From Diplonema japonicum (taxonomy: Eukaryota; Protista; Euglenozoa: Diplonemea), in the NCBI GenBank assembly GCA_964019335.1, contig OZ025682.1:1-64000 (forward strand): a DNA stretch of 64,000 bases, written 5' to 3'. The notes beneath the pieces were generated by a model, which was not told where the DNA came from, made no database searches, and worked only from the letters and a program-made list of their open reading frames with translations. A program made the position numbers and the translations under genes. This document shows, piece by piece, positions 1-64,000 of the stretch. Numbering within the stretch: the first letter of the stretch is position 1; the number at the start of each line of letters is the position of its first letter.

Positions 1-588
1 GGGTTTGCGGGTTTGCGGGTTTGCGGGTTTGCGGGTTTGCGGGTTTGCGGGTTTGCGGGTTTGCGGGTTTGCGGGTTTGCGGGTTTGCGGGTTTGCGGGT
101 TTGCGGGTTTGCGGGTTTGCGGGTTTGCGGGTTTGCGGGTTTGCGGGTTTGCGGGTTTGCGGGTTTGCGGGTTTGCGGGTTTGCGGGTTTGCGGGTTTGC
201 GGGTTTGCGGGTTTGCGGGTTTGCGGGTTTGCGGGTTTGCGGGTTTGCGGGTTTGCGGGTTTGCGGGTTTGCGGGTTTGCGGGTTTGCGGGTTTGCGGGT
301 TTGCGGGTTTGCGGGTTTGCGGGTTTGCGGGTTTGCGGGTTTGCGGGTTTGCGGGTTTGCGGGTTTGCGGGTTTGCGGGTTTGCGGGTTTGCGGGTTTGC
401 GGGTTTGCGGGTTTGCGGGTTTGCGGGTTTGCGGGTTTGCGGGTTTGCGGGTTTGCGGGTTTGCGGGTTTGCGGGTTTGCGGGTTTGCGGGTTTGCGGGT
501 TTGCGGGTTTGCGGGTTTGCGGGTTTGCGGGTTTGCGGGTTTGCGGGTTTGCGGGTTTGCGGGTTTGCGGGTTTGCGGGTTTGCGGGG
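1..588 (+). repeat. Perfect tandem array (GGGTTTGC)73 + GGGG; telomere-like octamer satellite, open at window start
   Basis: Units start at 1, 9, ... 577 and no variant units were seen. GGG runs every 8 nt give G-quadruplex potential on the + strand. Confidence 0.98.
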
Positions 589-3500
589 TATGGGCCCCAC
601 CCGTGCCCTCCCCGACTCGAGCTGCAGCCAAGCCACCGCACTGTTCACCGGGGCCCAGTTCTCCTTGTTGCGCACCTTGACCGTGTCCCGCACCAGGTCG
701 TCGCTCCCCAGCTCTTCCATCAACCTGTGCTCCGCCAAGAACTTGAACTGGGGCCCGGTCATCCCCTTGAGCTCACCCCTGCATATGTTGGCTTCGACCA
801 CGGTGCCATCCGCCCCCGTACCCTTCAGATAGATGTAGCCACCCTCCACACAATCCGAGTCAGTACTGGCCGATCGGGCCCGGGCCCGCTTCTTGTCCTT
901 CTTGCTCCACTTCAGCTCTTCCAGGGTGGGGAGGTCCGTGGCAACCACCTCAGGCCGCCTCTCCCTGTCTTCCTCCTTCTTCCGGGCCAACAGCCCAAGG
1001 TACCTCTCAAAGGAGACGTCCTCGAACAACCCCGGGACCGTCACCACCGCTGACTGCAGGTCGACCTCTTCAACACCCATCTTCCGCAGATGGTCCTGGA
1101 CAGTGCGCCTCGTCTCCTTCTCGCAGGGCCCCCTCCCCTCGTAGACGTCGAGGGTGACCTTCCTTCCATCCCTCACCCACGCCTTCACTTTGATCAGGTC
1201 CTTGACCTTTCCCACTGGGGCCCTTATCCTTGCGTCGCACCTCTCCAAGAACTCACGTAGTGTCACCTTGGTAGCGCCGGCTCCCGCCGCAATGCCCACT
1301 ACCCCTTCCTTCCCCGGTGTCGGGTGGTGTCTGCACCCCCGGGTCTGCAACTTGACCACCCTCCATGCCGTTTCCAGAGTCCCCTTGAGCACGCCACCCT
1401 TGAAACGAACAGGTTGCACCGCCGAACACCCACACGCGTACGTGATCTGGAAATCCTGGACCGTCCTCGGGAACTCGAACTCGCGGTATGTTTCCGACTT
1501 CTGCACCTCACAACCCACAATGCGGCTGCGGCGCTCTCCGTCCGACCCACCTTCCAAGCTTGCGAAGTACTGCTTTACCATCATGTATCCAAGTCCAGCG
1601 ATACCAATCTGGCCAGCCATAGCCACCTCCAGTGGAACACCCAGCGACTCGGCCTTCGCAAGAAGCATCTCCTCAGTCCTCTCCCTTCCAGGGTCCGTTC
1701 CTTCTTCAAGGATGATCTCCACCCGGCCCTCGAACTGGATGATGAACTTGAGCAGTCGGTCCCCCGGCCTCGCCCTCAGTGGCACCATCGCTCTCGGAAT
1801 TGGGATGCCCATCACCACATCAATCGGGTCAAGCTGAACGAAGTCTCCCCCTACTTCCACCTGCTGTTCCCTTTCCGGTGCCCCGACTCCCATCAGCTGA
1901 TCTCCCTCCGGCGTCTGGATCCCACCCCTAGGTGTGTCAGGCCCCGACTGGCTGCCTCCGCTCGGTGCGTTCCCGCCCTCTTTGGTCCCTTCGGGGGCGT
2001 CATCCGCCTGCGGCTTCAGAGTCCTCCCACCGCCCTGTCTCTTCGCAGCTTGTTCCCTACAGAATTCGCTCACGGTCATCTTCCTCGTAGCCGTTGTCGC
2101 ACTCTGGTCCCCCTTGTTCGAGTCCCTCTGGGCCTCCGTGAGACACTGGTCCAAGGTCTGGTTCACCGCAGCGTCAGTCGCCCCTTGTCTCTTCCCATCT
2201 TCCTGGGCCTTCGGGGAAAGCCCCCCTCCCTGCCCAGCCCTCTCGCTGGATCCTGTTCCGGCCATCTCCGTGTCTTCTCCTCCCGGCGAGGCTGCTTCGA
2301 GTCCTGCTCCCGCTTTCCCTTGTGTTCCACCCTCCACCGGTTCCGCCTTTCGCTGCTGCTGCATTCGGGCGTCCAGGTCCTTCTTCGTCTGCTCCAGAAG
2401 GGCATCCAGCTGGTGGGCCACCGTGATTGGGGGTCCGCCTCCCTGTCCCTTCACTTCCCTCTCGGACGACTCCTCAGCTTCGGTGGTTTTTTCATTGCCG
2501 AAGGAGTCCTCTGTGAGGTCAGTGTTGGATTCAGTGTTGGGTTCGTTGTTCGCTTCCTCGTTGTCCTTTTTTTCCTCTTCGCCGTCCGGTACCGGGGGCC
2601 CTGGATCCAACTGTACAGGCCCTTTGACTAACAGCGCCCCTGCTATCGATCTCATCATGGCCGTTGACACCTCTTGGACCACACGCCTGTGTATCGAGAC
2701 TCTGTCCCCGTGAGCCTGCGCAGCTATGCTCTTGGACAGTTTCTTCGTGAGGTAGACTGCTGCCTCCCCGAACCCCCCAAAGGTCTCCATCGCGAAAGGT
2801 ACAAAGGCCACGCGTGTCTTGGCGAGCTTTGCCTCATACTTCTGGCGCTTGTAGTGTTCCGCCTTCGCCGCTGCGTACCCCGCAGTCTTCGCCGCCTGGT
2901 TGACACAAGACTCGTTCCTCGGGTGCACGATGACCACGTCCATAGCCATTGGGCGGGAACCCCCCACCCCACCTGGGAAGACACGTCCGCCGGGCGCTGG
3001 GACGACCCCGGGATCAGCCCCGTCTTCTCCATCGTTGCGCTCACCCCGGCCCACTGACAGTGTCTGTGGATGGTCTCCTTCACCCGGTCGTGCCTCGCAA
3101 TCCTGGCGTTGCCGCATCCCTGGGCATGGTCACCCCATACGTCCATCCCCTCAGTCTTGCACCTCGGGTCGTGGCAGCTCTCACCCTGCTTGTAGACCGG
3201 AGCCCCCAACCACCACTTGATCAGAGCCCCAAACTCGTTGTCCGACAGCTGGTTGTAGAAGTCAGGCGTCGCCGTCAACCACGCCCCCGCATAGTGCATT
3301 GACTCCGACATCAACCTCGCTCTCGAGCGTGCATCTGCTTTCGCCAAGAGGTCCTCCAGCGCCTTCTCATCAAGCACCCTAGAGAGCCACCTCTGGCTGC
3401 AGATGTGGGGGGCCTTGGCCACCATGTCGGTGTAATCTGCATGCCGCCTTTCGTCCTGTTGAACCACTTGAGCCAGCTCCCCCATACACCCCCTTCCAGC

Positions 3501-3726
3501 CCATGTTCGTATTTGGGATCCAGCTCCTTGCACAGCTTCATCGTCGACGCCCTCGAAGCCATGTTGGCCACACGCAGGTGCTCCTGGCAGCTCCTCATCC
3601 CAAGCCCACCGACTTTTACAGACAGTTTCGCCTGCTGCCATTCTTTCGACCCGTTCTCGAACTGCATGCCACACACCTTCGACATCGTCTTCCACACCAT
3701 CTCATCGAACCTGTGCATGACCCCTC
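589..3726 (-). mobile_element. 5'-truncated, frameshifted non-LTR retrotransposon of RLE type (CRE/SLACS-like clade) with long C-terminal extension
   Basis: Manual minus-strand translation shows the RT thumb end (QAKLSVKVGGLG), AGAWL, a CCHC knuckle (CHDPRC...GDHAQGC), RHD, and an RLE core (RPADV../DVVIVHP../KRQKY../FVPFAMETFGGFGEA). Frameshifts lie near 3430 and 2980. The frame then stays open from ~2980 into the repeat. Confidence 0.85.
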
Positions 3727-4924
3727 CCTAGTAATGGTCTATCTGTTGGTTTTCTTTCCTTTATAACTTACCTTTCTCATTCTTTGTATTTACCCCCCCC
3801 CCCCCTGTTTTTACTGTACTTTATTGGCAGGTTGTTTTAAAAAAATAACCTAACCCAACAAGACACCCCAATAGCACCAGCAAATCTGTCAGAAAAGACT
3901 ACCTGATAGCCTACCTTGGGTGGAATGGGGGCATGGCTGGCAATATTGGGGTTGAAAGGTCCCAGGATTGAGGTGAAGAAGGTGCCACCACTGACACTGT
4001 TATTGTTGGCAAGGCACTGGAGGTGAAGGAGATTGCAGCCAAGAGGAAAGACCAACTGCTATTGCTGGGCAAGGAACCAAAAGAATGAAATAAATTCCAC
4101 AAAAAAAACCAAGTAAGGGTAAAAGGTTTGAATACATAGGTTAAATGGGCTGTGGTTAAAACTTTCCATTGGCTGTTCAGAATTCCATTTTTGGGACAAA
4201 ATTGGGTGTTCAAAAAAAAATTATTTTTTGCCCTCAGTGTTGTCATGAGGATGAGTTGCCCCCCTGAGATTTTCGGATTTTTACTTACTTTTTACTTCAG
4301 AATATAGTTTAGAGATGTGTATTCCACCTAAACACCTTTCTGAACTTTTTGGTTTGCAGAAATGGGTTTTTAAGGTGTTTTTAATATAAATTTCATGATT
4401 TCTGGCTTTTTCCAGAAAAAAATTTTTGGGGTTAAAAATGGCCAAAGTGACCCCAAGTTTGGGGTCCCCTGGGAAAAAAAAATTTTTTTTGGCCAAAAAT
4501 TTCCAAAAAAGTCTGTTTTGAGGGTGCTAAATGTGTGAGGGTCCCTAGAAAAAAAAAATTTTTTTTGCCCCCCCACCCCCCCACCCCCCTGCCACCCTAA
4601 AACCGAAAATACAGGTCTGAGGGGTCTACTGGTCTGGCCCCCTTTTCCTTCGTCAGGCGTCTTGCCACACACCACAGGTACCCTTAAATGTCTTTCTTTT
4701 TTTTTTCTTCTTCTTCATACCACAGACATGCACAGCTCCATCAAGCCATTTGACACATTTGCACCTATCTACTCTGGTTCACTGCAGCTGCAGGTATGTA
4801 TATATGTCCTGAAATGTTGAATTTGGATGTAATAGAAAAGGGTGGAAATAATAAATAATATGTACAAGAGGAGGGTGTGTGTGTTTACACAACCTGTGTA
4901 AACAGATTGGTTCCTTAATTGTAT

Positions 4925-6784
4925 TTAAAAAAAGAAGGGGGAAGCAATATATTTTACAGGTGTTTTGAACAACTGTGTAAAACAGTGCTCAGATATCAAC
5001 CTGTGTAAACAGATCAGTCTGTTTAATGTTGGGCTGCAACCTATTGCTAGGTACTCATCAATCTGCATCCCCAGCTGCTGCCAATCTGCCATCATTTTTT
5101 GCAATTCAGCAAACGGGATGAGGTGATCCAGCAGTGTGTTTTGCAGTGTGACCAAGTCTGAAAGTTCTCCAGTTGATACTTTGGGATTCAGAAAAGTATA
5201 CAACCTGATACCAAGAAACGACATGTTTCGTTCAGCCCTTGCTTTGTAAACCTTGATGACTTCAGAGACTGTGGTAGCATTGAGTGACCCCTCCACCTGG
5301 GATTCAAGGAATTTCTTCAAGCTCTTTCCAACAACGAAAATTTCATATGCCACCATAGCTATGCCAGATGTGTCCCCTTGCACACAATCTGTTGCAACTG
5401 TGAAGGGTGTGGAAATCTGTATTGCGAATTCCAGCTCTGCCCCAAAACCTTCCTCTATGCCTGGAAAGAATTCTAGGAGATCAAGGATGGACTTCATCAT
5501 TTTGAAAAACGAATTCCATCTGGTCTTTGTGTACCTCTTGATCTGTCTCGTCTTTTCACAGCATACTCCATGTGAGACCTGTATGGTGTGGAGTGCCAAC
5601 TGCCCAGCTTTTGAGGTCCATCTCTTGATCAGCGTTTTCACTTTGGCTCTAATGTTAGCCAGTCGCTCAATCTTGAAGATGTCACCAAGGGCAAGTTGCA
5701 TGGAATGTGCAACACAACGATATGCTAGGACACCTTTGCAACTCAGCATTGTAGTTGTATTGTTCAAAAGCTGGTCCATTCCAGCAGAGAGCTCAGTGTT
5801 GTCAGAGTTGGTGTCGGTTTCAGAGTTGGAGTCAAGGTCAGTGACACCTGAAGCATCACTACTGCTAATATTGCTGCTAACATCCTCAATGTCATCAAAT
5901 AAAAAGTTGAGTTCCACTTCGATGTCTTGATGTATCTTTGCAAGCACTGCTTGCATCACACTAGCATTATCAGCACATACTGAAAATACATGTACAACAT
6001 GGCTCCGAAGTTCCAGTATCATTTCACGGATGTGGGACAAAATGACAGCAGCAGTGGCACTCACTTTTGTAAGGTCTATCATCTTGCAAAAGTAGCTGTT
6101 CTTCCCATCTGACATACTAATGCCAAGGATGCTTTGATGGTTTATTGTGGCCCTATCAACAAGGAGGTACACATTCTGCCCTTGGAGCCTGTTTAGGACA
6201 GCAGCATATGTCTCCTGTCCAAGTTCAACAACACGGCTTTGCATATGTTTCCTGTTGATTCCTTTCAATTTGCCTGCATTGAAAAAGCTGTGAAAGAACT
6301 TTCAATCACAATACAGGCAAAGGAAAATGGACACACGATCCACCATACTCAGGGCTTGCTTCTCTTGGACAACACATCTCTTTGCTGTGAGATTTGAGCC
6401 TTGAGAATGAGGTGAACCCTGTGACAGCAACAACCCTGGCATTGGCTCAGAGATCAGACTGCACTTTTCTTTTGCTGGCTTGGGGATCTTTTGCAGCTGT
6501 CTTCTTCTTCAGCTTTTCTGCCAATTTCGCTTTTGCACCAGGGCTGTGTCTGCACTCCCAGTGCTCCTTCAGCTTCCCCGATCTTGACTGGATGGTCACT
6601 GCACGTTCAACACACTCAGGGGCCGCTTCTCTATGACTGTGCCATCCTTTTCCTTTGTCACTATCTTGCCAAAGTAGTACTCCTTAGAAGGGTCGATACC
6701 ATGTGCATCACCAACAGACCATGTCTTGTCCCAGATGGATGTCTTGGGTGTTGTAGAACATTCCTTGGCAGGTGCTTCCAACAT
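4925..6784 (-). pseudogene. hAT-superfamily transposase pseudogene
   Basis: ORF 4925..6268 has YLLVDRAT (first D), VCADNASVM (second D), RCVAHSMQL (CxxH) and TRWNS. A broken BED-finger-like piece lies upstream (..LKEHWECRH.., 6450-6780). No C-terminal ERxFS/dimerisation motif is present. Confidence 0.8.
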
Positions 6785-6789
6785 GACCT

Positions 6790-6903
6790 GTCAGTCCCAT
6801 CCCATCCCCTAAAACGGAATACAGGCCTGGACAGGACTCACAGGACTCCATGGGATGGGACTCGATGGGACTCACAGGACTCACAGGACTTTCCCCAACA
6901 CTG
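6790..6903 (-). mobile_element. hAT element 5' terminus with subterminal GAGTCC repeats
   Basis: Reverse complement reads CAGTGTTGGGGAAAGTCCTGTGAGTCCTGTGAGTCCCATCGAGTCC..., about 120 bp upstream of the transposase 5' fragment. A related (gagtccc[c/t]t)n block lies at 8295-8423. Confidence 0.65.
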
Positions 6904-7337
6904 TCATTATTTTTGATAGTTTTGGAACTTTTTTTTTTTTTCTTTTTTTCCCTTTGAGAAAAAAAAAAAAAAAAAAAGGGGAAAAAAATCCTTGATTTTT
7001 TTTGACATACATGATGTGTTTACCTTTTTTTTTTTTTCCTTCTTTTTTTCTTGTCTTCTCACATTTTTTCACACACCTAAGCCAAACTGTTGTTTCTGCT
7101 TTCCACATTAAATGTTGAATTTGGATGTAATAGAAAAGGGGAAATAATAAATAATATGTACAAGAGGAGGGTGTGTATGTTTATACAACCTGTGTAAACA
7201 GATCGGTTCCTTGCTTTCAGTGCTGTGCCCCTAATGTGTGTGATGTACAGCTCAACCCCTGCATTGCACTGCCTGTTTGTTGCACATATTTCATGTTGTC
7301 TCCCCCCCCCCACCTGAAAATAATATATAGGAGATAA

Positions 7338-7680
7338 ATATATGAGTTAAAGGAGGCTGGTGTTGGCAGCACCCTGCACAAGAACTGTCTACTTGATTAC
7401 AGGGGGGTGCACCACAGCCAAGTTGTAGCTTCTTCTGCGTTCTGCATCATTTCCTTAATCACAATGGCCGGATGGCCAGGTTGTAGCTTCTTCTGCATTC
7501 TGTGTCGTGTCCTTAATGTGTGTGGTGTTCAGCTCAACCCCAGCCAGGGCACCCCAGGTAACCAAGATTCTGCACTTGTGTTGTTTGCTCAGTGATGACA
7601 GATGAGGAGGTCAACAGCAAATGCATCTGATGTTTTTCTTATATTTTCATGTTATCCCCACCACCTGAAAAAGAAGATAA

Positions 7681-7685
<5 letters not shown>
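7338..7685 (-). repeat. Dispersed repeat family copy (inverted relative to 9047-9385)
   Basis: Reverse complement matches 9047-9385 (ttggttaccc..gttgagctgaacacc..cattaaggacacgac..gaagaagctacaac..ccctgtaatcaagtag..tttaactcatata). Confidence 0.85.
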
Positions 7686-7712
<27 letters not shown>

Positions 7713-9002
7713 CCTACCAACAGTCAGCACCCCCATGCACACTGAATTTTTTTCTTTTTTTTTTTTGTATATTGTGCACCAGGAGGTGCACATTGTGACA
7801 CCTGCTTTTCCCTGTGCAGCATAGTGGTCATGTTATAAAACACGTGCTGTGTTGGGCACCCTGTGTTGCATACATCATGTAGAACATCAGGTATGTGAAA
7901 TATGGTGTAAAATATGTCACAACACACCACATGGTGTGGTCGAAAATTTGTGGGCCAGACCCCTCAGACCACCAGTCTGGCCAACACTGCCCATCCCTTT
8001 TTTTACTTTTTTTTTTTTTTTTTTTTTATTCATTGTACTTTTCTTGCAAAGACCTCTTTTTAATATTTTTTTCAAAGCAGGTCTCCAAACCCCCTGACAT
8101 TTTTTTTAATTTTTTTTTTTAAATTTTTTTTTTTACATAGTCACAACAAGGTAGTATGAGCCTTGCCTCACATCCCACCCAAACCTAGGACCTCTTTTTT
8201 TGAACCTTTGAAACCAAAAGTACCAAAAAAATGCAAGCCCCAGCCTAAATTTGGGCCTTTGTGACACAAAAAACACAAAGAAATTTTTTGGTCCCAAGAG
8301 TCCCCTGAGTCCCTTGAGTCCCTTGAGTCCCCTGAGTCCCCTCCAGACCCCTGAAAATTTCAGGGGACTCCTGTCCTGTCCCTTGGAGTCCCCTGAGTCC
8401 CTCAAGGGTCTGGACCAACACTGGTCTGGTCCAGTCCGGTCTAGTCCTAATTAGGATTCACCCATCACTGCAGATAGACCATTACTAGGCCTGATATAGG
8501 TACCCTTATGGAAAAAAAATCAATTTTTCTGAGGTAAAAAACCACCTTTCAGGTGTTTTTGACCACTTGTTCATGTGAAAAATATTTTTTTAGGCACCTT
8601 TTTTTTTGACCCCCAAACATCTCACTTTTACCCCACTTCACTAAAAGCCTCTATTAAGGCCTAGGATAGGTACTTTTGAGAAAAAAAAATTTGGAAAAAA
8701 AATCAATTTTTGGGTGTCTTTGACAACTTTTTTTGGGTGGAAAAAAATTTTTTTTGGACACTATAAAAAAATTTTTTTTTGCCCCCCCACCCCCTGGATT
8801 TGCCCCCCCATGCCTTTGTGGGTTTGCGAAAATCTTGGGGGGGGGGGGGGGGGGGGCAACCCATTCTCGTAACAACACTGCCACAACACCACATCCCCCC
8901 CTTTTTTTGCTGCAGAGTTCAAACGTATAAACAGATGTCTACAAGAAAAGATGTTACACAGGTACTGAGAGACGACAACAACAACAACAACGAGAAACGA
9001 AG

Positions 9003-9046
<44 letters not shown>

Positions 9047-9053
<7 letters not shown>

Positions 9054-9385
9054 CTTCTTTTTCAGGTGGTGGGGATAACATGAAAATATAAGAAAAACAT
9101 CAGATGTGTTTGCTGTTGACCTCCTCATCAGTCATCACTGAGCAAACCGCACGAGTGCAGAATCTTGGTTACCCAGGGTGCCCTGGCTAGGGTTGAGCTG
9201 AACACCGCACACATTAAGGACACGACACGGAACACAGAAGAAGCTACAACTCGGCTGCGGTGATTAAGGACACGATGCAGAACGCAGAAGAAGCTACAAC
9301 CCGGCTGCAGTGCACCCCCTGTAATCAAGTAGACAGTTCTTGTGCAGGGCGCCACCAACACCAGCCTCTTTTAACTCATATATAT
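9047..9385 (+). repeat. Dispersed repeat family copy
   Basis: The same core recurs at 10696-10856 and 11103-11268, with partial copies at 9543-9611, 24692-24731 and ~35620-35656. Confidence 0.85.
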
Positions 9386-9695
9386 ATCATTCAGGTGGTG
9401 GGGATAACATGGAAATATAAGAAGTACATCAGATGTGTTGTTCGCTGTTGACCTCCATGTTGGTCATCACTGGTAGCGCCCGAGTGGAGGAACGTATTGC
9501 AGATGCTCAGGGTGATGAACTGGCAGCAAACTACACAGGCCCAATCTTAGTTACCAGGGCCATGGCTGGTGTTGAGCTGCACACTGCACACATTAAGGAC
9601 ACAACACGGAATATTGTGCTGTCAGTATATTGTCACCACTTTCAACCTTGATGATGCAAAGAGGAAAAAAAAAGGGGAAAAAAAAATAACTATTT

Positions 9696-9880
9696 ATTTA
9701 GTGAAAATAAGATCGTATGATTTTCACGCGTGGTGGCAGTGGTTTAACGAGTGGGTATATGACTTCACGAGCGAAGCGAGTGCAGTCATGAATGTCTACT
9801 TCACTCGCTTCGCTCGTGAAGTAACATCAACGAGTTAAACATGCCACCACAAGTGAAAATCGGATCTATTTTCACTAAAT
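9696..9880. repeat. ~185-bp imperfect palindrome (foldback element)
   Basis: Left arm atttagtgaaaata..gtggtggca..acttcacgagcgaagcgagtg pairs with right arm cactcgcttcgctcgtgaagt..tgccaccac..tattttcactaaat. Confidence 0.85.
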
Positions 9881-9886
9881 CCGTTG

Positions 9887-10469
9887 TTTTATTTAACGTC
9901 AGTCAGATTTGAAAGGGTGGGGCATACAGGTTACAAGTTACAAGTTACAAGTTACAAATTTTATTGGGGGTGCTTATGGTTGATATTGATTGTCAAGGCA
10001 TATCCTGTGTGGTGCGGGCTGTGCGTCCATGGGTGCTGACAGGACCTCGGTCTGGACCTGTGGGGCTGCTGCCTGGGTTGCTGAGGTTGTCCCACTAGCA
10101 GCTGTCACTGCGGCTTGCCAGCCCACCTCTCTCCCCTTCTGTTGAGAGAGGCGACCAGATCCTTGAGTGACGTAAAAAGTGAGATTCCCAGATTCGAACC
10201 GGGGTTTCTAAAACAAGGGGCCTGTGTGGTAACCACTTAGGTGATTCCTTTTCCGTGTTTTCGCCCCCGACCCCTTGCTGTGCAGTGAAAATAGGGCTAG
10301 CGTGAATATAAAGTACTTTATATTCACTCATAAAGTAATTTTCATTTCTGCCCCTGTTTTCTTCCTAAAACAAGCCTGAAATCTGCAATGAAAATAAAGT
10401 GAAGCGTGAAATAATGTGAAATATTATATTCACTCCCACCCTTGAAAATCTGACTGGAGTTATATAAAA
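9887..10469. mobile_element. MITE-like element with ~35-bp imperfect TIRs
   Basis: ttttatttaacgtcagtcagatttgaaagggtggg (9887-9921) vs cccacccttgaaaatctgactggagttatataaaa (10435-10469). Confidence 0.65.
10180..10250 (-). pseudogene. tRNA-like sequence (degenerate tRNA or SINE head)
   Basis: Minus strand has an A-box-like TAAGTGGTTA and a T-arm CCCGG-TTCGAAT-CTGGG, followed by TTTTT. Acceptor and anticodon stems are not convincing. Confidence 0.45.
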
Positions 10470-10695
10470 AAAAAAAAAAAACTAGTTTGGCACTCCATTT
10501 GTTTGTGCGCACGATCGGAATTTTACCTAATAAAATAGCTCATTACGCTGCCATCAACTAGTTTTTAGTCTCGACAATAATATTGTTAAAACAAAAAAAA
10601 AGGTAAGGAATTCCCTGTTCTGCCAAGTTCCGGTTCTGCCATTCTGCCAAGTTCCGACTTTCAGTTTGGCAGAAGGGAATGGAACGACCCACCCC

Positions 10696-11268
10696 TGCAC
10701 GAGCAGAATCTTGGTTACCCAGGGCACTCCGGCTGGGGTTGAGCTGAACACCACACACATTAAGGACACGACGCGGAATGCAGAAGAAGCTACAACTCGG
10801 CTGTGGTGTACCCCCTGTAATCAAGTAGTCTTGTGCAGGTCCTTTAACTCATATATCTCTCACCGCGGCCAGGTTGTAGCTTCTTCTGTGTTCCGCATCG
10901 ATCACCACAGCCGGGTTGTATTACATCCAAATACAACATTTCCGGACATATGTACATACCTGCAGCTGCAGTGCACCGGAGTAGATTGGTGCAAATGGCT
11001 TGATGGAGCTGTGCATGTCTGTGGTATGAAGAAGAAGCGACCGGTAGCGCCCAAGTGGGAGAAGCAGATGCTCTGGGGAACAGGCAGCAAACTACACGGG
11101 CTCAGAATCTTGGTTACCCAGGGCGCCCCAGCTGGGGTTGAGCTGCACACCGCACACATTGAAGACACGACGCGGAACGCAGAAGAAGCTACAGCTAGGT
11201 CGAGGTGCGCCCCCTGTAATCAAGTAAATGGTGCTTGTGCAGGGTGCCCCCACCGGCTTCCTTTAAAT
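10696..11268 (+). repeat. Two more copies of the dispersed repeat plus an inverted copy of the 4720-4830 segment
   Basis: 10696-10856 and 11103-11268 match 9165-9385. 10920-11038 is approximately the reverse complement of 4712-4830. 7110-7212 duplicates 4812-4915. Confidence 0.8.
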
Positions 11269-11358
11269 CATCGAGTTTTATTTTTTGCACACTTTATTTC
11301 TTGTTCTTCATTGCTTCAGCATATCAAGTTCATACATTAAAGATAAAACAGAATTAAA

Positions 11359-12109
11359 ATGAAACACGGTCTGCTCAGGGCAACGCGATTCCTTCAGAAC
11401 TACCACATCCAACCGCCAACAACACGAACGATGGAAGCATACTACAGATACAAGTCACAGGATCCTGAAATTGTTCATTTTAAGGATACCGATGGAGAGC
11501 AGCACACAATGTCGTGGGAAGATTACAAAACATATCAAGCTGCACAGCTTGAAACGAAGAATGAAGAAGAATCCCTCTGGACTGTCTCCCTGAAGAATGT
11601 CACAGCTGAAGGCTCTCGACTAGCCTATGCTCAAAAAGTGTTTAAGAACACACCTCTCGACGAGGCGGAGGCAAATGCCAAATTCATGACAAATGTGCAA
11701 TATGGAGAAATAATATTAGCATTAATACAGAAGGCGAGAAAAGATGTTGTGAAGCGTGGGCTCAACCCAGCGCATGTATGTTATACACTCATTATTCCTT
11801 TTTTTAAACTACATTTTTTTAAGGTTCGCATGCTGGGGTACAGATTCCACCAACAGTCACAAGCAGACAAGCACATATTATTCAGAGGAAAGGGGTACCA
11901 TGGAGAGTACATTGTGAGGTATGTTTACTACTCAGGCTGACTCTCACAGAAAATTTACGGTGACGGGTTACTTCCGAGAAGACCCACGCACAGAAGACGT
12001 AAATCTCAAGAGAGATCGGTACTTCTCGTGGAAATATGGAAAGCGATCAGTTGGGGATGGTGCTGCGTCCGAGTTGGATGTGCCAGCTCTCGGTGTTGAT
12101 GGGCTGTAG
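11359..12109 (+). CDS. Mitochondrial ribosomal protein uL22m-like (3 exons; introns 11776-11823, 11919-11949)
   Basis: Presequence-like N-terminus. The spliced product shows an L22-like pattern (PLDEAEANAKF..ILALIQKARKD..GLNP..KHILFRGKG..IVRKFTVT). Splicing the second GTATG..AG intron restores the frame; the first is in-frame. Confidence 0.65.
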
Positions 12110-12226
12110 ACTGGGGCATAGTTGCTGTGCATGGTCTTTTATAGTCATGTGGTCAGTGTGCAAGTAACGGTCTATGCATTTTTCTATTAACACACATAAG
12201 CGCTAACCATAACAGGAAGGAAGGGC

Positions 12227-13264
12227 ATGCATCCTGAAATAACTCTAAAAGATGCTATTGCAAAGATATCCTCTCTAAAAGCGGAGCTGAAGATGGTCCG
12301 TGAAGAGCAGCAGCTGAAGATCGACAAGTTGACAGATCAGCTATGCCTGTTGGAGGCGGAGGGCATAAAGGAGAAAAAAGAAATGCTCATAACAGTACGG
12401 GAACGTGAAGCATTGTTGAGAGAAATTGACTCTACACAGGAGATCAAGAAGAGAGTCATGGGCGAAGCTAGGGAAGAAGTGCAAGCCGAGTTGCGACGGA
12501 GCAGAATGGCACTCCGAGAGGAAACAAGGAAGTTCTTCCTTGTTAAGGAAGAAAACGACAAACTAAAGGCAGATATGGAGTTGTGGCGACGTATGCAAGA
12601 AACTCAAGCGGAGGAACTTGAGTTCTTCAAAAAGGCTGTAAGCTCACAAGCTGAGCTCCAAAAAAACTCTCCTGAACTGCAATGTGCCGGATTGTGGGCA
12701 GAGCTTCTTGCTTCAATTCGTGATAATTATGGCCCACAGATTATAGACAAGATTATTGTGAAGACTGTTAACACGTCGGAACTTGTCAGAAACCTCGATA
12801 TTGATGTGCACCATGTGCTCGCAACACGTTTGGAAGGCTATGAATTGAGCCAGGGCTTTGACTCGCCACCAGAACACAAACACAGCACAGAGCTCGGTAC
12901 CCTGAAGGCAAACAGCAAGACAATTTTAGAAAGAGCTATGCAACTTCAACAGAGTGCTCTTGATCTGTGTCGATCCCGGTCACGTGAGGACCACAGATGG
13001 GACATTTCAAGTCCTGACCTTCCTATGAAACCTGTCTCGCCAGAGAAAATAGATTTACGACAGTCTTTCGTGTGCCCACCCGCACTGTCTCCAGCTCCTA
13101 AGCAAGCTCTGGCACAACACACAACTGCATCACCATGGGCTAAGGGATGGGCCACCTACTGGCAATCATGGCGCGCAACACAGACACCAAAACGTTCTCA
13201 CTCAGCACCTAATAGAATCCGCACGAAGGACAGACGTGTTAAGAGGCCTCCTTGGCCCCTGTAG
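12227..13264 (+). CDS. Hypothetical coiled-coil protein, 345 aa
   Basis: E/K/L-rich heptad N-terminal half; Pro/Ser-rich tail. Confidence 0.75.
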   Translation: MHPEITLKDAIAKISSLKAELKMVREEQQLKIDKLTDQLCLLEAEGIKEKKEMLITVREREALLREIDSTQEIKKRVMGEAREEVQAELRRSRMALREETRKFFLVKEENDKLKADMELWRRMQETQAEELEFFKKAVSSQAELQKNSPELQCAGLWAELLASIRDNYGPQIIDKIIVKTVNTSELVRNLDIDVHHVLATRLEGYELSQGFDSPPEHKHSTELGTLKANSKTILERAMQLQQSALDLCRSRSREDHRWDISSPDLPMKPVSPEKIDLRQSFVCPPALSPAPKQALAQHTTASPWAKGWATYWQSWRATQTPKRSHSAPNRIRTKDRRVKRPPWPL

Positions 13265-13359
13265 AGAGTGCTTCCTAGCTTTGCATAAATGTAATATTGT
13301 ATCTATAGATGGTTTTGAGCATATCCTCTTTATGCAAGTTGATAATTCATACAGGTAAT

Positions 13360-14392
13360 ATGTCGTGGTTGAACATCTTGTATATTGTGGGAGGATGTGT
13401 GATTGGTATTGTGGTGATCGGGTTTGCAGTAAAAATAGTTAAAGGGAAGAAAGATTTAAAGAAGCAAAGTGATGCGAAGAAGGAAGACAGGGAGATGCGC
13501 TTCGACCGGCATGTTGACATCGACGGGGCGACAACGGTAGATGAGTCGGGGACCGATAGCGACTCTGAGAAAATAAAGAAGGAGACAATACCTCAGCCAC
13601 CAGCAAGAGAAAAAAGAGGTGAACCCGATAACCCTGACCCTTTTGCAACAGCGGGAACAGGCGTTTGCGTTGTAACCGGTCCTCAGGGTGTTCTAGTTCG
13701 CACGGAGATATCACGCAGCAGTCCCCTTATTGCGAACATCCCGAAGGGGAAGACAATTTGCATATCGGAAATGCAGGATAACAGAGCCAGGATTCACTAC
13801 CCTGTGGAAGGCTGGATATCGAGCACAAACAGGAACGGTGTGTCGCTCGTAGAGACACACCCTGACCCGAGAAGCTTTTATACAGTGGCTGGAGAGGCGA
13901 AGGTGGTTGGTCCTGATGGGGCTTCTATCAGGTCAGGCGAGTCACTGGATAGTATCAAAAAAGGAAGGGTCCAAAGAGGCGAAGCCGTGACGATTGAGTA
14001 TAGGATAGGCAATAGGGTGTACATCAGAACACCAATTAAAGGTATACTCGTTTTTCAAATGTACTTCCGCTTCTAGGATGGACTTCGGTTGACTCTGGCA
14101 ACGGTATTCCAATTCTATCCTCTGCTTTGCTGGATGCCTATCGCAGCTCGAGGTTTGCGAGAAAGAGGAGCAGCAAGCGCAAGAGTTCTGCCAGTAATAG
14201 GTCCTCTATCTACGCCGAGCGCAAGATCAGCGACGTTCCACAAGATACGCCTCAAGGTGAAGTGCCACGACAGGGGTCGTCCGGCACCATGGCACTTTTA
14301 TCTGAGTATGTGTAATGAAGCCTGTTACCGTTTGTTCTAGGAGAACTCAGCGAACTGAGATACCCGACAGCAAAGCCATCCCCTTTGAGTGA
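13360..14392 (+). CDS. Single-pass membrane protein with two SH3b-like repeats (introns 14042-14076, 14306-14340)
   Basis: N-terminal TM (ILYIVGGCVIGIVVIGFAV). Repeats GVLVR..RARIHYPVEGWIS and GASIR..RVYIRTPIK|GWTS; the second GW motif is completed only by splicing. Confidence 0.75.
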
Positions 14393-14581
14393 ACTGTCGC
14401 AAGGGATTTCCATTCCTGAACGTCTCTTATCATGTACCATTTCATACAATTAACTATTTTAACACCCCTCCCTTAATATGTTGTAGCAAAGAAGAGTAGA
14501 TTACACAATTCTATTCGCTTCAACTTACCTTGTAGTTCACTGTTATAGCGCACGTAATTTACCAACAGGCCGCAGATCAAA

Positions 14582-16585
14582 ATGAGGCGAGGATTGCTGC
14601 GGGTGAGAAAGGAAGGCACAAGGGGTATCAGAGAAGAAATCCCTTACGTTCCTGTGAGTGACCAATTTGAGTCACATAAATTAAAGGACGATAACTGGAC
14701 CTCATTGAAGGCTGTGTGGGCCCCGGAGCAGACAGCAATGGCAAAGGAGAAATTTGGCAAAATATTTGACGAATACTTCTGCAGACTGGAAGAAGCAACA
14801 CCCAGAGAGCGTTTAGAGTCGGAGCTTGCCATGCTAAAAGATCAGAAAAACAAGCGGATTCCTGACATTCGCAAAGTGGAGATCCTTTTGCAGACAGTCT
14901 TGCTCTTGGAATCTCGCAACAGGCAGTCTTCGATGGCTGACCGTGCAGTCCGCTCTGGCAGCGGGTGGCAGGTGACATCCTCAGACCTCGCAAGGCACTC
15001 CTTCGATGAGTATTACCCTTTCGTTGTGAAGGATCTCTCGCCCGAAGAAGTTAAAGAGGCACGTAAAGTGTGCACCTACCTTACTGAAATCGTAAAAGCG
15101 AATGATATTTCGCAAAGATGGAAGCTTTACGAGGCAACACTCCTTGTGAAAGCTGTGCTGTGCAGTTATCCGCACACCCATCCTGAATGGGACGACTTCA
15201 TCCGGCTCGTCAAAAGTACTAGTACCTCACGAGTCCACCCGAACGTGATGGAGATTGTCCTGAACACTTTAGAACGCAAGTGGCTGCATCTGCAAAATGA
15301 GCTGCGCAACAAAGCCCCTGCCGACTACACCAAGCGCTCTGCCTACCATGATGCCGTTAGCAAGGAGGTGACTGTGGTCAGAGAAAGCCTGTTTGGTGTT
15401 GTTGGATGGCTGCTTTCCATGCACAAATATGGTTACGAATTTGCAAGAAAAATGTACATCCCGGTTTTTTCCAAAATAATGGCGGTACTGCCGGAGCATG
15501 ACGCGCCCCTCCTGATTGCAACTTCGAAAGACCTAATCACGGAGCCCAGCCATCTGATAGCTGTTATCTTGCAATTGACACAGCGTGTTGAAGCAACAAA
15601 AGTACGTGGCAGATCAGTACAGCTCAAAGATGACGGGCTTCCTGTGAAGAGTATCGTGCGGAGCATAGGATTACTGTCTGACGCTGTGTTCACTCACAAG
15701 GGGTGGGGGGGAAATGCGGGCAGTGAAGCAATACACGGGCTGCTCTTACTGATGACAACAGAGTACGGTAGTTGGTCAGTGCAGGACAGAGAGCTTGCTT
15801 GTTTTCAAGCTATTCGCCTCATGTCTGTGTGGTTACGCGAGGGGCACATTGTGAGCATGGATTGGATGTTCTTGAAAAAGTTCATGAGTAACCTGCAGGC
15901 AGTTGTAGCAGAAATGAGACATAAACCATCACAAGAAAAGGTACATATCTTGAAGAGCTTCATCAAACAACTTCTCGATCTGCCTGACTTCCCTTTCCAC
16001 GATGCAAGCTCGTGGCGAGTTCTGCTGCACATCAGCGAATGGACACTATCAAGCGCTGAGCACAAAGACAACATAGATGTTTTCATCGTACACTGGGGTC
16101 TGGTCTCTGCTGAGAATGCCACAGGGCCCTGTGTGCTGGACGAGGGCGCACCCTGTAATTTGCTCTTAAGCAGAGTAACTGACCCGCAGCAAACGCGCAC
16201 GGTGTTAGGCTTAATCGGACAGAGTGGCTCCACCATCAGCAAAGGAGCTTATCTAAAACTGTTTCAAACCTACGTGTCCCTTGAGCAGTGGGACGAGGGT
16301 GTACATCTGTGGGACAGCATGAGTAATGCGCCAAAAAATACAAAAGCAGCACTAATCCTGCGTGCTGCTCAGTGCCTGTGCATGTCCTCTTATCTGTCAA
16401 GCAGTAAAAGTGAATTAGCTAGGGCTTCAGAGCTTCTCACAAACAGTCTTGAAAATTGGGCTCTCAACTCGAAGAGCTCGGACAAGCCACGAGCGCAGTT
16501 TAAGAGTGCAAGCCAGATCTTCAAAAAGACTCTTCCGAAAGACCTTTATATCAAGGTAGAAGCCGTTGTTGCGGGAATGCCTTAA
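14582..16585 (+). CDS. Hypothetical 667-aa alpha-helical protein, possibly mitochondrial with a PPR/TPR-like C-terminus
   Basis: Long ORF with an Arg-rich N-terminus. AYLKLFQTYVSLEQWDEGVHLWDSM resembles one PPR unit. Confidence 0.7.
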   Translation: MRRGLLRVRKEGTRGIREEIPYVPVSDQFESHKLKDDNWTSLKAVWAPEQTAMAKEKFGKIFDEYFCRLEEATPRERLESELAMLKDQKNKRIPDIRKVEILLQTVLLLESRNRQSSMADRAVRSGSGWQVTSSDLARHSFDEYYPFVVKDLSPEEVKEARKVCTYLTEIVKANDISQRWKLYEATLLVKAVLCSYPHTHPEWDDFIRLVKSTSTSRVHPNVMEIVLNTLERKWLHLQNELRNKAPADYTKRSAYHDAVSKEVTVVRESLFGVVGWLLSMHKYGYEFARKMYIPVFSKIMAVLPEHDAPLLIATSKDLITEPSHLIAVILQLTQRVEATKVRGRSVQLKDDGLPVKSIVRSIGLLSDAVFTHKGWGGNAGSEAIHGLLLLMTTEYGSWSVQDRELACFQAIRLMSVWLREGHIVSMDWMFLKKFMSNLQAVVAEMRHKPSQEKVHILKSFIKQLLDLPDFPFHDASSWRVLLHISEWTLSSAEHKDNIDVFIVHWGLVSAENATGPCVLDEGAPCNLLLSRVTDPQQTRTVLGLIGQSGSTISKGAYLKLFQTYVSLEQWDEGVHLWDSMSNAPKNTKAALILRAAQCLCMSSYLSSSKSELARASELLTNSLENWALNSKSSDKPRAQFKSASQIFKKTLPKDLYIKVEAVVAGMP

Positions 16586-16713
16586 ATGCCTTAAAGTTTT
16601 ATATTTTTTTTCATTTTCTCCTCAATCTAACCCTCCAGGAGTTGGGTGGGCAAGGTTTAGGGCAGCCAGCACTTCTCATGATGGAGGGGTGTCCAGGGCA
16701 GACCCCCAACCCA

Positions 16714-18264
16714 ATGGTCGAAGTGCGCAGCATGGTTGCGAAGCTTGAAATTGAACTTGAAGAGTTGAAAGAGAGGGAGAAGATGTACGAAGAAGAGGCA
16801 GTTGACACGATGGAGGGCAGCGAGAGCATGGAGCGCGAGGTGGTTATATTCGAAGAGCTGCAACACAAGGCACCATTGTTAATGGGGCTTGAGGCGGGTG
16901 TGAGGGGACTGAACGTTTTGGAAGAAGCACTCTCATGGCAGAAGCTTGCGAGCAAGTTTCTTCAAATCGGTATCCCGAAGCGCCACACAGCACTGCCTGG
17001 CGCTGTTGTGCGAAGTTCCGCTACTGTTGACGCAAGGAAAACTCTGCGCCAGATGAAAGAAGGCTCAGTTGTGGTGGTCGAAGAAGTTGCGGGGAATTGG
17101 GCGAAGATATCAACACCAGTTAAGGGATGGGTATGGAGGACACACTTGAAGCCAATGGAAGTATGTTACACAGCACCATCCACCACCTTTTTTCAGGAGT
17201 CTGAAGTCACTTCCCCGGGTGATTCACCTCTGGTCACCCCAGCATCCATGCCTTCTGTCCCTGAGCTGACACCTGGTCACAGCAATGAGTCTTTCACTCG
17301 GGGTATCGACACTTTGGAGGTATGCCCCACCGGACACATGCAATTGAAACAGGGAAACCGTGCCCTCGACAGTGGCGTTGATCTTGAAGATGACGATTCG
17401 TTATTTGGATTGAGGCCCACCATACAGCACGGGAGCATCGGACACTCGCGACTTGCCTCCTATTCCGACATGGACTACCGATCAGTGGGAAGTGCTCATG
17501 ACACTCCTGGTACCACAGGCACGGAAGGTATTTGTCCTGTAGGGCTGGAAATCGGCGACTATGTGAAGATGAGAGACAACGCAGAACAGGCGTGGAAGTC
17601 GGGAAAAGTGCACAAGGTGTGTGCCAACAAGGTTTCTATACGAAGAGATGGGTACGCTGGAGTGAACCATTGGAGGATTGTGAGGCTTGTCAAAAAGGGC
17701 GGGCCTGGGGTGAAGGAGATACGGGTAGAGAGAGAATGCTCACAAGACACACTAGGACTGGACATGGATCACAAGACTTTGACGATAAACAGCGTGGACA
17801 AGGAAAGCCCCGCAAGCAGGGCGGGACTACGATCCGGGATGCGCATCAGACATGTTGCTGGGATGGCCGTTGCATCCATGATGGACATCAAGACACTGCT
17901 GAGGCAGGCGGGCACGAGCCTCACTATTTCGGTGGAGGTGCAGGAAGAGAGAACCCAAGATGTTGGGCAAACTGCTGTGGCTACTCCTCCCGTGACACCC
18001 ATCCCCGCCGACACCTTGGGCTCATCTCGCGGTGATGGGTACGGGTATACACCACCTGTTAACTTCCCTGGTCCCTGGTGTTACCCAGCAAACACATCTG
18101 CGCCCCTTGCTTTGTCTTACTCCTTCACACCTGCCCTCTTCTACTCGTGGATGGCCCTAAGCACACGCGAGAAAGCAAATATCCTTCTGTGCTTCAGGTA
18201 CTGCAGCGGCAAGAAAGTTCCACAGCAGCTTTTGGGTATTGTCACAGAGTACTATGTCAGGTAG
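16714..18264 (+). CDS. Coiled-coil + SH3b-like + PDZ domain protein (start uncertain)
   Basis: GAVVR..WAKISTPVKGWV (SH3b-like); TLGLDM..TINSVDKESPASRAGLRSGMRIRHVAG (PDZ). Confidence 0.75.
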   Translation: MVEVRSMVAKLEIELEELKEREKMYEEEAVDTMEGSESMEREVVIFEELQHKAPLLMGLEAGVRGLNVLEEALSWQKLASKFLQIGIPKRHTALPGAVVRSSATVDARKTLRQMKEGSVVVVEEVAGNWAKISTPVKGWVWRTHLKPMEVCYTAPSTTFFQESEVTSPGDSPLVTPASMPSVPELTPGHSNESFTRGIDTLEVCPTGHMQLKQGNRALDSGVDLEDDDSLFGLRPTIQHGSIGHSRLASYSDMDYRSVGSAHDTPGTTGTEGICPVGLEIGDYVKMRDNAEQAWKSGKVHKVCANKVSIRRDGYAGVNHWRIVRLVKKGGPGVKEIRVERECSQDTLGLDMDHKTLTINSVDKESPASRAGLRSGMRIRHVAGMAVASMMDIKTLLRQAGTSLTISVEVQEERTQDVGQTAVATPPVTPIPADTLGSSRGDGYGYTPPVNFPGPWCYPANTSAPLALSYSFTPALFYSWMALSTREKANILLCFRYCSGKKVPQQLLGIVTEYYVR

Positions 18265-18851
18265 CTGTCGTGTATCAGTTCTGATGACTTGGACTGGTGC
18301 ACCAGCATCCTTTATAGCATTTATTTCCCACCCCAAGCCCTTCATACCCCCCTGCATTTTTTCCTTTCTTTCCTTTCAAACGCGTCCCTCAATAGCCTTT
18401 AGGGTCTTTCAAGAAGGCTTTATTTACTCGTTTTTTGTTTTTTGATTCTTTCTGTATCTGAAGCGTCTGGAGTGGAGCGGCGTTGGTCTGCAAGGCAACC
18501 ACGTATACGGGCAGTTTAAACCTTTTCTCCAACTTATTTTCTTGTGTTCCTGTTATGAGTTAAGGCTGATGTAGCGGCTGGTTGCTGTTCCTTCCCTCGC
18601 TATTTAATGGCTATGTTCTAAGGGTGTAACACCTCTTGGCAAGGAAGTTCGCTCTCTAAAGAGGCAGGTCCCTTGGGGTCCAGCATCCTTTTCCTTGCTT
18701 GACTGCACTTTCCACCCTTTCGCCCCTTTCGTTTTGTCGTGCGAATGTTGTGCCCTAACCTGTGGGACGGGTTCTTGTTAAATGTCACGCCCCCTTCCCC
18801 AACTTCTGTTCTTCTTCCTTTTGTTCTGTTTTTATTTAATTTGGGGAAAAC

Positions 18852-19268
18852 TACCGGATTTGGACTTATTATGTACCGAAAGTCGAGATGCCGGTGGGTC
18901 GTTAAAAAAAGCAGGCGTGCCCGAATTGTGTCTTCTGTCAACTTCCGATATGCCTCTGTGTCCATGCAAGTTCCAGGGACGCATGACCTTTGCCCACTTT
19001 GCTACCTGCGAAGGGGCTGGGATGGGGTTATTTGGAACATGAAAACAAAAAACAGATACGCATAGGCGGCTGCTATGCAGATTTTAGTGGGCCATGCAGT
19101 AGACACAGTCAACACCTTGATTGAGATGTCCCGTCCTGGGGGAGAGGGGGAGGGTCAGGCCAAAACAAAGTGTAAAAAGTCCAAAGTTGAGTCCAGTCAA
19201 AATCCGAAAAAGGTACATAATTTATACGATACATAAAAATACGGAACACAATTAGTCCAAATCCGGTA
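18852..19268. mobile_element. TA-flanked MITE (Tc1/mariner/pogo-type)
   Basis: TA|ccggatttggacttatt (18852-18870) and aattagtccaaatccgg|TA (19250-19268); 1 mismatch in 19 bp. Confidence 0.65.
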
Positions 19269-20743
19269 TTCTAGAGACCATTTTTTTCCCTGTCTGTAAA
19301 TTGGCGAAAATTTAAGAAAAAAAAAAAAAAAAAAAAAAAAAAAACATCACAAAATACTTTTCCCGTCTGGTTTCTATGAATTTCTTTTCCCCTGACCTAG
19401 AGCAGGGTTAAAAGCAAGATGGTGCTGATAAATGAAACAACAGAAAGGGGGAACTGGAAAGATGCTCTTGGTTATGTCAGTAACAGGCTTTGTCTAAAAG
19501 GAGTTTTCCAGGAGCCGACGCATAGAAAATGGCCGCTCGGGAAAAAGTGTTATATTTTTTATTTTTTTCTTCATAGAAAAAGATTTAACGGTGTTTAGAA
19601 ACGCGGGAAAAGCATTTAGTTCTGAAACCCAAACAAATGAAGGAATTTCCCCTTCCAAAAATCGGAAGGAATATTTAAAAAAGATTAATTTGTTCACTCT
19701 GCTGATCCCAGAGGTGTTTTCCTGACAGCATAGTACTGGTTATATTGACAGAGGACGAAAAGCTGGCATGGCTACTGGATACAGAAGAAAAAAATTAAGA
19801 AAGAAAGAAAAGAATAAGAGGCGGGTGCCTCTCCTTTGTTCACAATACTCCGTTCTTACTTCGCCCTTTTCCAGCACCCGATTTTTTAAACCCCCCCCCG
19901 AAAAACCATCCCCTCCTTGTGCTTATATTGCGCCTGAGTTGCAATCGAGAGGAGCGTGAGGAAGATTAAAAGAGTGACTAAGTTTCAACGTCTTTACCAA
20001 CATACAACAGTGCCTTGGCCATACGTTGTGGTTTGGGTGGTTGGCTTGTGGGACAGAGTATAAAGCCCCAACAAAGGAAGAATCGAGTCGGGTGGTCCTG
20101 CAACTGTGAAGTCCTGCCCGTGCCATTTGGTTAGGTGCTCCCCCCCCCCCCCCCCCTGTTTCTTCTTTGGAGGCCTAATGATAATACTGCACAACACGTA
20201 TCAGTGACAATGAAGAGGAAGAAGAGAAGGCAAAACGATAGTTCCACCTTCATTGATTGCACCCCCCCCCCCCCCCCCCCCCCCCCATTCTCCTCCAGAC
20301 CCATCCCCCTACGTTACTTTTCTTCCCCCTTTTTTACCTTTCCCTCCTTTTTAAAATCAGGTGAACAGTTGAATAGAAAAAAAGAAAGAAGAGATATGGC
20401 CAGTTCTCTGCTATTTGTCGCAACTAGTGCTGGTAGTACCCATTCACATTCCTCTTCCAATTTTGAACTTATTCTTGCTCGGAGGGTCTAGGTCCAACGC
20501 ACGTTTTTCGTTCTGGTCCTATTTCAGTCCTACACATTTTCCTGTGGTTGTGATGCCGCCCTATTTCGTTGCTAAATTTTGTAGTTGGTTTGCATTTTTT
20601 TGAGAAAGGTTTGTCATATAGCGGAGAACTGACCATTTTTTGAGAACAACCCCCCCCCCCCCCCCCCGACTCCGTTCTATACTTCTGTCGCTGCGTCACA
20701 CATTTGTAACAATCAAACAAAGGGGAAGGAAAAAAAAAATAAA

Positions 20744-21445
20744 ATGGTGTCTTTGAAGTTGCAGGCCAGGCTGGCAGCCAAGGTGATGAAGTGCGGGAGG
20801 GGCAGGGTGTGGCTGGACCCCAACGAGTCGTCCGAACTTGCTGCGGCAAACTCCAGGAGGCAGGTATGTAACTTATCCTTTTCATGTTACGACACGACAG
20901 GTGGAGAAGTGCATCAAGGATGGTTTCATCATCAAGAGACCCACCAACGCGGTCTCTAGGTTCAGGTGGAGGAAGACCCTCGCGGCCAAGAGAAAGGGCC
21001 GTCACACTGGCACCGGTAAGCGCAAGGGTACCCGCGAGGCCAGGATGCCCTCCAAGGAGCTCTGGGTGAGGAGGATCCGTGTTCTTAGAAGGCTTCTCAG
21101 CAAGTTCAGGGAGGCTAAGAAGATTGACAAGCACTCCTACCACACCATGTACCTGAAGTGCAAGGGTAACGTGTTCAAGAACAAGAGGACTCTCCTCGAG
21201 CACATTCACAAGGAGAAGGGTATTAAGGCCAGGGAGAAGGACCTCCAGGACCAGCTGGAGGCCAAGAAGCTAAAGAAGCTCGACAAGCGTGAGAAGCTCC
21301 AGAAGAAGGAGACCAAGCGCCGTGAGAAGGTATGCAAAGTCGAAACAAAGCAATCCCGCCGCAGGAGCGTGCCGAGCGTGGGTCTACCACCAAGAAGGCT
21401 GAGGCCGCCACTTCCCCCAAGAAGACCAAGAAGACCAAGAAGTAA
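20744..21445 (+). CDS. RPL19: 60S ribosomal protein L19 (eL19); introns 20864-20900, 21330-21364
   Basis: [60 protein letters not shown]. Confidence 0.97.
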
Positions 21446-21581
21446 GAATCGGGCCCTGTGATCTAACCAACCCAACCTCATCCCCAACCTTTTTTTTGAT
21501 CATTTCGATTTTTTTCCTTTTCTGTACTTCTCTCTAATCCATCTCATAACTAACGCCTTCCAGCCCGCCAAGTAACCCACT

Positions 21582-22670
21582 ATGTCGTCCTCTGGTGAAG
21601 CCAAAACAGACAAGACTCTGAAGTCTGTGGAAGAGTACTATGGGAAAGTGCTAAACACATCAAAAGACTTAAAGACGTCTGCATGCACTGCTGCAGGGAG
21701 GCCGCACAAGTTGATCAGAGAGTACATCAGCAAGGTCCCGAAGGGTGTAAGAGAGAAGTTCTACGGGTGTGGGGCTCCTTTGCCGCTGGGCATCGAAGGA
21801 CTGAAAGTGCTTGATCTTGGCAGTGGCAGCGGCAGAGACTGTTATGTGTGCGCAAAGCTGGTGGGCGAAAAGGGCTCTGTGTTGGGTGTTGATATGACTA
21901 AAGAACAGCTTGAAGTTGCCGACAAATACAAGAACGAGTACTGCACGCAGACTCTTGGCTACAAGGAGTGCAACATGAGGTTCGTTGAGGGCTACATCGA
22001 GAAGCTCCCCACTGAGATCGCCTCCGAGAGCGTCAACATCATCACTTCGAACTGCGTGATCAACCTGTCACCAGACAAGCCAGCTGTACTGAAGGAAGCG
22101 TACAGAGTGCTTGCACCTGGCGGCGAGTTTTACTTCTCAGATGTGTATAGCGACAGGAGGCTTCCCAAGAACGTTACGAGTCATGAGGTGCTGTGGGGTG
22201 AGTGCATCGCGGGGGCTCTCTACATCGAGGATTTCCTCAGGGAAGCGCACGCCGCCGGCTTCACGGACCCCAGAGAGCTATCCAGGGGGCCTATTGAGGT
22301 CACTGATCCGACCCTCGCTGAGATAACTGGGAATGCTAAGTTCTACTCGATCACGTACAGGCTGTTCAAACTGCCTGAGTTGCTAGAGACGAAGTGTGAG
22401 GACTACGGGCAATTCGCTGTGTACAAGGGAACCATCCCGGGGAACACGCACTCCTACACGCTGGATGACCACCACACGCTGGTCACAGGGAAGCCGTTCC
22501 TTGTATGCGGCAATACTGCTGCTATGCTCGGCGAGAACGGTGTCTCGTGGTTGGCGAAACACTTCACCATCACCGGCGACCGCTCTGTGCACTACGGCCT
22601 GTTCGATTGCAGCGGGCCTGCACCCTGCAAGCCCGTTGCAGAGGCCGAGGCTGGGGGAAGTTGTTGCTAA
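21582..22670 (+). CDS. AS3MT: Arsenite S-adenosylmethionine methyltransferase (ArsM/AS3MT family)
   Basis: LKTSAC, FYGCGAP, VLDLGSGSGRD, SNCVINL, WGECIAGA, VCGNTA and a C-terminal CC. Confidence 0.93.
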   Translation: MSSSGEAKTDKTLKSVEEYYGKVLNTSKDLKTSACTAAGRPHKLIREYISKVPKGVREKFYGCGAPLPLGIEGLKVLDLGSGSGRDCYVCAKLVGEKGSVLGVDMTKEQLEVADKYKNEYCTQTLGYKECNMRFVEGYIEKLPTEIASESVNIITSNCVINLSPDKPAVLKEAYRVLAPGGEFYFSDVYSDRRLPKNVTSHEVLWGECIAGALYIEDFLREAHAAGFTDPRELSRGPIEVTDPTLAEITGNAKFYSITYRLFKLPELLETKCEDYGQFAVYKGTIPGNTHSYTLDDHHTLVTGKPFLVCGNTAAMLGENGVSWLAKHFTITGDRSVHYGLFDCSGPAPCKPVAEAEAGGSCC

Positions 22671-23113
22671 ATAGCTGCGTATGTTGAATGAAGTAATAAG
22701 GCAAAACTTACTTTCATTTTCACTGGTATTTTTTTCTTTTTCCTTTTCTTGAACCAACGCCTATTTGGTAGGCGATCAACGTTACCTGTGACTGTGGTGC
22801 AACAAAACGGGACTACGCCTTCGATTAGCATTTCAACAGCAGTTTTTCTACTCTCCCTCCCTACCCCTTCCCCTTCCCCCCCCCCCCCCCCCCCCGTTTT
22901 CTTGCAAGAACGCTAGTCCGTGCTTCTGGTTGTATATCCTACAAGTTCTGCCCGGCACGTGCAACACTGCCAATTCCTCTTTATTAGTGCACTTCGAAAA
23001 AGAAGGCCTCGCTCGGCTATTCAGCCAAAACTGGTTTTATGGAGTTGAGTATTTATTTACCGTCGACATGCGTTTAGTATTTATTTAACACCACTCAGTG
23101 ATACACAGCGGAT

Positions 23114-24543
23114 ATGGATGTGTTACTGCAGAACATCCAACTGAGCACAAAGAAAGGCGACTATGGCTCCCTACGGAAGATGATTGACGAGAGCACAGAA
23201 GACGTCTTCGGGAAACACCCCGAGTACGTGGGGGTGCTGCTTGAAAATTTAGAACTGGATAAATACACCGCAGCATGGTGCCACATCCTTAGCAGGGCAT
23301 GCGGGGGCAAAGTGAAGAGCCAGACCTACATGGACCAAGTGGAAGTCTTTTTCGCAGGTATGGCAGCAGACCAGGTGCGCGGTGTGTGCGCTGACAGATT
23401 CGGTATCGTGTCCAAAAAATACACCGAAATGTGCCGCGAGACCAAGTCCCCCGGGAGAGGCATACCACATCTCTTGCACGGCATTCAGAAAATAAGAAAA
23501 ACCCCCGCTGACCTGACACCACTCCATCCTGACTACGTGTGTCTGTGCTTGCTTCAAAAGCAATATAACCAAGCGAAGGATTTGTTGGAAAGAACGATAT
23601 TGAATGTAGAGCCAAAGCAGACGGGCGTGCTCCCCGTGCACATGATGCTCTATTACTACTACGGTGGGATGGTGTACATAGGGCTCAAGGACTTCAAACG
23701 GGCAACAGAAATGCTGGAAACGTGCCTGTGCGCACCGAGCTCATGCCTGACTGCAATCACGTTGGAGGCTTTCAAAAAATACGTGCTGTGCAGTTTGATC
23801 GAAACGGGGAAGATGCCCCTGAACCTGCCGAAGCACTGTCCATCCCAGGTGGTGAAGGTGATCAGGAGGTACTCACAGGTGTACATGGACTTTGCAGGGT
23901 TGTTCAAGAAAAAGGATAGCACGCAGGAAGAACTGAACGAGTTTCTCGAGGCGCATAAGGAAGGCTTCAAGGCGGACAAAAACTATGGGTTGGCAAAGCA
24001 GGCCGTTGTGTCACACCTGCGCATTGTTGTAGGCAGAGTAGAGGCAGTATTCAGTGCGCTCCCGTTGGCTGAGCTGGCGAAGAAGCTCAAAATGCCAGTT
24101 GCAGAGACAGAAAAGTGCCTGCTGACTATGATACGCAACAATGTGACCACAGCAAGGATCGACAGAACCACACAAATGGTGCACTTCACAGCACCTCCTC
24201 TTGCAAGCTACACACGAGAGATTATCGATGAACTTGAGAAGCTGAAGAGGCTGACGGAAACTATCAAACAAGAGAACCACAACGTGAAGTGTTCCAAGGG
24301 TATGCTTAGAACAGCAACACTATCCTCCTCTCAGAGTACATCATAAAGGAGATGAACAAGGATCCCGCCATGAAGGAGTACTTCAGCTCGCAAAAAACCA
24401 AAAAGGTAAGTAGATTATAATGGGAACAACAAAAAGCCCCCACCCCACCTCCAATCCCCTTGTCTTTTCTGTCCTCCTCTTCCTTCTCTTAATGCACACC
24501 CCAGAATATCGTGGAAGCAGTATTAAAATGGCCGTTCCATTAA
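23114..24543 (+). CDS. CSN3: COP9 signalosome subunit 3 (PCI domain); introns 24300-24334, 24406-24504
   Basis: LTPLHPDYVCLCL, LYYYYGGMVYIGLKDFKRA, EAFKKYVL, FKADKNYGLAKQ and a PCI winged-helix end. Confidence 0.88.
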
Positions 24544-25065
24544 GAAAAAAAGGGAAATAAAAAAAGGGAACGTATAAATATGAATAGGAGCGCTAGCACA
24601 AAATATTAAAGAAAGGGAGGGGTTAAAAAAAAGAATAAAAGAAAGAGGGGGGATGAAAGAGACAGGACCCCCTATCCACTTTATTTTCTTAGCAGGGCGC
24701 CGCCAACACCGGCCTCCTTTAACTCATATATTTCTTATTGATGTCCTGCACGCAACCAACCCATCCCTACAGAGGAAGCCTAATACTTGAGAAACCCTTA
24801 GTTTAGCACCGGCAGCGGACTATGTACAACTAAAGGGGTGAAAAAAGAAAATGAATGTAGTAACGTGTTCTGCACTAGCCTTCTCATTACCTGGCCGTTG
24901 CCACCTCTTTCAGTGTTCCCTTTGATTTTTATCTTACCCCCTTTTTTTTTGTTGTTGCTTAAATTTGTACTTCTAGCTCATCCCACATATCCTAAGGAGT
25001 GACTTGTCACGCACCCCTGTTTGCTGCATTACACAACAAATGAGATACACGCACCAGCAGCAAAG

Positions 25066-26524
25066 ATGAACCCAAAAGGAAAGAAGATTGGCAGCGCAAG
25101 GCGCAAAATCGCACTGATGCTTGTGATGCTGCTGAGCATTGTGGTGTACTACTTCGTGTTGACAGGCAGCCACACAGGGGCATCAAGGTGTTCACAGATG
25201 CCAACAGGTACCAGCAACGACGCTTCCAAGCATGTTAGCAGGTGGCAGAAGTTCGACTGGCTCCCCGAGCGAGATAAGAGCACACTTCTCAACAACTTCG
25301 TGGAGCACGGCGTGACTCCTGCTTGGGAGGCCAACGAGCGTCACCAGAGCTGCTCACAAGCTGCCGATGACCTTGTGGCAACTGCAACCACCATAATACA
25401 AAGACACATAACAAAGGACTATTTGCACCCTGTGGACGACCCTTCCAAGGCAGCCACCTACTTGGAACAAGCGATCAGTACATCGCCCGATTGCTACACA
25501 GCACGCCTCAACCTTGCCATCTTGCTCCCCGTCATTACCAAGAACCCTCCTGAGGACTTCAAACGAATGGAGACTTCTCTTCTCTCTGGAATCCCATCTT
25601 CGCACCCTCTTTATGGCAAGTCCCTTTTATGGAAGGGGATTGCTCTCGAGCTTCAAGGAAAGGAGAAGGAGGCACACGCAATGTATTTTCAGGCCTTTGA
25701 TGCAAAGCCCGAATTTGCATTGCAATATTTTGGAAAGCGAGCAGAGGTCTACAAAGAGGCCAAACGACAGGTGGCCTTGTTCAAAGATGGGCGGATGGGG
25801 AAGGAGGAAGGTGTTCGCCTGCAGACGACAGCGTTGAAAAAACTGCTTTTTTACAATGAGTTCGCAAAACACTTCAGTGGCTTCAACCATGTGACAAAGG
25901 AGCAGGCACTGGGGTTCCATGACGTGTGGTACATGCTGGTGAAGGATGTCATCCCTCCTTACTCCATACGTGTCCTGCAGGACTGCTACCGTGCTATGAT
26001 TAAGAATGGTGTGTTGAAGTTTGATGACAAGCAAGCAAAGAGATACTTTCACTACAATTCACCTCCTGCGAGGTTCATGGCTGCTGTGCTGCGGGGGTTT
26101 GTGTCAAACGTGTGGGACACGGAGATGAAGACCACATACACATACATGGGAGGGTATGCTTTGTTATGTTTTCATACAACTTTCTTCCAGGTACCCTGGT
26201 GGGAGCGAGCTGAAGCCTCACGTCGACAGAGCGCAGTGCGAGATCACGATGTCCGTGTCGGTGGACGTGAACCCAGGTGAGGAAACTTGTCCTTTGGGGC
26301 TCCGATTGGAGCCAAAGAAGTTGTTAAAAGAGAGGTCGGTCGGGACGAACACTCGTCCAAGCGACGCATCCAAAGTGGCTTATGTATACCCCCGCATCGG
26401 GGACGCACTCATGTTCAGAGGAAGAGGGCTGGTTCACTGGAGAGACCCCATCCCTGAGAACATGAATTGCACGAACATCTTCCTTCATTTCGTGAAGAGT
26501 GACTTCGTTGGGAAGATTGACTAG
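25066..26524 (+). CDS. Type II membrane TPR + 2OG-Fe(II) oxygenase, paralog 1 (intron 26154-26190)
   Basis: Signal anchor after basic residues, then TPR-like helices. LKPHVDRAQCEITMS (HxD) and GDALMFRGRGLVHWRDP (distal H, R). Confidence 0.85.
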
Positions 26525-26956
26525 CCGGAGCCGAGCAGCGACAACGTGGTTATTGTCTCTTGCGAGAGGCACACACTCTCGTTAAGAATTAGTGTAGGAG
26601 CATTGTTCGGAGGAGCCTGCATCTGCTCTGCCCTCTTTTTGTGGATCTCGTTTTCGTAAATAATAGAATTGTGATTTGGTGATCCATCATGCTGTGTGGT
26701 GGTCTTATGCAGCCCCCCAGCACAGGTGACGGTGGTAGACGAGGGTGTATGAAGAGTCAAAGGTACTTTCCTTGAAATAGCCCATCTTCCCCCCCATTAT
26801 TTCTACTTGCCGACAGAGTATAGCATGTAGAAAAGGAACGCTAATAAATTGACATCTGGTTTCTTTCTTTTTTCCCTTAAGGTTTGTGTTTTAATCATCT
26901 AATAATTTCATTGCGATCACTCGACATCTCAACGGGGCAACATCACACAGGTCCAC

Positions 26957-28552
26957 ATGGCTCGAGGTCCTCGTAGTGGCCAGGTGCTCCGGCGCCGATT
27001 CGCACTGACTATGCTCCTTACCTTGTCTGTACTTGGCTACTACTACGTTGCGACTTACGTGGGCAGGAGTGCCAACAGTGTGCAAGTTGATACATACAGT
27101 AATGGTTTCGTGGTGAGTCAAACAACAAACCATGTTAGCAGGTGGCAGAAGTTCGACTGGCTCCCCGAGCGAGATAAGAGCACACTTCTCAACAACTTCG
27201 TGGAGCACGGCGTGACTCCTGCTTGGGAGGCCAACGAGCGTCACCAGAGCTGCTCACAAGCTGCCGATGACCTTGTGGCAACTGCAACCACCATAATACA
27301 AAGACACATAACAAAGGACTATTTGCACCCTGTGGACGACCCTTCCAAGGCAGCCACCTACTTGGAACAAGCGATCAGTACATCGCCCGATTGCTACACA
27401 GCACGCCTCAACCTTGCCATCTTGCTCCCCGTCATTACCAAGAACCCTCCTGAGGACTTCAAACGAATGGAGACTTCTCTTCTCTCTGGAATCCCATCTT
27501 CGCACCCTCTTTATGGCAAGTCCCTTTTATGGAAGGGGATTGCTCTCGAGCTTCAAGGAAAGGAGAAGGAGGCACACGCAATGTACCATCAGGCCTTTGA
27601 TGCGAAGCCGTCGCTTGCATTGCAATACTTTGGCAAAGGTGCAGAGGTCTACAAAGAGGCCAAACGACAGGTGGCCTTGTTCAAAGATGGGCGGATGGGG
27701 AAGGAGGAAGGTGTTCGCCTGCAGACGACAGCGTTGAAGAAGCTTCTCTTCTACTATGAGTTCGGCAGGCACTTCAGTGGTTACAACCATGTGACAAAGG
27801 AGCAGGCACTGGGGTTCCATGACGTGTGGTACATGCTGGTGAAGGACATTGTCCCCCCATATGTGATGCATGCACTTCAGGACTGCTACAGGGGGCTCAT
27901 CGGTAGAGAGATCCTTAAATTTGATGACAAGCAAGCAAAGAGATACTTTCACTACAACTCACCTCCTGCGAGGTTCGTGGCTGCTGTGTTGACGCAGTTC
28001 ATTTCAAACGTGTGGGACACGGAGATGAAGGCTACATACACATACATGGGAGGGTATGCTTCATTTTTGACTTGAAACAAAAAATATCGGATTTGGATAA
28101 CTGCCTCAGGAGCAGTAGGGTCAGGTGGTAGTACAAAAGAATTACCACCTGACGACCACGTGAAATAAATATTTGCCAATCCGGGGGGTTTACATTTTAC
28201 AATATTATTTTCTTCCAGGTACCCTGGTGGGAGCGAGCTGAAACCTCACGTCGACAGAGCGCAGTGCGAGATCACGATGTCGTTGTCTGTGGACGTGAAC
28301 CCAGGTGAGGAATCCTGCCCTATTGGTGCAAGACTAGAACCGAAGAAGTTGACGAAGCAGAAGTCTGTGGGATCGAACAGCAAATCAGGCAAACCCAATG
28401 GGGATGCGTACCTGTACCCGAAGGTAGGAGATGCGGTCATGTTCAGGGGAAGGGGCATCGTGCACTGGAGGGATCCCATCCCCACGCACATGAACTGCAC
28501 GAACATCTTCATGCACTGGGTCAGGAATGACTTTGTTGGAAAGATTGACTAG
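26957..28552 (+). CDS. Type II membrane TPR + 2OG-Fe(II) oxygenase, paralog 2 (intron 28054-28218)
   Basis: Same architecture, motifs and intron position as paralog 1. Confidence 0.85.
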
Positions 28553-28991
28553 ATACGTTGATACGTCTATCGGTAGCAAGCACAGTCCGTCTGTACAGTC
28601 GACGACGGGAAGGAAGGAAAAGAAGGAAAGGAACTTAATTATATATCTACGAATAGAGATGACCACCGGCTGCCAAGGCTATGGGCACTTCTATTCGTAC
28701 TATTCTGATTCACCACCCGAGGTGACTTTTGCCCTTGTTTTGCTCATAGAAGCTGATAAGGCTCTGTGACGGAGGGCACCCTTTGCTGCATTTCCCACGA
28801 ATGCACATTTAGGATATTTTATTCTGCGTGTCATAGATCTTTAATTCTGATGTCACACTATGCAGGACATCAACTCGTTTCCCTCCCTCTCAGCTACACC
28901 TGACATGTTAACTTATTATGAACAGTTTTTCCGTCTTTGCACTTCGTAACATACTACAGTCGGACCGCGTGGGAAGGTCCACATAAACAAG

Positions 28992-30522
28992 ATGGTACGA
29001 ATTGATCTGCTGTGCCTCGGGACGGGGAAGGCTTCGACCCATATTTACCACGGCGAGCCGTCCACAGGCTTTGTTCTTATCCAAGACGGCGAGCCTGTGC
29101 TGCTGATGGGTGCCGGTTTGGGCATAGTGAGGTCTTGCATGCACTACTGCAAGCAGGTGCCCGACACACTTTACATCAGCCACAACCACAGCGACAATGC
29201 AGGTGAGCTGCCCCTGCTGCTGTCTGTAGAAGCAGGGAAAGGTAGAAGGAAGAAAGTAATTGCAGAACCTGAAGTGCTGCAGAGGATTTTGCAGCACAGA
29301 CTGGCAGAATACCACGAAAGCATCGGGCTCTCAAACAGAAAACTGAGCGACTTGGCAGACTTTTCAGAGTCACCCGAAGGTGTCTCGACCCCGATCACGT
29401 CGTGCTTGTCCATTGTGCCCTACAGGTCGCAGCATTCGGAGAGGTGCTTCGGGTTCGTGCTGTACTACATGGACCACCAGATTTTGGGTTGGAGTTCTGA
29501 CAGCGGCTTCGAGATGAACTATTACAGACAGCTGGCTACGGCACCAGTCCTCATCCTAGATGCTAGACAGACAGGCTCCTATGACCATGCGGGCTTTGCT
29601 GAGGTCACTGATTTCGAACTGCAGCTTGCGCAGGAAAGCGACGTTCAAGGTGAGCAACGTGTCGCGCTTTACGTGTGTGCATACGGCACACAAGCTGAGA
29701 TGCCAACCACACCACAAGCCCTGAGGATCGGGCAAACCCTCGTGCTTCTTGATGACCATCAGCCGTCCATGCCCGTGGTACCCGCACAAACACCCACGAC
29801 AGACTATTCAGTACCTGTGAACCAGCAGCCGGTGACGCCCCGAGGTGGGATCCCGCACAACACTCCGCAAAGCTATGCGCAGCCGCATCAACCGCATGCC
29901 TCGAAGCAACGCGCGCGGTCGCCAGGTCCCGCGAGCCTTGCTTCCCCCACAAGCACGCGTCGGGGATATGGGAATGATCACGCGCAGCAGAGGTCAACTG
30001 ACATCAAGAATTTGCTATCGAATGTATGTGTGCAACCACAACAAAGCTTACATTAGATTACCGCGGAGTCGTACTTCTATGACCAGCAGACCGCGCCAAG
30101 TCATCATGAACACATCGACGAGAAAAGCTACCAATACTCTCTGCCTGGGCAGGTATGCAATGTGTGCTTATTGACTAAACAAGCAACAGAAATCTACCGT
30201 ACCGCACTCCATAAAGAAATTCCCCCTCCCCACCGTTGGGCCGAAGAAGATCTACGTGCACAACAACGAGTGCAAAGGTGCTCCGTCGAAAATGTTCCTT
30301 GTTAAAAACGTGAGGACGCTAGATCAACTAAAATTGAAGGTGGCAGAGACGATGAACATCAAACCTATTAAGCACCTGTACCAACTTGATGGTTCTATTG
30401 TGAAGAACCTGGAGGAGTTGACACACACGCAAGAACTTGTGGCCACAAAACACGCCGGGGCCCCTTTTGATATGGCAGACCTGCCCATTCACGTGAGAGT
30501 AGGCAGTGCCCCCCAGTACTAG
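28992..30522 (+). CDS. Metallo-beta-lactamase-fold (RNase Z-like) hydrolase fused to a C-terminal doublecortin-like domain, ~486 aa (introns 30024-30056, 30153-30189)
   Basis: LCLGTG, YISHNHSDN, QHSERCFGF, WSSDSG, DHAG. The last exon is DCX-like (KKIYVHNNE..RTLDQLKLKVAETM..IKHLYQLDGSIVKNLEEL..LVA). Both GTATG..AG introns keep the frame. Confidence 0.75.
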
Positions 30523-30659
30523 ACTAATTAGATAGACATTCATGCGCCGCTATTCTTCTTGTTGTTCATGTTACAAACCCACCCTGCCTCTGTATTAGAT
30601 ACTTTTTATTCGTTTATTCGCTCCTGTTTGCTCTGTTATCCATTTCAGACCCCCGGAAA

Positions 30660-31295
30660 ATGAAGCTGAAGCAACTGCGGGGGCATAAACCACCAATGCC
30701 ACCCCCAAGTGGTGTCATGGGTGATAAGGTGCCGCGGGGAACACCGTTTGGGGGTTTTGGGTGTTTGGAACTGAAGGGGAATGTGGTAGATCATATTAGA
30801 CGCCTGCAAGAAATGATACCCAGCGAGTGGGTGTACAGGGGAGAGGGGGCCAACCAGAGCATCGTGCAGGACCTCCATGTGACAGTGCTGCTACGCGTAC
30901 CTAACATGTATGAAGAGGCTGTAGAGGAAGCGCGGAAAGTGTCTGGCAACACGAAGTGCGTAGCCTATCAGCTGGGAAGACCCATCATCACGCCCTGTGA
31001 TCGTATTAAAGATGAAAAAGTCTGCTGCATTATTACACAAGTAACCTCCCCTGATCTAGAAGCGTTCCGTTCTGCCTGCTTTTCTTCCTTTGAATGCTAC
31101 ACAAGGTACCCCGGCACAGGACACATAACAATTGCATACCTTAAAGCCGCTTATGCGACAGAGCTGCAAGACCTCCTCACTGCTAACAGCGCGCTCCTCG
31201 GTTCGATCGAGTCGCAGTCCTGCACTGCCGACTCTTTCTCTTTGAGGATGCGCTCTGACAAGAATTATGATTTACCCTTTGCATCTAACCTTTAG
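30660..31295 (+). CDS. 2H phosphoesterase superfamily protein
   Basis: Two HxT motifs, DLHVTVL and GHITIAYLK, about 80 aa apart. Confidence 0.8.
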   Translation: MKLKQLRGHKPPMPPPSGVMGDKVPRGTPFGGFGCLELKGNVVDHIRRLQEMIPSEWVYRGEGANQSIVQDLHVTVLLRVPNMYEEAVEEARKVSGNTKCVAYQLGRPIITPCDRIKDEKVCCIITQVTSPDLEAFRSACFSSFECYTRYPGTGHITIAYLKAAYATELQDLLTANSALLGSIESQSCTADSFSLRMRSDKNYDLPFASNL

Positions 31296-31393
31296 GACTG
31301 TATTTCATTTCATTTTATTTCTAGTTCTTTCTCCATCCAGCTTTATAAGCACACACAAAAAGGAAGTTTTTCGTTTAGAAAAAAAAAAAAAAA

Positions 31394-31950
31394 ATGGTCA
31401 AGTCATCAAAGGCGCAGAAGGGAACCCGCCCTGTCACCCTCAAGGACGCTGATGCCGATAAGTTCGTGAAGCAGTACGCTGCGTACCTGAAGAAGCAGGG
31501 TAAGATCCACGTATGTTGAACTCCAGTATCAATTTTTACGTTTTTCATTCCACAGGTGCCCAAGTGGACTGACATCGCCAAGACTGGTATTCAGTGCGAG
31601 CTTGCACCCAACGACCCGGACTGGTTCTACACCCGTGTTGCGTCCGTGGCTCGCCAGGTGTACTTCCGCCCTGGCAGCGGTATCGGTGGGCTCAAGAAGA
31701 GGTACGGTAGCAGCTACCAGAAGGTATTACAACTCTTTTCCCGGGAAGAAAAAAAAAAAAAAACATACAAACACAGAACTGCATCAGGCCTCACTTCCAG
31801 AAGGCCGCTGGTAGCCCCATCCGTAAGGCTCTCCAGGCTCTTGAGGACCTTGGTATCCTTGAGAAGAGGCCCAACGGTGGCAGGCAGATCACTGACAAGG
31901 GCGCTCAGGACATGGACCGTATTGCAGGAGCCGTTGTCATGGGCAACTGA
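31394..31950 (+). CDS. RPS19: 40S ribosomal protein S19 (eS19), copy 1; introns 31511-31555, 31724-31776
   Basis: [25 protein letters not shown]|[40 protein letters not shown]. Confidence 0.97.
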
Positions 31951-32038
31951 GCGTGACATCATCTTGACCCATTTTTTAGTACCCGTTTTGAGATTCTTGT
32001 GTATCAACCCCTCACAGAGCCTAACACTCACACACAAA

Positions 32039-32592
32039 ATGGTCAAGTCATCAAAGGCGCAGAAGGGAACCCGCCCTGTCACCCTCAAGGACGCTGATGC
32101 CGATAAGTTCGTGAAGCAGTACGCTGCGTACCTGAAGAAGCAGGGTAAGATCCACGTATGTTGAACCCGTGTGGGGCGTACATTTTTTTTCCCACAGGTG
32201 CCCAAGTGGACTGACATCGCCAAGACTGGTATTCAGTGCGAGCTTGCACCCAACGACCCGGACTGGTTCTACACCCGTGTTGCGTCCGTGGCTCGCCAGG
32301 TGTACTTCCGCCCTGGCAGCGGCATCGGTGGGCTCAAGAAGAGGTACGGTAGCAGCTACCAGAAGGTATTACAACTCTTTTGTCAAGAAGAAGAAGAAGA
32401 AAAAACACACACACACAGAACTGCATCAGGCCTCACTTCCAGAAGGCCGCTGGTAGCCCCATCCGTAAGGCTCTCCAGGCTCTTGAGGACCTTGGTATCC
32501 TCGAGAAGAGGCCCAACGGTGGCAGGCAGATCACTGACAAGGGCGCTCAGGACATGGACCGTATTGCAGGAGCCGTTGTCATGGGCAACTGA
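32039..32592 (+). CDS. RPS19: 40S ribosomal protein S19 (eS19), copy 2; introns 32156-32197, 32366-32418
   Basis: Same protein as copy 1; starts 88 nt after the copy 1 stop. Confidence 0.97.
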
Positions 32593-32700
32593 GTGACAAA
32601 TCAGTAAACGAATGCTTTTTAGTTTAGGATAGTGTATTGTCAATTTCTACTTCTATTTATTCATTTGAGCAGTCACGCCACAAAGCAAACAAAAGGCAAC

Positions 32701-35147
32701 ATGGAGCGCTTGGAGGTTGAGGACCACGAAGGGAATGGGATGCAGTTCGAGGTCGTGAATGAGATACATGAGGACATCGAGTCTGACTGCAGCACAGTGG
32801 GGGACAATGCGGGGTGCTTCATGAGGTGGTGGAGGGGGCATGCGTACTCTCCCTTCAAAGGTGGGGGGGAGATGGAGTTGACATCTGTTTTCGACGAATC
32901 ATGCATGGACGAGAGGGAGGACATGGAGATCGAATCTGTCATTAGTAGCAGAAGGAACGGAGGGCGAAGCTGCAAGACGTGTGTGAGATCAAAAAAATTT
33001 TGCATCCCGTGTTTAGTGGTGTCCCTCCTCGTCTTGTACACGGTCCTCTGTGTGGCCCTTATGGCGGGAGCGGGCAGGGGCATCAACATCGACTACCTTG
33101 GCAACGCATCTTTGGACCTCACGTGCAACACGGGACAGGCGGCGGAGGGCGACTTCCGGTTCACGCGAAACTCTAACGCGAAGGTTGCACTGACTGTTCG
33201 AGGTGCTGTGTTCAAGTTCAAAAGGTCGAATGGAAAAGGGTACTGGGGCAGCATGCGGCCTTCAGGCACTCTCAAACCTACCTCCAGTAATAAAATACGC
33301 CTTGTAGGTGCTATCGAACCAATTGTCATCGAAGAGCTGCAAGCATTTTTGAGCGAATACCTTAACTGGAGGCTGATGAACACAACACGGCCACAGGTGT
33401 TGCTCACCCTAACAGGTGATCTCGGATCCTCATTCTTTCCATTCTGGATCCCCATAACTGTACACACTGCCATCCAAGCACCCCTCACAGCCAACACGTT
33501 TGCAGTTCATGGCGCGTCTGTGGATATTGCCCGTACTACCCGAGTCTCCCTTAATGTGACAGAAGACGGCTTTTACGCTTGGAACAAAGGTCTCCCCTTA
33601 GGTTTTACAGTCGACTCCCTCCACACAACTTTCACCGCATCATACACACCTGAGGGAAGCAAGGCACTGGACGTCGTGTCTACAAATGGAACGTCTCTAG
33701 GTACTCTATTGGCTAGTCCTAATGTAGCACGTGAGGTGTTTACGGTTAAAGGCGTCACGGGGAAGTGCTTACCGCAACAGGTTGTTGGGGGTGTGCAGTT
33801 TCAAATCCCTGCTAGCCATTTCCTCAAAAAAAACAGCAATATCACAGTTGCAGGTGTGGATGCAACACTGAACTCAGCGATTTTGAAAGACACAACTCTG
33901 CTGGCTAACATAACGGTGAACAATGGGCAGACTCCATTTCCTATTGCGCTGGGGGGGCCCGGAATGGCACTGACTATTGAAGCGGCAGGCGATGCGGAGG
34001 GGGTGGTGGAGGTAATCGGTCCCGCGAAGCCACAAGAGCTTTCGCAGCTGGAATTGGACGTTCTTGTACCAGGGGGTACCAGGAACGTGGTGTCGTCTCT
34101 CGTGAACAGGTTGGAAGTACCTGAGTTATGTTTGCGATCAAATCAAGAATGGCTTGAGTCTTTCCTGCTGGCGATTGGTAACATGCCTTGCATGAGTGCG
34201 GTAGCTTCGCCAGGGTATGGTCTGTGGAACGTCCTTTTTGAGCCCCAAGCTTACATCAAGCAGGCATTACAGGTCACAGACAGGCATCTTACTCAGGTTA
34301 CAGACGATACACTCACAGTTACCCTTGCCCAAGCATGGCCAGCAGCAATCCCACTTACTCTCTCCTTGCTGCCTCTGAAACTGCAGGGTGTTGGGGTGCC
34401 GAATATCACTGTCGGTGAAGTGACGGTGAGGATCTCTGATGTGCTGTTCGACGTGACGTTGTCCAGCAGGCCTTCGGCCCTTGACGAAGAGTTGTGGGAC
34501 CTCATCACGGCGGTGAAGGTACATGTCAGCAAGCAAGAAGCTTTGCAAGGTATTATCGGCGGAAGCAGCTCTAGTTATGGAATGGAGATTGCGATGGGGG
34601 GGCTAATGTGGGAAGACTGCCTGTTCGAAGTACCCTCTTGGGCAGGGATGCTGCGTCCATGGGGAGTGGCAAATCCCTTTCCTGTGAGCTTCCATATCAG
34701 CAAGGGGTTTCTCATGCTGCGTAGCGAGAACGGCAGTCACCAGCTGTACAACACTGAGGCGGCTGATGTTGGCATGCAGATGTTCAGCCCTAGTTACGAC
34801 CCTGAGAACACGACAATCCCTTGGTCACCAACCACCCATGGGGGACTGCAGCCTGCGCTCTTGACGCCTATATGTATATCGTCTCTTACGCCACCTGCAG
34901 AAGTAGACTATAGCTGTATCTGCGATAATATTGATGACACTGCGTTGTGCGGTCTCACGTGGGGAATGCTGCCAGATGAAGTCTGTGATGATCTCTACCC
35001 AAGGCCTTCGGCACAGGTATGTCCTATGGTGCCGTCCTTTACAATCATTCATCACAGACAACATTGTACCAAACATGCCCGTCTCAGTGCCAATGGTGCA
35101 GTAGCACCGATAACAGTACCCAGACTCCTAGCATCCCCCTCGCGTAG
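32701..35147 (+). CDS. Type II membrane protein with large beta-rich ectodomain and C-terminal ShKT-like Cys motif (intron 35017-35057)
   Basis: Acidic cytosolic N-terminus, one TM and many NxS/T sequons. The spliced end reads CDNIDDTALC..VCDDLYP..|TTLYQTCPSQCQWC. Confidence 0.7.
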
Positions 35148-35878
35148 CAGCGCACTTACTTTGCCGTTCGTTCTGTAGTCCAATCAGTTATGTGTTCCTT
35201 GCATTAAAACTTGTGCTGTGGTAGTTCCTGTTCCTTGCCACTTCTGTGCCTATCCTATATGAGTATTATTTTTCTTTTTTTTTCCTAGAAAATACTGCAA
35301 ACCGACCATTTCTCAAAGCATTTTTAAGCCATTTTAGAGTTCGTCCCGGTTGTCCTTGCGGTTTTCTAATCTTATCTCCAGCCGTACGGCACCTTGCGTC
35401 CTGTAGTGGGGAGTAACTCTCTTCACCATTAGCTTCTCCTCCACTTTTAGTGGTGCGCCCGGGGCCTTCCACCCGAGCAGCTCCTGGCCTTCCCCGTACG
35501 TTTCTCCTTCTCCGTATTCCTCTCCGCCCTCTCCCTGCATAGCGAATGCCGGTAGATATGTGGCTTGTCCTACTCAGTAACAGTGCCTGCCTGTCGAGCT
35601 GGTTATTTTTTGTTCACAGAACGCCGCAAACACCGGCCTCCTTTATCTCTTATATATTTGTTTTGTGGGCTGGGTTAGACACATACTCCACACAGTTATA
35701 TTTACACATTTCCCTCCCCTTGTACTATTTGCGAACCGAAGTGAATAAGGAAGAGAACACAAAAAAAAGGAAGAACATCACTTACAAAGTAACGAAAAGT
35801 AACAAAATTCTGAAGAGAACCCTTGCCTGCAAAGGTAGGATTTCGGTGAAGGAAGAACTGCGAAAGCAAGCTTCAAGG

Positions 35879-38800
35879 ATGAAGACTGGGATGAAGGGGA
35901 CCGAGGTGCTCCTGGCGGTGTGCGGGGTCGGATGGCTCCTTGTGGGGCAAGGGGCGGAGGCGGTGACGGCGACGCAGACGATCTCGCTGACGCAGCCCAC
36001 GGTGTCGACGTCGCTGACGGACTCGGTGACGGTGACGGAGCCGACGGGGACGGACTCCCTCTCGATGACGCAATCGATGACCGTCCCGACGGGGACGGAC
36101 TCGGTGACGATGTCGGTGCCGACGGGGACGGGGACGTTCTCGGTTTCCGAGTCGGAGACGCACTCTGATTCTGTGTCGGTGTCCCTCTTCACGGGGTCGC
36201 AGACCATGTCCCTCTTCACGGGCTCGGAGAGTGCGACCATATCACTCCCGACCGGGTCGCAAACCGTGTCCCTCTTCACGGGGACCGAAACCTCCACGTT
36301 CAGTCTTCCCACCGGAACCGCGTCGTCAACCATCTCTCTCCCGACGGGGACGGTTTCTGCAACGGGCTCGTCGACGTACACGGTGGGGACCGGGTCTGGG
36401 TCGACCACGCTCACCGGAACGAAGAGTATTTTCACCGGGACCGTGTCCTACTCACTGAACACCGGGACAGCCTCCACCACGATGACGGTGCCGACGGGGA
36501 CCGCCTCCGCATCTGTCACGATGTCCCTCCCCACAAGGACCTCAACCATCTCGCTCCCAACCGGGACCTCGACGACGACGATGACGCTCCCCACCGGGAC
36601 GAGCACAGCTTCCGCAACAATCTCGCTTCCGACGGGGACCCAGTCCATGTCGCACACGATCTCGAAGTCCCTGTCGGCGACCTTCTCGCTCCCCGCGCTG
36701 AACAACTACACGATGAACGTGGAGCCGTCGTCATTCGTGGAGGGACAGGAGATCAGGGTGCAGCTGAAGACGATCCTGGACGGGTTGGTGACGAACTCGT
36801 CGACGAACCGCCTTCAACACGACAAGAAACTCTTCAACGTGACGGACCTGGGATCCCTGCAGGTGCGGATGTACACGTGGTCGTCCACCTACGCCTCGAA
36901 CTGCGAACTGTACAAGGGGACAACGCCGCTGGCGGAGAGGAACGAGTTTGGGATGACGCAGAGCGCGCGCTACGAGGGGCTCGTGTACGTGCAGTCTGCG
37001 CACGTGACCTTCCCGGCCCCGTCCTCCGCGATGAAGTTCGTGATCTGCTTCAAGCACAGGCTCCCGCAGTACGACTTCCACATCCCGAGCATCCCCGACC
37101 AGATGAACAACGTGTGGCAGGTCTTCTCCACCGCGGACGGAGAGTACGTGTTCCAAGCTGCGGAGTCCCTTGCCTGGTACCGCCTCTCTGACCCGACGGT
37201 GGGGCAGTACGCGATCATCCAGCTCTTGAGTCAGGAACCCGGGTGGAACTTCACCTACGCCCCGTCGGGGTGCCTCAGCGACACGGCGAAGTGCGGCTGG
37301 GGGGACAACCTGAAGATCGTGCCAAAGGGGATGCCGTGCACCTACGAGTACCAGTCCTTCGACCACGCGTACCTCGGGTCCTTGTTCGTGGGGACCGACG
37401 GGAGCTGGATCGGGGGCGGGCTGGACGCGCTGAAGGAGGGGGCGACGGCTGGGGGCGTCGGAGCCTTCGGAACCCAGTTCGCAAACCCGCTCGTGGACAC
37501 CTGGACCTCGTGGGGGACATACTTCCCGGCGAACGACGAGAACTACCAGGGGACGAGCGTGGTGACGGCACCGAGCGGCGGGGAGACCTCGCACGCGTAC
37601 GCCTACGTGAGGCTCCCGCAAACGGTGGGGAGCTACGACATCTGCTTCTCCTCGCGCCAGCAGAGGATCTCGTGGAAGGGAGAGAACACCACGATAGACA
37701 GCGTCCCGATGTGGAGGAAGCTGTTCAGGTGCACGAGCGCAGCGGCGTGTGCGGCGAACGACGCGAGCACGCACTTCTCGACGGTGGCGGAGGAGGTGGG
37801 GTGGTCCATGTTCGACCTCACGGCGAACACCTGGGGGGAGATCGTGTTCGACGACAGCGGGAAGGGGCAGCTCAGCAACAAGGCGGCAACGAGCACGGTG
37901 ATCGTGAGCTCACCGATGGCAACGGCAGACTACCCGCAGGTGCAGACCTCGACGGCGAACTACTGGGCCCCTTCCGGGGGAGACTACTTCCGCATCGTTC
38001 CCTCGTCGCAGTTCACGGAGACGACAACGACGCCGAGGGTGCACCCCTTCACAAGCGGGGTGCGCCTCGGCTCCTTTCCATCGGTCGGCTGCTGGTCACG
38101 CGCCTATGACGTGGCGACCTCCAGCGCCTCCTCTTCGAGCCGTGGCGGGCAAGGGGGCTTCGTAGACGACGGGGCAATGTATCCGATCGGGTCGAGGGAC
38201 CTGACGGGAGACCCGACGCTGGCGTCGCCGACCAGTGACGCGGGAGGTCAAGCCGCGACCTACGCGACTCTGTACGTTCCTGGGGAGCTGGAGACCTGGT
38301 ATGTGTGCTACCGCAGGACGTGCACCTTCAGCGGGGCGACCTGTGCACAGAACAGCGGTATGAGGGTGCTCCCCTTCCACTACACGGGGACCGGATCGAG
38401 CCCCACGAAGTGGCGTCACCTCGAAGGGAACTACCCGTACACGCACCTCCTCGCCCCCGGTCGCTACAACGAGACACTGGTGGTGTCGGCGGCGGCGGCG
38501 GCGGAGGGGGCCGCTGCCGTCGTTGGGGACAACGGGTACCCTCCCCTCGCGACCTGGTACATGAACGATACGAGGACAGGGACGTGGGGTCCGCTCGTCG
38601 TGGAGAGGGTGAGCTCCACGCAGAACAAGGCGATGCTGGACTCGAGGGCGTGGGACTTCGTGAGGGTGTGGAACCCCGAAGACACGGTTTCAAAGACTGT
38701 GGGGAGCACGCTGAGGCTGGTGCCGTACAACAGACCGTGTGACTACCCCGGGTTCACCGGGGCCTGGTACCAGGGGGCGAAGAACGAGGACGGCGGTATG

Positions 38801-41800
38801 GTGGAGTGCAACAGCGCAAGCGCGGAGGCGCGAGACGCGAAGGACCCCGCGTGGAACTGCATGGGTTCAGCGTCAAACCAGAACAGCGTCGCGAACATGG
38901 CTTTCTATGTCGCGGTCCCCGAGATCGCGAACTACCGCGTGTGCCACCGTCTGGGGCCGTGGAACTGGAGGGAGATCAACCCCTCGTCGTACAGGGAGGC
39001 ATGGAACGACGCGACGAACCCGATGCCGAAGGAGACCCTGAAGAGAGGGGGCTGGGTGCAGCCTGCGCTGTGGTTCACTCCGACAACGAGCGCGCTGTCG
39101 CACCTGTCGCTGCAGGTGGTGGAGGACAGGTCGCAGTTCGAGGCGCTCTTCATCGTGTCGGACACTGAGGGGTCGCTCGCGGCGAAGGGGAGGAGGAAGT
39201 GCTCCGGCGGATGCGAGAGCTCGGGCGACGTGCTGCGCCTCGTCCCGTACGGGTCGAGCTGTGACGTGAACCCCACCCAGTGGGACCCTCTCCTCGCGGA
39301 CACGCACCTGTCGCTGTACTGTGAGAAGCAGGGGAGTGGGGCGACAACGACCTCTGGGTTGTACTACGACAGCAGCGCGGTGACCCCGTGCGCCCTCGCG
39401 AAGCCGACGAAGGAGATGTGCGGCGGGACAACCTGCAGCTCCACGAACGCGATGCTGAGCCTCCTGGTGCAGAAGACACCCGACTTCTACGACGACATTG
39501 TGCCACACGACCACGTGTACTTCGGGAGCTCGAAACTCGCGGCAACGGTAACGGTCCCCACGTACAACAGCGTGAGTGCAGCGAAGAATTTCTACACAAT
39601 CTGCTACAAGCAGATGGGGGCGTCGAACTGGGCGATCTTCAACAACACGTGGGAGGTGAAGAAGGCGCCTGCGATGACGATGAGCCCCTTGGCGAGGTCG
39701 CAGAACCTGGTGGGCGGAGAGTTCAAGAAGTTCGTGATGACTCTGACGGACATGATGCTGCCCGTGAACGCGGCGGGGACGGGGGCCCACGTCGGCTTCT
39801 ACGCGAAGCTCGTCCCTGAGCTGCCGCACCAGGACAACAACAACTGTCTGAACCAGCCGGGGAGCACAGAGGGGGAGGCCTACGCGGCGGCGACGTCGAA
39901 GGCGATGTTCATCGCGGGGGGCGCGAACAACTCGATGTACTTCTACCTCACGGTCCCGCAGAAGCCCGGGAAGTACGTGCTGTGTGTGCAGTTGCGGAAG
40001 ACAGCGGAGGACTCGATGTCGTGGTGGAGGCCCGGGGGCTCGACCTCGTACGACTACGACGTGCTGGACAACGGGATCAGGTGGTACGTGGAGGCTGGGG
40101 CGCAGCCCACGAACAACGGTCTGTCTGCGGTGAAGCTGGTGCGCTGCACCCCGATGGACGCCGGCTGCAGCTTCGCGTCGAACCAAGAGACCTTCAACAC
40201 CGACGCGAACGGCGACTCGGCAAAGGTGATCGCGACGACGTCTCCGTGCAGCACCGGGTCGTCGTCGATGTCGGCGTGGGGCACCTCGACTCATATCGGG
40301 GTCGAGGGTGGCGGCGCGATGGGGGTGAAGAACCTGGGCCCTGCGGACGGCCCCACGGACGTTGCGGAGATGCGGGTGACGCTGCCGGGGACGACGAACG
40401 ACGCGCAGGTGCAGTACAAGGTGTGCGTGAGGACGCTTTTGAACCACGCGAACATCGGGACGATCGGCGTGGCGCGCTGGGTGGAGGTGTCGCAGGCGAT
40501 GGGGATGTCAAACCAGGTGCGCATCACGGACGGATCGTCGAAGTCTGCCTTCTACACCGCGAAGGGGTTGATGAAGAGCTGGACGTTGGACGCGGCCCTG
40601 TACCCGGCGAAGTCCCTGTTCACGGGCCCGGCGGCGGACGCCGTGGGGTTCGCGGGAGCCTCTACCCGCTACGTCTCGAACCCCTCGACGGCGTCGTCCT
40701 CGACCGCTCCGACGGTGGCAACCGGGTTCAAGTTCAACTCCTACGCGAACCTCGTGACCTCGCAGAAGAGCGGGAACCTCTTCAAGCTTGTGAAGGTGGG
40801 CGGCCCTGGGACCAGGTACCCGGAGGGAGCGACCTGGGGCCAGCCTTCGGGATGGAGCATGGCCGCGGCGGCGGACTGCATGGGCCCCGCAGTGGCAGCA
40901 GCCTCGAACACCGGGACCTGCACCGACCCCGACGGGAGCTCCGACACGACGGACGGGTCGGCCGTGTGCCCGCAGCTCATCGACGTGGCGACAGCGACGA
41001 CGACGACGCAGATCGAGGCCGTCTTCCACATCCCCCTCGTCCCCGGGAAGTACCTGGTGTGCTACAAGGTGGTGCACAGCAGCATCACAACAGAGAATCC
41101 GTGGCTGTGGCTCCCCTCGGCGACGAACAGCGATTACGGGTTGTACTCGCACCCGACCTTCCTCGAGGTAGAGGTGGCGAGCGCGAAGTCGAACATCACA
41201 GCCTTCGATCTGCGCTCCATGCCGTCAACTTCCGGGGACGGGTCACAGGTGTCGGTGTCGAGTTGGTGTGCGCAGCCGCCGCAGGCTTCGGACGAGGGGG
41301 TCCCCTGCAGCACGCAGAATAACGGAGGCTTCACCACAGACCTCGTCACGATTGTGAACGACACGCAGATCTGCCCGGCCCCCACGGTCGCCCCCGGCGG
41401 CGGGGCCTCTTCGAGCGGGCAGCCTGGTCCGCGCTGGTTCGAGCTCATCCGCACCACGAACGTGTCTGCTGGTGTCTCGGTCACCTGGAGCGCAACGGCC
41501 GACGCCTTCGCGCTGCCACCTGTGAGCTACCCGTCGCTGTCCGGTCAGTACAAGCTGTGCGTGTACAAGGCGGGCGAGGCACAGACCGGCTACTTCCAAG
41601 ACGGGGCGGGCGAGTACGTCACGAAGCAGGGGGTGGTGTACCAGCTCTACAACCGTGGCTCTGCCGATAACGGCGGCGGGAGCGGTTTCTGGAGGGACTC
41701 CACCGGGGTCGGGGCGCCGGCGCAGCTTCTGGTGACCTCGAACCTGCAGTACAACAGCAGCATCCGCTTCATGGAGTATGCGGCGAACCTGGAGACCCTG

Positions 41801-44800
41801 TACGGGGCGTCCGTGGTGGCGGCCGACCTCGTGACGGATCCCTTGACCGGGACGGTTTCGAGGACGCCGCTCCTCCGCTCCGGAACGGCGGTGGAGTACG
41901 TGGTGCAGGTGGCGACGACGGACGGCGTGGCGATCCGATCCGGGTCCTACCCCGTAGACGTGATGAGGTGTCCGCGTGCGACGACGTGGACGAACGGGCT
42001 CGAATGCCCCACGTCCGTGCAGGTGGGGCCCGACGTCTCACCCGGGGACTTCGTGATCCAGAATGTGAACGGCGACTGCTCGATGATGAACGGTCCGGCC
42101 TACGGGTGGTACGCGAACGGGTTGAGGCAGTTCACCGTGTCCGGGGTTGCGAAGTTCAACATCCAGTACCGCTCAGCCTGCCCCACAGGGGAGTTCGGGT
42201 GCGGGATCCGCTTCGTGGCGAACGCCAATATCAACGGTGCAGCGACGACACTGTCCAGCGCAGCGCAGTGGCTGAACATAGACACCCACCCGCCGCTCTC
42301 CGTCGCCATCAACGGGCAGGAGGTGAACCCGACGGTGGCGCCCGCGGTCTCCACCTGCAAAACCTCGAAGGAACCGAACTGCTACCTGAAGGAGTGCCTC
42401 CACATGAAGCCGTGCGTGCTCACCTTCCAGGCGAGGTGGCAAGGGCCGAGCGAATTCTCCCCGAACGGGACCATCAACCTCCTCTACTCCGAGCAGGACT
42501 ACGTGGGCTACAACGCGGCGAACGTACCCGCCGAGGTGAACACGGTGCTGGGGAGCACCTTCGGGACCCCTCCGGTCTTCAGCCAGGTGCCGTGGGCCCT
42601 CGGGGGCACCTACACCCACACCTTCACCCCGAACCTGAAGACGGGCTCCTCTGCCACCGTCTACCTGAACCTCACCTTCGGGGAAAACTCGGTGACCGAC
42701 TGGACGCGCTTCGTGGTGAAGGTGATCAAGCCTGTACCGAAATCGGTGGCGCTCCGCATGGTGGAGCCGACGGATGTGATGTCGGGCTACACCTCGACGA
42801 GGTCTCCGGCTCCAGCCTTCATCCCGCGTGCCCCCGCCGACACCGCAACCGGGGTAAGCCTGCAGGCGATGGTGGGGTCGTACCTGGAGGCCCTCGTCCC
42901 CTACAAACTGACCTACGAACCGATGGACGCGAGCGGGATGAAGGTTCCGATGGTGAGCGGGGCGCTGACCGGCTGGACCGTGACCGCGAAGGTTGACGAG
43001 TCGTCGAACAGCAAGGTTCTCGGAGCCGCCCCTTCTGGGACCGCCTTGATCACGGAGCCAAAGACGCTCCTCTCGCAGGCGCTGTCCGCGGCTGCGGACG
43101 GGACGACCTTCGCCCTCAGCTTCCGGGTGTACGTTGTAGACGGGATGTGCTCCCGCTTCATCACGACGAAGGAAGGGTGCACCCTCACCTTCTCCTTCGC
43201 CCACGCCACGGAGACCACGATCACGACGAGCCTGCGCACCCCTGTGCGAGTCCCGGCGAGCACCATCGAGGTCTCCATCGTGGGGACCGGGTCCGCATCG
43301 GGGGAGGCGACGGTGAGGAACGGGCTCGTGGTGGAGGCGCGCCCGGGAACCTGGGTCGTGTCCCCCCAAAACGTCGACACCTTCGTGTACGACGAGTTCC
43401 ACCACGGCGACATCTTCGCGCTGCTGAACTCCCCGTCTCCCACCAACGGGGCGACGAACAGGGACCACCTGAAGATGGAGGACGACAAGTCGACAGGGGC
43501 GATGAGGGCGAAGACGTGTGCGTATGAGGAAGGCAACGAGTGCAAGGTCTCAAAGTACAGGACGCAGGTCCTGTCCACGTCTGGGTGGGGGGCGACGTGG
43601 ACGATGCGTCCGGACAAGCCGTGCAAGAGCTGCGAGTTCACCTTCCACTCCACGCTGGGTGCGGGGCCCGAGTCGTACGAGACGACGAGGACGGGAAGCG
43701 GGAGGGGCTGGAAGACCCTGACCTGGACCGCGGAGACGATCGAGCTGGTGTGCGCTGTGGGGGGGAGCACCGCTGCAGCGGGGACCGCAACCGTGGTCTA
43801 CTTCACCTCGGGGGCTACAGCCTCCGCCACCTTCGGTGTGACCGTGACCGCGGCGGCGACCGGGACGACGAGCAGCGCCTACTACCCGAAGTGGTGGGTC
43901 TTCACCGACACGACATCTGATGTCGCCGCCTCGTCGGGGGCGTACTCCCTGAACCAGGCGGGGGCAACCGGGACCGTACTGTCCGCAAAGATGGAGCGCG
44001 GGGTGGCGGTGTTCGAGAACCTCAGCTTCACGGGAGACTCCGCCCCCACGGAGGGGACCCCCGTCACGATGACCACCACCTTCCACTCGGTGGGACTGCA
44101 GTACGCCGGGACGGAGCCCGGGTCCATCCCGACGGGGACGACCGCCTACAACTGCAAGGTCCTCGTGGACCTCACCTACCTGGCACCGACGGCCGCGGTG
44201 TCCTACCTGGAGCTGACGCAGGTTGACGGGGCAACGGGTCTGTGCGGAACCGGGGTGACGGCGTCGAAGTGCACCGACTGGAGCACAACGGTAGACAGCC
44301 TCACCACAGGGCTGACCTTCCACGTCGCGGTGAAGAAGGCGTCGAGCGGGGTGGTGTCTGCGGACGCAACGATTCAGAACGCCACGATCGTACCGCTCGG
44401 CGGGTACAGCACGAGCCCGAAGGGGGTCGCCCCCTCGTGGACGGCAACGGACGCGACGACTTGGACGAGCGCGGACATCAAGCTCGACTCGAACTACAAC
44501 ACCGCTGGAACCCTGTTCACGGACGGAACCTACTCGTACACCTACGGGACGATGGATGTGCTCGCGGTGAGGAGCATTCCCTCGGGGGCGACGAATGCCT
44601 CCCTCGCGGACGGTGTCGGGTCGATCAAGATCAGCTACGGGCAGACTGGTGCGACCTCGGTGGACAAGTCCCCCGCGAGGGCGGCCATCTTCCAGATCTG
44701 CAACGCTGCGTGGGACGGGTCGGCGGAGGTGACAGGTTCTCTGTGCACGCAGATCAGGCTTTGGGTGCTCCCTTCGGCGACGGTGACGAACCAGCTGGTG

Positions 44801-47800
44801 ATCACGTCGGAGTCGTCGAGCGGGGCGAAGGTGCGCGGGACGGGGTCCAGCTGCGGAAACTCCCCAGACCTGGTGATGGCAAAGGCCTTCGCCTACTATT
44901 CTGCGGCCGGGGTGACGTCGACATCGACCCTGCGCTACTTCGTGTACGACTCCGACATTGAGTACGGCCTCGCGGTGAAGACGGGATCGCAGGTGCTGGT
45001 GATGAGCGGGTCGACCTCGGAGGACACGACCCTTTACGTGAAGAACTCTCTGTACCTCCAAAGCGACAAGCTCAGGCACACGCTGACCCAAACGGGGGGG
45101 CTGGAGGTTACCTTCTCCTTCTACGGGAGGGACGTGCTGTCGACGGCGACGGCGCTCAGCATCTCGGCCAAGGTGGGGTCAACGTCGTTGAGCTCGGTGT
45201 CGACCTCTGCGACCTACACGTGGAAGGAGCCGACGGAGACGTTCGCGGTGTGGGACCTAAACACAGCGGTCACGATGGACACGGAGTGCCCGTCGAAGAG
45301 GCGCCTGCAGTCAACGATGCACAACTACAGAACGTACGGTGCTGGTGCACCCGCCATGGGGTGGGGGTACGAGCAGGCGGCGGCGGTGGGGCAGCCCTTC
45401 CCGATCGAGACTGTGGTGAAAACGACGACCGGGTCGAGGGCGTGGTCCTTCACCACGGGGACGATGGTGAAGCTGAGCAAGCGCAGCTGGTCCGGGTGCA
45501 ACGACGGTGGAGACCTCTCGGTGTACGAGCTGAAGGGATCGTCGGCGTCGGAGACCGTGTCGACGAGGGAGGGGACCCTGAGCACGAGCTGGGTGTCGAC
45601 GAGTACGCCGATGGTGTCGACGGACAGAGGGGCCGCGATAGCCTGGCCCGTCTTCAGTGCGGAGTGCCAGGCCTGTACCCTGCAGCTGGACCTGTGCTAC
45701 ACCGGAAAGACCACAGCGGCGACGTGCAGCGAAGGCCTGGGGGTGGGGTCGAGCGACCCTTCGGATTCGATGCCGATCTTCTCCGACAGGACGAAGGTGA
45801 CGAAACCCTTCAGCGTGAAGAAGCCGGTGGTGGACATGGTCGAGATCTACTCACAGTCGACCCCCACAGCGGAGAAAGAGTACGGGAAGGAGGCCATCTA
45901 CGTTGGGGAGATGTTCTCTGCGGAGGTGCAGAACGTGCAGGTCTTCGGCGCCCACGACAAGAAGTGGTCTCTGAACGAACAGGCTGGGTCGTCGGCGTGG
46001 ATGAGGACGATGAGCGTGAGGAGCGTGTGGAAGCCTGCAAGCGGTCACGCGACGTCCAGCGTCGAGATGCGCTACGGGAACGGAGGCTTCATGCTGGACG
46101 GGGCGGCGAGGGCGTCGGTGGCGACAGGGTGCTCCGCGGCGGTGACAACTGTCGAGTTCGAGTCTGCGTCGGTGATGCCCGCGTCGCTGAGCGGGGCGGC
46201 GAGCGGCTCGCTCTCCTTCTTCTTCGCGCGCCCTTGCCAGAGCTGCGAGGTGTGGCTGGATTACACGCTGACGCCGCCGACCGGGATGAGCGGGATGGGG
46301 TTGGAGGGGAGAGGCCACAAGGGAAGCTTCCCCTTGAGGATGTACTCGATGGTGTCGTCTGGGCTGGAACAGCTTCCCGCAGTTGGGCAGCCCCTCGTCT
46401 ACATGGTGAAGACCTGCGGGTCCAGCTGGCTCCTCGGGTCCGTTCCGCCCGTCGCTGTGAGGAGGAGGAAGGCCTTCTCCGTGACAGCCCTGAGGGTGGA
46501 CGCGCACAACATCCCCTCGTGGGACAGCAAGTCGACTGCGGCCCTCTCCCTGAGCACGAACAGCGGGAACGGCGGGGGTGGAAAGGCGGCCCTGACCTCG
46601 CCTTCGTCGGAGTCGTCGGACTCTGCGGTGATGGCGCAGGAGGGGAGCGCAACCGCAAGGCTCTTCCTGACGAGGGCGTGCTACCACTGCGTCCTCAACT
46701 TCGCGGGCATACGCCACCACTTCACGGTCTTGACGGACCCGAAACAGATCATCGCAATTCCGACCTTCTCCTCGAAGGACAAGACGCAGTGGCTGACGAA
46801 CGTGGGGGACGTGGGTCAGTGGATTTACGAGATCTACGCCGCGGACGAGCTCGGAGACAGGTCCTACGTGGTCGGGGGCCCCACCCCCTTCGCCTTCCAG
46901 CCCATGTACTCCACTTACAACACCGGCGGCGGCTCGAGGGTAGGGAAGGCGCTGTCGCTCTCGGCCCCGGCTGCGGCCGCCTCGCCCTCCGTCACCCTCA
47001 CGGATGCAACGCTCTCGCTGTCCACCCTGACGGCGGGGACGCCGACCACGTACAAGGTGACGAACGGGTCGGTTGTGCACAACGGGATCCCCATCCCGTC
47101 CGTTGGGAAGGAGCTCGGGGAGGTAGGAACGGCGACGGTAGAGCTGAGCGGAGACGTCCCCGCTGTCGATTTCCCGTTGCAGTTCACGATGGACGGGGCG
47201 AGCGGGGCGGCCGCCACCTTCTGGGGGGAGAAGAAGACGCCGATGGTGGACTGGTCTCCCGTCGCGGACAGGATGGCGGTGGACGACCCAGCGAGCAACA
47301 GCGCGCAGAGCCCGCAGTGTCTGGCAACCGGGATGACGGGGACCGGGGACTGCCACTTCAAGGTGTATGCGATCGCGCGCTCTCCGGCGGCGACCTCCGC
47401 CACCACCACCTGGTACAAGTCGGTCTCGAACGTGGCCGGAAACGTGACGGCAACGGTGACCTGCGCGGCGTGCGCGACCGCCGAGATCATGCCCCCGACA
47501 GGGATCCCCTTCTGGAGGGGCGAGGCTAGCTTCAAACTGAAGGTGCTCACGCTCACGGGAACAGCGGCCTGCTCGTGCGACGTCACCGTGACACCGCCGG
47601 CGGCCCTCACGAACGCTACCGCGCAGACCTTCACGGTGTCCGCGACCCCGGCAACGGTGTTGACCTCCGAGGTGTGGAACTGGGGGGCGTCGGCGACGGT
47701 GATGGCGGCGAACGGCGCGGCGAACAGCATATTGAACCGCTCCGTGGCGCTGTCTCTGATGGCGTGGGACAGCACGGAGAAGCAGACGGGGCTCGGCGGG

Positions 47801-49451
47801 CTCACCTGGGCTGCGAACGAGGTCGCCTTCGACAGCGCGGGAGTGACCCCGAGCGGCTGCTTCGTGTGCACAAGCATCCCGATGGCTGGGGTGTGCGGGA
47901 TCACCGTCGACAGCACCGGCGGCGACGTCGTGAGCATCGCGGGTGTTTTCACCACGACCGGGACCTGCACCATCGCGAGCACCGCCTTCGGAGGCTTCCC
48001 CGTTGCCTCGGGCTCGGCGACGGTGAACCCGAAGCAGGCGCTCGCTGTGGACGTGATGACCCCTTACGGGATCCTCCCCGCAGGCTCCCAGCCTGATGCG
48101 ATGGGAGAGAAGGAGTCGAACTTCACGATGCAGGGGGGGAGAATCGACGACGACCTCGCCGCTGTGGTCGGGGAAGGAGCCCTTCTGGAGCTGAGAGTGC
48201 TGAACCAGAGCGGGAAGCCGGTGCTGGGGGACTACCACACCGAATTCACCCTGACCGGGATGAGGGACGGGAACCTCTCGAAGCTGGAAGTGCCCTACTG
48301 GCCGACGATGAAGGCGACGGCGAGGGGCGGCACCGTGCGCTTCTACCTAGACACGAACATCACGACCTTCATCCCCGACTGCGAAGAGGACGAGGTCGAG
48401 GACTGCCACGCCCCGTGGCTCTTCAACGTCTCTGCGTCGGCGCAGGTGTACGACACGACGGGGCTGATCGGGACGCAGGCCTTCTCAGACGTTGTGAACA
48501 TCGGACCCCTGTACTTCGTGAGGAAGGCGGCTGTCATCGTCGTCGTCGCGAAAATCGGAACGGAGTGGCCGTCCAAGTGCGGGGAGATGGACGACAACGA
48601 CGACATGCCCGCAAACGAGACGATGGCCCCGATGACAGCCTCCCCGACCAACAACACGAAGGAGGAGTACAAGGAGTGCACCCCTATGGGGATGACCCCC
48701 GGGACCGGGAGCAGGAAACTGGACAAGATGATCATGGACGGGTACGAGGTACTGAACGTGATGGGGGGAGACTCAGCGATGGGGATGGGGGGAGGCGGGA
48801 GCAACGGCTTCGGATCCGGGAGGGGCGAGATGCCCGTGGACGGACTCGGGATGGACCTGTACGTGGACGAGTGGCTTGCGTGGGTGGACATGAAGCTGGT
48901 GCCGAGGAAGGCGAGCTGGGAACAAGGGTTCAAGTTCAAGATGAAGGTGCTGGCCCTCGACAAGACGGGAGAGGTTGTGGAGAACCCCGGGGACCTCGGG
49001 AACAAGGCGAAGATGATGATCAGGCCTCTCGCCGTCCCCTGCCTGAACGTTGACACGACCAGCAACTCGCTGTGGGTTATGGACACCTGCATCGACGGCG
49101 GTGGCGCTTGCAACACGGACCGCTCCATCAGTGCCCTCCCGCAGTGCAACCAAAAGCTCTCCGGTTGGACTTTCGAGAGCGAGGAGGTGGAGCTGGAGGA
49201 GGGGAAGGCGGAGATCGAAGACATCTCCTTCAAGAGTTGGAAGTACATGAGCTCGGTTGAGAGGTTCATGCTCACCACGAACAGCTTCAGCGAGATGAAG
49301 GGTGGCGGAAGCTCTTCCTCGATGCTGGACGGAATGACCTTCTTGTTCGAGGTGATGATGCAGAGGCCTAAGGCCATCTTCCCTCTCATGATGGGGAACA
49401 TGTGTGATTTGAAGACCAAGAAGTATGTTTTTTTTCTTCTTTCTTTTTTTT

Positions 49452-49482
<31 letters not shown>

Positions 49483-50809
49483 GGTGCGAAGTGAACGCAA
49501 CCATCGAACCAAACATGCCATTCGAGTTCCCGATTGGGTTGATCGACACGAACGGACACCTCATCACCGCCGACTCCACCTCGAACATCACCATGACAGG
49601 GGCCTGCATGGAGAGCGGTGTGACGAACGCCTTCCTCGGGAAGATCGATCCCGTGACAGGCGTCGTTGACCCGACGGAAGTCCTGGTCTTCAACTTCAAG
49701 AACGGGATGGCCCACATACGCGATGTCGGCGTCACCGCGACCTGCAACAAGATGGCCCTCACCTTCACCTGCACCGCTGGACCCGACGACAAGCTGAAGC
49801 TCTGCAACGGCATCTGGGGGACAGGTTACTTCGTCGTGGCAAACCCTCCAGGGAAGACCTCCGCCCCGGAGGTGGCCCCTGTCCCTGTCACCACCGAGCT
49901 CGACATGGGTATGAAAACATCCAGAAGTTAACAAATGTATTTTTCTCTTTTAGGTTCGATGGACTCTGCAACTTTCAGCACCCTCGATTCGACATACGCT
50001 GCTGACTTCGAGAACAAGATGTTGTCCATGTTGAAGTCCTCTCCAGGATTGGGGGTATGTGGAGGGGGAATGCGACAACAACAATAACAATAACAATAAC
50101 AATAACAATAACAATAACAATAACAATAACAATAACAATAACAATAACAATAACAATAACAATAACAACAACAACACCACCACCACCACCACCACAGACG
50201 GTCTCGACAGTGATTTTGGAGTTCGTGTGCAACCTCGCCTCAGGATCGTCGATCACACCGGAAGACAAGCTGAACCCCGACGTGTGCCACGACTTCAAGT
50301 CGACGCCGATGCCGACGACAGCGGCGCCAGTTGTGAACACCAGCAACATAACGTCAGGGTGGAGGGAGGCGGAGGAGCTGCAGACAGCGATCGTGACGAA
50401 GGCGCAGTTCCAGGTGGCTTCAGCAATCTCGCTGGACGTAACAAAGATGGCGACGAAAATAACATCCGCCATCAAGGAGGATCTGAACAGCTCCACCTCC
50501 ACTCTGAAGAGCGGCTCGTCCACCTTCCAGCAGGCCACCGGGAACGGACTCAGCGTTGGTGTCCCAGACACCGTAATCCCCTCCACCTCCATCCCGAATA
50601 CAGACGCCCCGCCCCCCGTCACCTCCGCCCCGGCGACCGACGCTCCCGCCACCGCAGAGCCCACCGCTCCCCCGACCCTGGCCCCCCCGACCGCGGTCCC
50701 CACCCTGCCAAACGTCACCGCCCCCTGGGACGCCGCCCCCACACTCCTCGCCCCCTCCCCCCTCTCCCTCTTCCTCGCCGCCGCTCTCGCAGTGCTCATG
50801 CTTCTGTGA
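35879..50809 (+). CDS. Giant secreted, GPI-anchored surface protein, ~4,893 aa, copy 1 (exons 35879-49422, 49484-49908, 49954-50054, 50198-50809)
   Basis: Signal peptide MKTGMKGTEVLLAVCGVGWLLVGQGAEA, a Ser/Thr repeat region, repeated Cys-containing beta modules, a Pro/Thr stalk and a hydrophobic C-terminus (DAAPTLLAPSPLSLFLAAALAVLMLL). Exon lengths sum to 14,682 nt in frame. Confidence 0.88.
49453..49481 (+). repeat. (CAA)n microsatellite in intron, abutting the 3' splice site
   Basis: aacaacaac...caacag|. Confidence 0.9.
50076..50195 (+). repeat. Compound (AACAAT)n-(CAA)n-(CAC)n microsatellite in intron
   Basis: Read directly; it ends at the acceptor ..accacag (50197). Confidence 0.92.
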
Positions 50810-52078
50810 TGATGACTGAAGCTTGATAATCCTTTTTTTTAGCACACAGTCTTTCCTGATAGCCGAACTCAGAATAACTTTAGGAATGTTTAAAAAAAAA
50901 TGCCGCAGGAGCTCCCCCCCTCGCTCCCCTGGCTCAAGGGTTAACCTTACCATAGATCACATTTTTTCTGTTTTTTTTTTTTTTGAGGGGATTGCGAACT
51001 AGAGTTTAATCTTGTGGGGGAAATGTGAACTCCAAATCCTAAAAAAAAAAGGGGGGGGAAGGGAAAAAAAGAAGGTAAAAAACTGAAATTACCATTTCAG
51101 AAGTAATATGGGATAAGAAAAACTTCGACATGAAAATTTGAAGTTTTGCTTCCGCCCACTTAATTCATTGCCCTCTCTCCCTCCAATCAAATAAATAATT
51201 ATGCATGGTGTAGGTGAGTCAAAACCAAACACGAAAGAAGAAGAAGAAAATTAAGAGTGGGGTTTAGGCAGAACTCTCATTTCCCTTATCGGTCTTGGTG
51301 CGCCATCCGAGGGTAACCATAAAAAAAAAACCGCGCGCTTTGCTCATCTATCCCTGCCTTGAAAAGAAGGAAGGGAGAAAAAAAAAAGTGAACTAACAAT
51401 CTGATGGGTTTGCCGTATTCAGGGTTTATCATGTGGTAGATTTTCACAGCCAGCATGCCTCGAAAAGTTTACCCCCCCCCCCCCCCTCCACTTACACAAT
51501 AATCCCGTCTCAAGTACCCCTGATCCCTCCCTCTATTACTCTATACACATGAGCTGTGCCCCCTCCTCCTCTTCCCTCGAGCAGTTCTTTGTTTTGCAAT
51601 CGCCTTAGGCCGAGGGACAGGCAGTCACCAGCGACGTTGCAGTTGTGTGTGGCTTCTTCGTGGAGACATGCCAAGGTACCCAATTTGGCAATCAGTTTGA
51701 AGGCCTGCACTTCTTGTTTTCTTGTTTCCCTCTCCAAATACTTAATCCCCCTTTCAAGGGTTTTTGTTTCTACCGTTGCTGCGGCCCCCGTAGCGAAAGA
51801 TAGAATCTTCTTTACCCCCCCCCCCCCCCCCTGCAACTCTCTTCTACTTTAACTTGTGTTCCGGACCTACCACTTATACTATATTTTCATGTTCATAGCC
51901 TCCCCTTACACTCTTTTTTTTTTCCATTTGATATGTTGACACGAATAAAAAAACACACAGTTCTACATTTACACTCCCCCCCCCCCCCCCCTCCCAACAC
52001 CCTTCTTAAACAAGTGAATCAAAACAACGAAGAATCAGCGTGAGTTGAAAAAAGCAGTGCACACACAGCCGAGGGAGC

Positions 52079-55000
52079 ACAAAATTCTGAAGAGAACCCT
52101 TGCCTGCAAAGGTAGGATTTCGGTGAAGGAAGAACTGCGAAAGCAAGCTTCAAGGATGAAGACTGGGATGAAGGGGACCGAGGTGCTCCTGGCGGTGTGC
52201 GGGGTCGGATGGCTCCTTGTGGGGCAAGGGGCGGAGGCGGTGACGGCGACGCAGACGATCTCGCTGACGCAGCCCACGGTGTCGACGTCGCTGACGGACT
52301 CGGTGACGGTGACGGAGCCGACGGGGACGGACTCCCTCTCGATGACGCAATCGATGACCGTCCCGACGGGGACGGACTCGGTGACGATGTCGGTGCCGAC
52401 GGGGACGGGGACGTTCTCGGTTTCCGAGTCGGAGACGCACTCTGATTCTGTGTCGGTGTCCCTCTTCACGGGGTCGCAGACCATGTCCCTCTTCACGGGC
52501 TCGGAGAGTGCGACCATATCACTCCCGACCGGGTCGCAAACCGTGTCCCTCTTCACGGGGACCGAAACCTCCACGTTCAGTCTTCCCACCGGAACCGCGT
52601 CGTCAACCATCTCTCTCCCGACGGGGACGGTTTCTGCAACGGGCTCGTCGACGTACACGGTGGGGACCGGGTCTGGGTCGACCACGCTCACCGGAACGAA
52701 GAGTATTTTCACCGGGACCGTGTCCTACTCACTGAACACCGGGACAGCCTCCACCACGATGACGGTGCCGACGGGGACCGCCTCCGCATCTGTCACGATG
52801 TCCCTCCCCACAAGGACCTCAACCATCTCGCTCCCAACCGGGACCTCGACGACGACGATGACGCTCCCCACCGGGACGAGCACAGCTTCCGCAACAATCT
52901 CGCTTCCGACGGGGACCCAGTCCATGTCGCACACGATCTCGAAGTCCCTGTCGGCGACCTTCTCGCTCCCCGCGCTGAACAACTACACGATGAACGTGGA
53001 GCCGTCGTCATTCGTGGAGGGACAGGAGATCAGGGTGCAGCTGAAGACGATCCTGGACGGGTTGGTGACGAACTCGTCGACGAACCGCCTTCAACACGAC
53101 AAGAAACTCTTCAACGTGACGGACCTGGGATCCCTGCAGGTGCGGATGTACACGTGGTCGTCCACCTACGCCTCGAACTGCGAACTGTACAAGGGGACAA
53201 CGCCGCTGGCGGAGAGGAACGAGTTTGGGATGACGCAGAGCGCGCGCTACGAGGGGCTCGTGTACGTGCAGTCTGCGCACGTGACCTTCCCGGCCCCGTC
53301 CTCCGCGATGAAGTTCGTGATCTGCTTCAAGCACAGGCTCCCGCAGTACGACTTCCACATCCCGAGCATCCCCGACCAGATGAACAACGTGTGGCAGGTC
53401 TTCTCCACCGCGGACGGAGAGTACGTGTTCCAAGCTGCGGAGTCCCTTGCCTGGTACCGCCTCTCTGACCCGACGGTGGGGCAGTACGCGATCATCCAGC
53501 TCTTGAGTCAGGAACCCGGGTGGAACTTCACCTACGCCCCGTCGGGGTGCCTCAGCGACACGGCGAAGTGCGGCTGGGGGGACAACCTGAAGATCGTGCC
53601 AAAGGGGATGCCGTGCACCTACGAGTACCAGTCCTTCGACCACGCGTACCTCGGGTCCTTGTTCGTGGGGACCGACGGGAGCTGGATCGGGGGCGGGCTG
53701 GACGCGCTGAAGGAGGGGGCGACGGCTGGGGGCGTCGGAGCCTTCGGAACCCAGTTCGCAAACCCGCTCGTGGACACCTGGACCTCGTGGGGGACATACT
53801 TCCCGGCGAACGACGAGAACTACCAGGGGACGAGCGTGGTGACGGCACCGAGCGGCGGGGAGACCTCGCACGCGTACGCCTACGTGAGGCTCCCGCAAAC
53901 GGTGGGGAGCTACGACATCTGCTTCTCCTCGCGCCAGCAGAGGATCTCGTGGAAGGGAGAGAACACCACGATAGACAGCGTCCCGATGTGGAGGAAGCTG
54001 TTCAGGTGCACGAGCGCAGCGGCGTGTGCGGCGAACGACGCGAGCACGCACTTCTCGACGGTGGCGGAGGAGGTGGGGTGGTCCATGTTCGACCTCACGG
54101 CGAACACCTGGGGGGAGATCGTGTTCGACGACAGCGGGAAGGGGCAGCTCAGCAACAAGGCGGCAACGAGCACGGTGATCGTGAGCTCACCGATGGCAAC
54201 GGCAGACTACCCGCAGGTGCAGACCTCGACGGCGAACTACTGGGCCCCTTCCGGGGGAGACTACTTCCGCATCGTTCCCTCGTCGCAGTTCACGGAGACG
54301 ACAACGACGCCGAGGGTGCACCCCTTCACAAGCGGGGTGCGCCTCGGCTCCTTTCCATCGGTCGGCTGCTGGTCACGCGCCTATGACGTGGCGACCTCCA
54401 GCGCCTCCTCTTCGAGCCGTGGCGGGCAAGGGGGCTTCGTAGACGACGGGGCAATGTATCCGATCGGGTCGAGGGACCTGACGGGAGACCCGACGCTGGC
54501 GTCGCCGACCAGTGACGCGGGAGGTCAAGCCGCGACCTACGCGACTCTGTACGTTCCTGGGGAGCTGGAGACCTGGTATGTGTGCTACCGCAGGACGTGC
54601 ACCTTCAGCGGGGCGACCTGTGCACAGAACAGCGGTATGAGGGTGCTCCCCTTCCACTACACGGGGACCGGATCGAGCCCCACGAAGTGGCGTCACCTCG
54701 AAGGGAACTACCCGTACACGCACCTCCTCGCCCCCGGTCGCTACAACGAGACACTGGTGGTGTCGGCGGCGGCGGCGGCGGAGGGGGCCGCTGCCGTCGT
54801 TGGGGACAACGGGTACCCTCCCCTCGCGACCTGGTACATGAACGATACGAGGACAGGGACGTGGGGTCCGCTCGTCGTGGAGAGGGTGAGCTCCACGCAG
54901 AACAAGGCGATGCTGGACTCGAGGGCGTGGGACTTCGTGAGGGTGTGGAACCCCGAAGACACGGTTTCAAAGACTGTGGGGAGCACGCTGAGGCTGGTGC

Positions 55001-58000
55001 CGTACAACAGACCGTGTGACTACCCCGGGTTCACCGGGGCCTGGTACCAGGGGGCGAAGAACGAGGACGGCGGTATGGTGGAGTGCAACAGCGCAAGCGC
55101 GGAGGCGCGAGACGCGAAGGACCCCGCGTGGAACTGCATGGGTTCAGCGTCAAACCAGAACAGCGTCGCGAACATGGCTTTCTATGTCGCGGTCCCCGAG
55201 ATCGCGAACTACCGCGTGTGCCACCGTCTGGGGCCGTGGAACTGGAGGGAGATCAACCCCTCGTCGTACAGGGAGGCATGGAACGACGCGACGAACCCGA
55301 TGCCGAAGGAGACCCTGAAGAGAGGGGGCTGGGTGCAGCCTGCGCTGTGGTTCACTCCGACAACGAGCGCGCTGTCGCACCTGTCGCTGCAGGTGGTGGA
55401 GGACAGGTCGCAGTTCGAGGCGCTCTTCATCGTGTCGGACACTGAGGGGTCGCTCGCGGCGAAGGGGAGGAGGAAGTGCTCCGGCGGATGCGAGAGCTCG
55501 GGCGACGTGCTGCGCCTCGTCCCGTACGGGTCGAGCTGTGACGTGAACCCCACCCAGTGGGACCCTCTCCTCGCGGACACGCACCTGTCGCTGTACTGTG
55601 AGAAGCAGGGGAGTGGGGCGACAACGACCTCTGGGTTGTACTACGACAGCAGCGCGGTGACCCCGTGCGCCCTCGCGAAGCCGACGAAGGAGATGTGCGG
55701 CGGGACAACCTGCAGCTCCACGAACGCGATGCTGAGCCTCCTGGTGCAGAAGACACCCGACTTCTACGACGACATTGTGCCACACGACCACGTGTACTTC
55801 GGGAGCTCGAAACTCGCGGCAACGGTAACGGTCCCCACGTACAACAGCGTGAGTGCAGCGAAGAATTTCTACACAATCTGCTACAAGCAGATGGGGGCGT
55901 CGAACTGGGCGATCTTCAACAACACGTGGGAGGTGAAGAAGGCGCCTGCGATGACGATGAGCCCCTTGGCGAGGTCGCAGAACCTGGTGGGCGGAGAGTT
56001 CAAGAAGTTCGTGATGACTCTGACGGACATGATGCTGCCCGTGAACGCGGCGGGGACGGGGGCCCACGTCGGCTTCTACGCGAAGCTCGTCCCTGAGCTG
56101 CCGCACCAGGACAACAACAACTGTCTGAACCAGCCGGGGAGCACAGAGGGGGAGGCCTACGCGGCGGCGACGTCGAAGGCGATGTTCATCGCGGGGGGCG
56201 CGAACAACTCGATGTACTTCTACCTCACGGTCCCGCAGAAGCCCGGGAAGTACGTGCTGTGTGTGCAGTTGCGGAAGACAGCGGAGGACTCGATGTCGTG
56301 GTGGAGGCCCGGGGGCTCGACCTCGTACGACTACGACGTGCTGGACAACGGGATCAGGTGGTACGTGGAGGCTGGGGCGCAGCCCACGAACAACGGTCTG
56401 TCTGCGGTGAAGCTGGTGCGCTGCACCCCGATGGACGCCGGCTGCAGCTTCGCGTCGAACCAAGAGACCTTCAACACCGACGCGAACGGCGACTCGGCAA
56501 AGGTGATCGCGACGACGTCTCCGTGCAGCACCGGGTCGTCGTCGATGTCGGCGTGGGGCACCTCGACTCATATCGGGGTCGAGGGTGGCGGCGCGATGGG
56601 GGTGAAGAACCTGGGCCCTGCGGACGGCCCCACGGACGTTGCGGAGATGCGGGTGACGCTGCCGGGGACGACGAACGACGCGCAGGTGCAGTACAAGGTG
56701 TGCGTGAGGACGCTTTTGAACCACGCGAACATCGGGACGATCGGCGTGGCGCGCTGGGTGGAGGTGTCGCAGGCGATGGGGATGTCAAACCAGGTGCGCA
56801 TCACGGACGGATCGTCGAAGTCTGCCTTCTACACCGCGAAGGGGTTGATGAAGAGCTGGACGTTGGACGCGGCCCTGTACCCGGCGAAGTCCCTGTTCAC
56901 GGGCCCGGCGGCGGACGCCGTGGGGTTCGCGGGAGCCTCTACCCGCTACGTCTCGAACCCCTCGACGGCGTCGTCCTCGACCGCTCCGACGGTGGCAACC
57001 GGGTTCAAGTTCAACTCCTACGCGAACCTCGTGACCTCGCAGAAGAGCGGGAACCTCTTCAAGCTTGTGAAGGTGGGCGGCCCTGGGACCAGGTACCCGG
57101 AGGGAGCGACCTGGGGCCAGCCTTCGGGATGGAGCATGGCCGCGGCGGCGGACTGCATGGGCCCCGCAGTGGCAGCAGCCTCGAACACCGGGACCTGCAC
57201 CGACCCCGACGGGAGCTCCGACACGACGGACGGGTCGGCCGTGTGCCCGCAGCTCATCGACGTGGCGACAGCGACGACGACGACGCAGATCGAGGCCGTC
57301 TTCCACATCCCCCTCGTCCCCGGGAAGTACCTGGTGTGCTACAAGGTGGTGCACAGCAGCATCACAACAGAGAATCCGTGGCTGTGGCTCCCCTCGGCGA
57401 CGAACAGCGATTACGGGTTGTACTCGCACCCGACCTTCCTCGAGGTAGAGGTGGCGAGCGCGAAGTCGAACATCACAGCCTTCGATCTGCGCTCCATGCC
57501 GTCAACTTCCGGGGACGGGTCACAGGTGTCGGTGTCGAGTTGGTGTGCGCAGCCGCCGCAGGCTTCGGACGAGGGGGTCCCCTGCAGCACGCAGAATAAC
57601 GGAGGCTTCACCACAGACCTCGTCACGATTGTGAACGACACGCAGATCTGCCCGGCCCCCACGGTCGCCCCCGGCGGCGGGGCCTCTTCGAGCGGGCAGC
57701 CTGGTCCGCGCTGGTTCGAGCTCATCCGCACCACGAACGTGTCTGCTGGTGTCTCGGTCACCTGGAGCGCAACGGCCGACGCCTTCGCGCTGCCACCTGT
57801 GAGCTACCCGTCGCTGTCCGGTCAGTACAAGCTGTGCGTGTACAAGGCGGGCGAGGCACAGACCGGCTACTTCCAAGACGGGGCGGGCGAGTACGTCACG
57901 AAGCAGGGGGTGGTGTACCAGCTCTACAACCGTGGCTCTGCCGATAACGGCGGCGGGAGCGGTTTCTGGAGGGACTCCACCGGGGTCGGGGCGCCGGCGC

Positions 58001-61000
58001 AGCTTCTGGTGACCTCGAACCTGCAGTACAACAGCAGCATCCGCTTCATGGAGTATGCGGCGAACCTGGAGACCCTGTACGGGGCGTCCGTGGTGGCGGC
58101 CGACCTCGTGACGGATCCCTTGACCGGGACGGTTTCGAGGACGCCGCTCCTCCGCTCCGGAACGGCGGTGGAGTACGTGGTGCAGGTGGCGACGACGGAC
58201 GGCGTGGCGATCCGATCCGGGTCCTACCCCGTAGACGTGATGAGGTGTCCGCGTGCGACGACGTGGACGAACGGGCTCGAATGCCCCACGTCCGTGCAGG
58301 TGGGGCCCGACGTCTCACCCGGGGACTTCGTGATCCAGAATGTGAACGGCGACTGCTCGATGATGAACGGTCCGGCCTACGGGTGGTACGCGAACGGGTT
58401 GAGGCAGTTCACCGTGTCCGGGGTTGCGAAGTTCAACATCCAGTACCGCTCAGCCTGCCCCACAGGGGAGTTCGGGTGCGGGATCCGCTTCGTGGCGAAC
58501 GCCAATATCAACGGTGCAGCGACGACACTGTCCAGCGCAGCGCAGTGGCTGAACATAGACACCCACCCGCCGCTCTCCGTCGCCATCAACGGGCAGGAGG
58601 TGAACCCGACGGTGGCGCCCGCGGTCTCCACCTGCAAAACCTCGAAGGAACCGAACTGCTACCTGAAGGAGTGCCTCCACATGAAGCCGTGCGTGCTCAC
58701 CTTCCAGGCGAGGTGGCAAGGGCCGAGCGAATTCTCCCCGAACGGGACCATCAACCTCCTCTACTCCGAGCAGGACTACGTGGGCTACAACGCGGCGAAC
58801 GTACCCGCCGAGGTGAACACGGTGCTGGGGAGCACCTTCGGGACCCCTCCGGTCTTCAGCCAGGTGCCGTGGGCCCTCGGGGGCACCTACACCCACACCT
58901 TCACCCCGAACCTGAAGACGGGCTCCTCTGCCACCGTCTACCTGAACCTCACCTTCGGGGAAAACTCGGTGACCGACTGGACGCGCTTCGTGGTGAAGGT
59001 GATCAAGCCTGTACCGAAATCGGTGGCGCTCCGCATGGTGGAGCCGACGGATGTGATGTCGGGCTACACCTCGACGAGGTCTCCGGCTCCAGCCTTCATC
59101 CCGCGTGCCCCCGCCGACACCGCAACCGGGGTAAGCCTGCAGGCGATGGTGGGGTCGTACCTGGAGGCCCTCGTCCCCTACAAACTGACCTACGAACCGA
59201 TGGACGCGAGCGGGATGAAGGTTCCGATGGTGAGCGGGGCGCTGACCGGCTGGACCGTGACCGCGAAGGTTGACGAGTCGTCGAACAGCAAGGTTCTCGG
59301 AGCCGCCCCTTCTGGGACCGCCTTGATCACGGAGCCAAAGACGCTCCTCTCGCAGGCGCTGTCCGCGGCTGCGGACGGGACGACCTTCGCCCTCAGCTTC
59401 CGGGTGTACGTTGTAGACGGGATGTGCTCCCGCTTCATCACGACGAAGGAAGGGTGCACCCTCACCTTCTCCTTCGCCCACGCCACGGAGACCACGATCA
59501 CGACGAGCCTGCGCACCCCTGTGCGAGTCCCGGCGAGCACCATCGAGGTCTCCATCGTGGGGACCGGGTCCGCATCGGGGGAGGCGACGGTGAGGAACGG
59601 GCTCGTGGTGGAGGCGCGCCCGGGAACCTGGGTCGTGTCCCCCCAAAACGTCGACACCTTCGTGTACGACGAGTTCCACCACGGCGACATCTTCGCGCTG
59701 CTGAACTCCCCGTCTCCCACCAACGGGGCGACGAACAGGGACCACCTGAAGATGGAGGACGACAAGTCGACAGGGGCGATGAGGGCGAAGACGTGTGCGT
59801 ATGAGGAAGGCAACGAGTGCAAGGTCTCAAAGTACAGGACGCAGGTCCTGTCCACGTCTGGGTGGGGGGCGACGTGGACGATGCGTCCGGACAAGCCGTG
59901 CAAGAGCTGCGAGTTCACCTTCCACTCCACGCTGGGTGCGGGGCCCGAGTCGTACGAGACGACGAGGACGGGAAGCGGGAGGGGCTGGAAGACCCTGACC
60001 TGGACCGCGGAGACGATCGAGCTGGTGTGCGCTGTGGGGGGGAGCACCGCTGCAGCGGGGACCGCAACCGTGGTCTACTTCACCTCGGGGGCTACAGCCT
60101 CCGCCACCTTCGGTGTGACCGTGACCGCGGCGGCGACCGGGACGACGAGCAGCGCCTACTACCCGAAGTGGTGGGTCTTCACCGACACGACATCTGATGT
60201 CGCCGCCTCGTCGGGGGCGTACTCCCTGAACCAGGCGGGGGCAACCGGGACCGTACTGTCCGCAAAGATGGAGCGCGGGGTGGCGGTGTTCGAGAACCTC
60301 AGCTTCACGGGAGACTCCGCCCCCACGGAGGGGACCCCCGTCACGATGACCACCACCTTCCACTCGGTGGGACTGCAGTACGCCGGGACGGAGCCCGGGT
60401 CCATCCCGACGGGGACGACCGCCTACAACTGCAAGGTCCTCGTGGACCTCACCTACCTGGCACCGACGGCCGCGGTGTCCTACCTGGAGCTGACGCAGGT
60501 TGACGGGGCAACGGGTCTGTGCGGAACCGGGGTGACGGCGTCGAAGTGCACCGACTGGAGCACAACGGTAGACAGCCTCACCACAGGGCTGACCTTCCAC
60601 GTCGCGGTGAAGAAGGCGTCGAGCGGGGTGGTGTCTGCGGACGCAACGATTCAGAACGCCACGATCGTACCGCTCGGCGGGTACAGCACGAGCCCGAAGG
60701 GGGTCGCCCCCTCGTGGACGGCAACGGACGCGACGACTTGGACGAGCGCGGACATCAAGCTCGACTCGAACTACAACACCGCTGGAACCCTGTTCACGGA
60801 CGGAACCTACTCGTACACCTACGGGACGATGGATGTGCTCGCGGTGAGGAGCATTCCCTCGGGGGCGACGAATGCCTCCCTCGCGGACGGTGTCGGGTCG
60901 ATCAAGATCAGCTACGGGCAGACTGGTGCGACCTCGGTGGACAAGTCCCCCGCGAGGGCGGCCATCTTCCAGATCTGCAACGCTGCGTGGGACGGGTCGG

Positions 61001-64000
61001 CGGAGGTGACAGGTTCTCTGTGCACGCAGATCAGGCTTTGGGTGCTCCCTTCGGCGACGGTGACGAACCAGCTGGTGATCACGTCGGAGTCGTCGAGCGG
61101 GGCGAAGGTGCGCGGGACGGGGTCCAGCTGCGGAAACTCCCCAGACCTGGTGATGGCAAAGGCCTTCGCCTACTATTCTGCGGCCGGGGTGACGTCGACA
61201 TCGACCCTGCGCTACTTCGTGTACGACTCCGACATTGAGTACGGCCTCGCGGTGAAGACGGGATCGCAGGTGCTGGTGATGAGCGGGTCGACCTCGGAGG
61301 ACACGACCCTTTACGTGAAGAACTCTCTGTACCTCCAAAGCGACAAGCTCAGGCACACGCTGACCCAAACGGGGGGGCTGGAGGTTACCTTCTCCTTCTA
61401 CGGGAGGGACGTGCTGTCGACGGCGACGGCGCTCAGCATCTCGGCCAAGGTGGGGTCAACGTCGTTGAGCTCGGTGTCGACCTCTGCGACCTACACGTGG
61501 AAGGAGCCGACGGAGACGTTCGCGGTGTGGGACCTAAACACAGCGGTCACGATGGACACGGAGTGCCCGTCGAAGAGGCGCCTGCAGTCAACGATGCACA
61601 ACTACAGAACGTACGGTGCTGGTGCACCCGCCATGGGGTGGGGGTACGAGCAGGCGGCGGCGGTGGGGCAGCCCTTCCCGATCGAGACTGTGGTGAAAAC
61701 GACGACCGGGTCGAGGGCGTGGTCCTTCACCACGGGGACGATGGTGAAGCTGAGCAAGCGCAGCTGGTCCGGGTGCAACGACGGTGGAGACCTCTCGGTG
61801 TACGAGCTGAAGGGATCGTCGGCGTCGGAGACCGTGTCGACGAGGGAGGGGACCCTGAGCACGAGCTGGGTGTCGACGAGTACGCCGATGGTGTCGACGG
61901 ACAGAGGGGCCGCGATAGCCTGGCCCGTCTTCAGTGCGGAGTGCCAGGCCTGTACCCTGCAGCTGGACCTGTGCTACACCGGAAAGACCACAGCGGCGAC
62001 GTGCAGCGAAGGCCTGGGGGTGGGGTCGAGCGACCCTTCGGATTCGATGCCGATCTTCTCCGACAGGACGAAGGTGACGAAACCCTTCAGCGTGAAGAAG
62101 CCGGTGGTGGACATGGTCGAGATCTACTCACAGTCGACCCCCACAGCGGAGAAAGAGTACGGGAAGGAGGCCATCTACGTTGGGGAGATGTTCTCTGCGG
62201 AGGTGCAGAACGTGCAGGTCTTCGGCGCCCACGACAAGAAGTGGTCTCTGAACGAACAGGCTGGGTCGTCGGCGTGGATGAGGACGATGAGCGTGAGGAG
62301 CGTGTGGAAGCCTGCAAGCGGTCACGCGACGTCCAGCGTCGAGATGCGCTACGGGAACGGAGGCTTCATGCTGGACGGGGCGGCGAGGGCGTCGGTGGCG
62401 ACAGGGTGCTCCGCGGCGGTGACAACTGTCGAGTTCGAGTCTGCGTCGGTGATGCCCGCGTCGCTGAGCGGGGCGGCGAGCGGCTCGCTCTCCTTCTTCT
62501 TCGCGCGCCCTTGCCAGAGCTGCGAGGTGTGGCTGGATTACACGCTGACGCCGCCGACCGGGATGAGCGGGATGGGGTTGGAGGGGAGAGGCCACAAGGG
62601 AAGCTTCCCCTTGAGGATGTACTCGATGGTGTCGTCTGGGCTGGAACAGCTTCCCGCAGTTGGGCAGCCCCTCGTCTACATGGTGAAGACCTGCGGGTCC
62701 AGCTGGCTCCTCGGGTCCGTTCCGCCCGTCGCTGTGAGGAGGAGGAAGGCCTTCTCCGTGACAGCCCTGAGGGTGGACGCGCACAACATCCCCTCGTGGG
62801 ACAGCAAGTCGACTGCGGCCCTCTCCCTGAGCACGAACAGCGGGAACGGCGGGGGTGGAAAGGCGGCCCTGACCTCGCCTTCGTCGGAGTCGTCGGACTC
62901 TGCGGTGATGGCGCAGGAGGGGAGCGCAACCGCAAGGCTCTTCCTGACGAGGGCGTGCTACCACTGCGTCCTCAACTTCGCGGGCATACGCCACCACTTC
63001 ACGGTCTTGACGGACCCGAAACAGATCATCGCAATTCCGACCTTCTCCTCGAAGGACAAGACGCAGTGGCTGACGAACGTGGGGGACGTGGGTCAGTGGA
63101 TTTACGAGATCTACGCCGCGGACGAGCTCGGAGACAGGTCCTACGTGGTCGGGGGCCCCACCCCCTTCGCCTTCCAGCCCATGTACTCCACTTACAACAC
63201 CGGCGGCGGCTCGAGGGTAGGGAAGGCGCTGTCGCTCTCGGCCCCGGCTGCGGCCGCCTCGCCCTCCGTCACCCTCACGGATGCAACGCTCTCGCTGTCC
63301 ACCCTGACGGCGGGGACGCCGACCACGTACAAGGTGACGAACGGGTCGGTTGTGCACAACGGGATCCCCATCCCGTCCGTTGGGAAGGAGCTCGGGGAGG
63401 TAGGAACGGCGACGGTAGAGCTGAGCGGAGACGTCCCCGCTGTCGATTTCCCGTTGCAGTTCACGATGGACGGGGCGAGCGGGGCGGCCGCCACCTTCTG
63501 GGGGGAGAAGAAGACGCCGATGGTGGACTGGTCTCCCGTCGCGGACAGGATGGCGGTGGACGACCCAGCGAGCAACAGCGCGCAGAGCCCGCAGTGTCTG
63601 GCAACCGGGATGACGGGGACCGGGGACTGCCACTTCAAGGTGTATGCGATCGCGCGCTCTCCGGCGGCGACCTCCGCCACCACCACCTGGTACAAGTCGG
63701 TCTCGAACGTGGCCGGAAACGTGACGGCAACGGTGACCTGCGCGGCGTGCGCGACCGCCGAGATCATGCCCCCGACAGGGATCCCCTTCTGGAGGGGCGA
63801 GGCTAGCTTCAAACTGAAGGTGCTCACGCTCACGGGAACAGCGGCCTGCTCGTGCGACGTCACCGTGACACCGCCGGCGGCCCTCACGAACGCTACCGCG
63901 CAGACCTTCACGGTGTCCGCGACCCCGGCAACGGTGTTGACCTCCGAGGTGTGGAACTGGGGGGCGTCGGCGACGGTGATGGCGGCGAACGGCGCGGCGA
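52079..64000 (+). repeat. Direct duplication of 35802-47723 (offset 16,277 bp)
   Basis: Identity starts at acaaaattctgaagagaac. Every six-frame ORF lying wholly inside the duplicated span recurs unchanged at +16,277. Confidence 0.95.
52156..64000 (+). CDS. Giant surface protein, copy 2 (3'-incomplete at window end)
   Basis: ATG at 52156 = 35879 + 16,277. It is absent from the ORF track only because no stop is reached. Confidence 0.88.
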   Translation, partial: MKTGMKGTEVLLAVCGVGWLLVGQGAEAVTATQTISLTQPTVSTSLTDSVTVTEPTGTDSLSMTQSMTVPTGTDSVTMSVPTGTGTFSVSESETHSDSVSVSLFTGSQTMSLFTGSESATISLPTGSQTVSLFTGTETSTFSLPTGTASSTISLPTGTVSATGSSTYTVGTGSGSTTLTGTKSIFTGTVSYSLNTGTASTTMTVPTGTASASVTMSLPTRTSTISLPTGTSTTTMTLPTGTSTASATISLPTGTQSMSHTISKSLSATFSLPALNNYTMNVEPSSFVEGQEIRVQLKTILDGLVTNSSTNRLQHDKKLFNVTDLGSLQVRMYTWSSTYASNCELYKGTTPLAERNEFGMTQSARYEGLVYVQSAHVTFPAPSSAMKFVICFKHRLPQYDFHIPSIPDQMNNVWQVFSTADGEYVFQAAESLAWYRLSDPTVGQYAIIQLLSQEPGWNFTYAPSGCLSDTAKCGWGDNLKIVPKGMPCTYEYQSFDHAYLGSLFVGTDGSWIGGGLDALKEGATAGGVGAFGTQFANPLVDTWTSWGTYFPANDENYQGTSVVTAPSGGETSHAYAYVRLPQTVGSYDICFSSRQQRISWKGENTTIDSVPMWRKLFRCTSAAACAANDASTHFSTVAEEVGWSMFDLTANTWGEIVFDDSGKGQLSNKAATSTVIVSSPMATADYPQVQTSTANYWAPSGGDYFRIVPSSQFTETTTTPRVHPFTSGVRLGSFPSVGCWSRAYDVATSSASSSSRGGQGGFVDDGAMYPIGSRDLTGDPTLASPTSDAGGQAATYATLYVPGELETWYVCYRRTCTFSGATCAQNSGMRVLPFHYTGTGSSPTKWRHLEGNYPYTHLLAPGRYNETLVVSAAAAAEGAAAVVGDNGYPPLATWYMNDTRTGTWGPLVVERVSSTQNKAMLDSRAWDFVRVWNPEDTVSKTVGSTLRLVPYNRPCDYPGFTGAWYQGAKNEDGGMVECNSASAEARDAKDPAWNCMGSASNQNSVANMAFYVAVPEIANYRVCHRLGPWNWREINPSSYREAWNDATNPMPKETLKRGGWVQPALWFTPTTSALSHLSLQVVEDRSQFEALFIVSDTEGSLAAKGRRKCSGGCESSGDVLRLVPYGSSCDVNPTQWDPLLADTHLSLYCEKQGSGATTTSGLYYDSSAVTPCALAKPTKEMCGGTTCSSTNAMLSLLVQKTPDFYDDIVPHDHVYFGSSKLAATVTVPTYNSVSAAKNFYTICYKQMGASNWAIFNNTWEVKKAPAMTMSPLARSQNLVGGEFKKFVMTLTDMMLPVNAAGTGAHVGFYAKLVPELPHQDNNNCLNQPGSTEGEAYAAATSKAMFIAGGANNSMYFYLTVPQKPGKYVLCVQLRKTAEDSMSWWRPGGSTSYDYDVLDNGIRWYVEAGAQPTNNGLSAVKLVRCTPMDAGCSFASNQETFNTDANGDSAKVIATTSPCSTGSSSMSAWGTSTHIGVEGGGAMGVKNLGPADGPTDVAEMRVTLPGTTNDAQVQYKVCVRTLLNHANIGTIGVARWVEVSQAMGMSNQVRITDGSSKSAFYTAKGLMKSWTLDAALYPAKSLFTGPAADAVGFAGASTRYVSNPSTASSSTAPTVATGFKFNSYANLVTSQKSGNLFKLVKVGGPGTRYPEGATWGQPSGWSMAAAADCMGPAVAAASNTGTCTDPDGSSDTTDGSAVCPQLIDVATATTTTQIEAVFHIPLVPGKYLVCYKVVHSSITTENPWLWLPSATNSDYGLYSHPTFLEVEVASAKSNITAFDLRSMPSTSGDGSQVSVSSWCAQPPQASDEGVPCSTQNNGGFTTDLVTIVNDTQICPAPTVAPGGGASSSGQPGPRWFELIRTTNVSAGVSVTWSATADAFALPPVSYPSLSGQYKLCVYKAGEAQTGYFQDGAGEYVTKQGVVYQLYNRGSADNGGGSGFWRDSTGVGAPAQLLVTSNLQYNSSIRFMEYAANLETLYGASVVAADLVTDPLTGTVSRTPLLRSGTAVEYVVQVATTDGVAIRSGSYPVDVMRCPRATTWTNGLECPTSVQVGPDVSPGDFVIQNVNGDCSMMNGPAYGWYANGLRQFTVSGVAKFNIQYRSACPTGEFGCGIRFVANANINGAATTLSSAAQWLNIDTHPPLSVAINGQEVNPTVAPAVSTCKTSKEPNCYLKECLHMKPCVLTFQARWQGPSEFSPNGTINLLYSEQDYVGYNAANVPAEVNTVLGSTFGTPPVFSQVPWALGGTYTHTFTPNLKTGSSATVYLNLTFGENSVTDWTRFVVKVIKPVPKSVALRMVEPTDVMSGYTSTRSPAPAFIPRAPADTATGVSLQAMVGSYLEALVPYKLTYEPMDASGMKVPMVSGALTGWTVTAKVDESSNSKVLGAAPSGTALITEPKTLLSQALSAAADGTTFALSFRVYVVDGMCSRFITTKEGCTLTFSFAHATETTITTSLRTPVRVPASTIEVSIVGTGSASGEATVRNGLVVEARPGTWVVSPQNVDTFVYDEFHHGDIFALLNSPSPTNGATNRDHLKMEDDKSTGAMRAKTCAYEEGNECKVSKYRTQVLSTSGWGATWTMRPDKPCKSCEFTFHSTLGAGPESYETTRTGSGRGWKTLTWTAETIELVCAVGGSTAAAGTATVVYFTSGATASATFGVTVTAAATGTTSSAYYPKWWVFTDTTSDVAASSGAYSLNQAGATGTVLSAKMERGVAVFENLSFTGDSAPTEGTPVTMTTTFHSVGLQYAGTEPGSIPTGTTAYNCKVLVDLTYLAPTAAVSYLELTQVDGATGLCGTGVTASKCTDWSTTVDSLTTGLTFHVAVKKASSGVVSADATIQNATIVPLGGYSTSPKGVAPSWTATDATTWTSADIKLDSNYNTAGTLFTDGTYSYTYGTMDVLAVRSIPSGATNASLADGVGSIKISYGQTGATSVDKSPARAAIFQICNAAWDGSAEVTGSLCTQIRLWVLPSATVTNQLVITSESSSGAKVRGTGSSCGNSPDLVMAKAFAYYSAAGVTSTSTLRYFVYDSDIEYGLAVKTGSQVLVMSGSTSEDTTLYVKNSLYLQSDKLRHTLTQTGGLEVTFSFYGRDVLSTATALSISAKVGSTSLSSVSTSATYTWKEPTETFAVWDLNTAVTMDTECPSKRRLQSTMHNYRTYGAGAPAMGWGYEQAAAVGQPFPIETVVKTTTGSRAWSFTTGTMVKLSKRSWSGCNDGGDLSVYELKGSSASETVSTREGTLSTSWVSTSTPMVSTDRGAAIAWPVFSAECQACTLQLDLCYTGKTTAATCSEGLGVGSSDPSDSMPIFSDRTKVTKPFSVKKPVVDMVEIYSQSTPTAEKEYGKEAIYVGEMFSAEVQNVQVFGAHDKKWSLNEQAGSSAWMRTMSVRSVWKPASGHATSSVEMRYGNGGFMLDGAARASVATGCSAAVTTVEFESASVMPASLSGAASGSLSFFFARPCQSCEVWLDYTLTPPTGMSGMGLEGRGHKGSFPLRMYSMVSSGLEQLPAVGQPLVYMVKTCGSSWLLGSVPPVAVRRRKAFSVTALRVDAHNIPSWDSKSTAALSLSTNSGNGGGGKAALTSPSSESSDSAVMAQEGSATARLFLTRACYHCVLNFAGIRHHFTVLTDPKQIIAIPTFSSKDKTQWLTNVGDVGQWIYEIYAADELGDRSYVVGGPTPFAFQPMYSTYNTGGGSRVGKALSLSAPAAAASPSVTLTDATLSLSTLTAGTPTTYKVTNGSVVHNGIPIPSVGKELGEVGTATVELSGDVPAVDFPLQFTMDGASGAAATFWGEKKTPMVDWSPVADRMAVDDPASNSAQSPQCLATGMTGTGDCHFKVYAIARSPAATSATTTWYKSVSNVAGNVTATVTCAACATAEIMPPTGIPFWRGEASFKLKVLTLTGTAACSCDVTVTPPAALTNATAQTFTVSATPATVLTSEVWNWGASATVMAANGAA

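Follow-up and report, generated by a model that had tools for sequence, protein, structure and literature searches.

Chromosome 35 of Diplonema japonicum, scaffold C35 of the assembly peDipJapo1, opens on its left side with a true telomere 587 bases long, where terminal is meant at the level of the assembly, a single curated one. This telomere is a perfect octamer array whose G-rich strand runs inward from the terminus. Immediately inside it lies a dead fragment of a non-LTR retrotransposon from a family that targets the array, and the account we consider probable is that the chromosome tip was lost back into this element and that the eroded stump was recapped with fresh repeats. A preliminary description of this DNA had offered three models: a true end with repeats added de novo, an element target that is interstitial or a fusion relic, and an ordinary satellite. 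The first is favored by the position of the array at the scaffold start, the polarity it shares with other ends, the lack of TTAGGG arrays, the 3' truncation of the element and a junction that is unique in the genome. The window referred to throughout is the 64,000-nucleotide stretch that begins at base 1 of C35 (590,175 bp); chromosome 35 is given as 0.59 Mb in Table 2 of PMC13598402, and the assembly has 102x HiFi coverage.

Results

Tandem Repeats Finder reported a GGGTTTGC array at window positions 1-587 with a period of 8, 73.4 copies, 100% matches and no indels, in agreement with the 73 perfect octamers counted previously. The plus strand reads (GGGTTTGC)73.4, which leaves (GCAAACCC)n as the strand whose 3' end lies at the scaffold terminus. 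Window position 1 is the first base of the scaffold, with no unique sequence to its left, and the opposite end of C35 carries a mirror-image array of the same polarity with variant units in its proximal part. Our full-text literature search found no paper with the GGGTTTGC unit, and literature searches returned none describing the reversed polarity.

We sampled both ends of 40 scaffolds and looked for the array in the terminal 64 bases. It was present at 44 of the 80 ends; 10 of the 40 scaffolds have it at both, as does C35. The G-rich strand runs 5' to 3' inward at 43 ends and in the opposite direction at one (3.4 units), with the remaining 36 lacking an array. A single polarity thus holds at 43 of 44 array-bearing ends (binomial p = 5e-12), and at these 43 the G-rich strand does not run 5' to 3' toward the terminus as the conventional rule has it. 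Because this strand runs from the terminus inward, we class the octamer array as a variant rather than an ordinary telomere. In vivo, the terminal single strand would be C/A-rich. Array lengths range from 3 to 73 units and many arrays at other ends hold variant units. Ordinary TTAGGG ends, which would have spoken against the first model, were not found: (TTAGGG)4 is absent from the whole assembly. Further, 25 of the 43 G-inward ends begin exactly at GGGTTTGC where 1/8 is expected (p = 2e-12), and this preferred phase suggests that the molecules ended there naturally and that the reads did not simply break at random.

At the right end of scaffold C103, the 3.4 units that run in the conventional direction come after a very small palindrome. 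This observation raised the possibility of a hairpin or fold-back end, which was discarded as the palindrome arms are just 7 bases long.

We consider it very unlikely that the chromosomes extend physically beyond the scaffold ends, with a distal part (an opposite array, a fold-back or heavily modified DNA) systematically absent and a true 3' strand that is conventional. The assembly-level nature of the evidence, the C103 right end and the ends without an array would all suit such a loss. Against it stand the uniform polarity, the single exact phase, the variable array lengths, the depth of HiFi coverage and the healing junctions described below, which indicate that the terminus lies beyond the 3' ends of the elements.

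The third model, in which the octamers are a plain satellite or an internal telomere-like tract that plays no part at the chromosome end, is exceedingly improbable and we reject it. Such a tract would be expected at internal sites in either orientation, whereas the array is terminal, uniform in polarity, without a rival end repeat and joined to elements at healed junctions. Short octamer arrays of 3-13 units do occur inside unrelated metagenome contigs, as a satellite might. Our scan of metagenomes with four octamer units returned 22 such loci, mostly internal, of mixed orientation and with a GC content of 28%-66%; they are uninformative on diplonemid telomeres.

The element beside the array belongs to a family of ~10-kb non-LTR retrotransposons that encode a 2OG-oxygenase (AlkB-like), an OTU domain, a reverse transcriptase (RT) and a putative R2-type endonuclease, followed by an extension of ~700 amino acids with no assignable domain; the 5' end carries a spliced-leader-like sequence. 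For a LINE, this set of domains is unusual. In a full-length copy on scaffold C16, RVT_1 scored 60.1 bits and the best PDB matches of the RT were R2 proteins (E = 8e-8, compared with 0.013 for L1 ORF2p), identifying it as an R2-type RT. Repeat units flank the C16 copy on both sides, and intact copies sit in the array in one orientation. Among 59 matches to the element, 32 are minus-strand copies no more than 10 kb from a left end, 23 have the plus orientation and 4 are elsewhere; all 12 plus-strand matches with a known scaffold length fall within 11 kb of the right end. Accordingly, 55 of 59 matches point their 3' end toward the nearest scaffold end, the pattern of a site-specific element with fixed orientation. 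The sense strand of the family always continues into the C/A-rich strand, so that its 3' end points tipward. Between native 3' ends and the array there is a run of A(4 to >45), sometimes with extra bases (5 of 8 junctions), and the phases of native junctions vary. The second model therefore holds for the family, for which the array is indeed the target, but not for the window, where the junction differs from those left by native 3' insertion and the array is neither interstitial nor a fusion relic.

The window copy occupies positions 588-3728 on the minus strand and is 98.9% identical to the C16 copy over 3159 bases with 4 gap openings. It is truncated at its 5' side at about codon 1897 of 2959, beginning after the RT, and at its 3' side 12 codons ahead of the family stop codon; relative to the intact copy its frame is shifted twice, around 2943-2999 and around 3419-3436. 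The 'open retroelement ORF' of the preliminary description is accurate for the last 787 codons, which form an open frame (589-2949, minus strand) covering the end of the putative endonuclease domain and the uncharacterized C-terminal extension, but not for the element as a whole given the frameshifts and the missing first ~1,900 codons. Reading from the ATG at 2949, the minus-strand frame meets no stop across the junction (..GTG GGG CCC ATA CCC C/GC AAA CCC.., the slash marking the boundary) and continues as (RKPANPQT)n, giving a stop-free open frame of 1043 amino acids that reaches into the array. The earlier observation that the ORF enters the array with no stop, 3'UTR or poly(A) was thus correct.

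A putative R2-type (restriction-like) endonuclease remnant lies at 2830-3176 on the minus strand (CHDPRC..GDHAQGC..RHD..E..RPAD, a frameshift, then DVVIV..K..KY). These motifs were assigned by eye, by comparison with PMC3636483, after being read in the intact copy and located in the window. Pfam identified no family in three window ORFs, and the endonuclease gave no profile or structure match in either the window or the C16 copy. For the 787-aa frame, a word-index search confined to proteins of 0.55-1.75x the query length, a range that places full-length kin beyond reach, returned no homolog, and the ESM Atlas gave no usable match for the window frame. When its C-terminal 458 residues were modeled with AlphaFold from the single sequence, the pLDDT was 34. 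Beyond the element, positions 3729-7700 are a subtelomeric flank of other dispersed repeats with 263 matches over many scaffolds. The 5' break of the element (after 3728) adjoins these repeats and shows no telomere units, so the original insertion of this copy into an array is inferred from the behavior of its family.

At the healing junction (585-588, minus strand), CCC at 585-587 is common to the element and the repeat, and C at 588 is the last element-only base. The match of the element's ACCC(C) to the repeat unit noted previously is therefore real for the CCC, with base 588 excepted. The other 25 copies in which the probe is present all read from ...CATACCCC into ACAAGAAG... and on to the stop 12 codons further, then to the 3'UTR and poly(A), and the 30-mer that spans the window junction occurs once in the genome. 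The window copy is not alone in abutting the repeat, since seven further 3'-truncated copies have the array directly attached. At these eight truncated junctions the overlaps between element and array are 3, 2, 2, 1, 1, 1, 0 and 0 nt with no filler; an overlap of at least 1 nt at 6 of 8 has p = 0.004 for a chance rate of 0.25 or p = 0.025 for 0.35. Truncation points span at least the range from about ORF codon 1220 (C16:771,225) to the 3'UTR, and those truncated copies whose ends are visible abut arrays at or near scaffold ends. We discarded the perfection of the window array as proof of recent synthesis, as arrays of a single run occur at 5 of 7 healed ends compared with 2 of 8 native ends, a trend that is not significant (p = 0.13).

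An unlikely alternative is that no healing took place and the window copy is a 3'-truncated insertion, in which reverse transcription on a nicked G-strand end (...GCGGG-3') in an existing telomere began inside the RNA at CCCC and never copied the last 12 codons and the 3'UTR. The family clearly uses target-primed insertion into the array, the CCC overlap would suit primer annealing equally well, and native junctions are likewise variable in phase. However, R2-type enzymes require 3'UTR RNA for initiation, and native junctions have poly(A) with extra bases in 5 of 8 while all 8 truncated junctions are clean. The wide spread of truncation points and the location of the copies at or near scaffold ends are also as erosion predicts, and this copy lacks telomere units on its 5' side.

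Finally, we identified a candidate telomerase reverse transcriptase (TERT) on scaffold C41, where a 1086-codon frame matched PF12009 with 28.4 bits (cut-off 25). A 918-aa piece of the candidate fell just below both Pfam cut-offs (24.2 vs 25 and 24.5 vs 29.6). In a full HMMER search two of its homologs, from other diplonemids, scored high enough to pass the cut-off for Telomerase_RBD, and the same region was matched by a clear TERT (99.7 bits). A profile of three sequences, the candidate and these two homologs, matched 9 PDB chains, all of them TERT; a single-sequence PDB search gave no match and a word-index search no homolog. These data support the presence of a divergent TERT gene in D. japonicum.

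Discussion

From the anatomy of this end, its polarity, the truncation, the uniqueness of the junction and the TERT candidate, we infer an order of events and an enzyme. Members of the ~10-kb family insert into the octamer array with their 3' end tipward, and the window copy would originally have been such an insertion. The chromosome tip may then have been lost, by erosion or breakage, up to 12 codons before the stop codon of the element. The bare sense-strand 3' end (...CATACCCC) would have been extended anew by the addition of GCAAACCC units in register with the CCC at its tip, and the outcome would be a homogeneous 73-unit array with accidental read-through of the ORF. The enzyme is most likely the cell's telomerase, whose RNA template would need to contain GGGUUUGC. 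A precedent comes from MoTeR elements, for which PMC7367193 reports truncated copies healed by de novo telomere addition, 19 of 24 events starting from 1-4 nt seeds. Microhomology junctions have other possible sources, namely internal priming and microhomology-mediated copying from another telomere.

An ALT-like origin of the array, in which break-induced or microhomology-mediated replication copied it from a different chromosome end in place of telomerase, seems to us quite unlikely. Its product would look identical, and repeat telomeres maintained free of telomerase occur in some yeasts according to PMC13234504. On the other side, recombination would be expected to use overlaps longer than 0-3 nt, the window array is perfect while many potential donor arrays hold variant units, and a TERT gene appears to be present. 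We are evenly divided over the fuller proposition that a telomerase with a G-rich template (GGGUUUGC) extends a C/A-rich 3' strand, with healing at at least 8 ends on 0-3 nt seeds, which would make D. japonicum the first eukaryote in which the strand polarity of telomeres is reversed.

To our knowledge, all telomeres described to date have a G/T-rich 3' strand. Models of overhang binding by POT1, Cdc13 and TEBP, of G-quadruplexes and t-loops, and of telomerase template rules all rest on this feature. If the 3' ends are truly C/A-rich here, the G/T-rich rule would be no chemical necessity, and a different set of end-binding proteins together with a G-rich telomerase template would be predicted. 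Healed stumps of elements whose 3' ends face the tip are a natural record, within the genome, of which strand is extended. If the healing account is correct, the direction of synthesis can be read from the window and from at least seven other ends, with C/A-rich units added to broken 3' ends.

Canonical telomerase telomeres are TTAGGG in kinetoplastids and T4G4 in spirotrich ciliates. The Diplonema array resembles them as a short tandem repeat in one orientation with proximal variant units, a preferred terminal phase, a candidate TERT gene and apparent healing of broken ends, but its 3'-ending strand is C/A-rich rather than G/T-rich. Retrotransposons confined to chromosome ends in a fixed orientation, like the Diplonema element, are also found in Bombyx (SART1/TRAS1) and Drosophila (HeT-A/TART). 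Those elements differ in using an APE endonuclease or end-priming, and the Drosophila elements substitute for telomerase repeats with their 5' ends outward.

Comparable in architecture are elements of the R2 group and CRE clade (CRE, SLACS, MoTeR and FoTeR), which, as described in PMC3636483 and PMC7367193, share with the Diplonema element a single large ORF, an RT closest to R2 and a specific repeat target entered in fixed orientation; the CCHC and PD..D..K-type endonuclease motifs that follow their RT have putative counterparts in the Diplonema element. In both MoTeR and the Diplonema element, the C-rich strand of the repeat carries on from the sense strand. Unlike these elements, the Diplonema element places a 2OG-oxygenase (AlkB-like) and an OTU domain ahead of the RT, and it has the ~700-aa extension after the putative endonuclease, a poly(A) tail and a 5' spliced-leader-like sequence. 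PMC7367193 also describes MoTeR of Magnaporthe oryzae as a telomere-embedded, CRE-related element that is eroded from the tip and recapped on 0-4 nt of homology, as we propose for the Diplonema family, and that, like this family, forms chains with short repeat tracts between copies. The geometry drawn from MoTeR in the preliminary description thus applies when judged against the repeat strand, but with respect to the chromosome end it is the other way round. In the MoTeR host the repeat is TTAGGG in conventional polarity, the 5' end of the element lies nearest the chromosome end and healing yields 5'-truncated copies, whereas the Diplonema octamer is reversed, the 3' end of its element lies tipward and the proposed healing strips the stop codon, 3'UTR and poly(A).

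Terminal position and polarity of the octamer array

Repeat finding and direct reading bore out the two opening observations of the preliminary description, perfect octamers and a reading frame entering them with no stop. The tandem array of GGGTTTGC occupies window positions 1-587 (73.4 copies, 100% matches, no indels), and a minus-strand frame with its ATG at 2949 crosses the junction as ...GTG GGG CCC ATA CCC C/GC AAA CCC... (slash at the junction) and continues as (RKPANPQT)n; the open frame reported for this region is 1043 aa long. Position 1 is indeed a contig end, the window being plus-strand C35:1-64000 and its base 1 thus the first base of scaffold C35 (590,175 bp). At the other end of C35 (C35:584001-590175, about 5840-6175 within that segment), the plus strand reads (GCAAAACCC)x18, a nine-base variant unit, then (GCAAACCC)n, and the last bases are exactly ...GCAAACCC; as in ordinary telomeres, variant units are proximal and canonical units distal. 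A few shortened octamer units occur near the tip of this right array.

The assembly comprises 62.5 Mb in 132 records. According to its genome note, D. japonicum YPF1604 has 62.30 Mb in 118 chromosomes, from 102x PacBio HiFi reads with hifiasm, Hi-C scaffolding and manual curation, and Table 2 of that note gives chromosome 35 as 0.59 Mb and chromosome 1 as 1.19 Mb (PMC13598402). In this one curated assembly, we tabulated motif and strand in the outermost 64 bases at both ends of 40 scaffolds (odd-numbered C1-C41 minus C35, and C43-C119 at every fourth scaffold), that is, at 80 of 264 ends. The octamer was uniform in polarity: 43 ends carried an array whose G-rich strand runs 5' to 3' from the end inward, one carried the opposite polarity and 36 had no array in those 64 bases (43 of 44 in one direction, p = 5e-12). 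Arrays were present at both ends in 10 of the 40 scaffolds and also in C35, and longer element-bearing loci had the same polarity with no exception, with array lengths of 3-73 units. Since a broken internal array would yield both polarities equally, such a break does not account for these ends. (TTAGGG)4 was not found anywhere in the assembly. The odd one out is the right end of C103 (last 50 bases of C103:315892-316491), where a palindrome with 7-base arms, AAACCCG-TGTGT-CGGGTTT, precedes 3.4 GGGTTTGC units in conventional polarity. Several array-less ends open with A- or T-rich low-complexity sequence resembling the element 3'UTR, which looks like the assembly stopping short.

The first base of 25 of the 43 arrays was exactly in phase GGGTTTGC, where 1 in 8 is expected (p = 2e-12). 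Random read breaks in a longer array would not give this preference but a defined natural 5' terminus would. The bias suggests either a defined natural 5' terminal nucleotide or else some assembly habit. The C-strand of human telomeres has such a defined 5' terminal nucleotide. The octamer array is thus terminal and uniformly oriented like a telomere, but its G-rich strand does not run toward the end, and we therefore class it as a new telomere variant and not as an ordinary member. A plain satellite, one of the models in the preliminary description, is excluded. Unrelated environmental metagenome contigs with GC of 28%-66% also contain this octamer in short internal runs of 3-13 units; one such contig, 567 kb long, has three array sites.

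A retrotransposon family at chromosome tips

The element adjoining the array (window 581-3728) is 98.9% identical over 3159 aligned columns (23 mismatches, 4 gap openings) to a full-length copy located at the C16 right end. The C16 copy, which has about two GCAAACCC units before it and the array after it, contains a single open frame of 2959 codons with Pfam matches to 2OG-FeII_Oxy_2 (321-454), OTU (1097-1202) and RVT_1 (1602-1805). The best solved structures for its RT region are R2 proteins (9nl2, E = 8e-8 vs 0.013 for L1 ORF2p). Downstream of the RT we read by eye C-x4-C...H-x3-C, RHD, E, RPAD, DVVIV and K..KY, motifs that we assign to a putative endonuclease domain. The roughly 700 residues after this domain (window 589-2800, minus strand) are 98-99% conserved among copies; Pfam, Atlas and sequence searches found no match for them, and their single-sequence fold prediction was poor. 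The motif order read by eye agrees with the CCHC motif and PD-(D/E)XK nuclease described for the R2 group (PMC3636483).

Among the 59 genome-wide matches reported for the window's 787-aa frame, 32 lie no more than 10 kb from a left end, on the minus strand, and 23 are on the plus strand; scaffold length is known for 12 of the latter, all of them within 11 kb of the right end, and the remaining 11 are placed relative to the end by size-order interpolation only. Four lie elsewhere (C115:68,886, C53:497,592, C81:401,882 and C7:204,586). By this distribution, the family occupies chromosome tips and points its 3' end outward, with the sense strand running on into the C/A-rich repeat strand. Native copies end in ...CTCAAGTCCCCCTTTTT and then 4 to more than 45 A's, followed by the array directly (left ends of C84 and C9, right end of C71), after 1-4 odd bases (left ends of C105 and C40) or after 12-17 extra bases (right ends of C37 and C105, left end of C19). 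At element 5' ends is a 38-base sequence that we take to resemble the diplonemid spliced leader; there are 159 occurrences genome-wide, many near scaffold ends, and a tandem pair marks the 5' end of a chained element copy within C35:584001-590175 (local 3741-3838). Four copies of this sequence about 10.6 kb apart on C24 (7177, 17836, 28495 and 39078) suggest a head-to-tail chain of full-length elements.

Truncated copies capped by the array

The window copy is broken on both sides. It starts at about codon 1897, past the RT, is frameshifted twice within the linker and endonuclease region, and at its 5' break, where telomere units are absent, adjoins other dispersed repeats; this subtelomeric flank (3729-7700) is a mosaic of such repeat families, which gave 263 matches, 74-97% identical, across many scaffolds. 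Farther into the window, identical 78- and 39-base tandem repeats at 35982-36144 and 52259-52421, 16.3 kb apart, both lie within blocks of 62-67% GC (36-50 kb and 52-64 kb), an arrangement indicative of a large tandem duplication involving a GC-rich coding region.

At the 3' side, a 20-base probe from just upstream of the junction was present in 25 of 29 other loci, all 25 of which read ...CATACCCC/ACAAGAAGAGG... with a stop 12 codons on. The four loci with no exact match were L053, L054, L056 and L060; two are truncated earlier and two extend past the junction point. Given these copies and the native poly(A) ends, the missing stop, 3'UTR and poly(A), correctly noted in the preliminary description, represent a deletion in the window copy and not a trait of the element.

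The window's 30-base junction is found at a single place in the genome, and comparison of array junctions among element copies yielded seven further copies whose cut points differ and which pass straight into the array without filler. The overlap, meaning bases that fit both the element's continuation and the repeat, is CCC in the window, GC at the right end of C84, CC at the right end of C79, A at the left ends of C75 (cut far inside the ORF, at C16:771,225) and C118 and in the inner copy at the left end of C66, and none at the right ends of C54 and C76. In this small sample (n = 8), six junctions overlap by at least 1 nt (p = 0.004 and 0.025 for assumed chance rates of 0.25 and 0.35, respectively). 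Internal priming during insertion, by which a copy is born 3'-truncated, predicts the same CCC overlap; we consider it unlikely, as the truncated junctions have neither the poly(A) nor the filler of native ones and the mapped cut points range from roughly ORF codon 1220 to positions inside the 3'UTR. It is possible that the array was copied from another telomere, against which stands the very short length of the overlaps.

Some ends hold more than one truncated copy. The left end of C66 has a truncated copy, three repeat units, a second truncated copy and the terminal array. The C35 right end carries a truncated copy, then two spliced-leader-like sequences, then a further copy that breaks off within its 5' third and is capped by the array. 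The proposal that a distal segment is systematically missing from the assembly, so that scaffold ends are not termini, fits poorly with the erosion pattern and with the phase preference.

A proposed healing mechanism and a telomerase candidate

The simplest history accounting for the window and the other stumps has four steps: an element would insert into the telomere, the chromosome tip would be lost as far as into the element, the exposed 3' end would be extended with new repeats and, sometimes, a fresh element would insert. Because it is the element sense strand whose 3' end lies at the tip, the new repeats would have to be made as GCAAACCC, 5' to 3', and a polymerase copying from RNA would need a template containing GGGUUUGC. 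Telomerase is a plausible repeat-adding enzyme; we infer this enzyme, as well as its template and the overhang in vivo.

The search for TERT envisaged in the preliminary description produced a divergent candidate, a 1086-codon frame at C41:532474-535800 that matches Telomerase_RBD at 28.4 bits (cut-off 25); for a 918-aa piece of it, RBD (24.2 bits) and RVT_1 (24.5 bits) both fall slightly below cut-off. A full HMMER search with the candidate gave three strong homologues, two above the RBD cut-off, and a weak match (E = 3.7e-4) that is an unmistakable TERT (RBD 99.7 bits). A profile built from the candidate and two homologues matched nine PDB chains, every one of them a telomerase reverse transcriptase by name. 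The candidate also has, close to its N-terminus, a CCCH-like Cys/His cluster (only E = 0.044 for zf-CCCH_3). One homologue, P0001 (1800 aa), ends in cyclin domains and is probably a merged gene model.

Comparison with known systems

The octamer, searched as whole words in six permutations, appeared in no paper in a full-text literature search, and searches on reversed telomere polarity found nothing. In the diplonemid and euglenozoan literature examined, 'telomere' was used only for trypanosome H3V or in transposon names, and the main text of the D. japonicum genome note contains no word beginning 'telomer' (PMC13598402). The closest parallel to the proposed events is in Magnaporthe, where truncated MoTeRs are recapped, 19 of 24 de novo telomeres arising from 1-4 nt seeds (PMC7367193); this is the same kind of event as proposed here. 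The MoTeR-like geometry put forward in the preliminary description holds relative to the repeat strand, since the element sense strand likewise continues into the C-rich strand, but not relative to the chromosome end: MoTeR 5' ends are always nearest that end (PMC7367193), whereas the D. japonicum family has its 3' ends there. The element is reversed with respect to the chromosome because the array itself is reversed.
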